From positions 120,281 through 184,280 of the IMG/VR virus record IMGVR_UViG_3300044960_000113: a stretch of 64,000 nucleotides of DNA; one strand, written 5' to 3'. The position numbers and the translations under genes were made by a program. Source of the DNA: a virus. How positions within the stretch are numbered: position 1 is the first letter of the stretch; every line of letters begins with the position of its first letter. The notes beneath the pieces are model-generated. The model was not told the DNA's origin and did no database searches. It was given only the letters and a program-made list of their open reading frames with translations. Shown piece by piece: positions 1-64,000 of the stretch.

Positions 1-10
1 AGTATAATTA

Positions 11-196
11 TTATATCCAATTTACTATATTTTTATAACTAGTTATAAATTTATCATTTAGTAAAGTTTTACATTCAATAAAATTATCATCTAACCAATT
101 TTCAACATAGGCAAAAATAATTTTATTATTAATTTCAACTTTTACTAATCCAGTTTTAAATGCATGTTCCATTAATTTAATGTCACCTTTTTCCAA
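11..196 (-). CDS. hypothetical protein
   Basis: ORF track, co-oriented with neighbours. Confidence 0.5.
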   Translation of the reverse strand: MEKGDIKLMEHAFKTGLVKVEINNKIIFAYVENWLDDNFIECKTLLNDKFITSYKNIVNWI

Positions 197-372
197 ACGT
201 CAAAAGCTTTATAAAATTCTTGATCATTATTAAATTCAATTTTAACAACATCATCATTATGTGTTAAATAATCGTTAATATTCCAAATATCCCAATCATA
301 AATTCCTTCAGAATTAAGAAGGTTTTGAAATCTATTAAAATATTCCTTTTTAATAACAAGGCCATATGCCAT
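172..372 (-). CDS. hypothetical protein
   Basis: ORF track; AAGGAG upstream of ATG. Confidence 0.6.
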   Translation of the reverse strand: MAYGLVIKKEYFNRFQNLLNSEGIYDWDIWNINDYLTHNDDVVKIEFNNDQEFYKAFDVWKKVTLN

Positions 373-450
373 TTTATTTATCTCCTTTTATTATTTCCAA
401 ATAATTTTTATTTGTTATTCATCATATAATTTCTTTAGTTTATATTTATT

Positions 451-796
451 TGGTGCCACCACCCGGAGTCGAACCGGGATGACCTAATTAGTCGACGGAT
501 TTTAAGCGGTTTTTTCCTAACGTTTCCATTAGGCCCGGACTATCTCTTCACCTTTCATTTCTGTTAAGGTGATGGGCGTTCTAAGCTGGTTATTAAGAGG
601 ACTCAGAATCATTTTAAATAAGACTCTACCTCTCCAGTAGTCTCTACACCTTCAAATGATGTATCATTTGCTTGGCTCGCGATCGCCATTTTTAACAGGC
701 TCTCCCGAATTAACCCATTGTTCACTTTGATATTTCTATCAAAGGCGGACTAGGTCGTTACCTTTCCGTTGCGTCTACCAATTCCGCCATGGTGGC
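451..796 (-). tRNA. trnL-TAA: tRNA-Leu(TAA) interrupted by a group I intron
   Basis: Exons 796-765 (GCCACCATGGCGGAATTGGTAGACGCAACGGA) and 506-451 (CTTAAAATCCGT...GGTTCGACTCCGGGTGGTGGCACCA) join into a full Leu cloverleaf with stem ACGGA/TCCGT. Confidence 0.9.
507..764 (-). mobile_element. group I intron (258 nt, no ORF)
   Basis: P/Q/R/S-like elements AATTCGGGAGAG, GATCGCGAGC, GTGTAGAGACTA, AAGAGATAGTC; P7 GACTA/TAGTC; P3 ATGGG/CCCAT; GAAA-capped P2 and P9; terminal G at 507. Confidence 0.88.
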
Positions 797-881
797 ATAT
801 GTATATATTATAAAAATTTTAAAGAACTATTAATTATAACTTTGTATTTATATTTTATTAAATATAATAATTAATTTCTTT

Positions 882-1190
882 CTAATGAATTACTTGTTGA
901 TTACTATATAACGTTAATACTTCTTCCCAAAATTCTTTCATTTCGGGATTTTTTTCTATTGCTGTTAATAATAGAGGAATCCAATCTACAATTTCATCAC
1001 TATATGAAATAATTAAATCTTTAATATGTGTTAAATCTGTCATCTCAAAAAGAATAATTTCTATCTGATCACCATTAATATCATTAATGAAACCTGTAAC
1101 AATATCACTATCATCATTTTCAAATACAAGTTGTGCTGGTTTAATACCGTCTGGATCTTCTGCCTTAATTGTATATCGTTGTGTAATCAT
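882..1190 (-). CDS. hypothetical protein
   Basis: ORF track. Confidence 0.6.
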   Translation of the reverse strand: MITQRYTIKAEDPDGIKPAQLVFENDDSDIVTGFINDINGDQIEIILFEMTDLTHIKDLIISYSDEIVDWIPLLLTAIEKNPEMKEFWEEVLTLYSNQQVIH

Positions 1191-1214
1191 AATTATTTTT
1201 TAAAAATAAAACAA

Positions 1215-1421
1215 TTAATTAAATTCTTTATTAATATAATAATGTAACAATTTATCTTTAATCATTTCTGGAATACAAGAATATCCTTCTTCTAAATAAA
1301 ATCGCGGTGAATCACCCCATGCTCTATTTCTCAAAAAATTGGCAAATGCTAATCTATGACCTTGATTTTCGACATCAAATTGAATTTCAGGACGTGTTTT
1401 AAGAATATAAACTCTTTTCAT
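1215..1421 (-). CDS. hypothetical phage protein
   Basis: ORF track; AAGGA upstream. Confidence 0.65.
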   Translation of the reverse strand: MKRVYILKTRPEIQFDVENQGHRLAFANFLRNRAWGDSPRFYLEEGYSCIPEMIKDKLLHYYINKEFN

Positions 1422-1645
1422 TATGCAGTCCTTTCATAACTAAAGAACGTTCAAAATATTTCTTTTCTTGTTGAATATAATCTTTTTCTATTTTTGTATC
1501 TTTATTATTAATTATTAGTACACATCCACTTAATAATAATGAAAATAATAAAAATAAAAAAATATTTCGAATAAACATTTTATTTATCTAAATTTTAAAT
1601 TAATGTTGAAATTATATATCAAATATTAAAAAATGTAAATAAATC

Positions 1646-2461
1646 CTAGGAAATATTTAAAATTTCATTAGTATAACCAACTCTATACCATTTCATTTTA
1701 TAATTTTTATTAATACTGTCTTTAGTATTATACATTATATCTCCAATATCAAGAAAAAGATTAGGATGTTTTGACCAAAAATTTTTAGAATAACCTTTAT
1801 ATGCTATTTTTAATAATCTAGCCGGTTTATCATTCATATCTCTATATAATTTTATCAACGCATCATAAATTTTATTAGGATAAAAATCTAAAAATTGTGT
1901 AGTTATTCTAGATTGAACATCAATAATATTTCCATTAATTGTATTAAATGACATTGCACCATAATATGAACGATATACCTTTCTCTCAACAAAGTTTATT
2001 ATTGATGGAAAGTTTTTTATAGACAAGTTTGGCAATGTTTCCCACATCATAAATCTACCATCTTCATTTAAAGTTGCTTTTACACTTGCTGACCATAAAA
2101 TTTCATTATTTAAAATTAGTGTATCTGTTCTAATATAATCTCCATTAAAATGAGAGAACCAAAAATATCCAGGTTTAAATTTTACATCATCTATAGATTT
2201 CCATATATCACAATCAAAATAATCACAATCAATATTGTAAATAGGACGACTAAAAACAGGAAATGTTTGGGGAACAATTCCATGTGGAGCACATAAATAT
2301 CCTAATGATTCACAAATATAAAGTCTGTTAAATAACCAATGTTGTTGTTGAAAATGATGATATACATCCAAATCATATAATGGAATTATAGTATTTGGTA
2401 TTGATTTTTGATAATTTACAAACTTATTTAGTTCCCATTTACCAGGTGTTAAAAACGGCAT
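1646..2461 (-). CDS. putative ATP-grasp-fold protein
   Basis: PHGxxPxxFPVFSRPIYN motif and later F/W-S-x-H-F-x-G pattern resemble an uncharacterised bacterial ATP-grasp family. Confidence 0.45.
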   Translation of the reverse strand: MPFLTPGKWELNKFVNYQKSIPNTIIPLYDLDVYHHFQQQHWLFNRLYICESLGYLCAPHGIVPQTFPVFSRPIYNIDCDYFDCDIWKSIDDVKFKPGYFWFSHFNGDYIRTDTLILNNEILWSASVKATLNEDGRFMMWETLPNLSIKNFPSIINFVERKVYRSYYGAMSFNTINGNIIDVQSRITTQFLDFYPNKIYDALIKLYRDMNDKPARLLKIAYKGYSKNFWSKHPNLFLDIGDIMYNTKDSINKNYKMKWYRVGYTNEILNIS

Positions 2462-2501
2462 GTTTATAAAATTTTAATATCATTATATTATAATGATATA
2501 T

Positions 2502-3698
2502 TTATAACATGCAATTTTTTAATAATATAAATCCATTCCTACCACCGAATCCAAATGAATTTTTGAGAGCATATCTAATCTGTTTTTCTTTAGGTTTATG
2601 CATTACGAAATCTAGGTTAGCGTCTAATGGGTCGTTTAAGTTCATCGTATGTGGGATTAATGAATGTTTCATAGCCATAATAGTATATATTAATTCAACA
2701 ATGTTTGATGAATGAATACAATGTCCTATATGTCCTTTATTACTACTTATTGATACACCTGGAAAATATTTTTCCATTAAACTAGCTTCTATATCATCAC
2801 CAACTGGAGTAGATGTTGCATGTGCATTTATATAATCTATTTGTCCATTAAAATTTTTCAAACATCTTTCTAAAGCAATTCTTGAACTTTTCATTTCTTT
2901 ATCTGGTGCTGTTAAATTATTTCCATCATTTTGAAAACCTAAACCAATAATTTCTGCATAAATTTTAGCATTTCTTTTTTCAGCATGTTCTAATGTTTCT
3001 ATAATTAAACATGCATGTCCATTAGCAATCATAAAACCATCTCTATTTTTATCAAATGGTCTAGATATTTCTTTTTTAGATAATGCACCTAAATTTTCAA
3101 ACCATGTAATATCTAAATAGTTACAACCATTACTTGATGTTCCAACTATAGTACATTGAAGATTATTTTCACTCATTATCTTCAAAGCATAATCTATACT
3201 ATAAAAACCCGTTGAACATGCAGCAGATAATGTTAAAGACTGACCTGTTAAATTATATCTAGTTTGTATACAATTTGAAATAAAATCTGAACTATAATTT
3301 AATGCTATGAAAGGATTTAATCGCCCAAAGGTATTATTAATATAATCTAAATAATCTAATGCTATATTTCTTGTAGAAGAACTAAAAACAACTGGAACTT
3401 CTTTACCGTGAATATTTATGTTTGCATCTTTAATAGCATGTTCAACAACACCTAAAGCAATTTTAGAATTATTAGTTAATCTTCTTAACTCTTTTTCAGT
3501 ATATCCATATTTTGTTAAATCTGGAACTATTTGTTTTTCTAAAAAACAGAATTTTGTTTTTATGTTTTTATTTTTTAATGAGTCTATATTAGACGTGGAT
3601 GTTAAGTTTTGATTATTTGTAATAATATTATTAAAACATTCACTGGGATCAGATCCTAATGAATCATGGATACCAATACCTGTTATTACAAATCTCAT
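2502..3698 (-). CDS. fabF: beta-ketoacyl-ACP synthase (FabF/FabB family)
   Basis: Catalytic Cys in SAACSTG, His in NAHATST, KGHIGH, C-terminal NSFGFGGRN. Confidence 0.93.
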   Translation of the reverse strand: MRFVITGIGIHDSLGSDPSECFNNIITNNQNLTSTSNIDSLKNKNIKTKFCFLEKQIVPDLTKYGYTEKELRRLTNNSKIALGVVEHAIKDANINIHGKEVPVVFSSSTRNIALDYLDYINNTFGRLNPFIALNYSSDFISNCIQTRYNLTGQSLTLSAACSTGFYSIDYALKIMSENNLQCTIVGTSSNGCNYLDITWFENLGALSKKEISRPFDKNRDGFMIANGHACLIIETLEHAEKRNAKIYAEIIGLGFQNDGNNLTAPDKEMKSSRIALERCLKNFNGQIDYINAHATSTPVGDDIEASLMEKYFPGVSISSNKGHIGHCIHSSNIVELIYTIMAMKHSLIPHTMNLNDPLDANLDFVMHKPKEKQIRYALKNSFGFGGRNGFILLKNCML

Positions 3699-3703
3699 TA
3701 TTT

Positions 3704-4018
3704 TTAAACAGTTTCTGTCGTTACATAAGTAGTAATATTATGTTGTGCAGTATAAGTATCAATAGCATTTTGTAAATCATTAATTAATGTTTGATTTTGA
3801 CTTAAAAATTCATTTCTATATGACTCATCAGCCCAAATATAAGTAATAGTTGATGTTACATCATCAATGTGATTAGTTTCAACACCTATAAATTTATCTG
3901 GTGGTAATTGATTTAATAAAGAAATCAAATTATTATGTAAATTTGAAATTGTATCACTATTTATTAAACCTGGATCTGTTGGTGATTGTCTTATGATTGT
4001 TCTAGTAACTTTAAACAT
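3704..4018 (-). CDS. hypothetical protein
   Basis: ORF track; AGGAG RBS. Confidence 0.65.
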   Translation of the reverse strand: MFKVTRTIIRQSPTDPGLINSDTISNLHNNLISLLNQLPPDKFIGVETNHIDDVTSTITYIWADESYRNEFLSQNQTLINDLQNAIDTYTAQHNITTYVTTETV

Positions 4019-4072
4019 AGTATTTCTCCTTTAAATAAAATAATGTAATAAAATATTTCTACTGTATATTTA

Positions 4073-4474
4073 TTATTTATAATTAAATGTTGACCATAAA
4101 TCTTTATCTGTTTGTTTTGGTAATTCTTTTTTATTTGCTTTTGCTAATATCAATAATGCATTAAATACATCCTTAGGAAATCCATTTCTATTTCCTCTAT
4201 CATCAATAATTAATTTATTAAAATATGAATCTAATTCAATACTACCCCACGTAAGTTCAATTTTTTCAAAAATACGAGGATATTTATCCTTAATTAAATC
4301 AGCGGCATTAAATACTTCTTCTAAATCATTAGGTGGTTTTTTAAATAATGTCACTGGTTCAATAGGTGTTTCATCAGATGGAATAATTTCTGGAAATTCA
4401 GAAGTTGGTATTACCTCATTACCCCAAATAAACTCACCCTTTTTTTCAAATATCATATTATTATAGATCTCCAA
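4073..4474 (-). CDS. hypothetical protein with YPRI...WGS...DRGxRxGFP domain
   Basis: C-terminal motif resembles a small uncharacterised domain I recall mostly from Betaproteobacteria. Confidence 0.6.
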   Translation of the reverse strand: MEIYNNMIFEKKGEFIWGNEVIPTSEFPEIIPSDETPIEPVTLFKKPPNDLEEVFNAADLIKDKYPRIFEKIELTWGSIELDSYFNKLIIDDRGNRNGFPKDVFNALLILAKANKKELPKQTDKDLWSTFNYK

Positions 4475-4486
4475 TTATATATTATT

Positions 4487-4707
4487 ATTGATTAACCGAT
4501 AACCAGGATTCTGTCTAGGAGTATAATTTATCTATGCCACAACCCGATCTCATAGGATGGAACTTACCTCGATCTATTTGTGTTGCACACTCAATCTTTC
4601 GATTTATTAATGGTACAAACGACTATTAGTCTCCCATTAGTTCCAAGTGTGTCCTGAGTTTCCTCAACGGGTTTTAAAAACCCACCGCTATACTCTAGTT
4701 AATCAAT
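4487..4707 (-). ncRNA. rnpB: RNase P RNA, minimal bacterial-type (221 nt)
   Basis: CR-I GAGGAAACTCAGGAC (4665-4651), CR-V ACAGAATCCTGGTTA (4514-4500); P4 AAC[T]CAGGA/TCCTGGTT; P1 ATTGATTAACT/GGTTAATCAAT; P2 AGTATAG/TTATACT; P6 TGGAACT/AGTTCCA; GCAA-P15-AAATA...GGGT loop. Confidence 0.88.
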
Positions 4708-4714
4708 TCATTTG

Positions 4715-4787
4715 CTCCTCGGCCTGGGTTCGAACCAGGGACACACGGATTAACAGTCCGTCGCTCTACCAGCTGAGCTACCGAGGA
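4715..4787 (-). tRNA. trnN: tRNA-Asn(GTT), CCA not encoded
   Basis: Cloverleaf, ACGGA-CTGTTAA-TCCGT. Confidence 0.93.
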
Positions 4788-4791
4788 TCTT

Positions 4792-4867
4792 TGGTGCTGC
4801 CTGTCGGACTTGAACTGACAACCTACTGATTACAAATCAGTTGCTCTACCAATTGAGCTAAGGCAGC
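4792..4867 (-). tRNA. trnT: tRNA-Thr(TGT)
   Basis: Cloverleaf, ACTGA-TTTGTAA-TCAGT, CCA end. Confidence 0.95.
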
Positions 4868-4904
4868 ATTATATATTTATTAATCTTTATTCTTAACAGA
4901 GAAT

Positions 4905-4933
4905 ATTATATCATAGTTTTATTAAAAAGTAAA
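4905..4933 (-). promoter_or_regulatory. sigma70-like promoter TTTACT-N17-TATAAT for Thr-Asn-rnpB
   Basis: Same motif recurs at 12857-12885, 18508-18536, 21682-21710, 30975-31003. Confidence 0.7.
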
Positions 4934-4942
4934 TACGTTTTA

Positions 4943-5200
4943 CTATGATAACACTTTAGATTTTGTGTAAATATCTTTGAAATCAAATCTAACTTTTTTA
5001 TATGCTAAAAGATGTCCGTCTTCTGAAATTGGTAAATTATTATTTTCCATAAAATCCCATAATTCATTGACAGATGAAGAACTTGGATTTTGTATTAGCA
5101 ACTCTAAAAATTTTACGTATCGCGATACGTCAAAACCCATTTTTAATATTGATAACATTTTTTATTAAAGAACCGTGAATTTCTTTTCCTTTGTAAAAAA
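4943..5200 (-). pseudogene. rIIB-like fragment, frameshifted and truncated
   Basis: NPSxxxVxELWDF...LPISEDGHLLAYKKVR is rIIB-like; upstream YKGKEIHGSLIK lies in another frame. Confidence 0.7.
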
Positions 5201-5311
5201 TTTTATCATCTCTAATTATATCCTCTAAATATAGGAAAAACAATGAAAATATTATATCATAAAATCAATAAAAAGTGTTAATTATTTTTTATAATATTAA
5301 TCAATAATATT

Positions 5312-7030
5312 TTATCCACATTTACTAGAACCACATTGCATACATTTATGACATCCTTCTTGATATACAACCTTTTCACTTCCACATTCTGTACATTTTG
5401 CACCTTCAACTATTTCACCATCTTTAATAAATGATGCTAGAAATTTTTTAATCTGGAAAATAAAACTTCCAACATAAACATCTTTAATGCTATCAAGTGT
5501 TGCAACAATATTTTTGATTAATACTCCATGTCTAAGATTTAAAGAAATCATTCTAGCAATTTTAGAAGCATTATCATTTGATTTAATTTTTTCTAACACT
5601 TTATCTATATGCTCTTGTTTAATATTTTTTCTTTTTGCTAATTCTGTCAATTTATCAATAGCATCTAATGTTATAACATTTTTTTCATGATGATTTGTAT
5701 GAACAAATAATGCAAATGGTCTAGTGCGTGTTTCATTCCAAACAACAGTTAGATACCATTTTCTTCCTTCAGCACGTAAAGTTTTCATTGATGCTTCTGC
5801 AGTTTCTGGAAGAATTACATCATCTAAAATAATTTCCTCATCATAACCATTTTTATCTGTTTCTTTTGAAGATAGTACAGCTGTCATTGTACCTGTTCTG
5901 TATGTTGTTACACCTTTAACATATCCAGATTTATAAACATCTAAATAAACATTTTTAAAATCATCAAATGGATATTCATGTGGAACATTGACAGTTTTTG
6001 ACATAGCACTGTCAACCCATCTTGCAAATCCAACTAAATCATTAACATGATCTTCAACAGTCAATCCATTCAATGCAGTAACAGCCCATGGTGCTTTTGG
6101 ATTCCATTCATTTTTTTCTTTTAAATATCTAACACCATAATCAGAACACGTAACCTCTTTAGTCAATCCTCTATTTTTATCGATTTTATAAACTATACCA
6201 TTATGTTTTCCTTTAAGAATTTCTTCATCACCTTCTTTTGTGAATTTAAAAATTTTTGTTTCATGCCACTCACCATCGTACCATTTAGGTGTTTCTTCAA
6301 TCATATCTTCTGGAATAGATGGAACAATAACCGTTCTTATATATTCTGGCATAAATATTGGTTCTAATCCACTAGATACAACATTTGCTAATATAGAAGT
6401 ATTTCCTGTTGGTTGTATCGATAATAATGAACTATTCCTAATTCCAACAGTTTTTAATTTTTCCATATATGATTTTGATAGACCTAATGATTGAATAAAT
6501 GGATTTTCAGAATGTTTTTGTGGGTCACATAATTTAAACATTCCTTTTTCTTCTGCTAAATCAATAGATGACATATATGCACTTCTAGCTATGGTAGACA
6601 TAACCTTTTCACGCAATTCATGTGATTTATCAGAACCAAATTTTATTTTCAACATAAATAATGATGATGCCCAACCAAGAATACCAATACCAATGCGACG
6701 CTTATTTTTCATTGAATATTCATATTCAGGAAGTGGTGCATTAGATAAAGTATTAACATTATCTAAGAAACGAACAAGATAACCTGTATATTTTGCTATT
6801 TTTTTATAATCAAAATCTGTACAATCTTCATTAATAAATTGAGTTAAATTTAATGAAGATAAACAACAAATACCACCTGGAGCCAACATTTGTTCACCAC
6901 AATTATGAACTAAAATTCCATTTGCAAAAAAATTATGATTTTTGGTAGTAGTTAAATCAAAAACATCTTGATTTTCAGTTATTTTTATAGATTTAATTTT
7001 TAATTTGCGGAGGTTGTTGTTTGTTTCCAT
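5312..7030 (-). CDS. nrdJ: class II ribonucleotide reductase, C-terminal part, preceded by split-intein IntC
   Basis: 43-aa IntC ending VHN, then CGEQ; PTGNTS, KGVTTYR; C-terminal Cys-rich tail. Confidence 0.9.
   Translation of the reverse strand: METNNNLRKLKIKSIKITENQDVFDLTTTKNHNFFANGILVHNCGEQMLAPGGICCLSSLNLTQFINEDCTDFDYKKIAKYTGYLVRFLDNVNTLSNAPLPEYEYSMKNKRRIGIGILGWASSLFMLKIKFGSDKSHELREKVMSTIARSAYMSSIDLAEEKGMFKLCDPQKHSENPFIQSLGLSKSYMEKLKTVGIRNSSLLSIQPTGNTSILANVVSSGLEPIFMPEYIRTVIVPSIPEDMIEETPKWYDGEWHETKIFKFTKEGDEEILKGKHNGIVYKIDKNRGLTKEVTCSDYGVRYLKEKNEWNPKAPWAVTALNGLTVEDHVNDLVGFARWVDSAMSKTVNVPHEYPFDDFKNVYLDVYKSGYVKGVTTYRTGTMTAVLSSKETDKNGYDEEIILDDVILPETAEASMKTLRAEGRKWYLTVVWNETRTRPFALFVHTNHHEKNVITLDAIDKLTELAKRKNIKQEHIDKVLEKIKSNDNASKIARMISLNLRHGVLIKNIVATLDSIKDVYVGSFIFQIKKFLASFIKDGEIVEGAKCTECGSEKVVYQEGCHKCMQCGSSKCG
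6902..7030 (-). other. split intein C-fragment (43 aa)
   Basis: VFDLTT...HNFFANGILVHN followed by Cys+1. Confidence 0.92.
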
Positions 7031-7145
7031 ATAGCTTTTTCCTTTTTGTAACTTTCACAATAATCATTAATGTTGTCAATTATAATAATTGGTATATCTT
7101 GTTCTTTTTTTAACATCTATGGAAGTTATAAACCTATGTGACATT

Positions 7146-8483
7146 TTAAATACCTATTAAAATATCGTCTGTTGTTAAGTCAGATGCATTAACATACCCA
7201 CGATTTTCAGTATAGACTTTATGATCTGGTGTTAATTTAATGACTGTAGAATCTTCTAATTCTAATTCGATAACATTAGCATTATTACGTGTTTTGTCGA
7301 CAAAAGTTATATCTTCAAATTCTGTATTTTGTGTGTCAATATTCATTGTTAATACTTTGAAGCTTTCACCAGATTTAAACCTTTTGGCCAACTCAAAAAA
7401 TGATATTTCACCCTTATCTGTCGTGACTAAAGTATCACCAGTTAAACATGGATTTGTCGAATAAATTGTTTCAGCATAATTTAATGGATTAAAATAATTT
7501 GCACGATCTAAAAATAAAACACCTGGCTCTGCGCGATTATATGTTGATTCCATAATTAAATTCCATAGCCAAGTTGCTGATACTGTTTGATACACTATTG
7601 TTGGATACCCAGCTGATTCCCATTGCTTAATGTCACCTTTCCATTCTTTTTTATATTTTGGATGACTTGTGTCTGGGAAACGTAAATTCCATTTATCAAT
7701 TTCTTCTTTTTCTTTAATTAAAATTTGTTTATTTTCATCATCATCTGATAATGAATCAATTTGTTTTTGTAATTCTAATGCTTTTATAACCTTTGACATA
7801 AATTCATCTGAACAATTTACTGACATATTAAATTTTGTCAATCTTCCTGATGATTGTTTTGCTGTAATAAATTCTATAATATCAGGGTGCCAAACATCTA
7901 ATACTGCCATCATCGCGCCCTTTCTAATTTTACCTTTCGCTTTTACATGTGTTGATTTTTTACCTGAACCAGAAGTAATAATATCAGATGATTTATCAAA
8001 TAATTCCATATATTTTACAGCACCTGGCGTTTCAACGCCAATCCCATAAATAAAAGCACCACGCGGTCTTATCCAACTAAAATTTTCTCCCCATCCACCC
8101 TCACTTTTGAGTGTTTGTGCTTGATCATTTAATGTTTTAATAATATTACTTAATGAGTCTATATCATTATTTGCTCTAGGTGCAACAAAGCAATTAATAA
8201 ATGTTGTACCTTTCCATTCTGTCCCAGCATTTGCATAAATTCTACCACCAGCAGTAACTTTAAATTCACTAAGCATATCATAAAATTTTTCGGTCCACTC
8301 GATACGCTTTTCTTCAGTTTCTTCTGCTGATGCTATTGTTTTTGCGACTCTAAAAAGAGTATCATCTATTGTTTTATCATTATAATCTTTGTATGTTGTT
8401 TGCCATATTTCTTCTGAAAATTGATCTTGAAATTTTGTTGAATATTTTTTTTGAAGTTTTTGTTTAAGTGTATTGAAATCCAT
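7146..8483 (-). CDS. nrdJ: class II ribonucleotide reductase, N-terminal part, ending in split-intein IntN
   Basis: AGGRI, NCFV, LRPRG-like and FNMSV motifs; STNP followed by CLTGDTLV. Confidence 0.9.
   Translation of the reverse strand: MDFNTLKQKLQKKYSTKFQDQFSEEIWQTTYKDYNDKTIDDTLFRVAKTIASAEETEEKRIEWTEKFYDMLSEFKVTAGGRIYANAGTEWKGTTFINCFVAPRANNDIDSLSNIIKTLNDQAQTLKSEGGWGENFSWIRPRGAFIYGIGVETPGAVKYMELFDKSSDIITSGSGKKSTHVKAKGKIRKGAMMAVLDVWHPDIIEFITAKQSSGRLTKFNMSVNCSDEFMSKVIKALELQKQIDSLSDDDENKQILIKEKEEIDKWNLRFPDTSHPKYKKEWKGDIKQWESAGYPTIVYQTVSATWLWNLIMESTYNRAEPGVLFLDRANYFNPLNYAETIYSTNPCLTGDTLVTTDKGEISFFELAKRFKSGESFKVLTMNIDTQNTEFEDITFVDKTRNNANVIELELEDSTVIKLTPDHKVYTENRGYVNASDLTTDDILIGI
7149..7448 (-). 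other. split intein N-fragment (100 aa)
   Basis: Block A CLTGDT, block B LTPDHKVYT. Confidence 0.92.
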
Positions 8484-8610
8484 CTTTTCTCCTATTTAAT
8501 CTTTGTATGTTGTTTGCCATATTTCTTCTGAAAATTGATCTTGAAATTTTGTTGAATATTTTTTTTGAAGTTTTTGTTTAAGTGTATTGAAATCCATCTT
8601 TTCTCCTATT
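8383..8610. repeat. perfect 114-bp tandem duplication of the nrdJ RBS and first 33 codons
   Basis: 8383-8496 is identical to 8497-8610. Confidence 0.9.
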
Positions 8611-8638
8611 ATTCATAATCATGTGATTTCACAAAATT

Positions 8639-9880
8639 CTATAAAACCACTGGACACTTCAACGAAGCAGCCAATGTCGTACCGACCACTGGACTTATGA
8701 CCTCTCTGTGTCTGTTCTCGACTGATTCGGCCGAGTTTAATTCTCTTGCACCTCTTTTAATCCAATTGACAAGATCTCTAGAGGCTTCTTGTTCGATGTT
8801 CTTAGCAGCATTCAAGTCTCGATCATGCACTACACCACAGACGGGACATGTCCAACGACGGGCATCAAGCGATTTTTTACCATCATGATGACCACAAGTA
8901 GAACAAATTTGACTAGAAGCAAAGTAGCGATCAACCTTGGCAAATTCCTTGCCATACCAATTTGCTTTGTACTCAATTTTAGATACCAATGAAGACCAAC
9001 TCGCATCCGCAATGTTCTTGTTTCGAGTCTTGTTCTTAGACTGCATCATACCTTGGATAGCTAGATCCTCAAGATAGATGTAGTCATAATTCTTGACAAG
9101 CCATTTAGAAAACTCATGTTGTAGGTGTTCTCGCTGATTAGAAATTTTCAAATATATGCGATTGACCTTCAACTGTTGCTGCTTGCGGCGATTGCTACCT
9201 TTTTGCTTCCGACTCAAATGCTGTTGTGCTCTTTTTAGTTTAGATTGGCTTTCTCTAAACCACCTTGGATTTGCTAGTTTGTGACCGTCACTGAGAACAG
9301 CCAAATCTTTCAACCCAAGATCAATACCTACAGCACGATAGGTATTTGGTAAAGGTTCTGGTTTTGCTTCTTCCACCAGAACGCTTACAAAATACTGGTT
9401 TGCTTTGTTTTTCGAAACTGTTACTGATTTGGGCGCTCCACGGAACTTTCGATCAACAACCATTTTCATTGGTGTCATTTTTGTGAGCTTGATTGTTCCA
9501 GCATTTAAATCAAACGCCTTCATTCCACCCAATGATGCCGCGGGAATTTTGAATGAATCTCGTGATTTACCTTTACGTTTGAACTTCATTCGCCCAAGTT
9601 TAACTGCTCGTTTCTTGTTGAAGAATTGCTTTTTGGTTTCATCAAAGTCCATTCGCTTTTGCTGAAGTGCATAGCTGATGGCTTCGTTCAACCAAGGATA
9701 TCTGGGATCATCTTTCAAGGTCTTTTCTGTGACCGTTTGGTTTGGTCCATCTTTAGACCAAGAATTGAAGTTAGCTACCAGTTGATTCCAGACAAAACGA
9801 ACTGCACCAAAGTTCTGCAACAAGAACTGCTCTTGTTCTTTGGTTGGATATAACCGATACTTGTATGCCATAAGAATCAT
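8639..9880 (-). mobile_element. tnpB: RNA-guided endonuclease TnpB (IS200/IS605-type, no transposase)
   Basis: YKYRLYPT HTH; RuvC GIDLG, LEDL, HDRDLNAA; CxxC...CxxC; higher GC than flanks. Confidence 0.93.
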
Positions 9881-10071
9881 TTTGCTCTGTATAAATAAAA
9901 TTGTATGGGACAGCCCAGTTCACCTGTAGCTGAGGTTGGAGTTCCGCCTAAGAACTTCCTAACCATATATTTATTTATACAAATAAGATCTTTGATCATC
10001 GCTTCTATATAATTTTTATAGGAATTTTATGGTTGTTGATTGAAATGTGAATTTAAATACAATATATCCTT

Positions 10072-11085
10072 TTATGATTTAAGAAAATCTATTATCTTTT
10101 TTGATACTTCATCAAATTGTTGTTTAACCTTTTGTGCTTTTTCTTTTCCGTATTCTGATGTAACTTTATCAAATTTTGTTGCTGTTATTGCTTTATCCAT
10201 TTTCTTTCTATATATTGATGCAACTTTTTCTAAAAAATCATTTTCATCTGAAATATTTCTAAGTTGACCTTTATTATATGCATCATTTAACGTAAATGAT
10301 TTTGCTAATCCTTTTATTCCTCTCGCAATATCTTCTATTTTAACATTCTCAAGATTAAAACCAGAATATTTTTTTAAATCATTATGAATTTTTGCATTTT
10401 TACCAACAATATTAATTAATATATCTATTAAAAATTCTTTAGGATTAATACTAATAGTTTTTAAATCTGCTTTTTGTGTTCTGAAAGGAACAACTATTCC
10501 ATCTTTTGTTTTTTGTTGTACTCCATAACCCTGAATTGATAAATTAAGAATTTCTGCTAATGATGATAATAAATTTCCATATAATGCACCTTTAACACCA
10601 TGTTCAGGTTTATATCTAGCTTTTGCCCAATCTTTTGTATGTGTAAAAGTAAAGATTAAATCAACTTGAACATAATTATCACCATCTTTAATCATGATAA
10701 ATTGTCCAGCTGTTTTTGATTCTGGAACTGGGACAATATATGGTAAATTTGATTTTTCAACAAAATTTAAAATATTGTCATAATTTATTTTTACATTTTT
10801 ATAATCTGATTTTGATTCATCTTTTGGTATACTAATTAAACAATCAATATCACCATATTCTTTTTCAGGATCATCTTTATCATAATATGATACTGAACCA
10901 ACAGGACCAATAAATTCTATTTCATTGAAACCTTCTTTTTTTGCATACTTATTATATTTATCAAAAAATTTTTCAGTTAAATGTAATACTTTACGAACTA
11001 ATGGTGGAGTCAATTTTGTATTTTGATTGAGTGTTGTGCCCCAACCACCTTCTAATAAAGATAAAAAAGATTTAATAATTTTCAT
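10072..11085 (-). CDS. Pol-beta-like nucleotidyltransferase domain protein
   Basis: GSV...YGDIDCLI and VQVDL motifs. Confidence 0.6.
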   Translation of the reverse strand: MKIIKSFLSLLEGGWGTTLNQNTKLTPPLVRKVLHLTEKFFDKYNKYAKKEGFNEIEFIGPVGSVSYYDKDDPEKEYGDIDCLISIPKDESKSDYKNVKINYDNILNFVEKSNLPYIVPVPESKTAGQFIMIKDGDNYVQVDLIFTFTHTKDWAKARYKPEHGVKGALYGNLLSSLAEILNLSIQGYGVQQKTKDGIVVPFRTQKADLKTISINPKEFLIDILINIVGKNAKIHNDLKKYSGFNLENVKIEDIARGIKGLAKSFTLNDAYNKGQLRNISDENDFLEKVASIYRKKMDKAITATKFDKVTSEYGKEKAQKVKQQFDEVSKKIIDFLKS

Positions 11086-11343
11086 TTATTCAAATTTTTT
11101 TCTCAAAATATCTTTTGTTTTTTCTAATATTGATCTTCTTTCTGTACTTAAATTTTTACCAGCTCTATTAATATAGAAATTCAATGCACTCATGGCAGAT
11201 TTTAAGTCTTTGTGTGAACTTTTTAACCAAGATGCTATATCTTCAGCTGAACCATTAGCAAATAAATTTTCGGGAGGATGCTTTTTTGTTTCTACATCAC
11301 CAGACCACATTTTCTCAGATAATAATTCTTTTATTAATTTCAT
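11086..11343 (-). CDS. DUF3175-like protein
   Basis: SAMSALNFYINRAGKNLS motif. Confidence 0.7.
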   Translation of the reverse strand: MKLIKELLSEKMWSGDVETKKHPPENLFANGSAEDIASWLKSSHKDLKSAMSALNFYINRAGKNLSTERRSILEKTKDILRKKFE

Positions 11344-11599
11344 GATAATTTCTCCATAAATTTATAAAAATACTCTTAATTATTTATTAAATTAATTAAT
11401 TTTTTTATACATTAAAATTTAATTACTATTTTAATTAGTATCAACAACAAGAATCAAACCTTGATATTAGAATCTCATTAGGAACAAGATTTCGTTCATT
11501 CGGTATCGTAAGTAGTATTTGGTTGGTTGGAATACATGTTTAATAATATATAATTATAATAATATACAAATTATTTAATACATATTATTTAAAATTTTT

Positions 11600-11689
11600 T
11601 GGGGTGTATGGCCGGACTCGAACCGGCTATATCCTTTAGGAACTGTGTTTCACAGACACAGGGCGCGACCACTTTGCTCTTCATACACC
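11600..11689 (-). tRNA. trnH: tRNA-His(GTG) with G-1 and a long variable arm
   Basis: G-1:C73; CTGTGT-CTGTGAA-ACACAG; extra TCCT-AA-AGGA arm. Confidence 0.85.
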
Positions 11690-11750
11690 ATAGAAACTCT
11701 AGTTTTCTCTAGAGTTAAAAATTTACTTTTTATATCAGATTTTAATAACT

Positions 11751-11825
11751 TGGCTAGGGCCCCCAGATTCGAACTGAGACTATCACTGTCAAAGAGTGAG
11801 GTGCTGCCAATTACACCAGACCCCA
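11751..11825 (-). tRNA. trnQ: tRNA-Gln(TTG)
   Basis: Cloverleaf, TCACT-CTTTGAC-AGTGA. Confidence 0.93.
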
Positions 11826-11894
11826 ATTGTCAAAACACATTTTTCTTTTCAAAGATGATAAAAGTTTAAAATTTTTAATTGTTGTTAGTGTCTT

Positions 11895-11968
11895 TGGTTG
11901 TTCCTGAAGGTAACGCTCCTTCGTCTCACGATTATCAGTCGTGCGCTCTACTTTTGAGCTAAGGAACA
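11895..11968 (-). tRNA. trnI: tRNA-Ile(GAT), atypical T-loop AGCGTTA
   Basis: CACGA-CTGATAA-TCGTG; CCA end. Confidence 0.88.
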
Positions 11969-12026
11969 ATAAATTTTGATGGGGCTGCAGAGTACTGCCC
12001 CTGTCCTCCATCATTTTTTGTATTTT

Positions 12027-12101
12027 TGGTCGGCCCACCCAGATTCGAACTGAGAAAGATTGATTAAAAGTCAATTATGATACCAATTTCATCATGGGCC
12101 G
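12027..12101 (-). tRNA. trnK: tRNA-Lys(TTT)
   Basis: ATTGA-CTTTTAA-TCAAT. Confidence 0.92.
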
Positions 12102-12134
12102 AATGCTTTCCATTTTCAATTGTAACATTATGAT

Positions 12135-12224
12135 TGGCTGTCCAGGCAGGGATCGAACCTGCGTAAGTATCTCTACTCTCTCCGCTTAACAGGCGGGGCC
12201 GTTACCAACTCCGGTCACTGGACA
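12135..12224 (-). tRNA. trnN: tRNA-Asn(GTT) with a long variable arm
   Basis: CCCGC-CTGTTAA-GCGGA; AGTA-GAGA-TACT arm; G73. Confidence 0.82.
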
Positions 12225-12240
12225 TCTATTTTTAATCTTT

Positions 12241-12335
12241 TGATCTGCATCTCGTGCAGCTTCTCCAGATTTCCGCCTATTTAAATCCATTTTTAATCTG
12301 GTGGATTTTGGCTCTCGTTACCATTTTTACCAGTA
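12241..12335 (-). ncRNA. candidate pseudoknotted RNA
   Basis: AAATCCA/TGGATTT stem whose loop CCAGATT pairs with AATCTGG; CTGCA/TGCAG hairpin; GC-enriched. Confidence 0.45.
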
Positions 12336-12347
12336 TTATAAAACAAC

Positions 12348-12377
12348 TTAGGGTCTAAACTTTCGTTTTGACCCTAA
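12348..12377 (-). terminator. attenuator terminator C
   Basis: TTAGGGTC/GACCCTAA with a GAAA-capped AAAC/GTTT, followed by GTTGTTTT. Confidence 0.75.
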
Positions 12378-12410
12378 ATATATTTTTTGTGTTTAAGAGA
12401 ATAATATTAT

Positions 12411-12515
12411 TTAGGGCCATTCCCTATTTTGTTTATGATCAATAGTGCGAATAGTGACCTGTGCAGTTTTAATCTGCACTGTCTGTTTTCTATTTGTATT
12501 AATCATAAAAGCCAT
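12411..12515 (-). CDS. leader peptide C (34 aa) MAFMINTNRKQTVQIKTAQVTIRTIDHKQNREWP
   Basis: GGAG RBS; 3' end GGCCCTAAATA pairs with the terminator 5' arm. Confidence 0.75.
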   Translation of the reverse strand: MAFMINTNRKQTVQIKTAQVTIRTIDHKQNREWP

Positions 12516-12715
12516 TTTATATTACTCCATTTAAACATAAATCTATTTATTGATATTTCAAAAATTTTTAATAAAAACCCTAAAATAAGGTTTTTATTAA
12601 AAGTGATTATAATATTGATTTTCCCACAACAAGGTCTTTATCACACCTATCCTTTAGTCATTCATTATCATCACGACCATAAGTCAAACTGCAATTGAGT
12701 ATGAACTGTATTTTT

Positions 12716-12837
12716 AAACTCTGCCCCCGAAGCTGTAAAGTTATAGTCGCTCCGATTTCTGCTCCCACAGCGGCCGATTTGTTGAATTGAGTACTGGGAG
12801 ATACTCAATTTTTTGTCGGCCCTTAGCGACAGAGTTT
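12716..12837 (-). ncRNA. candidate structured RNA (about 122 nt)
   Basis: AAACTCTGTC/GGCAGAGTTT, GGCCGA/TCGGCC, TTGAGTA/TACTCAA, GCTGT/ACAGC; starts just after a promoter. Confidence 0.6.
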
Positions 12838-12856
12838 TTATTTAAAATATGTAGAT

Positions 12857-12885
12857 ATTATATCTAATATCAAACAAAAAGTAAA
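12857..12885 (-). promoter_or_regulatory. sigma70-like promoter TTTACT-N17-TATAAT
   Basis: Exact motif. Confidence 0.7.
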
Positions 12886-12997
12886 CAGTTATTTTGATAA
12901 ATATTTTTATTAATTAATAAATAGATTTTATATATTTAAAATTACTATATAAGAATAATATTCTAGGAGTCTCTGAGATCATCCTAGTGTCTCTGGA

Positions 12998-13342
12998 TTA
13001 TATACTTTTTCTAATTTTAACCCAATCTATTTTGTTAAATTTTCGCATATCACATTCCCCAGCAATTTTTAACATTTTAGAAAGAGTATATTTTTCATTA
13101 TCAAAAAGACAATATGTCTCTACCGTATTAATATGAATAGGATTAATAATAATTTTACCTTCTGAAAATTTTGCTATTTGTTTAGAAGTTTCTATTAAAG
13201 AAACATATCCACCTTTCATTAATCTTAATGCAATTACAACAAATTCTCCCCTTTCATTATCATCTGAAAAATCAAATGAAAAATTAATTGTGTGTAAATT
13301 ATTATCTTTAGTTTTACATTCAATAATCAAGTAAGCTTTCAT
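12998..13342 (-). CDS. hypothetical protein
   Basis: ORF track. Confidence 0.6.
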   Translation of the reverse strand: MKAYLIIECKTKDNNLHTINFSFDFSDDNERGEFVVIALRLMKGGYVSLIETSKQIAKFSEGKIIINPIHINTVETYCLFDNEKYTLSKMLKIAGECDMRKFNKIDWVKIRKSI

Positions 13343-13415
13343 AATTTATATAAAAAATAGACAATATAAATTATCAAAAAGAAATAGACATAAACTATTA
13401 AAATTTAAAAATAAT

Positions 13416-14303
13416 TTATGTCCATAAATATCGACGTATTTTAATTAAACGTTCTAACATTTCATCATCTTCTTTAATATAAGATTCTTCTATTTCAATC
13501 ATTTTATCTTGACATTTTTTCCATTCTTCATCTATTTTTTCATCATTATCTTCTATCATATCAATGATACTATTTTTTCCATTTTTGTATTTTGAATTAT
13601 AATACTCAGTATATCCAGATTCATCCATTGGATCTTTTCTCATTGGTCGAATAAATTTCCACCAAACATAAAGATCAAGAATTTCTAATGCAGCTTCAGC
13701 CTGATGTGTTGGTTTCATATATTCAGGATTATTTTTTCTTTTTTCATCTACTACATCTTTTCCTTCTTTTTCTTCCAACCAAGTATAACCAAACCAATTA
13801 TCATCTTTTAATAATTTTGTTTCCCATAAAAGATAATCGACGCCTAATTGTTGACTTCTAATAGGAATAAATTTATGTATAAAATATGGTAAATATTTGA
13901 CATACCATGGTTTTTTAGAATTATCACACCACATATTTAAACTAGCTTTTTCAATTTCAACAAAATCTACTAAAAGTTCAAACATTCCATGTAACATTTT
14001 TTCTTCTGTTTCATGCCATGAACCTTTTGATAAACGAGTATTAATTATATGAGATGGTGAAATAAAACGTAAGTTAAACCAATATGCAAAATTATCTAAT
14101 TTATCTTTTGGCCAATAGACTATATCTTGAAGTAAATCTAAACCATCTTCAGATAACCAATATAAAAATTTATTTTTTTCTTTAGCTTTTTTATGATATT
14201 CTTTCCAACCTTTTGCGTCTGCTGCTAAAGGTTTAGGATCAATACCTCCCAATTTTTTTAACCAATTAGAAAATTTAGAACAACTCCAATATGAAACTCT
14301 CAT
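13416..14303 (-). CDS. hypothetical phage protein
   Basis: 295-aa ORF with AGGAG RBS. Confidence 0.75.
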   Translation of the reverse strand: MRVSYWSCSKFSNWLKKLGGIDPKPLAADAKGWKEYHKKAKEKNKFLYWLSEDGLDLLQDIVYWPKDKLDNFAYWFNLRFISPSHIINTRLSKGSWHETEEKMLHGMFELLVDFVEIEKASLNMWCDNSKKPWYVKYLPYFIHKFIPIRSQQLGVDYLLWETKLLKDDNWFGYTWLEEKEGKDVVDEKRKNNPEYMKPTHQAEAALEILDLYVWWKFIRPMRKDPMDESGYTEYYNSKYKNGKNSIIDMIEDNDEKIDEEWKKCQDKMIEIEESYIKEDDEMLERLIKIRRYLWT

Positions 14304-14372
14304 AATTTTGTCTCCTATTATAATAGGTAATAAATATATACTTTGAATAATTAAAATTATATAATTATCGTT

Positions 14373-14660
14373 TTATTCATGTAATTGAATATTTTTTCCT
14401 GATTTTAAAATATTAAAATTATCAATTATTACACCAAATACATATGCCATAGTAACAGTTAATGAAATACTAAAAGCCCATGTTAATGCAGATGTATGTA
14501 ATGAATTTGTTGGTTCTCCATTTATTATTAACCATGTTATAAGTGACCAACAATATAAAAGTGTAACAACAATAATATTTTTTCTAATTGTTTTTGTTGG
14601 TAGTTGATTTTGATTTTGTATTTGTTCTGACATTTTAATTCCTTCTCCTAAATAATTCAC
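14373..14660 (-). CDS. two-TM membrane protein
   Basis: Two hydrophobic segments; likely start at MSEQ after AGGAG. Confidence 0.6.
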   Translation of the reverse strand: MNYLGEGIKMSEQIQNQNQLPTKTIRKNIIVVTLLYCWSLITWLIINGEPTNSLHTSALTWAFSISLTVTMAYVFGVIIDNFNILKSGKNIQLHE

Positions 14661-14676
14661 ATAATTTTACTTTCGG

Positions 14677-14764
14677 GGGCGGAAGGTGTGGGACTCGAAC
14701 CCACGAGACCATTGCTGGTCCACTGCTTTCCAGGCAGTTCTCATAGCCGCTAGAGGAACCTTCC
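14677..14764 (-). tRNA. trnS: tRNA-Ser(GGA), ends in CCC
   Basis: ACTGC-CTGGAAA-GCAGT; near-identical to 15752-15839. Confidence 0.9.
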
Positions 14765-14863
14765 ATTTTACAAAATAAAGGAGATGTCTAACCTCTCAAA
14801 CCAACCCAGTATTAATATTATATATCATTCTATAGCATTATTTATATACTAAATTTAAAAAAT

Positions 14864-14890
14864 AAAAAGCGAACTACAAGTTCGCTTTTT
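14864..14890. terminator. bidirectional intrinsic terminator
   Basis: AAAAAGCGAAC/GTTCGCTTTTT. Confidence 0.75.
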
Positions 14891-15086
14891 ATCTCAACCA
14901 TACTTTTTATCGTATAGTTTTAACGCATTTATTCTAGCTAAAAACAATCTTATCTTAATAATATCATCTAATTCTTCTCTATGTTTAACTAATCGTATAG
15001 ATTTAGATTGTAACAAAACATCAAAATCTATATCTATATCATTTAATTCTTGATTGTTTGTACCAGTTAATAAAAAAATAATTCTA

Positions 15087-15341
15087 TTATTTAGCTGGCT
15101 TAGCTTCGACTTTTGCTTTACTTTTAGTGTTAGTTTTTTTACTAGCAGATTTTTTAACAGCTTTCTTTACTGGCTCAGCTTTTGCTGGTGTAGGTGCGAC
15201 AGCTGTAGAAGCAGCAGGAACAGCAGGAGCAGTCTTAGGTGCATCAGCTGCTAAAACTGAAGAAATACCAAATGTGATGACTAAAGCTGAAACTAGAAGT
15301 GAATTTTTCATATTAGATCTCCTTATATTAATTAGATACAA
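15087..15341 (-). CDS. exported Ala/Pro/Lys-rich small protein (Asr-like)
   Basis: Signal peptide MKNSLLVSALVITFGISSVLAA (probable true start), basic low-complexity tail. Confidence 0.65.
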   Translation of the reverse strand: MYLINIRRSNMKNSLLVSALVITFGISSVLAADAPKTAPAVPAASTAVAPTPAKAEPVKKAVKKSASKKTNTKSKAKVEAKPAK

Positions 15342-15411
15342 ACGGAATTATCTGTATCTATATAATTAATACTCCTAGGAGAGAAAAGTTACATATATTT
15401 AGGAAATATTT

Positions 15412-15496
15412 TGGTGCGTAGGGAGGGAGTCGAACCCTCAATCCTTTCGGCGCTGGCTTCTAAGACCAGAGTGTATTCCAGTTCCACCACCTACGC
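15412..15496 (-). tRNA. trnL: tRNA-Leu(TAG)
   Basis: CTGGT-CTTAGAA-GCCAG. Confidence 0.93.
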
Positions 15497-15501
15497 ATTA
15501 A

Positions 15502-15584
15502 TGGTGCCCTCAACAGGATTCGAACCTGTAAAAGCTCTGGGTTTGAGCCAGTCGTCTGTGCCAATTTAACTAAGCCATGAGGGC
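15502..15584 (-). tRNA. trnL: tRNA-Leu(CAA), atypical D arm
   Basis: CTGG-CTCAAAC-CCAG; canonical T arm and CCA. Confidence 0.75.
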
Positions 15585-15594
15585 AATTTTTGTT

Positions 15595-15668
15595 TGGAAA
15601 CGAGGGCGGGAATCGAACCCACCTCTTGGGTTTTGCAGACCCAGGCACAACCACTATACCACCTCGTC
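15595..15668 (-). tRNA. trnC: tRNA-Cys(GCA)
   Basis: TGGGT-CTGCAAA-ACCCA; U73. Confidence 0.93.
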
Positions 15669-15673
15669 AATTT

Positions 15674-15749
15674 TGGTGCTCCAGGAAAGAATCGAACTTT
15701 CTTTTCATCTTTACCAAAGATGTGTATTACACCAATATACTACAGGAGC
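15674..15749 (-). tRNA. trnT: tRNA-Thr(GGT)
   Basis: CATCT-TTGGTAA-AGATG. Confidence 0.9.
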
Positions 15750-15751
15750 AA

Positions 15752-15839
15752 TGGCGGAAGGTGTGGGACTCGAACCCACGAGACCATTGCTGGTCTACTG
15801 CTTTCGAGGCAGTTCTCATAGCCGCTAGAGGAACCTTCC
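15752..15839 (-). tRNA. trnS: tRNA-Ser(CGA)
   Basis: ACTGC-CTCGAAA-GCAGT, long variable arm. Confidence 0.92.
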
Positions 15840-15902
15840 ATATTTTTATTATTAATTCTTACTCTATCTTCTTATGGCCCAGAATATAATGTTAAATTTT
15901 TT

Positions 15903-15998
15903 TGGCGGAGATGGTAGGATTCGAACCTACGTGTCCTTTTTTTGGAGGACCCATTGTTTTCAAGACAAGTACCTTAAGCCAGACTCAGTCACATCTCC
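15903..15998 (-). tRNA. trnS: tRNA-Ser(TGA)
   Basis: TTGT-CTTGAAA-ACAA, long variable arm, G73. Confidence 0.92.
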
Positions 15999-16003
15999 AT
16001 TTT

Positions 16004-16104
16004 GTTCTTGCCGGATACTCATCCGAGTAGGAGCAATGGTCCGGCGCCAAAGGCAAGATTTACTACGTGCTTGCACACTCCACCTAGCATTTCGGCTAGG
16101 CAAC
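16004..16104 (-). ncRNA. candidate pseudoknotted RNA between Ser tRNAs
   Basis: CCTAGC/GCTAGG, TCTTGCC/GGCAAGA, TACTC/GAGTA, GGAG/CTCC. Confidence 0.5.
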
Positions 16105-16117
16105 TTCTTTTACATAA

Positions 16118-16205
16118 TGGCGGAAGTTAGAGGATTCGAACCTCTGTGACCTTTCGGTCGATCTGTTTAGCAAACAGTCCCAATAGGCCTCTCTGGCAAA
16201 CTTCC
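16118..16205 (-). tRNA. trnS: tRNA-Ser(GCT)
   Basis: CTGT-TTGCTAA-ACAG, long variable arm. Confidence 0.92.
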
Positions 16206-16232
16206 AAAATTTTAATATAATATCTTTTTTAA

Positions 16233-16310
16233 TGGTCGGTGTGGCAGGATTCGAACCTGCGGTTTCCTGCTCCCAAAGCAGGCGACTTAACCGAGCTAGC
16301 CTACACACCG
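16233..16310 (-). tRNA. trnP: tRNA-Pro(TGG)
   Basis: CCTGC-TTTGGGA-GCAGG. Confidence 0.95.
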
Positions 16311-16332
16311 AAAAAATTTAAAAATTTTAATT

Positions 16333-17010
16333 TTAAACTAAATTATTTTTAATATCTTCTAATGATCTAATTAGATTCTTAACATAGACACCTAAAGAAT
16401 CCATTGACATATATAAATCATTAACAAGTTTTTTAGATTCTGGTGTTATTGTTTTATCTTTTTTCATTTTATCTACACGATATGATAAAACCATATTTGA
16501 TGTATCTGGACTTTCAGAATCTAATTTTGATTTAACAATGTCATATTTTTTTCGTATTTCATCTATTTGATTTAAAAATCCTTCATCGTATTTTTTATAT
16601 TTCTTATACCAATAAGTTATTAATCCATGAGGATCATGATTTTCAGCTGATTCTAAAATACGATTTAATATATCAATAGTATTGTCAATTCTAAAATCTT
16701 TTCTATCTACTTTTGGAAGATATTTAGAAAGCATTTCTTTAATAAAATCTTCAAGATGTTTTTCTAATTCTGTTTCTAATTCGTTTTTATTTGAATATTT
16801 GCTAAATCCTTTATTTTTTAAATATCCAGGTATCACTCCATCATTATAATATTTGTAGTACTGATAAAAAACTCTATCTTTTCTTTCTTTATCTGTTTTT
16901 GATAAAATATTTTTATCATACATCCATGCCATTAATTTATCAATTTTTGATAATTTATTATTCCATGCTCTACCTGGTTTTGAAGCTTCAAATAATTCAG
17001 ATACTTTCAT
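16333..17010 (-). CDS. hypothetical protein with CTS-like N-terminus (MKVSELFE)
   Basis: Two TATAAATA motifs upstream (17047-17064). Confidence 0.7.
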   Translation of the reverse strand: MKVSELFEASKPGRAWNNKLSKIDKLMAWMYDKNILSKTDKERKDRVFYQYYKYYNDGVIPGYLKNKGFSKYSNKNELETELEKHLEDFIKEMLSKYLPKVDRKDFRIDNTIDILNRILESAENHDPHGLITYWYKKYKKYDEGFLNQIDEIRKKYDIVKSKLDSESPDTSNMVLSYRVDKMKKDKTITPESKKLVNDLYMSMDSLGVYVKNLIRSLEDIKNNLV

Positions 17011-17080
17011 TCTATATCTCCATTACTAGAACAATTAATATGTTAATATTTATAAGTATTTATAGAATTATAACATATTT

Positions 17081-17168
17081 TGGTGCAGCAGGTAGGATTT
17101 GCACCTACTCAGCACTAAGGCGCCGAATTTACAGTCCGGTGAGGCTCTCTAAACTCCCCCGCTGCTGC
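17081..17168 (-). tRNA. trnY: tRNA-Tyr(GTA)
   Basis: CCGGA-CTGTAAA-TTCGG, variable arm. Confidence 0.88.
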
Positions 17169-17174
17169 ATTAAC

Positions 17175-17249
17175 TGGTAACCAAGAAGAATTTCGAAATC
17201 TCGACCTTTTGCATGTCATGCAAACGCTCTTCCTCTGAGCTACTTGGTT
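17175..17249 (-). tRNA. trnV: tRNA-Val(GAC)
   Basis: TTTGC-ATGACAT-GCAAA (A32 atypical). Confidence 0.8.
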
Positions 17250-17269
17250 ATTTTTTACATATAATATTT

Positions 17270-17353
17270 TGGTGGGGTATCTAGGTAACGATCCTAGCTG
17301 GCCGAAGCATAAGTTTTACAGACTCCAGTGTCTCCTTAACACTCTAATACCCC
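17270..17353 (-). tRNA. trnY: tRNA-Tyr(GTA), T-loop ATCGTTA
   Basis: GAGT-CTGTAAA-ACTT. Confidence 0.78.
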
Positions 17354-17364
17354 ATATAATCATT

Positions 17365-17439
17365 TGGTGCCTCGTGAAGGTTACGCTCCTTCTACCCTTC
17401 GCTTGTAAGGCGAATGCTCTACTATTGAGCTAACGAGGC
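17365..17439 (-). tRNA. trnV: tRNA-Val(TAC), T-loop AGCGTAA
   Basis: TTCGC-CTTACAA-GCGAA. Confidence 0.88.
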
Positions 17440-17447
17440 ATTTAAAA

Positions 17448-17594
17448 GAGTATTAATCGACACATGGGTTTAAGGACTTCATAGATATGTCCTCTCAATT
17501 TGATTATACAAGTTGTCCATACTTGTAAATTGAGATTACGTTAACGCTTTGGTCGATCAAGCAGGCGGACACACCAATTTGTTCCCTAATACTC
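17448..17594 (-). ncRNA. candidate structured RNA (147 nt) abutting the tRNA-Phe CCA
   Basis: GAGTATTA/TAATACTC closing stem, GATCGAC/GTCGATT, TCTCAATTT/AAATTGAGA, ACAAGT/ACTTGT, GGAC/GTCC. Confidence 0.6.
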
Positions 17595-17673
17595 TGGTGC
17601 AAGGTCCAGGAATCGAACCTGGTTTTACTGCTCTTCAGGCAGTCGCTGAAATCACCAGACTAGCTCACCTTGC
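17595..17673 (-). tRNA. trnF: tRNA-Phe(GAA), enlarged D loop
   Basis: ACTGC-CTGAAGA-GCAGT. Confidence 0.85.
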
Positions 17674-17684
17674 ATATTTCAACT

Positions 17685-17783
17685 ACCTCGTATCAATTGC
17701 ACAGCACTATTATTACATTATTATTGTCTACCAGTGGCCACAGATTAGTGTAATCATTCCCTAGTTCGTCAACTAGGCGAGAT
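17685..17783 (-). ncRNA. candidate structured RNA (about 99 nt)
   Basis: ATCTCG/CGAGGT closure, CCTAGTT-GACG-AACTAGG, ATTAC/GTAAT. Confidence 0.45.
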
Positions 17784-17794
17784 TATTTAATAAT

Positions 17795-17874
17795 TGGTGG
17801 ACCTCCAGGGATTTGAACCCTGCTGAATATCCGCATTGCAAGTGCGGCGAACACCCCAAGCATTCCCGAAGCCC
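17795..17874 (-). tRNA. trnA: tRNA-Ala(TGC)
   Basis: G3:U70; CCGCA-CTTGCAA-TGCGG. Confidence 0.92.
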
Positions 17875-17884
17875 ATTATGTTTT

Positions 17885-17958
17885 TGGCGGGCTGCCAAGG
17901 AATCGAACCCTGATCTGATGTTTTGGAGACATCCATTCTACCACTGAACTAGCAACCC
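17885..17958 (-). tRNA. trnW: tRNA-Trp(CCA)
   Basis: GATGT-CTCCAAA-ACATC. Confidence 0.93.
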
Positions 17959-17966
17959 GTTTTTAT

Positions 17967-25813: not shown

Positions 25814-26968
25814 TCATTTAGCTCTAAATTCAATTCTTTGTTCGGCTTTAATTTCTCTAATTTGATGATATGTTGTATTAGATGCATTACCGATATCAGA
25901 ATTATACAAATCATAAACTGGACACAAACGACAATCGTTGCAAATATGTGAATTGTCTTGTTTGATTAATTTATCCCTAAATTTACGTGTCTCATTTGCC
26001 ATCCAAACATCTTTGACAAAATCTTCTGCTTCAAGTACGTTAATACCTTCCCAACCTGGTTGATCTTCAGTAAATGAACAATGCCAATACACTCCATCTA
26101 CGTTAATATAGCTTGAGAACAATCCACTTTCACATGACTCAACCATTTGGACATACTTATCAAAATTCTTATCATACTTCATTGCTTGTAGAAAAATTGG
26201 AGCAGAACATGAATCGAAACCAATCTGTACTCCCATATCTAATGCATGATCAATTAAACCTTTATATTTTGCAACGTCTTTAACAATGTTCATTCCATTA
26301 CGTTTACCTTTTGGTTTAAGAGTTAGGAACATTACTGCTTTTAGATGATTTTTAAGTCGTTCATCATTAGCAGCATCTTCAATTAGGTGATGACATTTTT
26401 CTAATGTTTCTTCAGCAACAACTTGGTGAATATTACATTGAACAATACCTGCTTCATTCAGTTTAGCAATTGCGTTATAACAAACATCCTTATCATGATA
26501 TAAACTAACAGCAATTCCACCACAATATTTAGCAAGGATAGAAACCCATTCATCTGTCAAACCATAACCATTAATAGTAATATTTGGAATAATTCCATTT
26601 TCTCTACAATATTCAAACATCTTAACAAGATCAGGACAACTATCCATATCACCAATACCAAATGCAATTTGCGTCAATGTCTTTGGCATTTTATCTAAAA
26701 TAGATTTAAATGTTTCAAAAGACATGTACTCACCCTTTGGGGTATTTGATTTATAACAATGTTTACATGGACCTTGATCTGTACCAGAGCAGACCGTGGA
26801 TACTTCTAGATCTAGGATTTCCGGACCAAATGGAGACCATTTTGGATCATCATCAAACGTTTTACCCCAACGTGCAAAATAACCTGACACTTTATTAAAT
26901 CTAAAGTTATAATCGTCAGAGATAAGACTCTTAATGGTATCATTCTCAAAAATTTTAGCAGTTTTCAT
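25814..26968 (-). CDS. radical SAM protein with SPASM/twitch-like C-terminus
   Basis: C-SGTDQGP-CKHCY (expanded motif); CESGLFS...HCSF...CNDCRLCP. Confidence 0.85.
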   Translation of the reverse strand: MKTAKIFENDTIKSLISDDYNFRFNKVSGYFARWGKTFDDDPKWSPFGPEILDLEVSTVCSGTDQGPCKHCYKSNTPKGEYMSFETFKSILDKMPKTLTQIAFGIGDMDSCPDLVKMFEYCRENGIIPNITINGYGLTDEWVSILAKYCGGIAVSLYHDKDVCYNAIAKLNEAGIVQCNIHQVVAEETLEKCHHLIEDAANDERLKNHLKAVMFLTLKPKGKRNGMNIVKDVAKYKGLIDHALDMGVQIGFDSCSAPIFLQAMKYDKNFDKYVQMVESCESGLFSSYINVDGVYWHCSFTEDQPGWEGINVLEAEDFVKDVWMANETRKFRDKLIKQDNSHICNDCRLCPVYDLYNSDIGNASNTTYHQIREIKAEQRIEFRAK

Positions 26969-26970
26969 TT

Positions 26971-27303
26971 TTATTTTGATTTTATCATTACTTTATCAAT
27001 AGAAGCTTTAATAGCAGAATCAATAACAGCATCGACTGCTACACGTTCAGATTCATCAAAAAGTTTTTGATCTATAAATTTTGATTCAGATGGGTCATCT
27101 CCATCAATAAATTCATAACCTTTACGTATAACTAAACGAACACGTTTTTTTCCAGATAATGGCATTTTCTCATGTCGTACTTGTAATCGATTTCTCAACC
27201 AAGCATATCGTAATGCATGTTGTTTATACAAATTCAATAATTGCCATAATTCTTCTAATTCTTGAATATATTGCGATTCAGTTCTAAAATCCATTTTTCT
27301 CAA
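26971..27303 (-). CDS. hypothetical protein
   Basis: ORF track. Confidence 0.6.
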   Translation of the reverse strand: MRKMDFRTESQYIQELEELWQLLNLYKQHALRYAWLRNRLQVRHEKMPLSGKKRVRLVIRKGYEFIDGDDPSESKFIDQKLFDESERVAVDAVIDSAIKASIDKVMIKSK

Positions 27304-27556
27304 TCCTATTAACTCTTTCTAAAAATGTGTCTTCACCTGTGTCACCAGAATAAAGCCACTCCACTTCTTTCATTAGAGAAGAAATACGTCTTGCATCTTT
27401 TAAAATTTCATTCAGTTTATTGATAACTTCATCTGAATAATCATAATACGTTTCACCCCATTCATTTGCTGTTTTTCTATTTTCTATTTTCAATTCCAAC
27501 TCATCAGCAAATCTAGACACATACATATATGCATAATCAAATACACCACCACTCAT
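27284..27556 (-). CDS. hypothetical phage protein
   Basis: ORF track, GGAG RBS. Confidence 0.65.
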   Translation of the reverse strand: MSGGVFDYAYMYVSRFADELELKIENRKTANEWGETYYDYSDEVINKLNEILKDARRISSLMKEVEWLYSGDTGEDTFLERVNRIEKNGF

Positions 27557-27577
27557 AATATATCTCCTTCAATAATT

Positions 27578-27820
27578 TTAATTTTCTTTAATAACTTTTT
27601 CAATTTTATTTAAAATACGTGATTTAATTCTATAACTAATCATATCTGAAACAATATCTAATATAGTTCCTATTTTCTGAAAATCATTAAAGTTTTCTAA
27701 CTTAAAACTAAATTCTTGACTATTTACTACAAACGTAGCAATACCAGATAAATCATTTGGATCTGAAGATCCTTTCCATGATTCTTTAACTAATTCTCTA
27801 TTAATAGGTATATGTTTCAT
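27578..27820 (-). CDS. hypothetical protein
   Basis: ORF track. Confidence 0.55.
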   Translation of the reverse strand: MKHIPINRELVKESWKGSSDPNDLSGIATFVVNSQEFSFKLENFNDFQKIGTILDIVSDMISYRIKSRILNKIEKVIKEN

Positions 27821-28082
27821 AATTATACAAACTCCAACAAATCAAAAATATAATCTGGTTCTAAACCAAATTCTTCATAAAGAAGCTCTTCTGGATCAGA
27901 CATATCTTTTGTTGCATCTTTGATCCACTGAATGACTTCCTGCTCTGTCATATCTTCACGTTTCATTAATACTCGTACCATATTATTCATTATTTCCTCC
28001 ATTCGTAAACTTCACACATTCCATATTCACCTTCAAATTATCTCCAATGTAGATTATTTCCCATTATATCTTCCTTTGTGTT

Positions 28083-28157
28083 TGGTGGGCCCTCTCGGAT
28101 TTGAACCGACATATTTCGAATTATGAGTTCGGTATTTTATCATTAAATTGCAAACCC
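28083..28157 (-). tRNA. chimeric tRNA(CAT) whose 5' half lies inside the endonuclease ORF
   Basis: CCGAA-CTCATAA-TTCGA, T arm, CCA; weak acceptor GGGTTTG/AGGGCCC. Confidence 0.65.
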
Positions 28158-28789
28158 GCATATGTTCCATTTCGTATTTCGGCGATTTCTTTTTTCTTAA
28201 TAACTATTAATTTTCTTGGAAATTGTTGCCATTTTGCTCTATCTCTGTCTGTTTCGTATCCTTTAACCTCAATAAATACATCCAATTGTGGTAAATAAAA
28301 ATCTGGATAGTACTGTCTAATTCCATTCCATTCATATTCAAATGAATTAAAACACCTTTCTATAATTATAGATTTATTTAAGCAATATTCATAAAACTCA
28401 AGTTCCCATTTTCCAATAAATTTTAAACCATATTTTGTTATTTGTTTTGCTCTTCCTCTATTAGAAGATGTGTATGATTCTGGATTATTTTTAACAGCCA
28501 ACTTCATTGCCCTAGAATGTTGTTCTCTAAGAGCTTTTGTCCATATTCTATTTTTTCCACTTTTACCCATCTTTGCTCTTGATTCATCACTAATGAAAAC
28601 AGGAATTCCAGTTTCTTTAGCTTTTGTGAATTGATTAGAACCATGTCCTTTTCTAGAATGCATACTTTCATACCATTTATCACTTGGTCTTGGTACTTGT
28701 CTATTAGGATTATTTTTACAACGTCTCTCATGATTTTTTAGTGAATTAGAATTCTTACATTCTTTATAACAAAAATTACATAATAGCAT
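28121..28789 (-). CDS. putative homing endonuclease (Zn finger, NUMOD3-like, PD-(D/E)XK)
   Basis: CNFC...HERRC; YYPDFYLP...IEVKG; own TATAAATA (28814-28821) and RBS. Confidence 0.8.
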   Translation of the reverse strand: MLLCNFCYKECKNSNSLKNHERRCKNNPNRQVPRPSDKWYESMHSRKGHGSNQFTKAKETGIPVFISDESRAKMGKSGKNRIWTKALREQHSRAMKLAVKNNPESYTSSNRGRAKQITKYGLKFIGKWELEFYEYCLNKSIIIERCFNSFEYEWNGIRQYYPDFYLPQLDVFIEVKGYETDRDRAKWQQFPRKLIVIKKKEIAEIRNGTYAGLQFNDKIPNS

Positions 28790-28830
28790 AATATCTACCC
28801 TCCTTTTATATGCTATTTATAATTATATAG

Positions 28831-28864
28831 GAGTCCGCCGCTCTCACCGCTGAGCTAAAGACCC
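28831..28864 (-). pseudogene. orphan 5' half (nt 1-34) of a tRNA(CAT)
   Basis: GGGTCTTTAGCTCAGCGGTGAGAGCGGCGGACTC, ends at C34. Confidence 0.85.
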
Positions 28865-29348
28865 ATTTATTTATCGTTTAGTAATATTTAAATATGCATT
28901 AATTGGAAATAGAATCATTATCAATATTATAACCCCAATTGTATACCAATCTGCTTTATAAAGTTCGTTGCACCCCATCAATTGGCACCAATTTGTGTTA
29001 AATATAAAGCCTAGAATGAAACAAAAAATACACGATACATAAAAATATAAAAATCTCATTTTATAATTACCTATTATTAATGTTTTATTATATCATAAAT
29101 ATCAAATAATATTTTAGTTAATGCCTTATCAGAAAATTGTCGTTTTAAAGAATGAAATCCAGTATGTTGCATACATCTTTCAGATAGCTCGTTCTTAAAC
29201 AACATATAGCAATGTCCACCATCTGGATTTTTCTTATGATTACAAGTTTTGCAAGTATTCATATTACTGTGTCAGTTTAAAGAATTTGAATAGCTAATAG
29301 TTGTAATGGTGTTCACCGTTTATCCAATTTATTCTAAATCATCTATAA

Positions 29349-29660
29349 TTAATATTTTACCTTTTTAAAAATTTGAATTCTTTGTTTAAGTTCTTTAATC
29401 GATTCTCTTATTGGAGTATGTGCACCTTCATCATATTTAGGATTGCAATTATAAATTACATGTGAACAATTACGATCTCTCATTATAATTTCTTTTGCTT
29501 CATTATCAATCTCTAATTGCTGATGAACATTAATTATTTCGCCATCCAAAGCAGCAACATATTGTTCATCTATAAGAATAGGATTAATTTTAGTTTCGAC
29601 AAATTTTTTAACTGCTTGCCAACGCTTTTCGTATTTCTTACTGAGATCAATAGATGACAT
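29349..29660 (-). CDS. hypothetical protein
   Basis: ORF track. Confidence 0.6.
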   Translation of the reverse strand: MSSIDLSKKYEKRWQAVKKFVETKINPILIDEQYVAALDGEIINVHQQLEIDNEAKEIIMRDRNCSHVIYNCNPKYDEGAHTPIRESIKELKQRIQIFKKVKY

Positions 29661-29674
29661 TTTAATTCTCCAAT

Positions 29675-29893
29675 TTATCTATTATACCAAACTATATGAA
29701 AGATATTTTCAGATTTACATTTTTGTAAACATTCTTTCCAGTTTGATGGTAAAACTTTTCCAAACTTTTTATCATTTTTAATAAATTCTCCATAACCATC
29801 ATCATCTGTAATGGCTCCACACATAATTAAATTATGGAAATCTTCTATTGTATAGATTTCATCTTCGTATTCATATTCGTATTCGTTTATCAT
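29675..29893 (-). CDS. hypothetical protein
   Basis: ORF track. Confidence 0.55.
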   Translation of the reverse strand: MINEYEYEYEDEIYTIEDFHNLIMCGAITDDDGYGEFIKNDKKFGKVLPSNWKECLQKCKSENIFHIVWYNR

Positions 29894-29917
29894 AATTTTA
29901 TATTCCGTTTCAATTAT

Positions 29918-29994
29918 TGGCCTGCCCAGAGGGATTCGAACCCCCGACCAATAGCTTAGAAGGCTATTGCTCTTCCGGACTGAGCTATGGGCAG
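29918..29994 (-). tRNA. trnR: tRNA-Arg(TCT)
   Basis: ATAGC-CTTCTAA-GCTAT. Confidence 0.95.
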
Positions 29995-30151
29995 AATATT
30001 ATTAAACACTTTTGCTATAACAGCAATTAAGTTTTTTAATTGCTGTCATCATTTTTTTCCTTAAAAAGATCATTAATTAATAAAGAAATTGTTGGTGCAA
30101 CCATAAAACCAATAATCAAAATTGTAATTACATCAACATTTTCTAACATTT

Positions 30152-30691
30152 TTATTCAATTACAACTTCACCATTAGGATAAAATACAACAATTACACGT
30201 TGACCAGGTGCAAATGGAATAGTTGAACTAGCAATCACCTCTGTTTGCCCAGTCGAATCACGAACATATACATTATACATTTGAACCATTCGTTGAGAAC
30301 AAACTTGACGTTGTGTATATTGCATTGATGGAGGTACATACTGATATTGAGGATGATTATTGCTACTAATAGTATCACCAATTACTGATCCGGCGATCGC
30401 GCCCGCACCAGTTGCAGCAGCTTTTCCGGAACCTTTACCAAATCTGCTACCAACTAGTGCACCAATAACACCTCCAGTAATTGCACCGGTATATGAATGT
30501 TCTTGTTGATATTGGTTATAGCCATATTGTGGTTGTTGAATTGGAACATTTTCAACCCAACATTGATTGACCTGTCTTACAAAACTTGGTGTTGTCTGAA
30601 TAACATCACCTGAAATTCTACGGGTATATGTTTGTGCTAGTGTTGTGGAAACAAACAAAATCATCAATGTGATAAATGTGAAAATTTTCAT
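30152..30691 (-). CDS. exported glycine-zipper 2TM protein (YcfJ-like)
   Basis: Signal peptide; GAITGGVIGALVGSRFGKGSGKAAATGAGA. Confidence 0.85.
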   Translation of the reverse strand: MKIFTFITLMILFVSTTLAQTYTRRISGDVIQTTPSFVRQVNQCWVENVPIQQPQYGYNQYQQEHSYTGAITGGVIGALVGSRFGKGSGKAAATGAGAIAGSVIGDTISSNNHPQYQYVPPSMQYTQRQVCSQRMVQMYNVYVRDSTGQTEVIASSTIPFAPGQRVIVVFYPNGEVVIE

Positions 30692-31080
30692 TTTATATAC
30701 TCCTTTACGTGTTAAAATAATTCACTTAAATTTATTTATTAAATCAATCCATTCATCTTATTCCACATTTCTGCATATTCACGAGCATGAGTAAATGCGT
30801 AATCATCAGATTGTGGATCAAAACGCATAATCAAATTATTGCCTACAAACACGTTAGGTCCAATTGCTTCTGCTTTAGGGCGATCTTCTCCACAATAATA
30901 TTCTCCTTCTGGACAATCATCGACCAGGTCTCGCATAATTAATATCTCCTTTCATCATTGATTTATATGAATATATAATATCACATTTTTAGTAAAAAGT
31001 AAATATATAAAAATATGTATATAAATCAATAAATTATATTTATATACATTTGATCTTTATAATTATAAAGTTATTTTATA

Positions 31081-31887
31081 TTAAATATTAATCAATTTAT
31101 TAATATCAAATCCTCGTGTTATTGGATCTGTTTCATATCCTTCATATCCACGTGGGTTACAAACAACATGAGTATTACCAATAGTATATTCACATGACAT
31201 ATGTGTATGACCGTGAATGATAATATCTGGCTCATGTTTAAGAATTTCTTCTGTCATTTCAGAAGAAAAGAACATATTAAGTTTATTTTCCTTGTATATT
31301 GGATGAATTGATTTATTTGACACACCATGATGGACAACAACGACGGTTTTCTTTCCATCTTTTTTAAATTTATCAACTTCAGACCAAATAAAATTTTTGG
31401 CTAATTCATGATCATTCCATGTATCTTCAGCTAAAAATTTACGCTCAAAAGCAAAATTACCATTTCTAATAACACGTGCATCTGTCATTGTTTGTTGCCA
31501 TAAAATATGGGCAGATGGATTCTTTTTATCACAATCAGTCCATAATGTTGCACCAATGAAAGCAACATTATCAATAACAATTGATGATTTTTCTAAAATA
31601 GAAACGTTATAAATGTTATAATGATTCCATGCATTTCTAAATTTTTCTTCTGTTAATTGAAATGCACCATAATAATGTTCATGGTTACCAAAAATCATAA
31701 CAACGTGTTTAAATTGATTTGCACAGCGCGAAATAAATGGTAAAAATCTTTCATGAAGATGATTATCTTTATGAACAATACCAGTATCTCCAGCCAAAAC
31801 TAGAATTGTATTTTTGTCTTCTTGAGAATTTGGAATAATAAAATCACCAAATTCTAAATGAATATCTGATAATGGTTTAATTAACAT
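31081..31887 (-). CDS. calcineurin-like metallophosphoesterase
   Basis: SDIHLE, GD, GNHE, HH, HGHTH. Confidence 0.9.
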   Translation of the reverse strand: MLIKPLSDIHLEFGDFIIPNSQEDKNTILVLAGDTGIVHKDNHLHERFLPFISRCANQFKHVVMIFGNHEHYYGAFQLTEEKFRNAWNHYNIYNVSILEKSSIVIDNVAFIGATLWTDCDKKNPSAHILWQQTMTDARVIRNGNFAFERKFLAEDTWNDHELAKNFIWSEVDKFKKDGKKTVVVVHHGVSNKSIHPIYKENKLNMFFSSEMTEEILKHEPDIIIHGHTHMSCEYTIGNTHVVCNPRGYEGYETDPITRGFDINKLINI

Positions 31888-32199
31888 GTTTTTCCATCAA
31901 GCTACAATATTCGTCAATAATCTTTTTAGATTCGGTCAAAGAAACGTTAAAGGTTTTGTAATGTTTCAAAACAGCTTCAACTTTAAGACCAGCGTGAACA
32001 AGATCCTGCCAAGTATAGTCACTTTTCAAAAGTTCATCCTTAGCAGTATTATAAGCATGTTTAACAGCCTTAAACGTTTCGATATTCATCATCGCCTATG
32101 GTATATGGGTTAATATTGACATTATAACACAAAAATAAAGAAAAGTATATAAAATATTTATTTAATATTATTAATTTTTTTAATAAAGATAGTTAAAAT

Positions 32200-32510
32200 A
32201 AAATGCAAGCTGATTTGATGACAAGGACAGCTTGCGAAACCTCGTGGTGATTACGCTGCTAGGCGCATCTCTCCAAAATATTCATCATTTGCTGCATTTA
32301 TTTTAGTTTTGTCTTCTCAATAACGGCTTTAGACATTGCCGAGCGCCTTTTATTAGTACTAATCGTTACCACGTCGAAACCATATACCACCCCATATTAA
32401 AATTTTAATCTATTGGTGGAGTGGGCGGGAATCGAACCCGCGTCCGCAATAACTTTCCCTTATAAAAGGTTTACGCTGTTTTACTACATTTACACAAACG
32501 CCAATTTGTG
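32200..32510 (-). ncRNA. ssrA: two-piece (circularly permuted) tmRNA
   Basis: Acceptor piece ends GGGTTCGATTCCCGCCCACTCCACCA (32414); 20-nt spacer; coding piece starts GGGGTGG (32393) giving G3:U70; tag AANDEYFGEMRLAA* at 32295-32251; outer ends approximate. Confidence 0.92.
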
Positions 32511-32534
32511 TTCTTTATTTGTTATATTTATATT

Positions 32535-32563
32535 ATTATAATACAAAAAAATCAAAATGTAAA
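32535..32563 (-). promoter_or_regulatory. sigma70-like promoter TTTACA-N17-TATAAT for ssrA
   Basis: Exact spacing. Confidence 0.65.
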
Positions 32564-32710
32564 TATTAAAATTCTGCTACTGGTTTAAAACCATTTCTTC
32601 TAACGCTTTTTCTAGTTGAGAACTAGACATGTTCATTATAACTTTTTTAATATTATTTTCTACATCATTAACAAATTCTTTTAATAACATAATTAAATCC
32701 TCTTTAAAAA

Positions 32711-33397
32711 TTAATCGTCTGATGACCATTCATATGTAGTAAATTTTTTGTTTACCCAATCAATATTTACTGCAGTACCTGTTGAGTGTCCCCAACTATC
32801 TGGTTTAGAAGATTTAATAAATCCCGACAAATTAACCATTTTCTCAAAATCATTTTCATCTGGAACATTTTCAAACTTATTATCAATAAACCATTGTCTT
32901 AATTCTTTTGTTTTTTTATCATGTATTAATTGTGCTAAATTATCTTTAATTGCTTTTTTAGCTGCAGGTGGTAAACGTTTTTCTAAATCTATTGCTATTT
33001 TTTTAAAATAATCATCATAAAATTTAGTTTGTGCATCTTTAATTTCTTTAGCATATTTTTGCATATCTTCTGATTTTGATAAATCTTCGTCGTAAAACCA
33101 TTCTGCATTTTTTCCAGATGGTGATTTTCCTTTTATCATCCATACCATCTTACGAACATTACCATCTTTAACATATGATTTTGTTAAGCCTTTTGGTAAA
33201 ATTTGCCATTTATCGGGTGACACATTTATAATTGCATAACCTAAATTAGTTTTTACTTTAATAGCACGTTGTGGTGTTACTTTTGCGTAATTAACAATAT
33301 CCATTAAATCTATTTTTGGATAACTTTTATGCGTTGCCCATATTTGATCTTCATATGAAGATAATTGATATTCTGGAAAATTCCATATTCTAGACAT
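32711..33397 (-). CDS. hypothetical protein
   Basis: ORF track. Confidence 0.7.
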   Translation of the reverse strand: MSRIWNFPEYQLSSYEDQIWATHKSYPKIDLMDIVNYAKVTPQRAIKVKTNLGYAIINVSPDKWQILPKGLTKSYVKDGNVRKMVWMIKGKSPSGKNAEWFYDEDLSKSEDMQKYAKEIKDAQTKFYDDYFKKIAIDLEKRLPPAAKKAIKDNLAQLIHDKKTKELRQWFIDNKFENVPDENDFEKMVNLSGFIKSSKPDSWGHSTGTAVNIDWVNKKFTTYEWSSDD

Positions 33398-33454
33398 ATA
33401 TTATTTCCTTTTTTATTAAGTAACTTATATTAATTTCTAAAATTTTACTATTAT

Positions 33455-33883
33455 TTATAATAAATTTTTGATATTTTGATAAAATTTTTCATTATAATAA
33501 TAAATCCACAAATCTATGTCATTGCTAACATAATCCCAATGTCGTCCACTTGCGAAAGAAATAATATTAATAATTTCATCTAATTGTTTTATTTCATCAC
33601 CAATTTTATCATAATTATAATATTCTCTTGAATCAGTTTCAATTGGAATATTAATTAAATTCATTGTTAAACTTAATACAAAAATTTTATAGGCAACATT
33701 TTGTATTGCTTGAATATATCCTTTTTCTGATAATTTTTCAACAACACCAAGTTCGATGGCTCTATTTGAAACTTTTTTAAATTCTTTAGGATTATCCTTT
33801 ATTCTTTCAATAATTTTACAAACAATTTTATTTTCTTCATCAAATGGGTTTATGTCAAATTCTTCAAAAATATTATTATTCAT
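33455..33883 (-). CDS. hypothetical protein
   Basis: ORF track. Confidence 0.55.
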   Translation of the reverse strand: MNNNIFEEFDINPFDEENKIVCKIIERIKDNPKEFKKVSNRAIELGVVEKLSEKGYIQAIQNVAYKIFVLSLTMNLINIPIETDSREYYNYDKIGDEIKQLDEIINIISFASGRHWDYVSNDIDLWIYYYNEKFYQNIKNLL

Positions 33884-33895
33884 AAAATTTATTAT

Positions 33896-34711
33896 TTAAT
33901 CTAAACGTAGTGTTAAACATTTAGCACTTCCACCAGCCTTCATAAATTCAGACAATGAAGTTTCTACTATATTATAACCTATATCTGACATTTTTTGTTT
34001 AAAATATTTAGAACAACCTGAATTAACTATAATATTATTATTCACTTCAACAGCGTTACATACGAAATTATAAGCGTCTTCATCATTAACGCAAATTGCT
34101 TTATCTCCAAAAATTAAATCAATAATATAATTAGAATAATCATCAAAAGCTTTATCATAATATACCACATGACCAGATTGTAGTGGGCAAAAACATGTAT
34201 CTAAATGATAAAAATTATCTTTAATTAATCTTAATTGTCTAACTGTTATTTCATCACCATAAAATTCTTCTACATATTTTTTTGCATTAATAGATGAACG
34301 AAAACCAAAACCTAACCATGCTATAGGTCTAAACGGATCTAGTAAACAATCTCCAGCACCTTCAAATTTTATGTTTTCTGGAATTTCATAAATTGAATAT
34401 CCAACGTCATTTATCATCTTCTTTATATGTGGAATTTCTCTAGTTCGTTCTTCAAAGAAGAAATTAGATAATAAACATTTTTTATTTTTAACTATACCAT
34501 AATTTGCGGTAAAAACAATATCTGGTATAACATTATCATATATGTTAAAATAATATATTTCTGCGCCAGAATTTTCTAATTTAGAACGAAGAGTGATAAA
34601 TTCATTATATGCTTTTTCTGTATCAACATTATGTTGTTGATTATGCATCCATGGATTAATATCATAATTCACCTGATATGAATTATTCCAACACATTAAA
34701 AAATTAATCAT
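33896..34711 (-). CDS. amidinotransferase/DDAH-family guanidino-modifying enzyme
   Basis: PDIVFTAN, FEGAGD, FYHLDTCF, KAGGSAKCLTL. Confidence 0.88.
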   Translation of the reverse strand: MINFLMCWNNSYQVNYDINPWMHNQQHNVDTEKAYNEFITLRSKLENSGAEIYYFNIYDNVIPDIVFTANYGIVKNKKCLLSNFFFEERTREIPHIKKMINDVGYSIYEIPENIKFEGAGDCLLDPFRPIAWLGFGFRSSINAKKYVEEFYGDEITVRQLRLIKDNFYHLDTCFCPLQSGHVVYYDKAFDDYSNYIIDLIFGDKAICVNDEDAYNFVCNAVEVNNNIIVNSGCSKYFKQKMSDIGYNIVETSLSEFMKAGGSAKCLTLRLD

Positions 34712-35029
34712 TTTTAATACCCAATCTAAATTTAAATCCTCTATATATTCTTCATAAAATTTTAACTTTGTTTTTATTTGCTTTTATTTGTTTTATTCTC
34801 TTGAATTATTACACATGTTTTTATATTTATCTAATTGAATTTCTAATTTTCTAATTTTCTTATTAGCATTTATTAAATCATTATATCTTTCATCATATTC
34901 AACTATTAAGCGTGACAATTCATTATTATTAGCAATTAATTCTTGTCTTTCTTCATTGAGAAGATAAACAAAAATAGTCATAATGATAGAATAAAGTAAT
35001 AATATGTATTTCACGTATTTTTATATATA

Positions 35030-36457
35030 TTATTTTCTGTAATAAATGTCTTTAAAACGAATAATATCATCTTCACCAAGATATTCACCCATTTGAATTT
35101 CAATTATAATAAGATCAGACGAACCTGAGTTACTAAGACAATGAATTTCACCTATAGGAACAAATATAGATTCATTTTTATTTAAAAAAAATTCTTTATC
35201 ACCTTTAATTATTTTAGCAGTGCCCTGTACAACAACCCAATGTTCACTACGATAATTATGTTTTTGCAAACTTAATGATTCACCAGGTTTAATAATAAGT
35301 TGTTTTACTTTATAATTATTATTTTCTAATAAAATAGAATATGTACCCCACGGTCTATGTATAGTTCTATGAAATTTATAAGTTTCATGTCCTCTTGATT
35401 TAAGTTCATTATAAATTTTTTTGACGTTTTGCGATTTACTTTTAGATGTAATTAATAATGCATCTTGTGTATCTACAACTATAAGATTTTCAATACCAAT
35501 AGCTGCTATTAGTTTATTTTCACTGTTAAAATAACAGTTTTCAACATTATCTAATATAACTTCTCCAACAATTTGATTACCATTTACATCACGGTCAACT
35601 AAACTACTAAATTCTGCCCAAGAACCTACGTCTTGCCAACCAATATCGCATTTAATGACAGTTGCTTTTTGTGTTTTTTCCAAAATAGCGTAATCAATAG
35701 AATTTTCTGGAACTTTATTAAAATTTTCACTATCGAGTTCGCAAAATGTAAAATTTTCATCCTGAATAATTTTTGAATTTATCAAACATTCATTTACTGT
35801 TTCTAATATTATAGGACAATATTTATTCATCTCTTCAAACATAATAGATGCTTTAAAACACAGCATTCCGGAATTCCATAAAAAATTATCGTTTTTTATA
35901 AAAGATGTTGCTGTAAGAATATCTGGTTTTTCTATAAAACGTATTACTTTATTATTTTCTTCATTTACTTCAATATAACCATATTCAGTTTTTGGACTAT
36001 CTGGTTTAATTCCAAATAATACTAAATTATCTTATTCTGCTAATGTAATTGCGCGTTTGATTGCATCAATATGATTTATTTTATTTTGAATTAAATGATC
36101 AGAATTTAAAATAATTAAAATTGAATTTTCATTTTCTTTAATTAAATATAACGTTGCTGCAGCTATTGCTGCTGCTGTGCCACGACCAAATGGCTCTAAT
36201 ATAAATGATAGTGGTATTTTATTATAGTTAATATTTTTATATTCATCCTTTATTTTAAATAATAATTCTCTATTAGTAATAGTAAATATTTTAGAAATAT
36301 TAGGAATTATTGATGCATTAAAAAATGCTTTTTGTAATAAACTTTGACCATCATTTAATTTAATAAACGGTTTTGGGTACATTTCACGTGAAATTGGCCA
36401 TAATCTAGAACCAACACCACCACATAATATAATTGGAATTAAAGGATAATTTTGCAT
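35030..36457 (-). pseudogene. manC: mannose-1-phosphate guanylyltransferase/isomerase with one in-frame TAA at 36032-36034
   Basis: GGVGSRLWPISR...PKPF; reading through the stop gives LVLFGIKP...YGYIE...WNSG; HRPWG cupin domain. Confidence 0.88.
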
Positions 36458-36613
36458 ACTTTATATTTAAAAACATGTGACTATTTTTTATTTAATATAA
36501 AAAATATTTTTAAAATTGATTCAATCTAAAATGAATTTTGGAATATTTATATATAAAAATAATTTTTATTTAAAACACGCAAAAACGTTTATAAATAATT
36601 TTATTCATAAATA

Positions 36614-37696
36614 ATGTTTTTGATTAAAATGATAGATATTTTATTTATTTCTAAGTATAGAGAATCAAAATCAAAATGGGAAGATCCAAGAACTATTAAT
36701 CCTAAAAATAAATTATTATCTTCTGGATTATTTAATAGTTTAAACTTTTTAAAAAATGCATTAATAGATGTTGGGATAACATGTGCTTATGAGCATGTTA
36801 TTGATAGTAATTATATATACAAAGAAATAAACAAATATAAACCTAAAGTTGTTATAATAGAAGCATTATGGGCAATGCCAGCCAAATTTGTAGAATTATC
36901 AAAGATATATCCAAATATTAAGTGGGTATTAAGATTACATAGTGATTTACCGTTTATTGCAAATGAGGGAATTTTTACACAATGGTTTTTTCAATATTTA
37001 AATATTAAAAATATGTTTATAAGTTGTAATAGTCAAAGAATGTTTTCATCATTAAAGCATTTTGTGACAAAAGATAAATTATTATATCTTCCTAATTATT
37101 ATCCACTGGATGAATATAATGAAAAACCAAAAATTAGAAATTTAGATGATAGAAATATTTTAAACATTGGGTGCTTTGGAGCAATTAGAAATCTTAAAAA
37201 TCAACTTTTTCAAGCATTTGCTGCAATTGAAATTGCTGATAAATTAGGAAAAACATTAAATTTTCATATTAATGCTACAAGAATAGAGGGTAAATCAGAA
37301 TCTGTAATTAAAAATATTAAAAATTTATTTGAGCATAATAAAAGACATAATTTAATTTCACATTATTGGATGGATCATTCAACATTTTTAGATATTATTT
37401 CAAATTTAGATATTTCACTACAAATTAGTTTAACTGAAACATTTAATATTATTGCAGCAGATAGTGTTAACAGAAACGTTCCAACAATAGTATCAAACGA
37501 AATTTATTGGGCAGATAATAAATTTAAAGTAGAACCAACCAACTATGACGATTTATTAAATAAAATGTTTTTTATATTTGATAATAAAGATAATGATATG
37601 ATTTATCTAGATAATAAACGCGCATTAAAACAATATTGTGATAATGTAATACCTACCTGGAAATTAGAACTTAATAAAATTTATAGTACATTATAA
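36614..37696 (+). CDS. putative glycosyltransferase (GT-B-like)
   Basis: NIGCFGAIRNLKNQ; ETFNIIAAD. Confidence 0.7.
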   Translation: MFLIKMIDILFISKYRESKSKWEDPRTINPKNKLLSSGLFNSLNFLKNALIDVGITCAYEHVIDSNYIYKEINKYKPKVVIIEALWAMPAKFVELSKIYPNIKWVLRLHSDLPFIANEGIFTQWFFQYLNIKNMFISCNSQRMFSSLKHFVTKDKLLYLPNYYPLDEYNEKPKIRNLDDRNILNIGCFGAIRNLKNQLFQAFAAIEIADKLGKTLNFHINATRIEGKSESVIKNIKNLFEHNKRHNLISHYWMDHSTFLDIISNLDISLQISLTETFNIIAADSVNRNVPTIVSNEIYWADNKFKVEPTNYDDLLNKMFFIFDNKDNDMIYLDNKRALKQYCDNVIPTWKLELNKIYSTL

Positions 37697-37773
37697 TATA
37701 GAAATATAAGAATTTAATATAATATATTATTTAAAAATTTATTTCCTATACCACTACACATAATTCAACAAAT

Positions 37774-37998
37774 TTATAATATTTTTTTCTCTTTAATTAA
37801 CGTCTCAAAAATATAAAACATTTGGTCAAATTTAAGATCATATAAACCTTTTATTCCTAAAAGTATATTTACTATTTCATCGTTTGATAAATTTTTATCA
37901 CTAATTCCTTCAATTAATGAATTTATATCTGACGTAATGTTCCAACATTCCATAATTTTTTGTTCTAATTCAAATCTATCAGTCATATTAACCTCCAT
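37774..37998 (-). CDS. hypothetical phage protein
   Basis: ORF track. Confidence 0.6.
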   Translation of the reverse strand: MEVNMTDRFELEQKIMECWNITSDINSLIEGISDKNLSNDEIVNILLGIKGLYDLKFDQMFYIFETLIKEKKIL

Positions 37999-38482
37999 TT
38001 ATGTTTTTAATAATAAAACGAACTTCCATAATACATTTTCCTAATAAGTTCTGACCACGCCATCGATCTGGATTAGTAGCATCTATATTATTTTCACCAA
38101 TACCAATTCCCCAAATTTTATCATATGGACTAGCTTCAACTAAAATTTTGTCTCCAGTTGCCAAAAGTTTTTCTTTTAATTTTTCATTTTGATTAAATTT
38201 ATTGATATTGCCTTGAATGACTACAGCTTCTTTAATTTTATCCCAATATGATGAATCAAAATTTTTGATTTTTCTACCTATTGCTTTAGCCTCTTTAGAT
38301 GTTTTAGCTTTTAAAATTTTTTCTGCAGATTTTAAATCTTCAAATGTTGTTGCTTTTCTGTGAATCATGAAATGCTCTGCTGTTGGAAACGTTATTCCAT
38401 TTACAATAAATTTAGATGGATACCATTGCGATAACCAATCTTTTTCACCAAAAAAGAAAATAAATTTATCTGTCTCTCTCAT
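37988..38482 (-). CDS. NADAR-family ADP-ribosylhydrolase (YbiA-like)
   Basis: LSQWYP...TAEHF; EASPYDKIWGIG; GQNLLG. Confidence 0.92.
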   Translation of the reverse strand: MRETDKFIFFFGEKDWLSQWYPSKFIVNGITFPTAEHFMIHRKATTFEDLKSAEKILKAKTSKEAKAIGRKIKNFDSSYWDKIKEAVVIQGNINKFNQNEKLKEKLLATGDKILVEASPYDKIWGIGIGENNIDATNPDRWRGQNLLGKCIMEVRFIIKNINGG

Positions 38483-38483
38483 A

Positions 38484-39041
38484 TCATATCTCTATTTTTT
38501 GATACCACGATGGTATCAATCCATGTTTCCATTTAGCAATATGTTGTTTAGTAGAATTAAAATATAGTTGATATGATTTTTCGCAATAATCAATTTCAGA
38601 TTTATCTAATTTATATTCAATTGGCATTGCTCTAAATGGACTTGTAAATAAATTTTTTGGTATTGAAAATGGAACATTTTTTAAATATGGAATCAATCTA
38701 GAACATGAATGAATTTTATTATATCTTTTAGAATATTCATCTAATAAATTTATCCACAATGTATAAAGCCACATATAATTAGAATCTGATTGTCTAACCC
38801 ATTTTGCCGATGGATGATTAATATGTGTTGCTTTATATAAATTTGATTCCATATCAACATCTATTAATTTAAAATATTTTTGTTTCCTATTTTTTTGATC
38901 ACGTATTTCTAATACACCATCTAAAACTCTATGTGCTGTTGATAATAATTGTGCATATTCTATAATCATTTTAATACAGTGTTTATCACAATGTTGTTGT
39001 GCACATATTTTTGGATCTTTATTAAAAAAGAAAATATTCAT
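38484..39041 (-). CDS. DenV/pyrimidine-dimer glycosylase-like protein
   Basis: MNIF...HCDKHxxKMIIEYAQLLS; HxNHPS. Confidence 0.75.
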   Translation of the reverse strand: MNIFFFNKDPKICAQQHCDKHCIKMIIEYAQLLSTAHRVLDGVLEIRDQKNRKQKYFKLIDVDMESNLYKATHINHPSAKWVRQSDSNYMWLYTLWINLLDEYSKRYNKIHSCSRLIPYLKNVPFSIPKNLFTSPFRAMPIEYKLDKSEIDYCEKSYQLYFNSTKQHIAKWKHGLIPSWYQKIEI

Positions 39042-39121
39042 TTTAAATATTTTATGTTTATAATTTCCTAATTGATATATTCTTTACAAAATGAATAATT
39101 ATAACATAAAACCTTTTAAAT

Positions 39122-40201
39122 TTATTTTATTTCATAACGATCATATACTGGATTATGTTGTTGATTAACACGAATGAATGTTGTGCGTTTAGGAAGCTCT
39201 TTAATCGATTTACTTCCTGTATAAGTACATGCGCTACGTAATCCACCCAAAAAATCTAGAACAGTGTTTTTAACTTCACCTTTATATGGAAGCAATACTT
39301 TTTTTCCTTCACTTGATCGATAATTGTTAACACCACCATAATATTTTTCCATTGCAGTAGATGAACTCATACCATAAAAATAGACACCTTTAATATTTCC
39401 ATCTTTATCATATACCAAATTTTCTTCTCCTGCTTCTTTATGCCCAGCTAACATACTACCTAACATAACAAAATCGGCACCACCACCAAATGCTTTTGCA
39501 ATATCTCCAGGAACTACACAACCACCATCACTAATAATATGTCCACCTAAACCATGTGCGGCATCAGCACATTCAATAACAGCTGATAATTGTGGATATC
39601 CAACACCCGTCTTAATACGAGTGGTACACACCGACCCTCCACCTATGCCTACCTTAATTAAATCTGCACCTTCTAGGATAAGTGCCTCGGTCATCTCAGG
39701 TGTTACCACATTTCCAGCAATGATAATTAAATTTTCTAAATTTCTAAGTCTTTGAATACTTTTTAGAAAATGCTGACTATATCCATTTGCAATATCTAAA
39801 CACACCCATTTAATTTGTTTATAATTTTTTGATATTTCATAAATTTTTTTAAATTTCTCAAAATCTTCTAAACTAGAACCTAAACTATATATAATATTTT
39901 CTGTAGATAATGAACTTTTTTCCAAAAAGTTTTTCCAATCTTCTTCATTATAATGTTTATGAATACACGTCAACATTTTAAATTCATCAAGTTTAAAGGC
40001 CATTTCAAATGTGCCAACAGTGTCCATATTTGAAGCAATGATGGGAATACCAGACCACGTATACTTAGAATATTTAAATTTAAAATCTCTAATTAATGAA
40101 ACCTCACTTCTACTGTTTAGTGTTGATCGTTTTGGTAAAATAAGTACATCTTTAAAATCTAGTTTAATATCATCGATTATTCGCATTCTTGAAACTCCCA
40201 A
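39122..40201 (-). CDS. guaC: GMP reductase
   Basis: [34 protein letters not shown]. Confidence 0.93.
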
Positions 40202-40536
40202 ATATCACCTAATTTAATTTCTCTATTAACAACAAATGGTTCTACAGAACCATTCATATTCTTTTTTTCATCTTCATATGGTGCAGCAACTTCTCTATAT
40301 AACTCAAGTTTTACACATTCTAAAATACCAATTGCATCATTTATATTACTATATGATAATTTATTTGTTCCTATTTCTTGAGCATAAATACTTTTAAGAA
40401 TTTTAGTTAATGTATAATTTATCACACCTTTTAAGTATGAAATTCCTTTATCTTTTTCTACATCAATAAGTTTGTCGACTAACGTTTGAATCGAATCATC
40501 TATTCTTTTTCTATCATATGAATAAATATATGGCAT
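40177..40536 (-). CDS. hypothetical phage protein
   Basis: MPYI...GVINY...KLELYR...APYED. Confidence 0.7.
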
Positions 40537-40550
40537 TTTATGTTACCTCC

Positions 40551-41240
40551 TTATAAAATTTCTTTTATAAATTTATATCTATCTACGTGACCCTCAAATG
40601 TTTTTGTTGTAAGGTCAACACAATTGTTACACAATAATGGAATAACCGTAGATACAAAAAAATGTTTGTGTTTTTTAAATACATTACCACACAAGCTGCA
40701 TAAATATTCACCATTTACACCATGGTTACCATATTTATCCTTCTTTAAAATTCCAACTGGAAGTTTATCTAAATAATCATAAAATTCATCAAAACTTGTA
40801 AATATTCTTGTACATAAACCTTGTAACCATCCAGGAACTTCTTTATACCAATCTTTATACATTGATATTAAAAAAATAGGTATATTATTTAAATATGCAT
40901 ATTGTGCTTCACTAATTGTTCCTGCACCTCTACGTGCAGATTCATCATAAAGAATAATTAAAAAATCTGTATCATTTTTAATTAATTCTAAATCTGCATA
41001 AATAAAATGTTGTCTAAAATTTGCCTTATATTGAAGATGATTTGATTCGTTTTCTGGAAAATATAGCTGACCATATTTTTTTGTATATTCTTTATCTAGT
41101 TGACAAATATCGATAGGATAATATCCACGTTCAATCAAATTTTTAGAGCATTTTATTCTCCAGTCTGCTCCCAAATTTCTTGCAAATTGCATACCTCCAG
41201 ATAAGTATGCAGAACCTTTACTGTTTTCTCTATTTAACAT
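40551..41240 (-). CDS. nucleoside 2-deoxyribosyltransferase-like protein
   Basis: YLSGGM; DL...D; GTISE...A. Confidence 0.65.
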   Translation of the reverse strand: MLNRENSKGSAYLSGGMQFARNLGADWRIKCSKNLIERGYYPIDICQLDKEYTKKYGQLYFPENESNHLQYKANFRQHFIYADLELIKNDTDFLIILYDESARRGAGTISEAQYAYLNNIPIFLISMYKDWYKEVPGWLQGLCTRIFTSFDEFYDYLDKLPVGILKKDKYGNHGVNGEYLCSLCGNVFKKHKHFFVSTVIPLLCNNCVDLTTKTFEGHVDRYKFIKEIL

Positions 41241-41437
41241 TTATTTTTCTTTCCTTCATCCTTAATTATTTTTTCATTACTAATCAATTAATTAAACATA
41301 CTTACTCTTCTTCTTGTAATTACACAATGAAGAAGTAATAAATCACTCTAATAAAATATCATAACTTAAACGTCTACCATTTTTTGATCCAATATATTTT
41401 TAATTATATAACAGTTAAAATATAATTGACAACATAT

Positions 41438-41836
41438 TTAATTAGATTTAGGTGTTTTTTGCTTTTCATTTTTAATTTTAGCTAAACCTTCTTCCAATGC
41501 ATTAATATAATCTCTTATTTGTTCTTCTCCTTGAAGCATAAAATCAACTTCAGTTTCATAATAACCTTTAAATAAAATATTAAATGCACAAACAATTCTT
41601 CTTTTAAATGCCCACCACATGTTTTTTAATGCATGTGGGTGATCTTTATCTGGAATTTTCCACCAATCTTTATCAACTTGTGTTGAATAAAACGTCATTT
41701 CTAAAATTCCAAGATCTGACATACTATCAGATATTTCTATGATATGAGAATGATTTGGTAATGAACAAGCACATTCAGCCTTATAGAAAATATGTTTATC
41801 ACCTTCTGATATTTTAGAAATCCTATTTGATGTCAT
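41438..41836 (-). CDS. hypothetical protein
   Basis: ORF track. Confidence 0.65.
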   Translation of the reverse strand: MTSNRISKISEGDKHIFYKAECACSLPNHSHIIEISDSMSDLGILEMTFYSTQVDKDWWKIPDKDHPHALKNMWWAFKRRIVCAFNILFKGYYETEVDFMLQGEEQIRDYINALEEGLAKIKNEKQKTPKSN

Positions 41837-41893
41837 TATTTCTCTTTACATTTAATAAAATTTTAAATTACAATTTTATTTATTATTAGCAAT

Positions 41894-42466
41894 TTACCTT
41901 AATTTAATAGGTCCTTCCTCTTTACCATTTTTGAAAATCTTTTCGACCTTATCGGTAATGATAGGTGAATATTTTGTCAAATCAGTTTTTGGATAACCTG
42001 CCATTCGAAGCCAAAATCCTGTCCAAACATAACCAAGATTAGTTTCATAACTACGACGAGTATCAATCATTTGTGTTTGGGCATTTTGAAATTCATTTCT
42101 ACCAGCCTCGATTATTTGTTGAAGTTTAACATAAACTTTACTATCAAGCTGTGGATTTTGTTCTTTTAACCATTGAAACACCGCTTTACTTCCTTCAGTA
42201 CCATAACGCCCAGAAATTGCAGCAGTTACAACTTCTTTTACGTCATTCTTGTACATTTCAGGGACTTGTGCAACTTCACCAATTTTTTGTGAATATTGTG
42301 CTAGAATATTTTGGTTATTAATATATTGTGCATCAAGTTTTTTCTCCATAGTAACACCATAGTTAACAGCATTAATGTATGCTAACATAAGCATAACAAG
42401 TAAAAAAACTAATACACCTACAAGAGTGATAGCAATTTTAGCACCATTACTAATATTAATCTTCAT
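41894..42466 (-). CDS. LemA-like membrane-anchored protein
   Basis: N-terminal TM helix then helical domain. Confidence 0.6.
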   Translation of the reverse strand: MKINISNGAKIAITLVGVLVFLLVMLMLAYINAVNYGVTMEKKLDAQYINNQNILAQYSQKIGEVAQVPEMYKNDVKEVVTAAISGRYGTEGSKAVFQWLKEQNPQLDSKVYVKLQQIIEAGRNEFQNAQTQMIDTRRSYETNLGYVWTGFWLRMAGYPKTDLTKYSPIITDKVEKIFKNGKEEGPIKLR

Positions 42467-42488
42467 TATATTGCTCCTTAATTAAAAA

Positions 42489-43631
42489 TTAACGAAATTT
42501 ACTACTTGAAAAACGTCCATTAAATATACTTCTTCTTTGATTTTTTTTATATTGAAATAATAAAAATACTGAGAATATTGAAATTAATAATGGACCAATC
42601 AATATTCCAAAAATATATAATTCATCTGATAATTGTATTTCATATTTTAAATATTCAAAATCTCTCATACGTTTTCTTACAAAATTTTTAGAAACATGTT
42701 CTTCTATAACATTTAAAACAGAATTCATTTCTAAATTTTTAAGATCAAATAATGCATCACGCAAATTAACCTTAAAATCTTCTCTATCTGTCCATGATAA
42801 AATTCTTACCCAACTAATTTCAGTTTCTGGATAATTTGGTATACCTAACATTACTATTATATCATTCTTTTTACCACCTAACCACATTTTTTTAACATTA
42901 TACTCAAAATTAGGATCATCAAGTTTTACTAACATGATTATAATATTACATTGTTTTTGAGGACCTAATTTTCTCAGTTTTAATGCTAATTGATAATTCC
43001 ATTTATCTAAATCTTTAATCTGATTTGCTGGTATATTTACAGGTAATACGCGGTCTAAATAATGATAATCATAAACATTCAGTGGATATGCTGGAACATA
43101 TTTGTCTAATGATGTGTTTACATTATTATTAAAATTAAATAATGAAGCATCGACACCCATAATATAATTTGTAAATTTATAAACAAATGCGGTTGGTTGT
43201 CCAATTGTTACTTTTGTCCAACGTGGTGGTTCTTGAGTTCCTTGGCGGTCAATTCGTTGGATATTAAATTCTTTTACTGTTGTTTTTACACGCCAATCAA
43301 CATCATATGAATGCTCATAACACGTATCACACGTTGTACTACATGATCTATTACTACCCGAACCTGAGCACGATTCTCTGCAGTTACACGAATATGAATG
43401 TTCACAACTTACACGAATTTTTTCTTTTCCTGTTACTTCACCATTATATATTTCTTGATCTATTATTTTATTTGAATATCCAATACCATAAATCATTATA
43501 GATAATATTAATGAGCCAATAATACTAATTATAATGAATTTATAATTATAGATATTTTTTATGCCCAAAAAATACCATAGGACAGCAGTAATGGATGACA
43601 GTATTAATACAACCAAAAAATATGCTAACAT
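42489..43631 (-). CDS. membrane protein with Cys-rich extracellular domain
   Basis: Two N-terminal TMs, CEHSYSCNC...CDTC, C-terminal TM. Confidence 0.7.
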   Translation of the reverse strand: MLAYFLVVLILSSITAVLWYFLGIKNIYNYKFIIISIIGSLILSIMIYGIGYSNKIIDQEIYNGEVTGKEKIRVSCEHSYSCNCRESCSGSGSNRSCSTTCDTCYEHSYDVDWRVKTTVKEFNIQRIDRQGTQEPPRWTKVTIGQPTAFVYKFTNYIMGVDASLFNFNNNVNTSLDKYVPAYPLNVYDYHYLDRVLPVNIPANQIKDLDKWNYQLALKLRKLGPQKQCNIIIMLVKLDDPNFEYNVKKMWLGGKKNDIIVMLGIPNYPETEISWVRILSWTDREDFKVNLRDALFDLKNLEMNSVLNVIEEHVSKNFVRKRMRDFEYLKYEIQLSDELYIFGILIGPLLISIFSVFLLFQYKKNQRRSIFNGRFSSSKFR

Positions 43632-43637
43632 AATATA

Positions 43638-43784
43638 TTAAAATTTTGATTGAGAACCTTGATGAGTTGGTAGATCTTGATCTAATTTATTATTAAATAT
43701 TGGAACAATAATACTAGTAAGAATACCAATAATTGCAATAACAATCATGACCTCAATAAGTGTTAAACCGAATAAACGTTTCAT
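43638..43784 (-). CDS. type IV pilin-like peptide (48 aa) MKRLFGLTLIEVMIVIAIIGILTSIIVPIF...
   Basis: Prepilin peptidase motif G|LTLIE with Glu5 and hydrophobic helix; missed by the ORF track. Confidence 0.75.
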   Translation of the reverse strand: MKRLFGLTLIEVMIVIAIIGILTSIIVPIFNNKLDQDLPTHQGSQSKF

Positions 43785-43846
43785 CTGTATTCTCTTAATG
43801 ATAATAAAAACATTATATATTATTTGAAGTTAAAAATAAACAATAA

Positions 43847-44257
43847 TTATTTTTCTTCAGATTCTGCTTCTTTTTCCATTTTAGTAAGTCGTGTATAATA
43901 ATCTGGAAATTCCATTAAATGATCTTTAGCGATCAATTCTGCTATCCATTTATTATTTGTATGTTCTAATTCTACTTTACGACCAATTTCCAGTTCCTTA
44001 GGATCGAATTTATCATCTGGTACTTGATTATGTTTTCCTAATTTTTTAAGAAATGAATGAAGAAGTTTAAATATTTCATTTTCTACATCATCAACTGATA
44101 AATTTAATTTTGATGCTAAAGCATGAACATCGTCCTCTTTTGGAATTTTTTTTGAAAATAATAGAATTATTTCATCATTAAGTTTATTTTCATCTATATC
44201 TTCTTTTAATTTTATTCCTGATAATTTTGCAATTCTTTTTTTAAAGATTATATGCAT
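43847..44257 (-). CDS. DUF5661-like protein
   Basis: GRKVELEHT...IAKDHLMEFPDYYTRL. Confidence 0.6.
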   Translation of the reverse strand: MHIIFKKRIAKLSGIKLKEDIDENKLNDEIILLFSKKIPKEDDVHALASKLNLSVDDVENEIFKLLHSFLKKLGKHNQVPDDKFDPKELEIGRKVELEHTNNKWIAELIAKDHLMEFPDYYTRLTKMEKEAESEEK

Positions 44258-44467
44258 TTATATTTCCTTCTCTAGAGACAGTTATGTACCAATCACCGTC
44301 TGGTGAAGATTCAATTTCTGACATAGTAAATTTTATATTTTTTTTATCATAAAAGTTTCTTAAATATTCTGAAACTTTTATGAGATAATTTATATCTTTA
44401 TTTTTAATTGAAAAATAAACCATAATAAATTATATTTCCCAATATAGATATATTTATTAAAGTGAAG

Positions 44468-45007
44468 TTAATTACACCAATTAATTTTCTTATTTCCATT
44501 ATATGGTTTTGCAAAACCGTTTTTAATTAACATATCTGACAATTTAGAATTCTCAATATAAACATCAGCATCTATTCTTCTACCATATTTGTCCCATGAT
44601 ATATTAGAAAACATAATTGGACGATTTTGATCTATAGCTTTAAAAATAACTATTTTTGTAAATTCGGTTGCTTGTTTTGCTAAAATAATTTCATTTTCAC
44701 ATTTTGCTAATGAGCGTAATTTTTCTGGTGTATCAATCCCCTTAACACGAATTTTTACTGGATTTAATTCATCTGGAAAACTAGGAATAATAACTTCTAA
44801 AGTATCGCCATCAATAACTTTTACAACTTTCCAAGAATAAAATTTTTCTTTAATCTTATAATTTATTTGTTGATTAACACTTAAAATACTTCCAGTAAAT
44901 GTCTCTGCATTTACATTTAATGTAATAAATGACAAAATTAATAATATAAAACGCATTTTTCTCCTTTTAATTAATTTATGGTGTGGGGCTAAGCCCCACA
45001 CCAACAA
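44468..45007 (-). CDS. thermonuclease (SNase) family
   Basis: VIDGDT, RVKGIDTPE, DKYGRR. Confidence 0.9.
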   Translation of the reverse strand: MLVWGLAPHHKLIKRRKMRFILLILSFITLNVNAETFTGSILSVNQQINYKIKEKFYSWKVVKVIDGDTLEVIIPSFPDELNPVKIRVKGIDTPEKLRSLAKCENEIILAKQATEFTKIVIFKAIDQNRPIMFSNISWDKYGRRIDADVYIENSKLSDMLIKNGFAKPYNGNKKINWCN

Positions 45008-45025
45008 TAAATATTTTCTTAATAT

Positions 45026-45316
45026 TTATTTATTTGACGTATTTTTAACAGTTTTTTTACGTGGTCTAAATGGCTTGGAAACAGAAATATTTGAATCTGT
45101 TAAAACAACTCCAATATCAACAATATATTCACCAGGTCTAAGTTTAATATCAAATTTATTTGAAAAAAGTTTTGCTGATTTAATATCATCGACCAAATTT
45201 GGTGAATTTGTTTCTGTATTAAATCCAGCAAAATATTTTCCAGAACGAGTTTTAACAGCATAAAAATGTTGCTTAACAGAAAGTTCATTATCTTTATTCA
45301 CAGATTCTACATCCAT
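45026..45316 (-). CDS. hypothetical protein
   Basis: ORF track, RBS. Confidence 0.6.
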   Translation of the reverse strand: MDVESVNKDNELSVKQHFYAVKTRSGKYFAGFNTETNSPNLVDDIKSAKLFSNKFDIKLRPGEYIVDIGVVLTDSNISVSKPFRPRKKTVKNTSNK

Positions 45317-45350
45317 TTTTTTCTCCTTAATAAAAAGTTAAAAAAACAAC

Positions 45351-45764
45351 TTACTTTTTAATATCCTTTAAAACTTTCATAAAATATGAAAATAAAAGAA
45401 TATTAAAAGCTCTAGCATAAGATTCAGAAATCATTTCTGGACCAGCAAATGATTCATCATCTATACTAAATCCTGCTACATATCCCGTCTGGTCTTTATG
45501 CAAAGACCTAGGTGAAAAACATACATAAACAATTCCTATTTTCTTTTCTAGATCAGCTATATTATTCAAATCGTTTAAATAATCTTTTTTTTCATCTAAT
45601 TTAAGTTCATCAATTAATAATTCATTAATAGCTTTTCTTTTAGCAAAATATTCCCATGTAACAATTAATTCATCTGCAACATTAATAAAAATAGATTTAA
45701 TATCTAACGTCGATTTATTTTGTTTCAACTTTTTCTTATATTCTTGAATATCTATAACTGACAT
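45351..45764 (-). CDS. hypothetical protein
   Basis: ORF track. Confidence 0.6.
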   Translation of the reverse strand: MSVIDIQEYKKKLKQNKSTLDIKSIFINVADELIVTWEYFAKRKAINELLIDELKLDEKKDYLNDLNNIADLEKKIGIVYVCFSPRSLHKDQTGYVAGFSIDDESFAGPEMISESYARAFNILLFSYFMKVLKDIKK

Positions 45765-45978
45765 TATGCAATATTTCTTTTATCTACTAAATACATAGTA
45801 ACATCTAACCATTCTTTAAAAAATTTTTTAATTTTAATTATATCACATGGCTCAGAATTGTTAAATGTATCGACAATAGATTGTGCAATATCATCTGCTT
45901 TTTTCTTTTTATAAAAATATTCAAAATTGTAAATTTTTGCTTTCATTTTTATTATCCTTTATAACGTACATCATATTT

Positions 45979-46221
45979 CTATTTATTACTGTCAAATGAT
46001 TTAGTAAATTCTTGAATTCTATTATTAAAATATCTCCTAATTAAATAACTACGCAATATAGCAACTATAGTAAATATGAAAGATATTTCAATATTATTTG
46101 AAAATGATATATTTATTCCATACAACGGAAAAATAATTAATTGTAAAATTAATGCTGTTATCCACCCAGATAAAACATTAATAATTGATTCTATAAAACT
46201 TTGAAGACGAGTTTGAGACAT
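45979..46221 (-). CDS. small two-TM phage membrane protein
   Basis: QTRLQSFIES...RSYLIRRYFN. Confidence 0.65.
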   Translation of the reverse strand: MSQTRLQSFIESIINVLSGWITALILQLIIFPLYGINISFSNNIEISFIFTIVAILRSYLIRRYFNNRIQEFTKSFDSNK

Positions 46222-46331
46222 TTAAATTAATTTATTCAACTTATTTTTATATTGAACATTCAGATAAAATAATAATAATAAGAAATAATGCAATAATTAT
46301 TTCAGTTTTATTGTATATCATTTTAATAATT

Positions 46332-47126
46332 TCATACATCCAAAATTAGATTAGGATCGAAATTTTTATTTTCACAAATAACAGTACCACGAGGATTACA
46401 AATAACTCGAGTGTTACCAATCATATAATCTTTACTCGAATGAACATGACCATGTAACCAATATTTAGCACCACTATAATTGACAGTACTGTCCATGTTA
46501 GAAGCAAAAATATAACGCACAGTACCAAGCCAAGTCTCTGCTGTTGAATCCATGCTCTTAAAACTTGGAGCATGGTGAGTCATCACTACAGTTGGGCCAT
46601 TAAACGGAGTATGACACATTTTTTCAATAAAACGTTTATGTTCTTTGTGAAGTTTAATAGCATCTGCCGGATGAAATTTTCTTTGTGTAATTTTTCCAAT
46701 TTGAATAAATTCAAAATCAGATACTTTATCTTTAGCGGCATGAATAGCAAACCAGTCAGAATTATTGAAATCACTCCAAAGAGTTGCTCCAATAAAACGA
46801 ACACCATCAATGATAATATAATTATTGTCTAAAATATGAACATGACTGAGCTCAGGATATTTAGAAATTTCAAGTTCTAATTGAGTACAAGCATCAGAAA
46901 TATTAGCACCCTCGTATTCGTGGTTACCAAGAACGTAAAGAACAGATTTAAAACCTGGGGCAACAGAAAGAAGTGCCTCAATGATTTTATCATTGATAGC
47001 AAGATCACCAGTAATAGCAAGAATTCTATCCTTATCTTCTTCTGTTTTTTGAAGATTAAAAGGACCTGATTCCCAATGAATGTCTGTAATGAATCGAATC
47101 TGCATTATATTTAAATCCATCAACAA
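46332..47126 (-). CDS. calcineurin-like metallophosphoesterase (paralogue of 31081-31887)
   Basis: TDIHWE, GD, GNHE, THH, HGHVH. Confidence 0.9.
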   Translation of the reverse strand: MLMDLNIMQIRFITDIHWESGPFNLQKTEEDKDRILAITGDLAINDKIIEALLSVAPGFKSVLYVLGNHEYEGANISDACTQLELEISKYPELSHVHILDNNYIIIDGVRFIGATLWSDFNNSDWFAIHAAKDKVSDFEFIQIGKITQRKFHPADAIKLHKEHKRFIEKMCHTPFNGPTVVMTHHAPSFKSMDSTAETWLGTVRYIFASNMDSTVNYSGAKYWLHGHVHSSKDYMIGNTRVICNPRGTVICENKNFDPNLILDV

Positions 47127-47195
47127 TTTATAGTTTATTATAACATAAATAATAATAAATGTAAACTGTTATATTTTATTAATAAAATCAACATA

Positions 47196-47669
47196 TTATA
47201 ATTTTGATGTGAATATATAATAACCATCCATATAATTAGATTTATTCAATAAATCATTTTCAAGAATTTCTTCAAATGTTATACATGTTAAATATTCAAA
47301 TATATCTTCACCTAAATCTTGTCTATGTTTTAAACATATAAATGTTGTATTATGTTTTTCAGCAAATGTAATTTCTCTATCTGATATGGTAATACTATTT
47401 CCTTTTTGTGATGTTTTAACATCATAATATACATCACCTATACGAAAATCAAAAGGTGAATAATCAGTTATTTCTGATTTATCATCTTTGACAGTATTAA
47501 TGTTCATATTAGTAATGATGTCGTGTTCAACTTGCCATTGACACGCAAATCCATATATTTTTTGCTCACGTTTAACATTAACGTTCTTAAATTTTTTATA
47601 CGCACGATCTAAAAATTCTGGTAAAATTGTTATAATTTCACCTTTAACATATGGAATTATGTTGTTCAT
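47196..47669 (-). CDS. hypothetical protein, possible PD-(D/E)XK nuclease
   Basis: PFDF...YDVK. Confidence 0.45.
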   Translation of the reverse strand: MNNIIPYVKGEIITILPEFLDRAYKKFKNVNVKREQKIYGFACQWQVEHDIITNMNINTVKDDKSEITDYSPFDFRIGDVYYDVKTSQKGNSITISDREITFAEKHNTTFICLKHRQDLGEDIFEYLTCITFEEILENDLLNKSNYMDGYYIFTSKL

Positions 47670-48928
47670 TTATCATTCCTAAAACATTTAAAAACTGGAA
47701 ACCTTAAACTATACTCGTTATTTGATTGACTAATTTCTTGAGCCTCAACTTCAACCATTTTTCCTAAATATGATTTTTGATTATTCCAAATTTCATCTCT
47801 TAATTCATCTGAAAAACCTGAACCAACAGAAGATTTAAATTTACGACCATTCTCATCTTCACCTTCAATTTCAATACCACCAAGAGTATTTTCATATTTT
47901 GAGTTTAATTTACCTGGATAAAATCCTGTAATTATTCCATCATATGTATAAACAGGTTTATATTTTAACCAAAGTTTAGAACGTTTCCATTCATATTTAC
48001 CATTTAGATCTTTAATAATGAGACCCTCTCCACCATTATTTACAACATTTTCATAAAAATTATTTAAATCTTTTGGTGTATCACATATTAACCATTCTGA
48101 CTTTTTAACCTTTTCAAGTTTGAGTTGATTAATTAAATTTTCTAATTCTTTTGAACGATTTATTTGTGTTTTATTACTAATTTCAGATTTCCACTCTTTT
48201 AATGTCATAATATCAAAAGCGAAAAATTTAAGTTTCTCTTTAGCTAAAATGTTATCTTCTGATTTTGCATTCATTGTTTCAATATATGAATCACCCATTA
48301 CTTCACCATCAACAACAATATCTTCGTTAAGATGATTTCTCATTTTAATTAATTCATTATCAAATAAACCTTCCCATTGAAAAGAAATTTTTCCGGATCT
48401 ACCATAATATGTAACATTATTTTTTTCAATAATTGCTATAGTACGTTGTCCATCATATTTTACTTCGGCAATACATGGATAGAAAATTTCTGTATCATCT
48501 TCTTTTTTCTGTGCAAGCATAACATCAAATGTTGGAATTAAATTTGGATAGATTTTATTTAATGTTGTTTCTGAAAAGCCAGCTTTAAGATCTTTATTTA
48601 GTACACGTTTTAAAATTTTTGCAGTTTCTTCAGTATAATTAGAAAGTATTCTTGTGACCATGTCACGTGCTGCATTTCCTGTAAGTTGACGTGAATGCAA
48701 CATATCTAAAAGTTCAAAAAACATCTCTGGTGAAGCATCAGACGTATCATAAACTTTTGGTTCTTTATATTTTTTTACTCCAAAAACACGATATGGTGAA
48801 AGAGCTTCAACCATTAATCGTTTACCTACATCACTCAAATTTGATAACGCTTTAAACTTTCCTTCTTTAGTAGAATATTTTTCGGCATTAATAATAGCAT
48901 CAACAAATGATTTCATAATTATCTCCAT
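47666..48928 (-). CDS. lig: ATP-dependent DNA ligase
   Basis: EVKYDGQR, VDGE, EGLIIK, WLKYK, RFPVF. Confidence 0.95.
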   Translation of the reverse strand: MEIIMKSFVDAIINAEKYSTKEGKFKALSNLSDVGKRLMVEALSPYRVFGVKKYKEPKVYDTSDASPEMFFELLDMLHSRQLTGNAARDMVTRILSNYTEETAKILKRVLNKDLKAGFSETTLNKIYPNLIPTFDVMLAQKKEDDTEIFYPCIAEVKYDGQRTIAIIEKNNVTYYGRSGKISFQWEGLFDNELIKMRNHLNEDIVVDGEVMGDSYIETMNAKSEDNILAKEKLKFFAFDIMTLKEWKSEISNKTQINRSKELENLINQLKLEKVKKSEWLICDTPKDLNNFYENVVNNGGEGLIIKDLNGKYEWKRSKLWLKYKPVYTYDGIITGFYPGKLNSKYENTLGGIEIEGEDENGRKFKSSVGSGFSDELRDEIWNNQKSYLGKMVEVEAQEISQSNNEYSLRFPVFKCFRNDK

Positions 48929-49284
48929 ATTCTATGTTGTTCATAAACATGTTCTTCACCAGTTTCACTGCAATAAATTCCCCATTTAACATCATCAGGA
49001 ATTTCTACTATTTTAAGAGAGGCAAAATTACCAGAAGAACGTTTAATGCCTAGTTTTTCAACTAATTTAATTAAAGTAGGATCATCTCTAGGAACTTCAT
49101 TTATAACATAATAATTATAACAATGTTCTGGATTATTTTTATCCATAAAAAATATTTCTTTTTCACCAAATATAGTTTCTAAATGTTCATCATATTCTAT
49201 ATTTTTTACATCTAAATATGCTTTAATTAATTCAGAAGATAGTGAATATCCACCAATAGCAGTATTAATTAATATTTTTTGCAT
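48919..49284 (-). CDS. hypothetical phage protein
   Basis: RDDPTLIKLVE...LKIVEIPDD. Confidence 0.65.
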   Translation of the reverse strand: MQKILINTAIGGYSLSSELIKAYLDVKNIEYDEHLETIFGEKEIFFMDKNNPEHCYNYYVINEVPRDDPTLIKLVEKLGIKRSSGNFASLKIVEIPDDVKWGIYCSETGEEHVYEQHRIWR

Positions 49285-49384
49285 AAAAATCTTAAAAACT
49301 TAGATAGTTTATTATAACATATTAATTGTATAAAATAAATATAAAAGATCTATATATTTATATTTAAAAGGATAAACATAAATA

Positions 49385-49813
49385 ATGACAAAGAAAAAAA
49401 TACCACCATTACAATTTGAAATAGTTCAAGATCGATCTAATTTAATCTATTTAAGTGTTATAGAATATAAATTAGAAAATTATTTAACAATTATTGATAA
49501 TATTTCAGATAATGAAATTACAGCATTTGTTTTAGATTATGCTGAACAAGAAGGAATAAATATTAAAGAATTCTTAAGTATTGCAAACTTATGGTATTAT
49601 AAAAATTCTAATAAACATCCATTTTCAGTAGAAATTGCTAAACATGATTTAACTCATAAAATAGGTAAAATTATTAAAACATTTGATATAAGTTTTGTTT
49701 CACGTGTTATTGGTTGTCCATTCTTTTTTAATATGGCAACAAAAAAAATAAAACGAAGAAGAGTTATTCCTATTCCTGAATGTGTAGAAATTAAACTTAA
49801 GAAGACTGCTTAG
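49385..49813 (+). CDS. hypothetical phage protein
   Basis: ORF track. Confidence 0.7.
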   Translation: MTKKKIPPLQFEIVQDRSNLIYLSVIEYKLENYLTIIDNISDNEITAFVLDYAEQEGINIKEFLSIANLWYYKNSNKHPFSVEIAKHDLTHKIGKIIKTFDISFVSRVIGCPFFFNMATKKIKRRRVIPIPECVEIKLKKTA

Positions 49814-50003
49814 AAGATTTACTTGTTGTGGCAAAATCAGTTTTATACCATCCTGAACCATTTAACCTAAATGAAGATTTACTAATTAATTTAACCATTT
49901 TTTCATTACATTTAGGACATTTTTTGTCAAGTTGATCAGTATATTTCTGAATTACTTCTTCAAGAAAATTACATTTTTGACATTGATAATCAAAAATTGG
50001 CAT
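49797..50003 (-). CDS. FmdB-family zinc-ribbon protein
   Basis: MPIFDYQCQKC...CPKC...GSGWYKTD. Confidence 0.88.
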   Translation of the reverse strand: MPIFDYQCQKCNFLEEVIQKYTDQLDKKCPKCNEKMVKLISKSSFRLNGSGWYKTDFATTSKSSKQSS

Positions 50004-50185
50004 ATTATTTTTCCTTTAAAATAAAAAATTATTTAAAAATATTTATATAGATTTATCAATTATAATATCTTCAACCTTAATATTAAATAAAGACATAATT
50101 AAAGTTCCTTGTTATAGGTAGAAACTATTCCAATTTTACACATGTTGAATATAAATAAAAATGTATGGAAGAATAATATCCATAT

Positions 50186-50285
50186 TTTTTATTGTTTGTT
50201 TGTTTATTGTTTGTTTATTGTTTGTTTGTTTATTGTTTGTTTATTGTTTGTTTATTGTTTGTTTGTTTATCGTTTGTTTGTTTAT
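50186..50285 (+). repeat. low-complexity TTTG/TTTATTG array directly 5' of the gp32 RBS
   Basis: About 100 nt of mixed GTTT and GTTTATT units ending at TAAGGAG. Confidence 0.9.
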
Positions 50286-50298
50286 AAGGAGATTTTAT

Positions 50299-51156
50299 AT
50301 GTCATTAACTTTAGACCAACTCAGAAATGCATTTAATTCAAAAACATCAAGCGGAGAAAATTCAGACTGGAAAAAATTCTTTCCATTTTGGAAAATGGAT
50401 AACGAAACACAAGTTGTTGTTAGATTTTTACCAGATTTAGATGAAGATAATCCACTTGGCTTTTTGGTAGAAAATTTAACACACGAATTAATTATTAATG
50501 GTGAAAAAAAGAAAGTCCCATGTCTTACTATGTATGGTGAAAGTTGTCCAATTTGTGAATTATCAAGACGTTATTATGATGAAGGAAATGATGAAATGGG
50601 TAAAAAATATTATAAGAAAAAATCATATATTGGTCAAGTTTTAGTAATTGAATGTCCATTTGAATATGATCATGAACCATTAGTTAAGCTTATTGAAATT
50701 GGCCCAAAAATTTTCAAACAAATTCAATCAGCATTTTCATCTGGAGATTTAGAAAGTATTCCTTACAATCTAAAAGATGGTTATAACTTTAGAATAAAGA
50801 AAACACAATCTGGTAAATGGGCAGATTATGGAACATCAAGCTTTGCACCAAAAAGATCTGATATTTCTGATGATGTTATTGATTCTATTGAATTATATAA
50901 TCTTTCAGATTATAGAACAAAATATGTTGATAGGCCAACATTGGAAGCAATGTTATTAGCAGATCAAACAGGTTCAAATTTTGAAGAAGAAACGTCTGAT
51001 GATACTAAAAATAATAATACAACACAAAATACTTTAAACAATGAAAATGAAAAAAATGAAGGTGATGATACCACAACTTCTAAACCTGTTATTAGTAGTA
51101 AAGCTCAAGCCGTATTAGAGCGTTTACGTAATAAAAATTTAGCCAAAAATAACTAA
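50299..51156 (+). CDS. T4 gp32-like single-stranded DNA-binding protein
   Basis: VRFLPD; C...CPIC Zn site; acidic tail; start reassigned to the ATG after AAGGAG. Confidence 0.88.
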   Translation: MSLTLDQLRNAFNSKTSSGENSDWKKFFPFWKMDNETQVVVRFLPDLDEDNPLGFLVENLTHELIINGEKKKVPCLTMYGESCPICELSRRYYDEGNDEMGKKYYKKKSYIGQVLVIECPFEYDHEPLVKLIEIGPKIFKQIQSAFSSGDLESIPYNLKDGYNFRIKKTQSGKWADYGTSSFAPKRSDISDDVIDSIELYNLSDYRTKYVDRPTLEAMLLADQTGSNFEEETSDDTKNNNTTQNTLNNENEKNEGDDTTTSKPVISSKAQAVLERLRNKNLAKNN

Positions 51157-51187
51157 TAAATAAAATTCACTATTTTTATTATTAATA

Positions 51188-51949
51188 ATGGGTATTTTAT
51201 CTGGTAAAAGGGGATTGGTTGTCGGTGTCTCTAATAAATGGAGCATCGGCAACCATATTGCTAAAACATGTTTAAATGAAGGTGCTGATGTTATCGTTAC
51301 ATGGCATTCTGATCGTAATAAAGACTATGTTTCTAAAACATTTGATAAATGTTTCAATTTAGATTTAACATCTAAGGAATCATTAATTAAAATTACTGAA
51401 AATTTGTGTTATAATAAATTAGATTTTATTGTTCATTCTGTTGCTAAAGCACCTAGAGAATGTTTTGAACAACCATTTTATGATATTACTATTGAGCAAT
51501 GGAATTCAACTATGTTATCTTCAGTATGGAGTTTTGTTGCCTTGGTTAAAGAAGTATTACCATTATTAAATGATAACGCTTCAATAGTTACAATGTCATA
51601 TTTGGGTGGAAGAAGAATAAGGCCAGGATATAATGTGATGGGTGTAGCAAAAGCAGCATTAGATGCTTCAGTTAGAGAATTAGCATATGAATTGGGTGGA
51701 ATTAAAAAAATACGTGTAAATGGTGTGGCTGCTGGTCCAATAAAAACAGTATCTAGTGCAAAAATAAAAGTTAATAAATCTATTAATGATGTTATAAATG
51801 CGTCACCATTAAAAAGACCAACAACATATGATGATATATCAAATGCAACGGTTTTTTTGTTAAGTGATTTATCATCAGGCATTACGGGTTCTATATTAGA
51901 TGTTGATTCTGGGTATAATATTATGCAATCAACAATAATTAAGGAGTGA
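51188..51949 (+). CDS. fabI: enoyl-ACP reductase
   Basis: GKRGLVVGV-SN-SIG; YNVMGVAKAAL; RVNGVAAGPIKT. Confidence 0.92.
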   Translation: MGILSGKRGLVVGVSNKWSIGNHIAKTCLNEGADVIVTWHSDRNKDYVSKTFDKCFNLDLTSKESLIKITENLCYNKLDFIVHSVAKAPRECFEQPFYDITIEQWNSTMLSSVWSFVALVKEVLPLLNDNASIVTMSYLGGRRIRPGYNVMGVAKAALDASVRELAYELGGIKKIRVNGVAAGPIKTVSSAKIKVNKSINDVINASPLKRPTTYDDISNATVFLLSDLSSGITGSILDVDSGYNIMQSTIIKE

Positions 51950-51955
51950 AATATA

Positions 51956-53056
51956 ATGATAAACGTAGATTTTATAAAAACTATCAATAAACAGTTAGAA
52001 AAAATAGAAACTGTTTATATGGATTTTGGACCACCTAAAAAATGGTATTCGACAGGAAATTATGCCTTAAATAAAGTAATGTCTGGTAGTTTTTTACGTG
52101 GTATACCTGAATCACGTATAACATGTCTTGCCGGACCGTCAGGTTCTGGTAAATCATTTTTGGGGTGTAATATTCTTAAGCACGCACAAGATACGGGTGC
52201 CTTCATAGTCATATTAGACTCTGAAAATGCATTAGATAAAAATTTTATGGAAGCTGTTGGTATTGATACATCACCATCAAAATTGTTATATATTGGTGTC
52301 ACATTATTTAGTGATGTTGTTAAAGTTCTTTCTGAATTTTTGACAACATATGAAAAACAATATGGTAAAAATAATCCTGATTCCCCACCTGTTGTTATGT
52401 TTTTAGATTCATTAGATATGCTTTTAACAGATAATGAAAATGAGAATTTCATTTCTGGTGTTCAAAAAGGAGATCAAGGACAACGTGCAAAGCAAGCAAA
52501 ACATATGCTTAAAACAGTAGTATCAAGAATAAAACGTCTTCCAATATCTTTTATAGTAACACATCAAGTTTATCCTAATACTGATCTATTAAATGGTGAA
52601 GGTATGTGGATAATTAATAATGCTATTAGATATTCAGCATCTCAGATTATGTTGATTACAAAACTTAAACTTAAAGAAGGAACAGATATTATAGGAATTC
52701 GTATGAGAGTTGAATGTTATAAATCACGTTTTGCAAAACTTGGTTCTAAAATAGAAATAGAAGTTCCATATGATCGTGGTATGGATCCATATTCTGGATT
52801 TTTAGATATGATGGAAGAAAATAAAATTATCACAAAAGGTGGGGCTTGGTATTCATATACCAAAAAAGATGGAGAAACAATAAAATTTCAGGCAAAAAAT
52901 TTAACAGAAGAATTAGTTAATGAAATGCTCCAAGATCCACGTATTCAGGAAGAAGAAAAGACAGTAGAAAAACTTATGTTAGAATTATCTAATGATGTTG
53001 AAGATAATGAAGATGAGCAAGAAAGTAAATCACGTCGTAATAGACAATCACAGTAA
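51956..53056 (+). CDS. uvsX: RecA/UvsX recombinase
   Basis: GPSGSGKS; DSENA; LDSL. Confidence 0.92.
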   Translation: MINVDFIKTINKQLEKIETVYMDFGPPKKWYSTGNYALNKVMSGSFLRGIPESRITCLAGPSGSGKSFLGCNILKHAQDTGAFIVILDSENALDKNFMEAVGIDTSPSKLLYIGVTLFSDVVKVLSEFLTTYEKQYGKNNPDSPPVVMFLDSLDMLLTDNENENFISGVQKGDQGQRAKQAKHMLKTVVSRIKRLPISFIVTHQVYPNTDLLNGEGMWIINNAIRYSASQIMLITKLKLKEGTDIIGIRMRVECYKSRFAKLGSKIEIEVPYDRGMDPYSGFLDMMEENKIITKGGAWYSYTKKDGETIKFQAKNLTEELVNEMLQDPRIQEEEKTVEKLMLELSNDVEDNEDEQESKSRRNRQSQ

Positions 53057-53261
53057 AAAGGAGAAAAATATTATGGATTTGAGAGATATGAATATTAATG
53101 TAAATATTGAAATTGTAGAAGGTGGTTTTATTATTACATCACCATATATGCAAGAAGATGGAGTTCTAAAATATAGACGATCTGTTGTAAATTCACCACG
53201 TAAAGCAATCAAATTTGTTTCAGAATTACTCAATGAATTTAAATTAACTATAGAAGAATAA

Positions 53262-53720
53262 ATGACAATAATTTCTGAAGCATCTACTGATTTAACAAAT
53301 GTTTTAAATTATCTTGAAAAATATGAGAAGGCATTAAGTGAGGCGCCTTCTCTATTTGAATTAGAAGGTAAAAAATTAGAACATATTAATAGGACTTTGC
53401 CTGGATATTTAGCTAGATATGATGAAATGTATAATGAACTTAAAGTTTTAGAAGAATTTTTAGAAAAGAAAAAAGAAATTATTATGTCTCCATTATGGAA
53501 AAAATATAATGAAAAATATTCTAGACAATTGTCACAACGTGATATTCAAGCTTATATCGCAGGTGAACCAGAAATTGTGTCAATAACAGAGCTTATATTA
53601 GAAGTAAAATTATTAAAAGAACAATTTTCTAGTGTTGTAAAAGCATTAGAACAAATGGGTTGGAGTTTAAAAAATATTGTTGAATTACGTATACATGAAC
53701 TCCAAGATACAATATTATAA
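53262..53720 (+). CDS. uvsY: UvsY-like recombination mediator
   Basis: Helical protein between uvsX and uvsW. Confidence 0.7.
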   Translation: MTIISEASTDLTNVLNYLEKYEKALSEAPSLFELEGKKLEHINRTLPGYLARYDEMYNELKVLEEFLEKKKEIIMSPLWKKYNEKYSRQLSQRDIQAYIAGEPEIVSITELILEVKLLKEQFSSVVKALEQMGWSLKNIVELRIHELQDTIL

Positions 53721-53858
53721 AAAAAATAGAATAGTAACTAAATGAAATTAAAATCAAAGGTAGAAATCCACACAAATTTTGTATGGTGGATAATTAGAAT
53801 TTTAGAAGTTATTACATGTTTTCATATTATTGCTGGTGTTTGGCGGCATTGGTAGAAA

Positions 53859-55268
53859 ATGACAACAAAAAAATGTTACATACGCGTCAAAGACGAAGTA
53901 TATTGTACATTATCTGGGCTTCAGCCTAGTGATATTGAATTTTTGTGGGAAAAATATGGTATTTTTGTTGAAGGTTATTTTCATATGCCGCAATATAAAT
54001 TAGGAAGATGGGATGGTAAAATTCGTTTTTTTGAAAAAACAGGTAAAACATATATTCGTTTATTAGATGAAATATTACCATTTTTAGAAAAATGGGGATA
54101 TGAAATAGAATTAAAAGATGAACGAATCCCAATAAAAACATTTCCAGAATTTATTAAACATGATAATTTTATTAAATATGGAATAGAACTTCGTCCATAT
54201 CAAGTAGAATCAATTAATGTTGCATTATCTGAAAGTAATGGATTTATTATTGTTGGAACTGGTGGAGGTAAATCTTTAATATGCGCAGGTATATGCGATG
54301 CATATGGAAAAGTTGGATATAAAACAATTACTATTGTACCATCATCTGATTTAGTTTCTCAAACTGCTGATTGGTATAAATTATGTGGTATGGATGTTGG
54401 TGAATATAGTGGTGTTAATAAAGAGCTTAATAAACAACATGTTGTTGGAACATGGCAAGCTATTCAAAATAATCCACATTTAATGAAACAATTTCAAGTA
54501 TTTATTTGGGATGAAGCACAAGGAGTAAAAGCTTCAGTAGCACAAAAGCTTATTTGTGATTACGGCAAACATATACCATTTAGATTTGGGTGTACAGGAA
54601 CATTCCCAAAGCCAAAAGCAGATGTAATTTCTCTTAAAGTTGCTATAGGTTCAATCATAAAAGAAATACCAGCTAGATGGTTAATAGATAATGGTTATTT
54701 AGCTGAAATTGAAATTGAATGTATTAGAACAAAAGATACTGTATTTACAGATGGAGATTTTCCAGATTATAAATCTGAACGTTCCTATATTTGTAGATCA
54801 CCTAAAAGAATGGACTATATCGCAGATCTCATTATTTCAAAATGTGAACAATATGGTAATACTTTAGTTTTAGTCAATTCAATAAAATTTGGAGAACAAC
54901 TTCAAAAAATGATTAAAGATACAGTATTTTTATATGGAATAAGCGAAAAATCAGAACGTAAATTACATTATGATGCGTTTGAAGAGAAAGATAATGTTAT
55001 AGTTATCGCTTCATCAGGGATTGCATCAACTGGTATATCCATAGATAGAGTATTTTGTTTAATTATGATAGATGCTGGTAAATCTTTTATTAAAGCTATT
55101 CAAGCTTGTGGAAGAGGTTTACGAAAGGCTAAAGATAAAAATAAAGTTCATGTTGTCGATATAGGTGCAGATTTAAGGTGGTCAAGAAAACATATGAATG
55201 AAAGAATTAAATACTATAAAGAAGCTAATTATAATTGTAGTAAACCAATTACAGTAAAAATTAAATAA
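53859..55268 (+). CDS. uvsW: UvsW-like SF2 helicase
   Basis: LRPYQ, TGGGKS, DEAQ, TGT, QACGRGLR. Confidence 0.92.
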   Translation: MTTKKCYIRVKDEVYCTLSGLQPSDIEFLWEKYGIFVEGYFHMPQYKLGRWDGKIRFFEKTGKTYIRLLDEILPFLEKWGYEIELKDERIPIKTFPEFIKHDNFIKYGIELRPYQVESINVALSESNGFIIVGTGGGKSLICAGICDAYGKVGYKTITIVPSSDLVSQTADWYKLCGMDVGEYSGVNKELNKQHVVGTWQAIQNNPHLMKQFQVFIWDEAQGVKASVAQKLICDYGKHIPFRFGCTGTFPKPKADVISLKVAIGSIIKEIPARWLIDNGYLAEIEIECIRTKDTVFTDGDFPDYKSERSYICRSPKRMDYIADLIISKCEQYGNTLVLVNSIKFGEQLQKMIKDTVFLYGISEKSERKLHYDAFEEKDNVIVIASSGIASTGISIDRVFCLIMIDAGKSFIKAIQACGRGLRKAKDKNKVHVVDIGADLRWSRKHMNERIKYYKEANYNCSKPITVKIK

Positions 55269-55443
55269 GGAGATCATATTTATAAACTTAAAAAATAAAA
55301 CCAAAATGAAAATCAATTTTTACTGGATTTTTACACTATGATGAATTATAAAAATGAAACTGTTTAAAAGCAAAAATAAATAAAATTATATACTAAATAA
55401 TATTATTATAGATATTCTAATGCCACAAAAGGAAAATTAAATC

Positions 55444-55953
55444 ATGCTAATATATACAGATTTCAATAAACCATATTTAATAGAAAGTTTAACTAGTCCT
55501 GTTGTTCCTAAATATTATTGGATATTTTCTGGACATATGTTGGATTTTACATTATCTCCTATTCAATATTTAGAAGAAACAACAGGACCATCTATTACTG
55601 TTGAAATAAATAAATTAAAATTTGATGTTCCTGCACATTGGAATATTCTCATTACAGATAATGATACTTGGCAATTAGATACTGTTCCTATTTCATCTTG
55701 TGCGAATAAAAAAACGTTGGCATATATTATGTCACCGAATGATTTTACATTAAGAACTGCAGAAATAAAAATAGTTGATTATTGTGATCATAAATCACTA
55801 GTTCATCCTTTATTAAATAAAGGTACTGGTTTATGTCATCCTGTCGGTTCAATAAACACAAATGAAAAAGAAATAGATATAATGGTAATATTAACGCCAT
55901 ATGATCTTTATAAATTTATTGGTAATAAAGCTGTTGGTGATATAATTCCTTAA
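55444..55953 (+). CDS. hypothetical phage protein
   Basis: ORF track. Confidence 0.7.
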   Translation: MLIYTDFNKPYLIESLTSPVVPKYYWIFSGHMLDFTLSPIQYLEETTGPSITVEINKLKFDVPAHWNILITDNDTWQLDTVPISSCANKKTLAYIMSPNDFTLRTAEIKIVDYCDHKSLVHPLLNKGTGLCHPVGSINTNEKEIDIMVILTPYDLYKFIGNKAVGDIIP

Positions 55954-56519
55954 TATGCTAAAGCATATTGTCGCACATTAGTAATTCTTTTTAACCAACC
56001 ATTTAAAAATATTTTTTGTGATGGATTTTTTTCAGCTAAACGTTTATAAAATGCTTCTCTTTGATCGGCTATACTATTGATGACATCTATTTGATTTGCT
56101 TGTGACAAACTATTTAATGTTATAATACCAACTATACCATCATCCTCAACACCTAATGCCCTTTGAAGAAATTTCGCAGCTTGTTTAATTCCATGATTAA
56201 CACAACCATCAAAATGAATTAATGCTACTTTTCTTGGCATTTCATTACAATTTGCTGCTAGCCAGTAATGATTAAAATAATGAACCATAGCATCTTCTAA
56301 TGTCATATCAATAACACGTACTTTTGTACTATTTTGTGCTATACCAAATTTTGTTTCTCCACCTCTATCATATCGATTATTGACATAACCAACTTTTATT
56401 TTTTGTTCTTTTGTATTAACATTTCCTTTAATTACATCTGGATCTGATGGATCCCAAAATGGGCCAACTTCATATAACATAACATGATTAAATGCATCTA
56501 TGAATTCTTGTGGAAACAT
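55950..56519 (-). CDS. glycoside hydrolase family 108 lysozyme (endolysin)
   Basis: DRGGETKFGI; LQRALGV...DG; GWLKR. Confidence 0.9.
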   Translation of the reverse strand: MFPQEFIDAFNHVMLYEVGPFWDPSDPDVIKGNVNTKEQKIKVGYVNNRYDRGGETKFGIAQNSTKVRVIDMTLEDAMVHYFNHYWLAANCNEMPRKVALIHFDGCVNHGIKQAAKFLQRALGVEDDGIVGIITLNSLSQANQIDVINSIADQREAFYKRLAEKNPSQKIFLNGWLKRITNVRQYALAY

Positions 56520-56608
56520 TTTAAGAATCTCCTACATATTAATTTTTATATATTTATTAAATAATATTAAACTATACTATAAATAATATTTATCTATTAT
56601 TAAATCAT

Positions 56609-57103
56609 ATGGTAAATAAAATGTTAGAAAAATTATCAGCTTGGGTTTCATTAATGGGTTCTGATGAATTTTTTGGAATCATTTTAATGTTTATATTTTT
56701 GTTTTTTATTATAGCTTTTTGGCGTGCACAAAAAGAAGAAAAATTAGATTGGACAGATATAATAAAAGCAAAAGGTACAAATAGTGTCTCATTAACAAAA
56801 CTTCTTAATTTCATAGGAGGCATTGTTGGTACATGGATAGTTATTAAACTTACATTAACAGGAAAAATAACTTGGGAAATTTTTGGATTATATTTATTAT
56901 ATGTTGGTTCTATAGAAGCATATTCAAAATATACTGCTGGAAGATTTAATAATAATATAAATCAAAATTATAATTCTAAATATTATTATGATGATAATGA
57001 TTTTAATGAAATATCATTAAATGGAGGTAAAAAGGCTATTTTAGAAGAAGATGATTATGATCTTAAATATCTTAAAAATTTTTCTAGAAAAAAAATTAGA
57101 TAA
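56609..57103 (+). CDS. membrane protein, possible holin
   Basis: Three hydrophobic segments next to the endolysin. Confidence 0.5.
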   Translation: MVNKMLEKLSAWVSLMGSDEFFGIILMFIFLFFIIAFWRAQKEEKLDWTDIIKAKGTNSVSLTKLLNFIGGIVGTWIVIKLTLTGKITWEIFGLYLLYVGSIEAYSKYTAGRFNNNINQNYNSKYYYDDNDFNEISLNGGKKAILEEDDYDLKYLKNFSRKKIR

Positions 57104-57184
57104 TTATCCTATAAAATTATTTACATTTTAAAATTAACGGTTTATAATAAAATATGTGTTTAATATATATGAAAAATTAATACA

Positions 57185-57634
57185 ATGGCTCATCGCGCAG
57201 GATTAATACCTTATTGGATAGATACAAATAACAAAATTTATATGTTATTTATGAAACCATCAAATCCAGATTTTGGTGGACCAGATTTTCAAATTTCAAA
57301 AGGAAAAATAGAATCCGGATATTCAGAATTAGAAACAGCTATTAAAGAAGCAAAAGAAGAATTAGGATTACGTATTGATAATATCAAAAGTCAACCAATA
57401 TTTGTAGGAAATTTTATGAAAGGTATTTGTATCTATGCTGTAGAAGTTTATTCTAAAGATGATTTTGATGAACCAGAATATGAAACTTCTGAAACTAAAT
57501 GGATGACTTTAGATGAATTTAAACAATACGGAAGAAAATTACATCTGTATGCTGTTTATAATGTACACAGAAAAATATCATCCATTATAAATAAAAATAT
57601 AATTAAAAACCGAGGAGAAAATCAATATGTTTAA
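57185..57634 (+). CDS. NUDIX hydrolase
   Basis: KGKIESGYSELETAIKEAKEELG. Confidence 0.88.
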   Translation: MAHRAGLIPYWIDTNNKIYMLFMKPSNPDFGGPDFQISKGKIESGYSELETAIKEAKEELGLRIDNIKSQPIFVGNFMKGICIYAVEVYSKDDFDEPEYETSETKWMTLDEFKQYGRKLHLYAVYNVHRKISSIINKNIIKNRGENQYV

Positions 57635-57899
57635 TTTTATTTTAGGTATTATTATTGGGGCAGCATTTGCGCCATTTTGGATTAAATTGTGGAATTTTGC
57701 CGTTGAAAAAATTAAAACTAAATTATTAAAAAAATAATTTTTAAAAAAATTAAAATATCTTCTTTTTAAATTAATTCTCACTTCTAATTTAAAATTGTAT
57801 TCATTTTAATTTATTTTTATGTTATTTTTTATTTTTATTAAAAATATATAATATGAGAATAACATATTAAGTATGCTTATTTTTCTATAAACAATAAAC

Positions 57900-58367
57900 A
57901 TGGATAATCAAACAACACGTAAAATTGAAAAACAAAAACGAATGGATAGGCTATACATGGATATAGCAATTAGAGTTTCTAAAGAATCTTTTGCAACTCG
58001 TTCAAAAGTTGGTGCCGTAATTGTTAAAAATGATAATATTTGTTCATTTGGTTGGAATGGTGTACCTTCAGGAATTCCTAACGAATTTATAGAATATAAA
58101 GATGAAAATGGAAATATAATTACGAATCCAATGACATTACATGCTGAAAGTAATGCATTAATGAAATTATTAAAGTATGGATTTATGAACACGCTTGATT
58201 CTACACTTTACATCACTTTGTCACCATGTTATGAATGTTCTAAAATGATTTATCAATCTGGTATTAAAAGAGTTGTATATTTAGAAGAATATAGAATTAA
58301 AGATGGATTAAATTTTTTAAAAGATATGGGCGTAATAATAGAAAAAATAAATTATAATGAGAACTAA
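57900..58367 (+). CDS. dCMP deaminase
   Basis: HAESNAL; SPCYECSK. Confidence 0.92.
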   Translation: MDNQTTRKIEKQKRMDRLYMDIAIRVSKESFATRSKVGAVIVKNDNICSFGWNGVPSGIPNEFIEYKDENGNIITNPMTLHAESNALMKLLKYGFMNTLDSTLYITLSPCYECSKMIYQSGIKRVVYLEEYRIKDGLNFLKDMGVIIEKINYNEN

Positions 58368-58869
58368 AAATAAAAAATATTCTTTACGATATGACGGTGT
58401 AATTGAAGTTGAACCAGAAATGGTTCCAGAAATGATTATTCGTGGATTAAATCCGAGTCAAATTTGTGTGACAGAAATAAACGAAGATATAGAAAAATTT
58501 AATTTACGTTCAGATATAAAAATAGAAAAAATTTCTGATAATATCAAAGATTTAAATTTTGATTGGAACTTACCAGAAAAATATTTAAATATTGATATTG
58601 ATAATTATGTACGTTCTCTCATAAAAGATGTAAATGATGATAGAATAATTGCTAGAGTTGAAAATGAATTAGCAGAAATAAGAAAAAGAAAATTACAAAA
58701 TCTATTTAAATGCATAATCTATATTATAGATACGTTTAAAGAAAAAAATATCGTGTGGGGAATAGGTAGAGGATCATCTTGTGCTTCATATATTTTATAT
58801 ATTCTAGGATTACATTGTGTAGATCCTATAAAATTTAACATACCGATGAGTGAATTTTTTCATGATTAA
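58357..58869 (+). CDS. DnaE-like (family C polymerase) N-terminal fragment
   Basis: WGIGRGSSCASYILYILGL...DP. Confidence 0.8.
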   Translation: MRTKNKKYSLRYDGVIEVEPEMVPEMIIRGLNPSQICVTEINEDIEKFNLRSDIKIEKISDNIKDLNFDWNLPEKYLNIDIDNYVRSLIKDVNDDRIIARVENELAEIRKRKLQNLFKCIIYIIDTFKEKNIVWGIGRGSSCASYILYILGLHCVDPIKFNIPMSEFFHD

Positions 58870-58977
58870 TAATAATTATTGAAAAAATAATATTCTTTAC
58901 TCGGGTGTTATAAATAATAATACAACTAATTATTATATTTATAACAAATAATAAATTTTTAAAAGGAGAACTTTAAT

Positions 58978-59256
58978 ATGTCAAAAAGAGCACGTAGTGC
59001 AAGAGGTGAAATTGTAGATTTTGATTTAATAGCAATTACACAGGCTTTAGCAGAAGCACCTGCTCCTGTAACAGTTAATGCTAGAAGAAAGTATATAGAT
59101 GAAAAAGAAAATAAAAATAAAACTATTAAAGGTGTACCATTGAAAAATGGTAGTAAACAACAAACACAATTACCTGAAGCATTAAAACTTGCAATTGAGT
59201 CAGCAGAAGAATCAAAAAAAGAATATACTAAAAAAAATAATAAACAGGAGGATTAA
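58978..59256 (+). CDS. hypothetical protein
   Basis: ORF track, AGGAG. Confidence 0.65.
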   Translation: MSKRARSARGEIVDFDLIAITQALAEAPAPVTVNARRKYIDEKENKNKTIKGVPLKNGSKQQTQLPEALKLAIESAEESKKEYTKKNNKQED

Positions 59257-59262
59257 TTAAAT

Positions 59263-59583
59263 ATGTCTCTTAAACCATTAAAAAATTATATTTTATTTGC
59301 ATTTATAGATGATTTATCAAATGGATTGTTTATATCAAAAACACGTTCTGGAATTTTGTTATCACAATCACCAAAAGACTTTGATTTACAAAAAATACCA
59401 AGATGGGGTAAAACTTTAGCAATTGGCAAAGATGTAAAAGATGTTTCAGTTGGTGATTTTATTCTCGTAGAAGGACTTCAATGGACTCAGGGTTTTGAAT
59501 ATGATGGAATAAAAATTTGGAAAACAGATGAAAAAAAGGTAATGGCTGTTACAGATGATATAAATATGTGTATTCAATTTTAA
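59263..59583 (+). CDS. GroES-like co-chaperonin
   Basis: LKPL; G-L loop; WGKTLAIG...VSVGD. Confidence 0.8.
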   Translation: MSLKPLKNYILFAFIDDLSNGLFISKTRSGILLSQSPKDFDLQKIPRWGKTLAIGKDVKDVSVGDFILVEGLQWTQGFEYDGIKIWKTDEKKVMAVTDDINMCIQF

Positions 59584-59600
59584 TTATTATTTAATGTATC

Positions 59601-60659
59601 GTGTTATTAGCTTTATTAACATTTATATCTGCATTTTTTATTGAATCATTAGGTACATGGGTATCAATAATAGGATTATCTGCATTTCTTGGATCTGATC
59701 CTATTATTTTAGCATTAGCCGCAGCGTTAGATGCTGGTAAATTATTAAGTGTCACAATACTTTATAAATGGTGGAAAAATCTTAATATATTGATGCGTTC
59801 ATATATGCTGATGGCAGTTTTTGTGACAATGTTTATAACATCAGCAGGAGCATTTGGATATTTATCAGCAGCATTTCAAAAAACAATAATACCAACAAAA
59901 ACCGGAATTGTAGAAGTTGAAGCTCTTAAAAAAGAAAAAATAACACTAACAGAAAGAAAATCTGAATTATTAAAACGTAAAAATGAAATTGATAAACAGA
60001 TTGCTGAACTTCCATCAAATTTTGTTAGAGGAAGACAAAAACTTATTAATGAATTTAAAGATGAATCTACACTCATATTAAATGAATCAAATAATATTAA
60101 CAAAAGATTATTAGATATAGAAAAAGAAATATTAAATAAAGAAATTCAGAATGTAGATGTACAGGCACATGCTGGACCAATTCTTTTTGTATCTGAAGCT
60201 TTTAATATTCCATTAGAACATGCTGTCAAATATATCATCTTGATGATAATTTTCGTTTTTGACCCACTAGCTGTTGTTTTAGTTGTTTCTGGAAATTTCT
60301 TATTAGATAGATATAGAGAGAGAAAAATAGTATATAGTAAAGAAAGTGTTCAAAAAAATGTAGAATTAAAAAATGATTTTGAAGAACAATTACATGTTGA
60401 AGAACCATCACCAACAATAAACACCGATGAAGAATTAAATATACTTTTATCAAGAGAAAAAGAAATAACAGAAGAACAGAAACAAGAACAGAAACAAGAA
60501 CAGAAACAAGAAGAGAAACAAGAAGAGAAACAAGAAGAGAATATATTTAATTCTAGTTTATCATCAATAGATTATGTAAAGGCTGATGTTTTTCCGGAGG
60601 AAAACTGGAGGCCAGTTAAACGAGAACTATTATCTAAATATCAAGATAAAATATCCTAA
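59601..60659 (+). CDS. multi-TM coiled-coil membrane protein
   Basis: N-terminal TMs, coiled coil, IFVFDPLAV. Confidence 0.7.
   Translation: MLLALLTFISAFFIESLGTWVSIIGLSAFLGSDPIILALAAALDAGKLLSVTILYKWWKNLNILMRSYMLMAVFVTMFITSAGAFGYLSAAFQKTIIPTKTGIVEVEALKKEKITLTERKSELLKRKNEIDKQIAELPSNFVRGRQKLINEFKDESTLILNESNNINKRLLDIEKEILNKEIQNVDVQAHAGPILFVSEAFNIPLEHAVKYIILMIIFVFDPLAVVLVVSGNFLLDRYRERKIVYSKESVQKNVELKNDFEEQLHVEEPSPTINTDEELNILLSREKEITEEQKQEQKQEQKQEEKQEEKQEENIFNSSLSSIDYVKADVFPEENWRPVKRELLSKYQDKIS
60471..60541 (+). repeat. 12-bp coding tandem repeat (QEQK/QEEK)
   Basis: About 6 CAAGAA(C/G)AGAAA units. Confidence 0.85.
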
Positions 60660-60721
60660 TAACATTTTCATATTTGTATATTAATTGATATAATTTAAAT
60701 ATTACATAAAAAGAGAAATTT

Positions 60722-61648
60722 ATGTCAAGAAAAAATATACTTTGGGTAGAAAAATATAGACCTCAGAATATAAATGAATACATTTTTCATGATGAACTTC
60801 TAAAGAAAAAAATAATTTCTATAATTAATAGTAATGATTTACCACATATATTATTATCAGGTGTTCAAGGTTCTGGTAAAACAACACTGTCCAATATTAT
60901 TTTAAATGAGCTAAATGTTAATAAAAATGATATATTACGTATTAATGCATCAGATGAAACAGGTGTGGATTCAATGCGTGATAAAATAAAATCATTTGCT
61001 CAAACATATGCACATGGAAAATTTAAAGTCGTTCAATTAGAAGAATGTGATTATTTAACACATAATGCGCAAGCAACATTAAGAACTATGATGGAAGATT
61101 ATTCTGAAAATTGTAGATTTATTGGTACATGTAATTATGAAAATAAAATAATACCAGCCCTTAAATCAAGGATGCAACATTTTCATTTTAAAAATCCTAA
61201 TATAGATGATATTTTAATTAAAATGGGTGAAATATTATCAAATGAAAATATTTATTTTGATATTGATGTATTATCAACATATGTATCAATAGCATATCCA
61301 GACATAAGAAAAATAATTAATCTTTTACAACAAAATTCTATAGATGGAAAATTACAATTTCCAAATAATAATGAATCTGAAATAGATTATAAATTTAAAT
61401 TATTAGATCTTATTGTTAAAAAAGATATTAGATCAGCAAGAAAATTAGTTGCATCAAGTGTATCACGCGATGAATATGAAGATTTTTATAGATTTTTATA
61501 TATGAATGTTGATAAATTAACAAAAAATGTTGATAAACAGGAATCAATTATCGTAATTATTTCAAATTACTTATATAAACATTCAATTGTTGCGGATCCT
61601 GAAATTAATGCTGCAGCATGTTTAATAGAAATATCGATGGTTATATGA
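60722..61648 (+). CDS. clamp loader ATPase (gp44/RFC-like)
   Basis: WVEKYRP; GVQGSGKTT; INASD; SRM. Confidence 0.93.
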   Translation: MSRKNILWVEKYRPQNINEYIFHDELLKKKIISIINSNDLPHILLSGVQGSGKTTLSNIILNELNVNKNDILRINASDETGVDSMRDKIKSFAQTYAHGKFKVVQLEECDYLTHNAQATLRTMMEDYSENCRFIGTCNYENKIIPALKSRMQHFHFKNPNIDDILIKMGEILSNENIYFDIDVLSTYVSIAYPDIRKIINLLQQNSIDGKLQFPNNNESEIDYKFKLLDLIVKKDIRSARKLVASSVSRDEYEDFYRFLYMNVDKLTKNVDKQESIIVIISNYLYKHSIVADPEINAAACLIEISMVI

Positions 61649-62106
61649 AAGATATAAAATATAAATTAGATATATTTTCACTATTTAATAAAATAGATAG
61701 TGGTGATTTTTCATTTTATGAAAAACTTTCTGAAGAAGAAAAAAAAGATTTTAATCCACTTATTATAATGCGTTGGATGAGTGGGTGTAACGACTATAGA
61801 CAAATAGTTTTTATAAATACATTTGTGAATACGATGATTTTTACATTATCTAAACATCCAGAACTTTTGTCAAAATTATTAGTTATTTCATCCTCAAAAC
61901 AGAAAAAACATTATCAATGGATGGGTCAAAAAAAATCAAATAAAATATCTAATAGAATAAAAATTTTATCAGAATATTTTGGATATTCAGAAAGAGAAGC
62001 AAAATTAAATATAAAATTAATCAATAATGACGAATATGAAAATATGGCAAATGAATTAGGATGGCAAAAAGATGAAATTGCTAAACTTAAAAAAGAATTA
62101 ACATGA
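61618..62106 (+). CDS. clamp loader small subunit (gp62-like)
   Basis: Position after gp44; F-P-IIMRWMS. Confidence 0.6.
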   Translation: MFNRNIDGYMKDIKYKLDIFSLFNKIDSGDFSFYEKLSEEEKKDFNPLIIMRWMSGCNDYRQIVFINTFVNTMIFTLSKHPELLSKLLVISSSKQKKHYQWMGQKKSNKISNRIKILSEYFGYSEREAKLNIKLINNDEYENMANELGWQKDEIAKLKKELT

Positions 62107-62813
62107 ATATAAAAGAATTAGCTAAATTTAGAAGAACAGAAAACCCATCTTGGCAATGTGGATATTGCAATAAATTATTTTTAACTGAAGATGGTTTTAT
62201 GTCGCATATTTGTTCTGCACGTGAAAGATTAGACGAACTTCGTAGTATTAATGGCCAAATAGCATATCAATACTATACAGAATGGATGAAATATAATAAA
62301 CGAAAAGCACCATCAATAGAAACTTTTGCGTCATCTAGATATTTTAGATCTTTTATTAATTTTGTTGAACATGTAAATAAATTAAAAATTCCAGACCCAT
62401 TAGCATTTATAAAATTAATGGTTGAAAAAGATATATCTCCAATGTTATGGAGAAGAGATCAATGTTATACATTATTTTTACATTATTATGATAAAAATGT
62501 TGATCCGTTAGAGCAAGTTGCATTATCAATAGAAACATTAATAGATATTTCAAATAAAAATAATATAGATCTCAAAAATATTTTTGAATATTTAGGTATT
62601 AAACGAATTATGGAATTGATACGATTAAGAAAATTATCTCCATGGTTGATATTTTGTTCTAAATCTTGTGGCGATTTTCTACATACTTTAAATAAAGAAG
62701 ATATGCAAGAACTTTCACAATTAATTAATCCAACATATTGGTCAGAAAAATTACAAATTAACGAAGAAATAGTAAAAGATATTTCTAAAATTTGTGATGA
62801 GGTAGGTTTATAA
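62103..62813 (+). CDS. C2H-C zinc-finger phage protein
   Basis: CGYC...HIC. Confidence 0.65.
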   Translation: MNIKELAKFRRTENPSWQCGYCNKLFLTEDGFMSHICSARERLDELRSINGQIAYQYYTEWMKYNKRKAPSIETFASSRYFRSFINFVEHVNKLKIPDPLAFIKLMVEKDISPMLWRRDQCYTLFLHYYDKNVDPLEQVALSIETLIDISNKNNIDLKNIFEYLGIKRIMELIRLRKLSPWLIFCSKSCGDFLHTLNKEDMQELSQLINPTYWSEKLQINEEIVKDISKICDEVGL

Positions 62814-62817
62814 TAAT

Positions 62818-63390
62818 ATGGATATTGATATAGATACACCAACAACATTTAATCCATTAGAAGTATTTCCTAATGTAACTAAAGCATGTATTATTAAAAA
62901 TGATGAGATTGTTCCTCATCCATGCGGTGTTTATTTTCAAAATATTCCACAAGATCCTATTACAAAATTATCTGCAATTCCATATGATATTGCTGAAGAG
63001 TTAAATTATCTTAAAATAGATTTTTTACATCTTGGTGTTTATGATAATTTTAAGTCTAGAGAAGAAATTGAAGAATTACTTAAGATTGATCCAGATTGGA
63101 ATTTATTATTAGTTCCATCTAATGTTAATAAATTATTTCAGATATCAAAACATTTAGATATATTATTAAAAATACGTCCAAAAAGTATTGAAGAATTAGC
63201 AGATGTTATAGCATTAATTAGACCGGGAAAAAGAGAATTATTAAATTTATATTTAGTTAATAAAGATATGGCAAGAAGAATATTATATGCAAAAGATGAA
63301 AATGGATTTAGTTTTAAAAAATCTCATGCTATTGCTTATAGTTTAGTTATTGTTTTACAATTGCATTTATTAAATTTGGGGTTATTATAG
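62818..63390 (+). CDS. DnaE-like (family C polymerase) catalytic fragment
   Basis: DIDID; HPCG; KIDFL; IRPG; FKKSHAIAY. Confidence 0.85.
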   Translation: MDIDIDTPTTFNPLEVFPNVTKACIIKNDEIVPHPCGVYFQNIPQDPITKLSAIPYDIAEELNYLKIDFLHLGVYDNFKSREEIEELLKIDPDWNLLLVPSNVNKLFQISKHLDILLKIRPKSIEELADVIALIRPGKRELLNLYLVNKDMARRILYAKDENGFSFKKSHAIAYSLVIVLQLHLLNLGLL

Positions 63391-63396
63391 AGAACT

Positions 63397-63999
63397 TCAT
63401 TTCCAAATAAATCTTCCGTTAATATCAATAAATGAATGATCTGGTTCTGATTTAAAATTATTATATTTACAATAAAAATCACCACCTACTTCTTTTGGTG
63501 CACCTTCCAATGATGTTAATTTATTATATGAACAATCAAAAAACCCACCAACTTCTCTTGGCCCACCTTTTAATGATGTTAATTTATTATATGAACAATT
63601 AAAATAGCCATTGACTTCTCTTGGTGCACCTTCTAATGATGTCAATTGATTATTTGAACAATAAAAATCACGACCAACTTCTCTTGGTGAACCATATAAT
63701 GATGTTAATTGATTATTTGAACAATAAAAATCACGACCAACTTCTCTTGGTGAACCTTGTAATGATGTTAATTGATTATTTGAACAATAAAAATCACCAC
63801 CTACTTCTCTTGGTCCCCCCTTTAATGATGTTAATTTATTATTTGAACAAACAAAATCACCACCTACTTCTCTTGGTGCACCTTGTAATGACGTTAATTG
63901 ATTATGATAACAATTAAAATCACTAAATACTTCTCTTGGTGCACCTTCTAATGATAATAATTGATTACTTTCGCAATAAAAATAATCACCAACTTCTCT
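63397..63999 (-). CDS. 22-aa LRR-like repeat protein, 5' truncated by the window edge
   Basis: Open frame of 66-bp repeats; C-terminus paralogous to 18673-18882. Confidence 0.85.
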   Translation of the reverse strand, partial: REVGDYFYCESNQLLSLEGAPREVFSDFNCYHNQLTSLQGAPREVGGDFVCSNNKLTSLKGGPREVGGDFYCSNNQLTSLQGSPREVGRDFYCSNNQLTSLYGSPREVGRDFYCSNNQLTSLEGAPREVNGYFNCSYNKLTSLKGGPREVGGFFDCSYNKLTSLEGAPKEVGGDFYCKYNNFKSEPDHSFIDINGRFIWK

Positions 64000-64000
64000 T

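Follow-up and report, generated by a model that had tools for sequence, protein, structure and literature searches.

Bacterial type A RNase P RNA (RF00010), represented by the 377-nt M1 RNA of E. coli (rnpB), is ~350-400 nt long and joins a catalytic domain (C-domain) to a specificity domain (S-domain, P7-P14) that carries CR-II and CR-III and reads the T/D-loop elbow of the tRNA. The Rpm1-type RNase P RNAs of yeast mitochondria are AT-rich and strongly reduced; they keep P1, P4 and the conserved core strands, have lost much of the periphery of the C-domain as well, and need a dedicated protein, Rpm2. In the archaeal type T RNAs of Pyrobaculum and other Thermoproteaceae, which are ~200 nt long, the catalytic domain is kept and the S-domain is nearly gone (PMC3579882, PMC13462272); the first of these papers reports that most of the S-domain is missing. 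The remaining point of reference is an engineered one: when the C-domain of the E. coli RNA is used without the S-domain (Eco CP RPR), its efficiency depends on a P6-like pairing and P18 contributes nothing, since the role of P18 is to contact P8 (Mao et al. 2018, PMC5839562). As far as we found in the literature, RNase P RNA has been described only in cells and organelles; a search for a report of a phage-encoded RNase P RNA found none.

The window analysed here is a stretch of 64,000 nucleotides, the last 64 kb of a 184-kb IMG/VR record that CheckV puts at ~52% completeness, so that the complete phage should measure ~350 kb. Judged from its sequence, the minus-strand segment 4707-4487 of this window is a genuine, selected and reduced type A RNase P RNA carried by a phage. 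The first-pass annotation had proposed just such a molecule, a minimal phage RNase P RNA with most of the S-domain gone, and the proposal was borne out by a match to the bacterial type A model RF00010 (RNaseP_bact_a) at 4484-4706 on the minus strand (64.3 bits, E = 2.6e-19), which spans the full model from position 1 to position 367. Over the whole 184-kb record the same model gave an E-value of 1.9e-20 and no other match. The covariance search suggested at that stage as a check is therefore significant by E-value, though its score lies under the RF00010 gathering cut-off of 100 bits; Rfam applied at the gathering threshold reported no RNase P RNA in the window, and the RNA was detected by means of an E-value threshold instead. 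By gathering score it is thus no member of RF00010, because ~140 model positions belonging to the S-domain and P18 are deleted. Among the overlapping matches to models of clan CL00002, only the bacterial A model came out best, and an archaeal-type core did not. The conserved regions CR-I, CR-IV and CR-V, with the consensus sequences GAGGAAAGUCCGG, AGAUGAAU and ACAGAACCCGGCUUA, read GAGGAAACUCAGG, AGAUAAAU and ACAGAAUCCUGGUUA in the window, and those differences that fall within P4 are compensated. BLAST against GenBank phages returned no homologue of either the window RNA or one of its relatives (L002), the RNA being too short and too divergent for this method. The minimum free energy fold of the single sequence has a z-score of -1.68, to which we give no weight because the method cannot model pseudoknots.

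The whole catalytic domain is common to the window RNA and the bacterial type A RNAs. Measured from the 5' strand to the 3' strand of P1 (4707-4697 and 4497-4487; this and all following features of the RNA are on the minus strand), the molecule is exactly the 221 nt originally claimed for it, and each of the catalytic landmarks then named lies at the place it had been given. By hand assignment, P2 pairs 4695-4689 with 4525-4519, P3 occupies 4687-4665 and GAGGAAA is found at 4665-4659. P4, the long-range helix of the metal-binding core, is formed between 4660-4652 and 4508-4501 and comprises eight canonical pairs and a bulged U at 4657; its 5' strand, together with J3/4 (GAGGAAACUCAGGA, 4652-4665), has its partner at 4501-4508 and shows covariation in the family. 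P5 joins 4651-4647 to 4590-4586 and is followed by the GCAA of J5/15 (4586-4583). P6 is a pseudoknot in which GGAAC at 4644-4640, extendable to UGGAACU, pairs with GUUCC at 4563-4559, the latter strand being borne by L17 of the P15-P16-P17 arm (4538-4582). This P16/P17 arm and the P6 pseudoknot are specific to type A, and P15, P16 and P17 all covary in the family. The internal loop of P15 reads GGGUU (L15, 4545-4541) and includes the GGU for the tRNA 3'-CCA, which is invariant in a MAFFT alignment of the family (A1). The segment 4509-4537 comprises J15/2 with AGAUAAAU, the 3' strand of P2 and J2/4, with AGAU at 4533-4530 and ACAGAA at 4514-4509, and contains no P18. All 70 of the hand-assigned pairs are canonical, 57 of them nested and 13 in the pseudoknots P4 and P6. 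The P18 hairpin, with the GNRA loop that docks on P8, is absent, the P18 insert of the model being empty (0 nt) in the alignment; a hairpin persists at this position in some relatives.

Compared with bacterial type A, then, the phage RNA is shorter (221 nt against ~350-400 nt), lacks P8-P14 with CR-II, CR-III and the T-loop/elbow reader, lacks P18, adjoins tRNA genes and has no cognate rnpA in the record. Unlike the Rpm1-type organellar RNAs, it keeps the full bacterial C-domain. The resemblance to archaeal type T noticed in the first-pass annotation is apt as an analogy, the best model being that of bacterial type A. Type T RNAs work with archaeal proteins and have an archaeal-style core, whereas the phage RNA has the bacterial hallmarks L15 GGU and P16/P17/P6, and because it is bacterial in every diagnostic feature we regard the two reductions as convergent and not as shared ancestry.

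Relatives of the window RNA were collected from IMG/VR. A pattern search built on the 3' core strands (motifs of the AGAU/ACAGAA region) gave 47 stretches, in most of which GAGGAAA lies only 80-200 nt upstream as compared with ~262 nt in an RNase P RNA of bacterial size, and a second pattern added 9 loci. A covariance model made from the window RNA and its nested structure, with P4 and P6 left out, recognized 31 members at E <1e-5, namely the window RNA and 30 relatives on IMG/VR phage contigs, the closest of which is L061 (120 bits). As alignment A1 misplaced P1-P3, model-based alignments were used instead. In these, standard pairs filled 93.7% of the pair cells, against 35-41% when the 3' partners were slid by 1-3 columns, and the covariation score was 0.483 against ~0.05 in the slid controls; none of 500 shuffles attained the observed values. 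Since the nested helices are fitted to the model in the alignment, the independent tests provided by P4 and P6 matter most. P4, which the model does not contain, was found paired to 99.6% over 30 sequences, and two of its pairs change in a compensated way, one being G-C in 18 sequences, C-G in 9, U-A in 1 and U-G in 1 and the other A-U in 19, G-C in 8 and C-G in 1. P6, also unmodelled, recurs in ~24 sequences as a helix of 5-8 bp that the strand following P5 forms with the loop of P17, and more than ten compensated versions of it were seen, including UGGAACU/AGUUCCA in the window, UUAGAGU/ACUCUAA in L061 and the common CUGCUUA/UGAGCAG with its variants. RNAalifold, given a plain MAFFT alignment of ten members, recovered P4, P5, the stub stem described below and P17 de novo. 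CR-I, CR-IV, CR-V, the L15 GGU and GCAA vary little or not at all within the family, and a last P4 pair that is A-U and not G-C is a family signature. Members range in size from ~290 nt down to ~150 nt, with P6 kept throughout. On this comparison the phage family shows the same logic as the engineered C-domain, P6 being kept and covarying while P8 and P18 are lost together in the window copy.

In the model alignment the S-domain, P7-P14 with CR-II and CR-III, is deleted, which leaves in the window only a P7-like stub of 32 nt and a hairpin of 12 nt. Only two short hairpins had been claimed for this region; two are indeed present (4639-4608 and 4604-4593), but the first of them is a family-conserved stub with a near-invariant internal loop. 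The accompanying claim that P10-P12, P18 and P19 are absent holds in that P18 has zero nucleotides and P7-P14 are replaced, although P19 is not expected of type A anyway. The stub (4608-4639) stands at the P7 position and consists of an outer stem, S1, an inner hairpin, S2, and an internal loop, GA / GUUUGUA. We found this module in ~21 of 30 distinct family members and also in the two copies, from phage DLP6 and from Achromobacter, that are described below. S1 covaries at five of its six pairs, and S2, which is closed by G-C, at all four modelled pairs; the base pairs of S2 enclose from 0 to 85 nt. The internal loop is near-invariant in 20-21 sequences, with R-A on its 5' side, where the A is invariant, and seven nucleotides on its 3' side, G-N-U-N-R-N-A, where the last A is invariant. 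We could match the module to no known motif. A kink-turn reading of this loop was ruled out, the penultimate base of the 3' strand being variable and not G; its U..A spacing makes it possible that the loop is T-loop-like. Such conservation indicates that the first hairpin is a conserved stub and not debris. The second hairpin, H2 (AAUC-GAAA-GAUU, 4593-4604), separates the stub from the 3' strand of P5 and has a canonical stem of 4 bp and a GNRA loop; it is lineage-specific, a CGAAAG remnant being present only in L061 and L012. The laboratory Eco CP RPR (Mao et al. 2018; PMC5839562) is likewise a catalytic domain without an S-domain, but as a construct it has no history in nature, and it lacks both the conserved P7-like stub of the phage RNA, with its structured internal loop, and the GAAA hairpin found in the window copy. 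The stub is a new module, a compact and conserved RNA element.

The smallest members of the family (L006:9729-9875, L020:8982-9135 and L046:1548-1703; ~147-160 nt) have no stub at all, and their P5 is closed by the P6-forming loop. Another route of reduction was observed on AT-rich viral contigs (L021:679-885, L034:4916-5238 and L027:7596-7949), in which P15-P17 are collapsed to a short GGU-bearing P15 hairpin and parts of the S-domain are kept (a P8-like hairpin, ACAGAGACGAG).

The carrier of the window RNA is a T4-like jumbo phage of ~350 kb. The window DNA has 25-32% GC and encodes a UvsX-like recombinase, a gp32-like SSB, a replicative helicase, a DNA ligase and a CCA-adding enzyme; by UvsX, the nearest cultured relative is the Ralstonia jumbo phage RsoM2USA (55% identity), followed by RaK2-like jumbo phages. 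We note three further loci on the minus strand of the window. A FabF/FabB-like beta-ketoacyl synthase is encoded at 2502-3698. The large subunit of ribonucleotide reductase (RNR) is divided between two ORFs (5312-8483), of which that at 7146-8483 holds the N-terminal half with the N-part of an intein at its end, and that at 5312-7030 begins with the C-part of the intein, followed by the remainder of the barrel and a TSCPD domain; the intein could be split or disrupted. A TnpB / IS605 OrfB-like protein (OrfB_IS605, Cas12f1-like TNB and HTH domains) is encoded at 8639-9880, between the RNR genes and the tRNA region.

ARAGORN found 27 tRNAs in the window, all on the minus strand, and Rfam at its curated thresholds found 22 together with a permuted tmRNA. 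Seven of the ARAGORN tRNAs were missed by the Rfam gathering score and two of the Rfam tRNAs by ARAGORN; inserts, introns or degeneration are possible. Over-long tRNA genes were observed for His (89 nt, 11600-11688), Asn (90 nt, 12135-12224), Phe (79 nt, 17595-17673) and Ala (80 nt, 17795-17874), and possibly irregular tRNA loci also at 20808-20883 and 28086-28157. The permuted (two-piece) tmRNA is located at 32160-32506 on the minus strand (RF04321, 92.7 bits; ARAGORN tag peptide AANDEYFGEMRLAA), and maturation of its tRNA-like 5' end would in turn call for RNase P. Typically, permuted tmRNAs occur in alpha-proteobacteria, some beta-proteobacteria and cyanobacteria, and this one may hint at the host. 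CCA is encoded by 25 of the 27 phage tRNA genes and U stands at -1 in 21 of the 27, while tRNA-His has G at -1; to judge by these features, the tRNAs of the window look like standard substrates of bacterial RNase P.

Read in the transcribed direction, the tRNA region closes with the ribozyme, its final RNA gene. tRNA-Thr and tRNA-Asn do lie directly upstream on the same strand, as had been described. tRNA-Thr(UGU), with CCA encoded (4792-4867), is the first gene of a presumed tRNA-tRNA-ribozyme transcript, and tRNA-Asn(GUU), with CCA not encoded (4714-4787), has a 3' trailer that runs into P1 of the ribozyme, with 7 nt between. The sigma70-like promoter also claimed for this transcript exists as a weak promoter-like site upstream of tRNA-Thr (TTTACT, 17 nt, TG-TATAAT; 4905-4933, minus strand; 10/12 consensus), but such sites occur at chance frequency, 11 being found where 10.4 are expected in shuffled sequence of this 27% GC DNA, and the match is therefore without statistical weight. 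The promoter scan was thus uninformative in AT-rich DNA, and a scan for a terminator after the RNA found none; because the promoter matches are at chance level and no terminator was found, we can only infer that tRNA-Thr, tRNA-Asn and the ribozyme are co-transcribed. The CCA-adding enzyme (tRNA nucleotidyltransferase; 22921-23997, minus strand; phrog_2244, E 4e-97) that the ribozyme was thought to complement is indeed encoded in the window, but, with CCA encoded by 25 of 27 genes, it is needed de novo for two tRNAs only. These include the tRNA-Asn at the ribozyme, which would need 3' cleavage and then CCA addition by the phage enzyme.

The association with tRNA genes extends to the family. tRNA genes are present at 23 of the 31 loci, on the strand of the ribozyme except for a single tRNA at each of two loci; at ~16 loci a tRNA lies no more than ~15 nt from the ribozyme, and at 13 a tRNA starts no more than 4 nt downstream of it, so that RNase P cleavage there would also make the 3' end of the ribozyme. 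In the cultured Stenotrophomonas phage DLP6 (host S. maltophilia D1571) we found an unannotated copy at KU682439.2 105770-106022 (L066:1505-1753), scoring 57.5 bits with the family model and 54.7 bits with RF00010. It sits in a 258-nt annotation gap that extends from a hypothetical CDS to tRNA-Arg, ends 3 nt before tRNA-Arg, retains a P18-like hairpin and has two further compensated P4 pairs. A scan of prokaryotes with a mid-size pattern, using one genome per species, yielded 52 stretches, roughly as many as chance would produce, and only two of them are real. One of these two, from the cultured Achromobacter anxifer LMG 26857 (NZ_CAHLAR010000005.1, L112:6076-6299; 224 nt, 64% GC; RF00010, 82.7 bits), lies on a bacterial chromosome contig amid 32 arrayed tRNA genes that span no more than 8 kb. 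The family is widespread among phages, and the reduced RNA thus accompanies mobile tRNA arrays, most of which are carried by phages. With the family model, five cultured jumbo phages picked by UvsX similarity (RsoM2USA, Xoo-sp13, Munch, RaK2 and RAS14) gave only noise, which marks the RNA as an accessory gene, dispensable for such phages. Two of the IMG/VR contigs with one family member each (54 bits) are 344,634 and 348,222 bp long at ~48% completeness (L060 and L063), and their carriers may be phages of ~700 kb.

No match to RnpA (PF00825) was obtained in the 184-kb record (~52% complete) or in the genomes of five further carriers, including two complete ones, DLP6 and a 183.6-kb genome with terminal repeats; the carriers most likely borrow the RnpA of the host, although the missing half of the window phage could still hold an rnpA. 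Nor was a shared neighbouring protein cofactor found, the ORFs that flank the window RNA, including an acidic 127-aa ORF at 4073-4456, having no relatives in the other carrier loci.

We propose that the window RNA is probably an active, trans-acting type A ribozyme that matures the 5' ends of the phage tRNAs with the help of a host protein. It would be transcribed together with tRNA-Thr and tRNA-Asn, and its 5' end would be freed through the 3' processing of tRNA-Asn. Covariation in the family argues that it would fold via P1-P5, P15-P17 and the P4 and P6 pseudoknots, and the conserved residues suggest that the L15 GGU would bind the 3'-CCA of the pre-tRNA and the adenosines of J5/15 position -1. 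The 5' leaders of at least 27 phage tRNAs, and probably that of the two-piece tmRNA too, would then be cleaved with host RnpA, which we suggest as the partner because no RnpA was found to be encoded in the phage record. Such an RNA would be able to do without the S-domain and P18, since the C-domain by itself supports catalysis as long as P6 is intact. It counts against this proposal that the elbows of the phage tRNAs look canonical and present no obvious need for an enzyme that lacks the S-domain. The Rfam score under the cut-off, the chance-level promoter match, the missing terminator and the lack of the RNA in five cultured relatives also weigh against it. Possible reasons for a phage to need an RNase P RNA of its own are processing capacity for a large array, independence from the turnover of the host RNA, or relaxed specificity.

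Another explanation, which we consider unlikely, is that the range of substrates has changed and that the RNA, not measuring the elbow, acts mainly on the permuted tmRNA precursor, on long or odd tRNAs, or on tRNA-like punctuation in polycistronic mRNAs. The window does contain a permuted tmRNA and several over-long tRNAs that the Rfam tRNA gathering score misses, and the conserved stub differs from the canonical T-loop reader. However, most of the phage tRNAs are canonical (50-72 bits with Rfam tRNA), with CCA and U at -1, and family members that have no tmRNA nearby sit in ordinary tRNA arrays. Slightly more doubtful is the idea that the RNA is a decoy or sponge and not a working enzyme, whose surfaces for protein and substrate, kept from RNase P RNA, would soak up host RnpA, or pre-tRNA, so that the maturation of host tRNAs would be halted or redirected. 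With no rnpA found in six carrier genomes the RNA has to contend for the protein of the host, and the gain in substrate affinity and fidelity that an S-domain brings has been lost, both of which would suit a sponge; yet residues that serve the chemistry and not the binding of protein are kept throughout the family (the bulged U of P4 and its A-rich J3/4, ACAGAA, the L15 GGU and P6), the 27 tRNA genes of the phage themselves need RNase P, and at 13 loci the RNA forms the 5' leader of a tRNA, from which RNase P cleavage would release it. That the RNA is a decaying relic of a captured host rnpB, or a structural spacer that stabilizes the tRNA transcript, with no RNase P function, is scarcely credible, for although its Rfam score is under threshold, its deletions are large and close cultured relatives do not have it, the deletions affect only peripheral elements, every core motif is intact and this reading is largely refuted by the strong purifying and compensatory evolution of 31 divergent copies, pseudoknots included.

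Returning to the RNA as a working ribozyme, we are inclined to a wider interpretation in which large phages, and mobile tRNA arrays too, come with an RNase P ribozyme of their own. This would make it the first RNase P RNA from a virus and a bacterial-type enzyme that naturally does without the elbow-reading domain, hijacking the RnpA of the host for a private pool of tRNAs and possibly for the two-piece tmRNA, with the stub as a minimal substitute for the S-domain. The Rfam threshold misses every one of these RNAs, which constitutes a gap in annotation, and cultured carriers are at hand in DLP6 with S. maltophilia D1571 and in the Achromobacter strain. The family provides a natural experiment on the minimal bacterial RNase P RNA, and it agrees with the biochemistry of the engineered C-domain. 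A phage-borne RNase P RNA of half the usual size would join tRNAs, tmRNA and the CCA-adding enzyme among the translation-related genes of phages.

Follow-up and report, generated by a model that had tools for sequence, protein, structure and literature searches.

What controls a phage tRNA cluster that is separated from its promoter by a short open reading frame (ORF) and a terminator-like hairpin? The question is raised by a group of five tRNA genes in the genome of a huge AT-rich hot-spring phage. The stretch of DNA that we analyzed (hereafter the window) comprises 64 kb with a GC content of about 27%, and forms the last part of a 184-kb IMG/VR virus record which is estimated to be approximately half complete. 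DNA of the window is also present in hot-spring and microbial-mat metagenomes. ARAGORN identifies 27 tRNA genes and a permuted tmRNA in the window, all on the minus strand, and several tRNAs beyond these calls have Rfam support. Among the translation-related genes of the phage itself are also ArfA, the tmRNA and a miniature RNase P RNA. Control of tRNA genes is established to act at the promoter, through growth-rate and stringent control, and attenuation is not known to take part. The locus examined here, which we call unit C, was nevertheless read as an attenuator in an earlier note on this DNA, and our analysis suggests that this reading is probably correct.

Promoter, leader ORF and tRNA genes of unit C

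In the order of transcription, unit C holds the following features, to which the pairing elements listed in the next section are to be added:

12857 to 12894, minus strand: promoter of the stable-RNA type, with a -35-like element (TGTTTACTTTTT, 12887-12876) and an extended -10 element (GATATAAT, 12864-12857); repeat family D14
12570 to 12836, minus strand: structured RNA in the promoter-to-leader interval, about 265 nt (MFE -77.5, z -4.75)
12411 to 12515, minus strand: leader ORF of 34 codons plus TAA, from direct reading and the ORF listing
12426 to 12443, minus strand: candidate regulatory codon run, codons 25-30 of the leader, ATT GAT CAT AAA CAA AAT (Ile, Asp, His, Lys, Gln, Asn)
12225 to 12337, minus strand: spacer from the terminator to the first tRNA gene, 113 nt, weakly structured (z -1.9)
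11600 to 12224, minus strand: tRNA genes of the unit, as called by ARAGORN
12224-12135, minus strand: tRNA-Asn(gtt), ARAGORN and Rfam
12101-12027, minus strand: tRNA-Lys(ttt), ARAGORN and Rfam
11968-11895, minus strand: tRNA-Ile(gat), ARAGORN and Rfam
11825-11751, minus strand: tRNA-Gln(ttg), ARAGORN and Rfam
11688-11600, minus strand: tRNA-His(gtg), ARAGORN, without Rfam confirmation

The earlier note had placed tRNAs for Asn, Lys, Ile, Gln and His downstream of the leader, and indeed ARAGORN calls all five and Rfam recovers all but His. Each of the five genes encodes its CCA end. Those for tRNA-Asn and tRNA-His have long variable arms, which is unusual, and the anticodon arm of the tRNA-Lys is an ordinary one, common to many phage tRNA-Lys genes. 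Other hairpins are found in the spacers between the tRNA genes of the cluster (e.g., 11716-11695). A candidate tRNA-Arg(cct) at 11513-11438, which would match an AGG codon of the leader, was rejected given its low ARAGORN score, absence of Rfam support and poor acceptor pairing.

The promoter is the sole one of the stable-RNA type upstream of unit C. Its form (TGTTTACTTTTT, approximately 11 nt, then GATATAAT) also heads the tRNA units at 4.9, 18.5, 18.6 and 21.7 kb and the tmRNA at 32.5 kb; it precedes all three units with a leader (unit C and the two sister units described below), as well as a Thr-Asn cluster and the tmRNA. In none of the three leader units does the motif occur between the terminator and the tRNA genes, and in unit C none was found in the spacer at 12337-12225. 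At the other tRNA clusters of the phage, namely Thr-Asn, Ala-Gly-Gly, Ile(tat), Thr(cgt), Arg(tct) and Ser(gga), promoters are present and the combination of leader and terminator is absent. From the promoter of unit C to its leader the distance is about 340 nt. A long AT-rich hairpin, at approximately 12606-12570, closes the structured RNA of this interval; it may serve as a processing site or terminate transcription leakily. Because this 265-nt structured RNA with its terminator-like hairpin intervenes after the promoter, the position at which the leader transcript begins is uncertain. Neither phage records nor the retrieved loci contain a homolog of the structured RNA itself (12836-12570), and it matches no Rfam family.

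The leader ORF starts at an ATG (12515-12513), has a Shine-Dalgarno GGAG (12528-12525) 9 nt 5' of it, and stops at a TAA (12413-12411). Both direct reading and the ORF listing agree with the claim that an ORF at 12515-12411 carries the ATT-GAT-CAT-AAA-CAA-AAT run shortly before its stop. Five of these six codons are cognate to the five tRNAs encoded downstream, and codons 25-30 (12443-12426) do therefore cover all five cognate amino acids within six codons, as had been proposed. The run is followed by AGG GAA TGG CCC and then the TAA, so that the leader ends in Trp-Pro-stop. A C-terminal proline slows translation termination, and such an end fits an attenuator, in which the ribosome would be held on the strand that we designate region 2 below.

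Codons for Ser, Leu, Gly, Tyr and Cys are entirely missing from the leader, and the predicted peptide is hydrophilic, with abundant Thr, Lys, Gln, Asn and Arg. It matches no family in Pfam or PHROG, and a search against 1.84 billion representative proteins returned the peptide itself and nothing else. The mRNA of a type I toxin or of a small membrane peptide would encode a hydrophobic, membrane-spanning peptide of about 30 aa, and the hydrophilic character and the absence of a family match speak against it. In an alternative scenario, unit C would be an ordinary small gene or RNA with a terminator of its own, the ORF being either incidental or the gene of a small protein, and the tRNAs would be transcribed from an unrecognized promoter or by constitutive leak-through. 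The ORF matches only itself, which leaves room for this scenario, but a small-protein gene is at odds with a hydrophilic peptide of no known family, and an unrecognized promoter with the absence of a promoter motif in the 113-nt spacer. The pairings around the stop codon bear further on this alternative.

Alternative pairings and a folding model

The following elements surround the end of the leader ORF:

12518 to 12537, minus strand: 5' strand of helix P1, which includes the Shine-Dalgarno GGAG (MFE fold)
12412 to 12426, minus strand: 1:2 hairpin, UAGGG with CCCUA and a loop AAUGG (MFE folds)
12402 to 12418, minus strand: region 2, the 5' strand of the antiterminator, spanning the last two sense codons, the stop and 9 nt further
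12391 to 12407, minus strand: 3' strand of helix P1, in the spacer past the leader stop
12370 to 12386, minus strand: region 3, whose alternative partners are region 2 (antiterminator) and region 4 (terminator)
12346 to 12379, minus strand: predicted hairpin of the intrinsic terminator, regions 3:4 (14 pairs, a single A.A mismatch, dG -16.5 to -17)

The 11-nt GGCCCUAAAUA (12418-12408) is complementary to UAUUUAGGGUC (12380-12370), one G.U pair included, and the 11-bp pairing between the ORF end and the 5' arm of the terminator that had been described earlier is thus real. In RNAduplex the pairing grows to 16 pairs with one bulge and reaches a dG of -17.6 kcal/mol, which is matched by one in 2000 dinucleotide shuffles of the ORF-end segment (shuffles -7.1 +/- 2.0). 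The complementarity of the two antiterminator strands is far beyond chance. The GAAA-capped terminator of the earlier note was also recovered, as the hairpin at 12379-12346 with a GAAA tetraloop at 12364-12361. Its U tract (12345-12338, tail UGUUUUAUAAU) is imperfect and interrupted.

Such a U tract, together with the other hairpins in the spacers between the tRNAs of the cluster and the long AT-rich hairpin upstream of the leader, might point to a role in RNA maturation. The hairpin would then contribute to the processing or the stability of the tRNA precursor instead of ending transcription, for instance as a cleavage site of RNase III or RNase E or by protecting the 5' end, and the alternative pairing would tune cleavage and not termination. 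Nevertheless, a GC-rich stem with a T-rich tail, resembling an intrinsic terminator, is found in all three leader units of this phage and in three units from other phages (L005, L026 and L028; see below), and its geometry relative to the stop codon is that seen in attenuators. We regard a processing element as very improbable.

Two further elements of the folds involve the leader ORF. In the MFE folds the 1:2 hairpin locks part of region 2 when the ribosome is absent, and another helix joins the first codons of the ORF to the ATT GAT CAT AAA of the codon run; part of the sequence of the run may, on this model, be set by RNA structure and not by coding. Helix P1 has a duplex energy of -13.4 kcal/mol, with 17 of 2000 shuffles as good. 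Since P1 crosses the 2:3 pairing, and both cannot form in a nested structure, P1 would be an anti-antiterminator.

The folded 221-nt region is as a whole very strongly structured (fold z -7.8 vs. shuffles), as a stable small RNA would be, and at equilibrium the Shine-Dalgarno is sequestered in P1; both observations suit the small gene or RNA introduced above. Yet a plain terminator leaves the complementarity between the stop region and the terminator 5' arm unexplained, and this complementarity recurs in six units. The excess of cognate codons sits in the frame of the ORF (see the next section), which an incidental ORF would not account for, and the terminator of the sister unit at 21.6 kb leaves just 13 nt before the first tRNA. 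Taken together with the spacer and the peptide, these observations make an ordinary small gene or RNA quite unlikely.

When the complete leader was folded at equilibrium with ribosomes masked, the terminator was preferred every time and the folds were uninformative. The decision would therefore have to be kinetic, taken during transcription. A crude model, in which the transcript is cut before the terminator 3' arm and a 30-nt ribosome footprint is masked, discriminates between ribosome positions. With no ribosome, region 3 is unpaired with region 2 and the terminator is free to form; with a ribosome on the stop codon the 2:3 pairing is absent and the terminator is again free. An A site at codon 27 (CAU) or 28 (AAA) lets region 2 capture 13 of the 17 nt of region 3, as does one at codon 29 (CAA) if ribosomes queue behind. 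The 2:3 switch stays closed in these folds when the stall is at an Ile or Asn codon of the run. Within the limits of the model, the masked folds reproduce the classical off/off/on logic of trp-type attenuators.

As an attenuator, unit C would work as follows. A host-type RNA polymerase would start at 12894-12857 and proceed through the structured RNA into the leader, on which a ribosome would load at the GGAG/ATG and translate the 34-codon ORF. With charged tRNAs for Ile-(Asp)-His-Lys-Gln-Asn in plentiful supply, the ribosome would arrive at Trp-Pro-stop and cover region 2 (12418-12402), the 3:4 terminator would form, and transcription would stop at about 12345-12338. A stall within the run (in the model at CAU or AAA, or at CAA with a queue) would cover the 1:2 hairpin and set region 2 free; region 2 would pair with region 3 as it emerges, no terminator would form, and the polymerase would read into the tRNA genes. 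With no translation at all, P1 and the 1:2 hairpin would lock region 2, the default thus being off as well. The net effect would be a negative feedback, tRNAs being made when the decoding of their own codons is slow. Sequence and computation show the ORF, its ribosome-binding site, the alternative pairings with their significance, the absence of a promoter before the tRNAs and the agreement of codons and tRNAs across three units; translation of the leader ORF, stalling in it, the efficiency of the terminator and the direction of the response are what we infer in this scheme.

Codon content of the leader in unit C and in two sister units

Two sister units, at 21.6 and 18.4 kb in the window, share the layout of unit C:

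21495 to 21719, minus strand: 21.6-kb sister unit (unit B), with promoter, leader, antiterminator, terminator and tRNAs
21644-21555, minus strand: leader of the 21.6-kb unit, 29 codons, GGAG upstream
21521-21495, minus strand: terminator of the 21.6-kb unit, the first tRNA lying 13 nt further
18306 to 18627, minus strand: 18.4-kb sister unit (unit A), with two promoters, leader, antiterminator, terminator, ArfA-like ORF and tRNAs
18459-18364, minus strand: leader of the 18.4-kb unit, 31 codons, the last of which form the 11-bp antiterminator
18336-18306, minus strand: terminator of the 18.4-kb unit, followed by the ArfA-like ORF and then a 14-tRNA array

The antiterminator of the 21.6-kb unit comprises 16 bp and begins 5 nt past the leader stop. 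The gap between terminator and tRNAs is so short in this unit (13 nt) that its tRNAs would be made solely by read-through. In the 18.4-kb unit, the ORF past the terminator is ArfA-like by its match to Pfam PF03889 (26.8 bits). Both sister antiterminators are better than all of 2000 shuffles, and the masked folds of both units give the antiterminator upon a stall and none with the ribosome at the stop. An Rfam scan of positions 11000-22000 returned no leader family, either at gathering score or at E values up to 5, save for a weak sub-threshold L20_leader at the 18.4-kb unit.

The cluster at 21.6 kb encodes tRNAs for Gly, Glu, Gly, Asp, an Asp-like (GUC), Arg(ACG) and Arg(UCG). Three of these genes, the second Asp(GUC) and the odd Arg ACG and UCG, were missed by ARAGORN and found by Rfam. 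The tRNA-Arg genes were sought because the leader of this unit carries four CGN codons, which are very rare in the phage (CGC and CGG make up 0.09% and 0.04% of codons, respectively), and two were found as predicted.

Codons cognate to the tRNAs of the own cluster number 12/28, 20/30 and 15/33 in the three leaders, the last being that of unit C, against expected fractions of 0.20, 0.36 and 0.28, respectively, and all six cross-cluster comparisons are at or below expectation. Combined by Fisher's method, the three units give a P of 3e-5 with the tRNAs called by ARAGORN under default settings, and of 1e-7 when the Rfam-supported extras are added. Of the 14 tRNA species in the array at 18.4 kb, 12 have codons in the leader of that unit. 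When leaders are ranked by cognate fraction and coverage among 434 real small ORFs of the record, those of the sister units come first and second and that of unit C 28th. Furthermore, when the six frames are compared, the ORF frame is the richest in cognate codons in each of the three units; in the DNA of the unit C leader the count is 15, versus 9, 6, 12, 4 and 4 in the others.

Considered alone, the codon match of unit C is suggestive but modest (P of about 0.003-0.06) and not decisive. Its 15 cognate codons in 33, set against the fraction of 0.28 expected from the long ORFs of the phage, correspond to a binomial P of 0.02, and the enrichment is weak because codons for Asn, Lys and Ile are common in an AT-rich genome. 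Among random 33-codon peptides drawn from phage codon usage, 0.3% contain a window of at most six codons in which all five tRNA species are represented, and 12 of the 878 real small ORFs in the record contain one (P 0.003-0.014, for a statistic picked after the data had been seen), and genome-wide such six-codon windows number 2 in 10,000.

These figures leave room for an attenuator that is coupled to translation without codon specificity, its leader reporting no more than whether ribosomes are at work and advancing, a measure of global translation capacity, and the codon run of unit C being a chance product of AT-rich sequence. The modest match (P 0.02, rank 28 of 434) would agree with such a sensor, as would the fact that the structural parts are the best-supported portion of the finding, and the near-complete amino acid sets in the leaders of L026 and L028 (see below) would suit a general sensor equally well. 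However, the sister leaders match their own clusters strongly and specifically, each being depleted in the codons of the other, and the match is frame-specific in all three units. In addition, rare CGN codons correctly predicted hidden tRNA-Arg genes, and the run of unit C, with five species in six codons, is sited where, in the folding model, a stall frees region 2. A non-specific sensor is thus unlikely. We consider it probable that unit C is a ribosome-mediated transcription attenuator of the trp/ilv style acting on a five-gene tRNA operon, a verdict based on the structural evidence of unit C and on the three-unit pattern, more than on the codons of unit C alone.

Comparison with known attenuators and with other phages

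Attenuation by a leader peptide is textbook knowledge for amino-acid operons, such as those with the ilvGMEDA leader (Ile/Leu/Val) and the thr leader (Thr/Ile). Unit C resembles these in having a short leader, here of predicted translation, with codons for more than one amino acid; 1:2, 2:3 and 3:4 pairings that exclude one another; a region 2 that is masked by a ribosome at the stop and freed by a stalled one, in unit C according to the folding model; and an intrinsic terminator ahead of the genes that are regulated. In contrast, these leaders govern biosynthetic enzymes and unit C would govern tRNA genes, in a phage; unit C has an extra long-range helix, from the Shine-Dalgarno region to the spacer past the stop; and there is no similarity to them in sequence or in Rfam. 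Cognate codons are single in unit C, whereas hisL and pheL contain runs of them.

Similar in logic is the pheM leader of Escherichia coli pheST, where a leader with cognate codons regulates a decoding component for those same codons, in a feedback on decoding capacity. However, the product there is a synthetase for one amino acid, and in unit C it would be five tRNAs, each for a different amino acid. T-box riboswitches (Rfam RF00230) also translate the state of a specific tRNA into a choice between terminator and antiterminator upstream of translation-related genes, but they bind the uncharged tRNA directly, with no ribosome, via a specifier codon and the T-box sequence. RF00230 has no match at unit C, and the covariance models of the curated Rfam leader families (Trp, His, Thr, Leu, Phe and others) gave no match either. 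As in the attenuator class, unit C has a leader ORF with initiation signals, a terminator without an intervening promoter and an antiterminator masked at the stop; in place of biosynthesis enzymes or an aminoacyl-tRNA synthetase, tRNA genes lie downstream. A regulated product consisting of tRNA genes, in a phage, is a departure from known attenuators, and a full-text literature search, with most subscription journals outside its reach, turned up no account of tRNA genes controlled by a leader-peptide attenuator.

No close relative of unit C emerged from several searches. Blastn against phage records yielded tRNA matches only, and the proteins neighboring unit C found either two distant, non-syntenic loci (L002 and L003) or nothing among viral contigs. 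A 17-mer of the tRNA-Lys anticodon arm and one of the promoter retrieved 38 and 58 loci, respectively, with no close relative among them, and a metagenome scan with a 295-aa neighbor protein recovered relatives at 43-48% only.

The phage tRNA loci derived from the 17-mers were also screened for tRNA arrays preceded by a terminator and, upstream of that, by a small ORF with an end complementary to the terminator 5' arm. Beside the units of this phage, the screen yielded three unrelated phage contigs. One (L028) has a 40-codon ORF and a terminator 53 nt ahead of a 24-tRNA array, the second (L026) a 46-codon ORF, and in the third (L005) the ORF, ahead of a 27-tRNA array, is cut by the contig end. 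In all three the terminator 3' arm is copied in the last codons of the ORF, and 0, 3 and 0 of 2000 shuffles are as good as the antiterminators of L028, L026 and L005, respectively. The order of parts is that of unit C: the end of a small ORF lies over a copy of the terminator 3' arm, and the terminator and a tRNA array follow. Sequence similarity to unit C is absent and the codon content differs, since these leaders sample nearly all amino acids ahead of large mixed arrays, whereas the present phage has three blocks with matched leaders. The leaders of L028 and L026 contain 19 kinds of amino acid in 40 codons and 20 in 46, a variety seen in 10 of 747 and 4 of 527 small ORFs, respectively.

With an antiterminator threshold of -16 kcal/mol or better, 5 of the 65 terminator-like hairpins that lie upstream of tRNAs carry the signature, compared with 23 of the 1526 hairpins elsewhere, an approximately five-fold enrichment. 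The structural signature is thus neither unique to tRNA arrays nor rare in absolute terms. We found no cultured relative of L028, and saw no such leader in the tRNA regions that we retrieved from phAPEC8-like and Microcystis phages. In a 416-kb phage (L015), a Lys-Gln-Ile-Asn-Trp cluster stands directly behind a promoter, without a leader. The design recurs in unrelated phages and may therefore be widespread. Overall, the earlier attenuator reading gains support from the antiterminator, the absence of a promoter ahead of the tRNAs, the masked folds, the sister units and the three units in other phages.

A broader reading, possible if doubtful, is that the phage keeps its tRNA pool under surveillance: most of its tRNA genes would be arranged in three codon-class regulons, each behind a leader of its own codons, which would detect host tRNAs that are lost and replace exactly those. 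The loss could stem from nucleases of the PrrC type acting on tRNA-Lys, or from a mismatch between the supply of the host and the AT-rich codons of the phage; a link of unit C to anticodon nucleases, though putative, is plausible. ArfA, the tmRNA and the miniature RNase P RNA of the phage would join the same translation-maintenance program, and the terminated, tightly folded leader RNA might also act in trans.

If unit C works as proposed, it would amount to a direct feedback loop on tRNA supply through a test of codon decoding, and would provide a sensor of tRNA availability that is both simple and portable. It would suggest a new explanation of the reason and the timing of tRNA array expression in large phages, and would make testable the idea that phage tRNAs are an answer to the depletion of host tRNAs, including depletion by tRNA-cleaving defense systems.

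Reading frames around the 18.4-kb unit

The first gene 3' of the proposed attenuator at 18.4 kb encodes a short protein matching Pfam ArfA (alternative ribosome-rescue factor A) with a score of 26.8 bits, where the cut-off is 25.5. The Shine-Dalgarno sequence of this gene base-pairs with a stretch 5' of the terminator in that unit. A tRNA-like element, called by neither ARAGORN nor Rfam, occupies the interval from this frame to tRNA-Trp; its anticodon loop has CAU, and its T loop is atypical.

18168-18284 (-), ArfA-like ORF, 38 aa
18100-18170 (-), tRNA-like element

The position of the ArfA-like frame is mirrored in L026, an unrelated phage contig of the same layout, in which the attenuator-like terminator is separated from the first tRNA by a 60-aa ORF (7086-7268, (+)) without a Pfam match. 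Just 5' of the promoters of the 18.4-kb unit, a 164-aa ORF contains a 63-nt coding repeat, present five times in tandem (18724-19149).

Unusual tRNA genes and a split ribonucleotide reductase

The cluster of the sister unit at 21.6 kb includes two tRNA-Arg-like genes, in both of which the D-arm region is much reduced and the anticodon arm is followed by a long insert. ARAGORN missed both, while Rfam placed one above threshold and gave only a weak tRNA-Sec match for the other.

20808-20883 and 20890-20967 (-), tRNA-Arg-like genes, anticodons UCG and ACG
20971-21043 (-), second, divergent tRNA-Asp(GUC)

Long variable arms occur in tRNA-Asn (90 nt, 12135-12224 (-)) and in tRNA-His (89 nt, 11600-11688 (-); not detected by Rfam), and such an arm is unusual for these two identities. 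Each of the two ribonucleotide reductase ORFs matches half of an intein at the point where the gene is split; the neighbouring gene is of the IS605 OrfB/TnpB type and lies in a locally GC-richer stretch.

5312-8483 and 8639-9880 (-), ribonucleotide reductase split into two ORFs

Structured RNA, tmRNA and a shared promoter motif

Between a stable-RNA promoter, immediately 5', and leader C, the 34-codon ORF of the Asn-to-His tRNA unit, lies a GC-richer structured RNA (folding MFE -77.5, z -4.75), with a multi-branch 5' domain and a long AT-rich hairpin at its 3' end. It matched no Rfam family, and no homologues were found in phage records or in the loci retrieved for comparison. The phage also encodes a permuted tmRNA (Rfam RF04321, 92.7 bits), whose tag-like coding stretch has a similar counterpart in the related contig L003.

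12570-12836 (-), structured RNA, 265 nt
32160-32506 (-), permuted tmRNA

At the head of the tRNA units and of the tmRNA we found a conserved promoter motif, TGTTTACTTTTT, followed by an extended -10 such as GATATAAT.

4924-4935, 12876-12887, 18527-18538, 18609-18620, 21701-21712, 30994-31005 and 32554-32565 (-), motif copies

Judged from sequence, these predicted promoters seem to form a class of their own that the phage uses for its stable RNAs.
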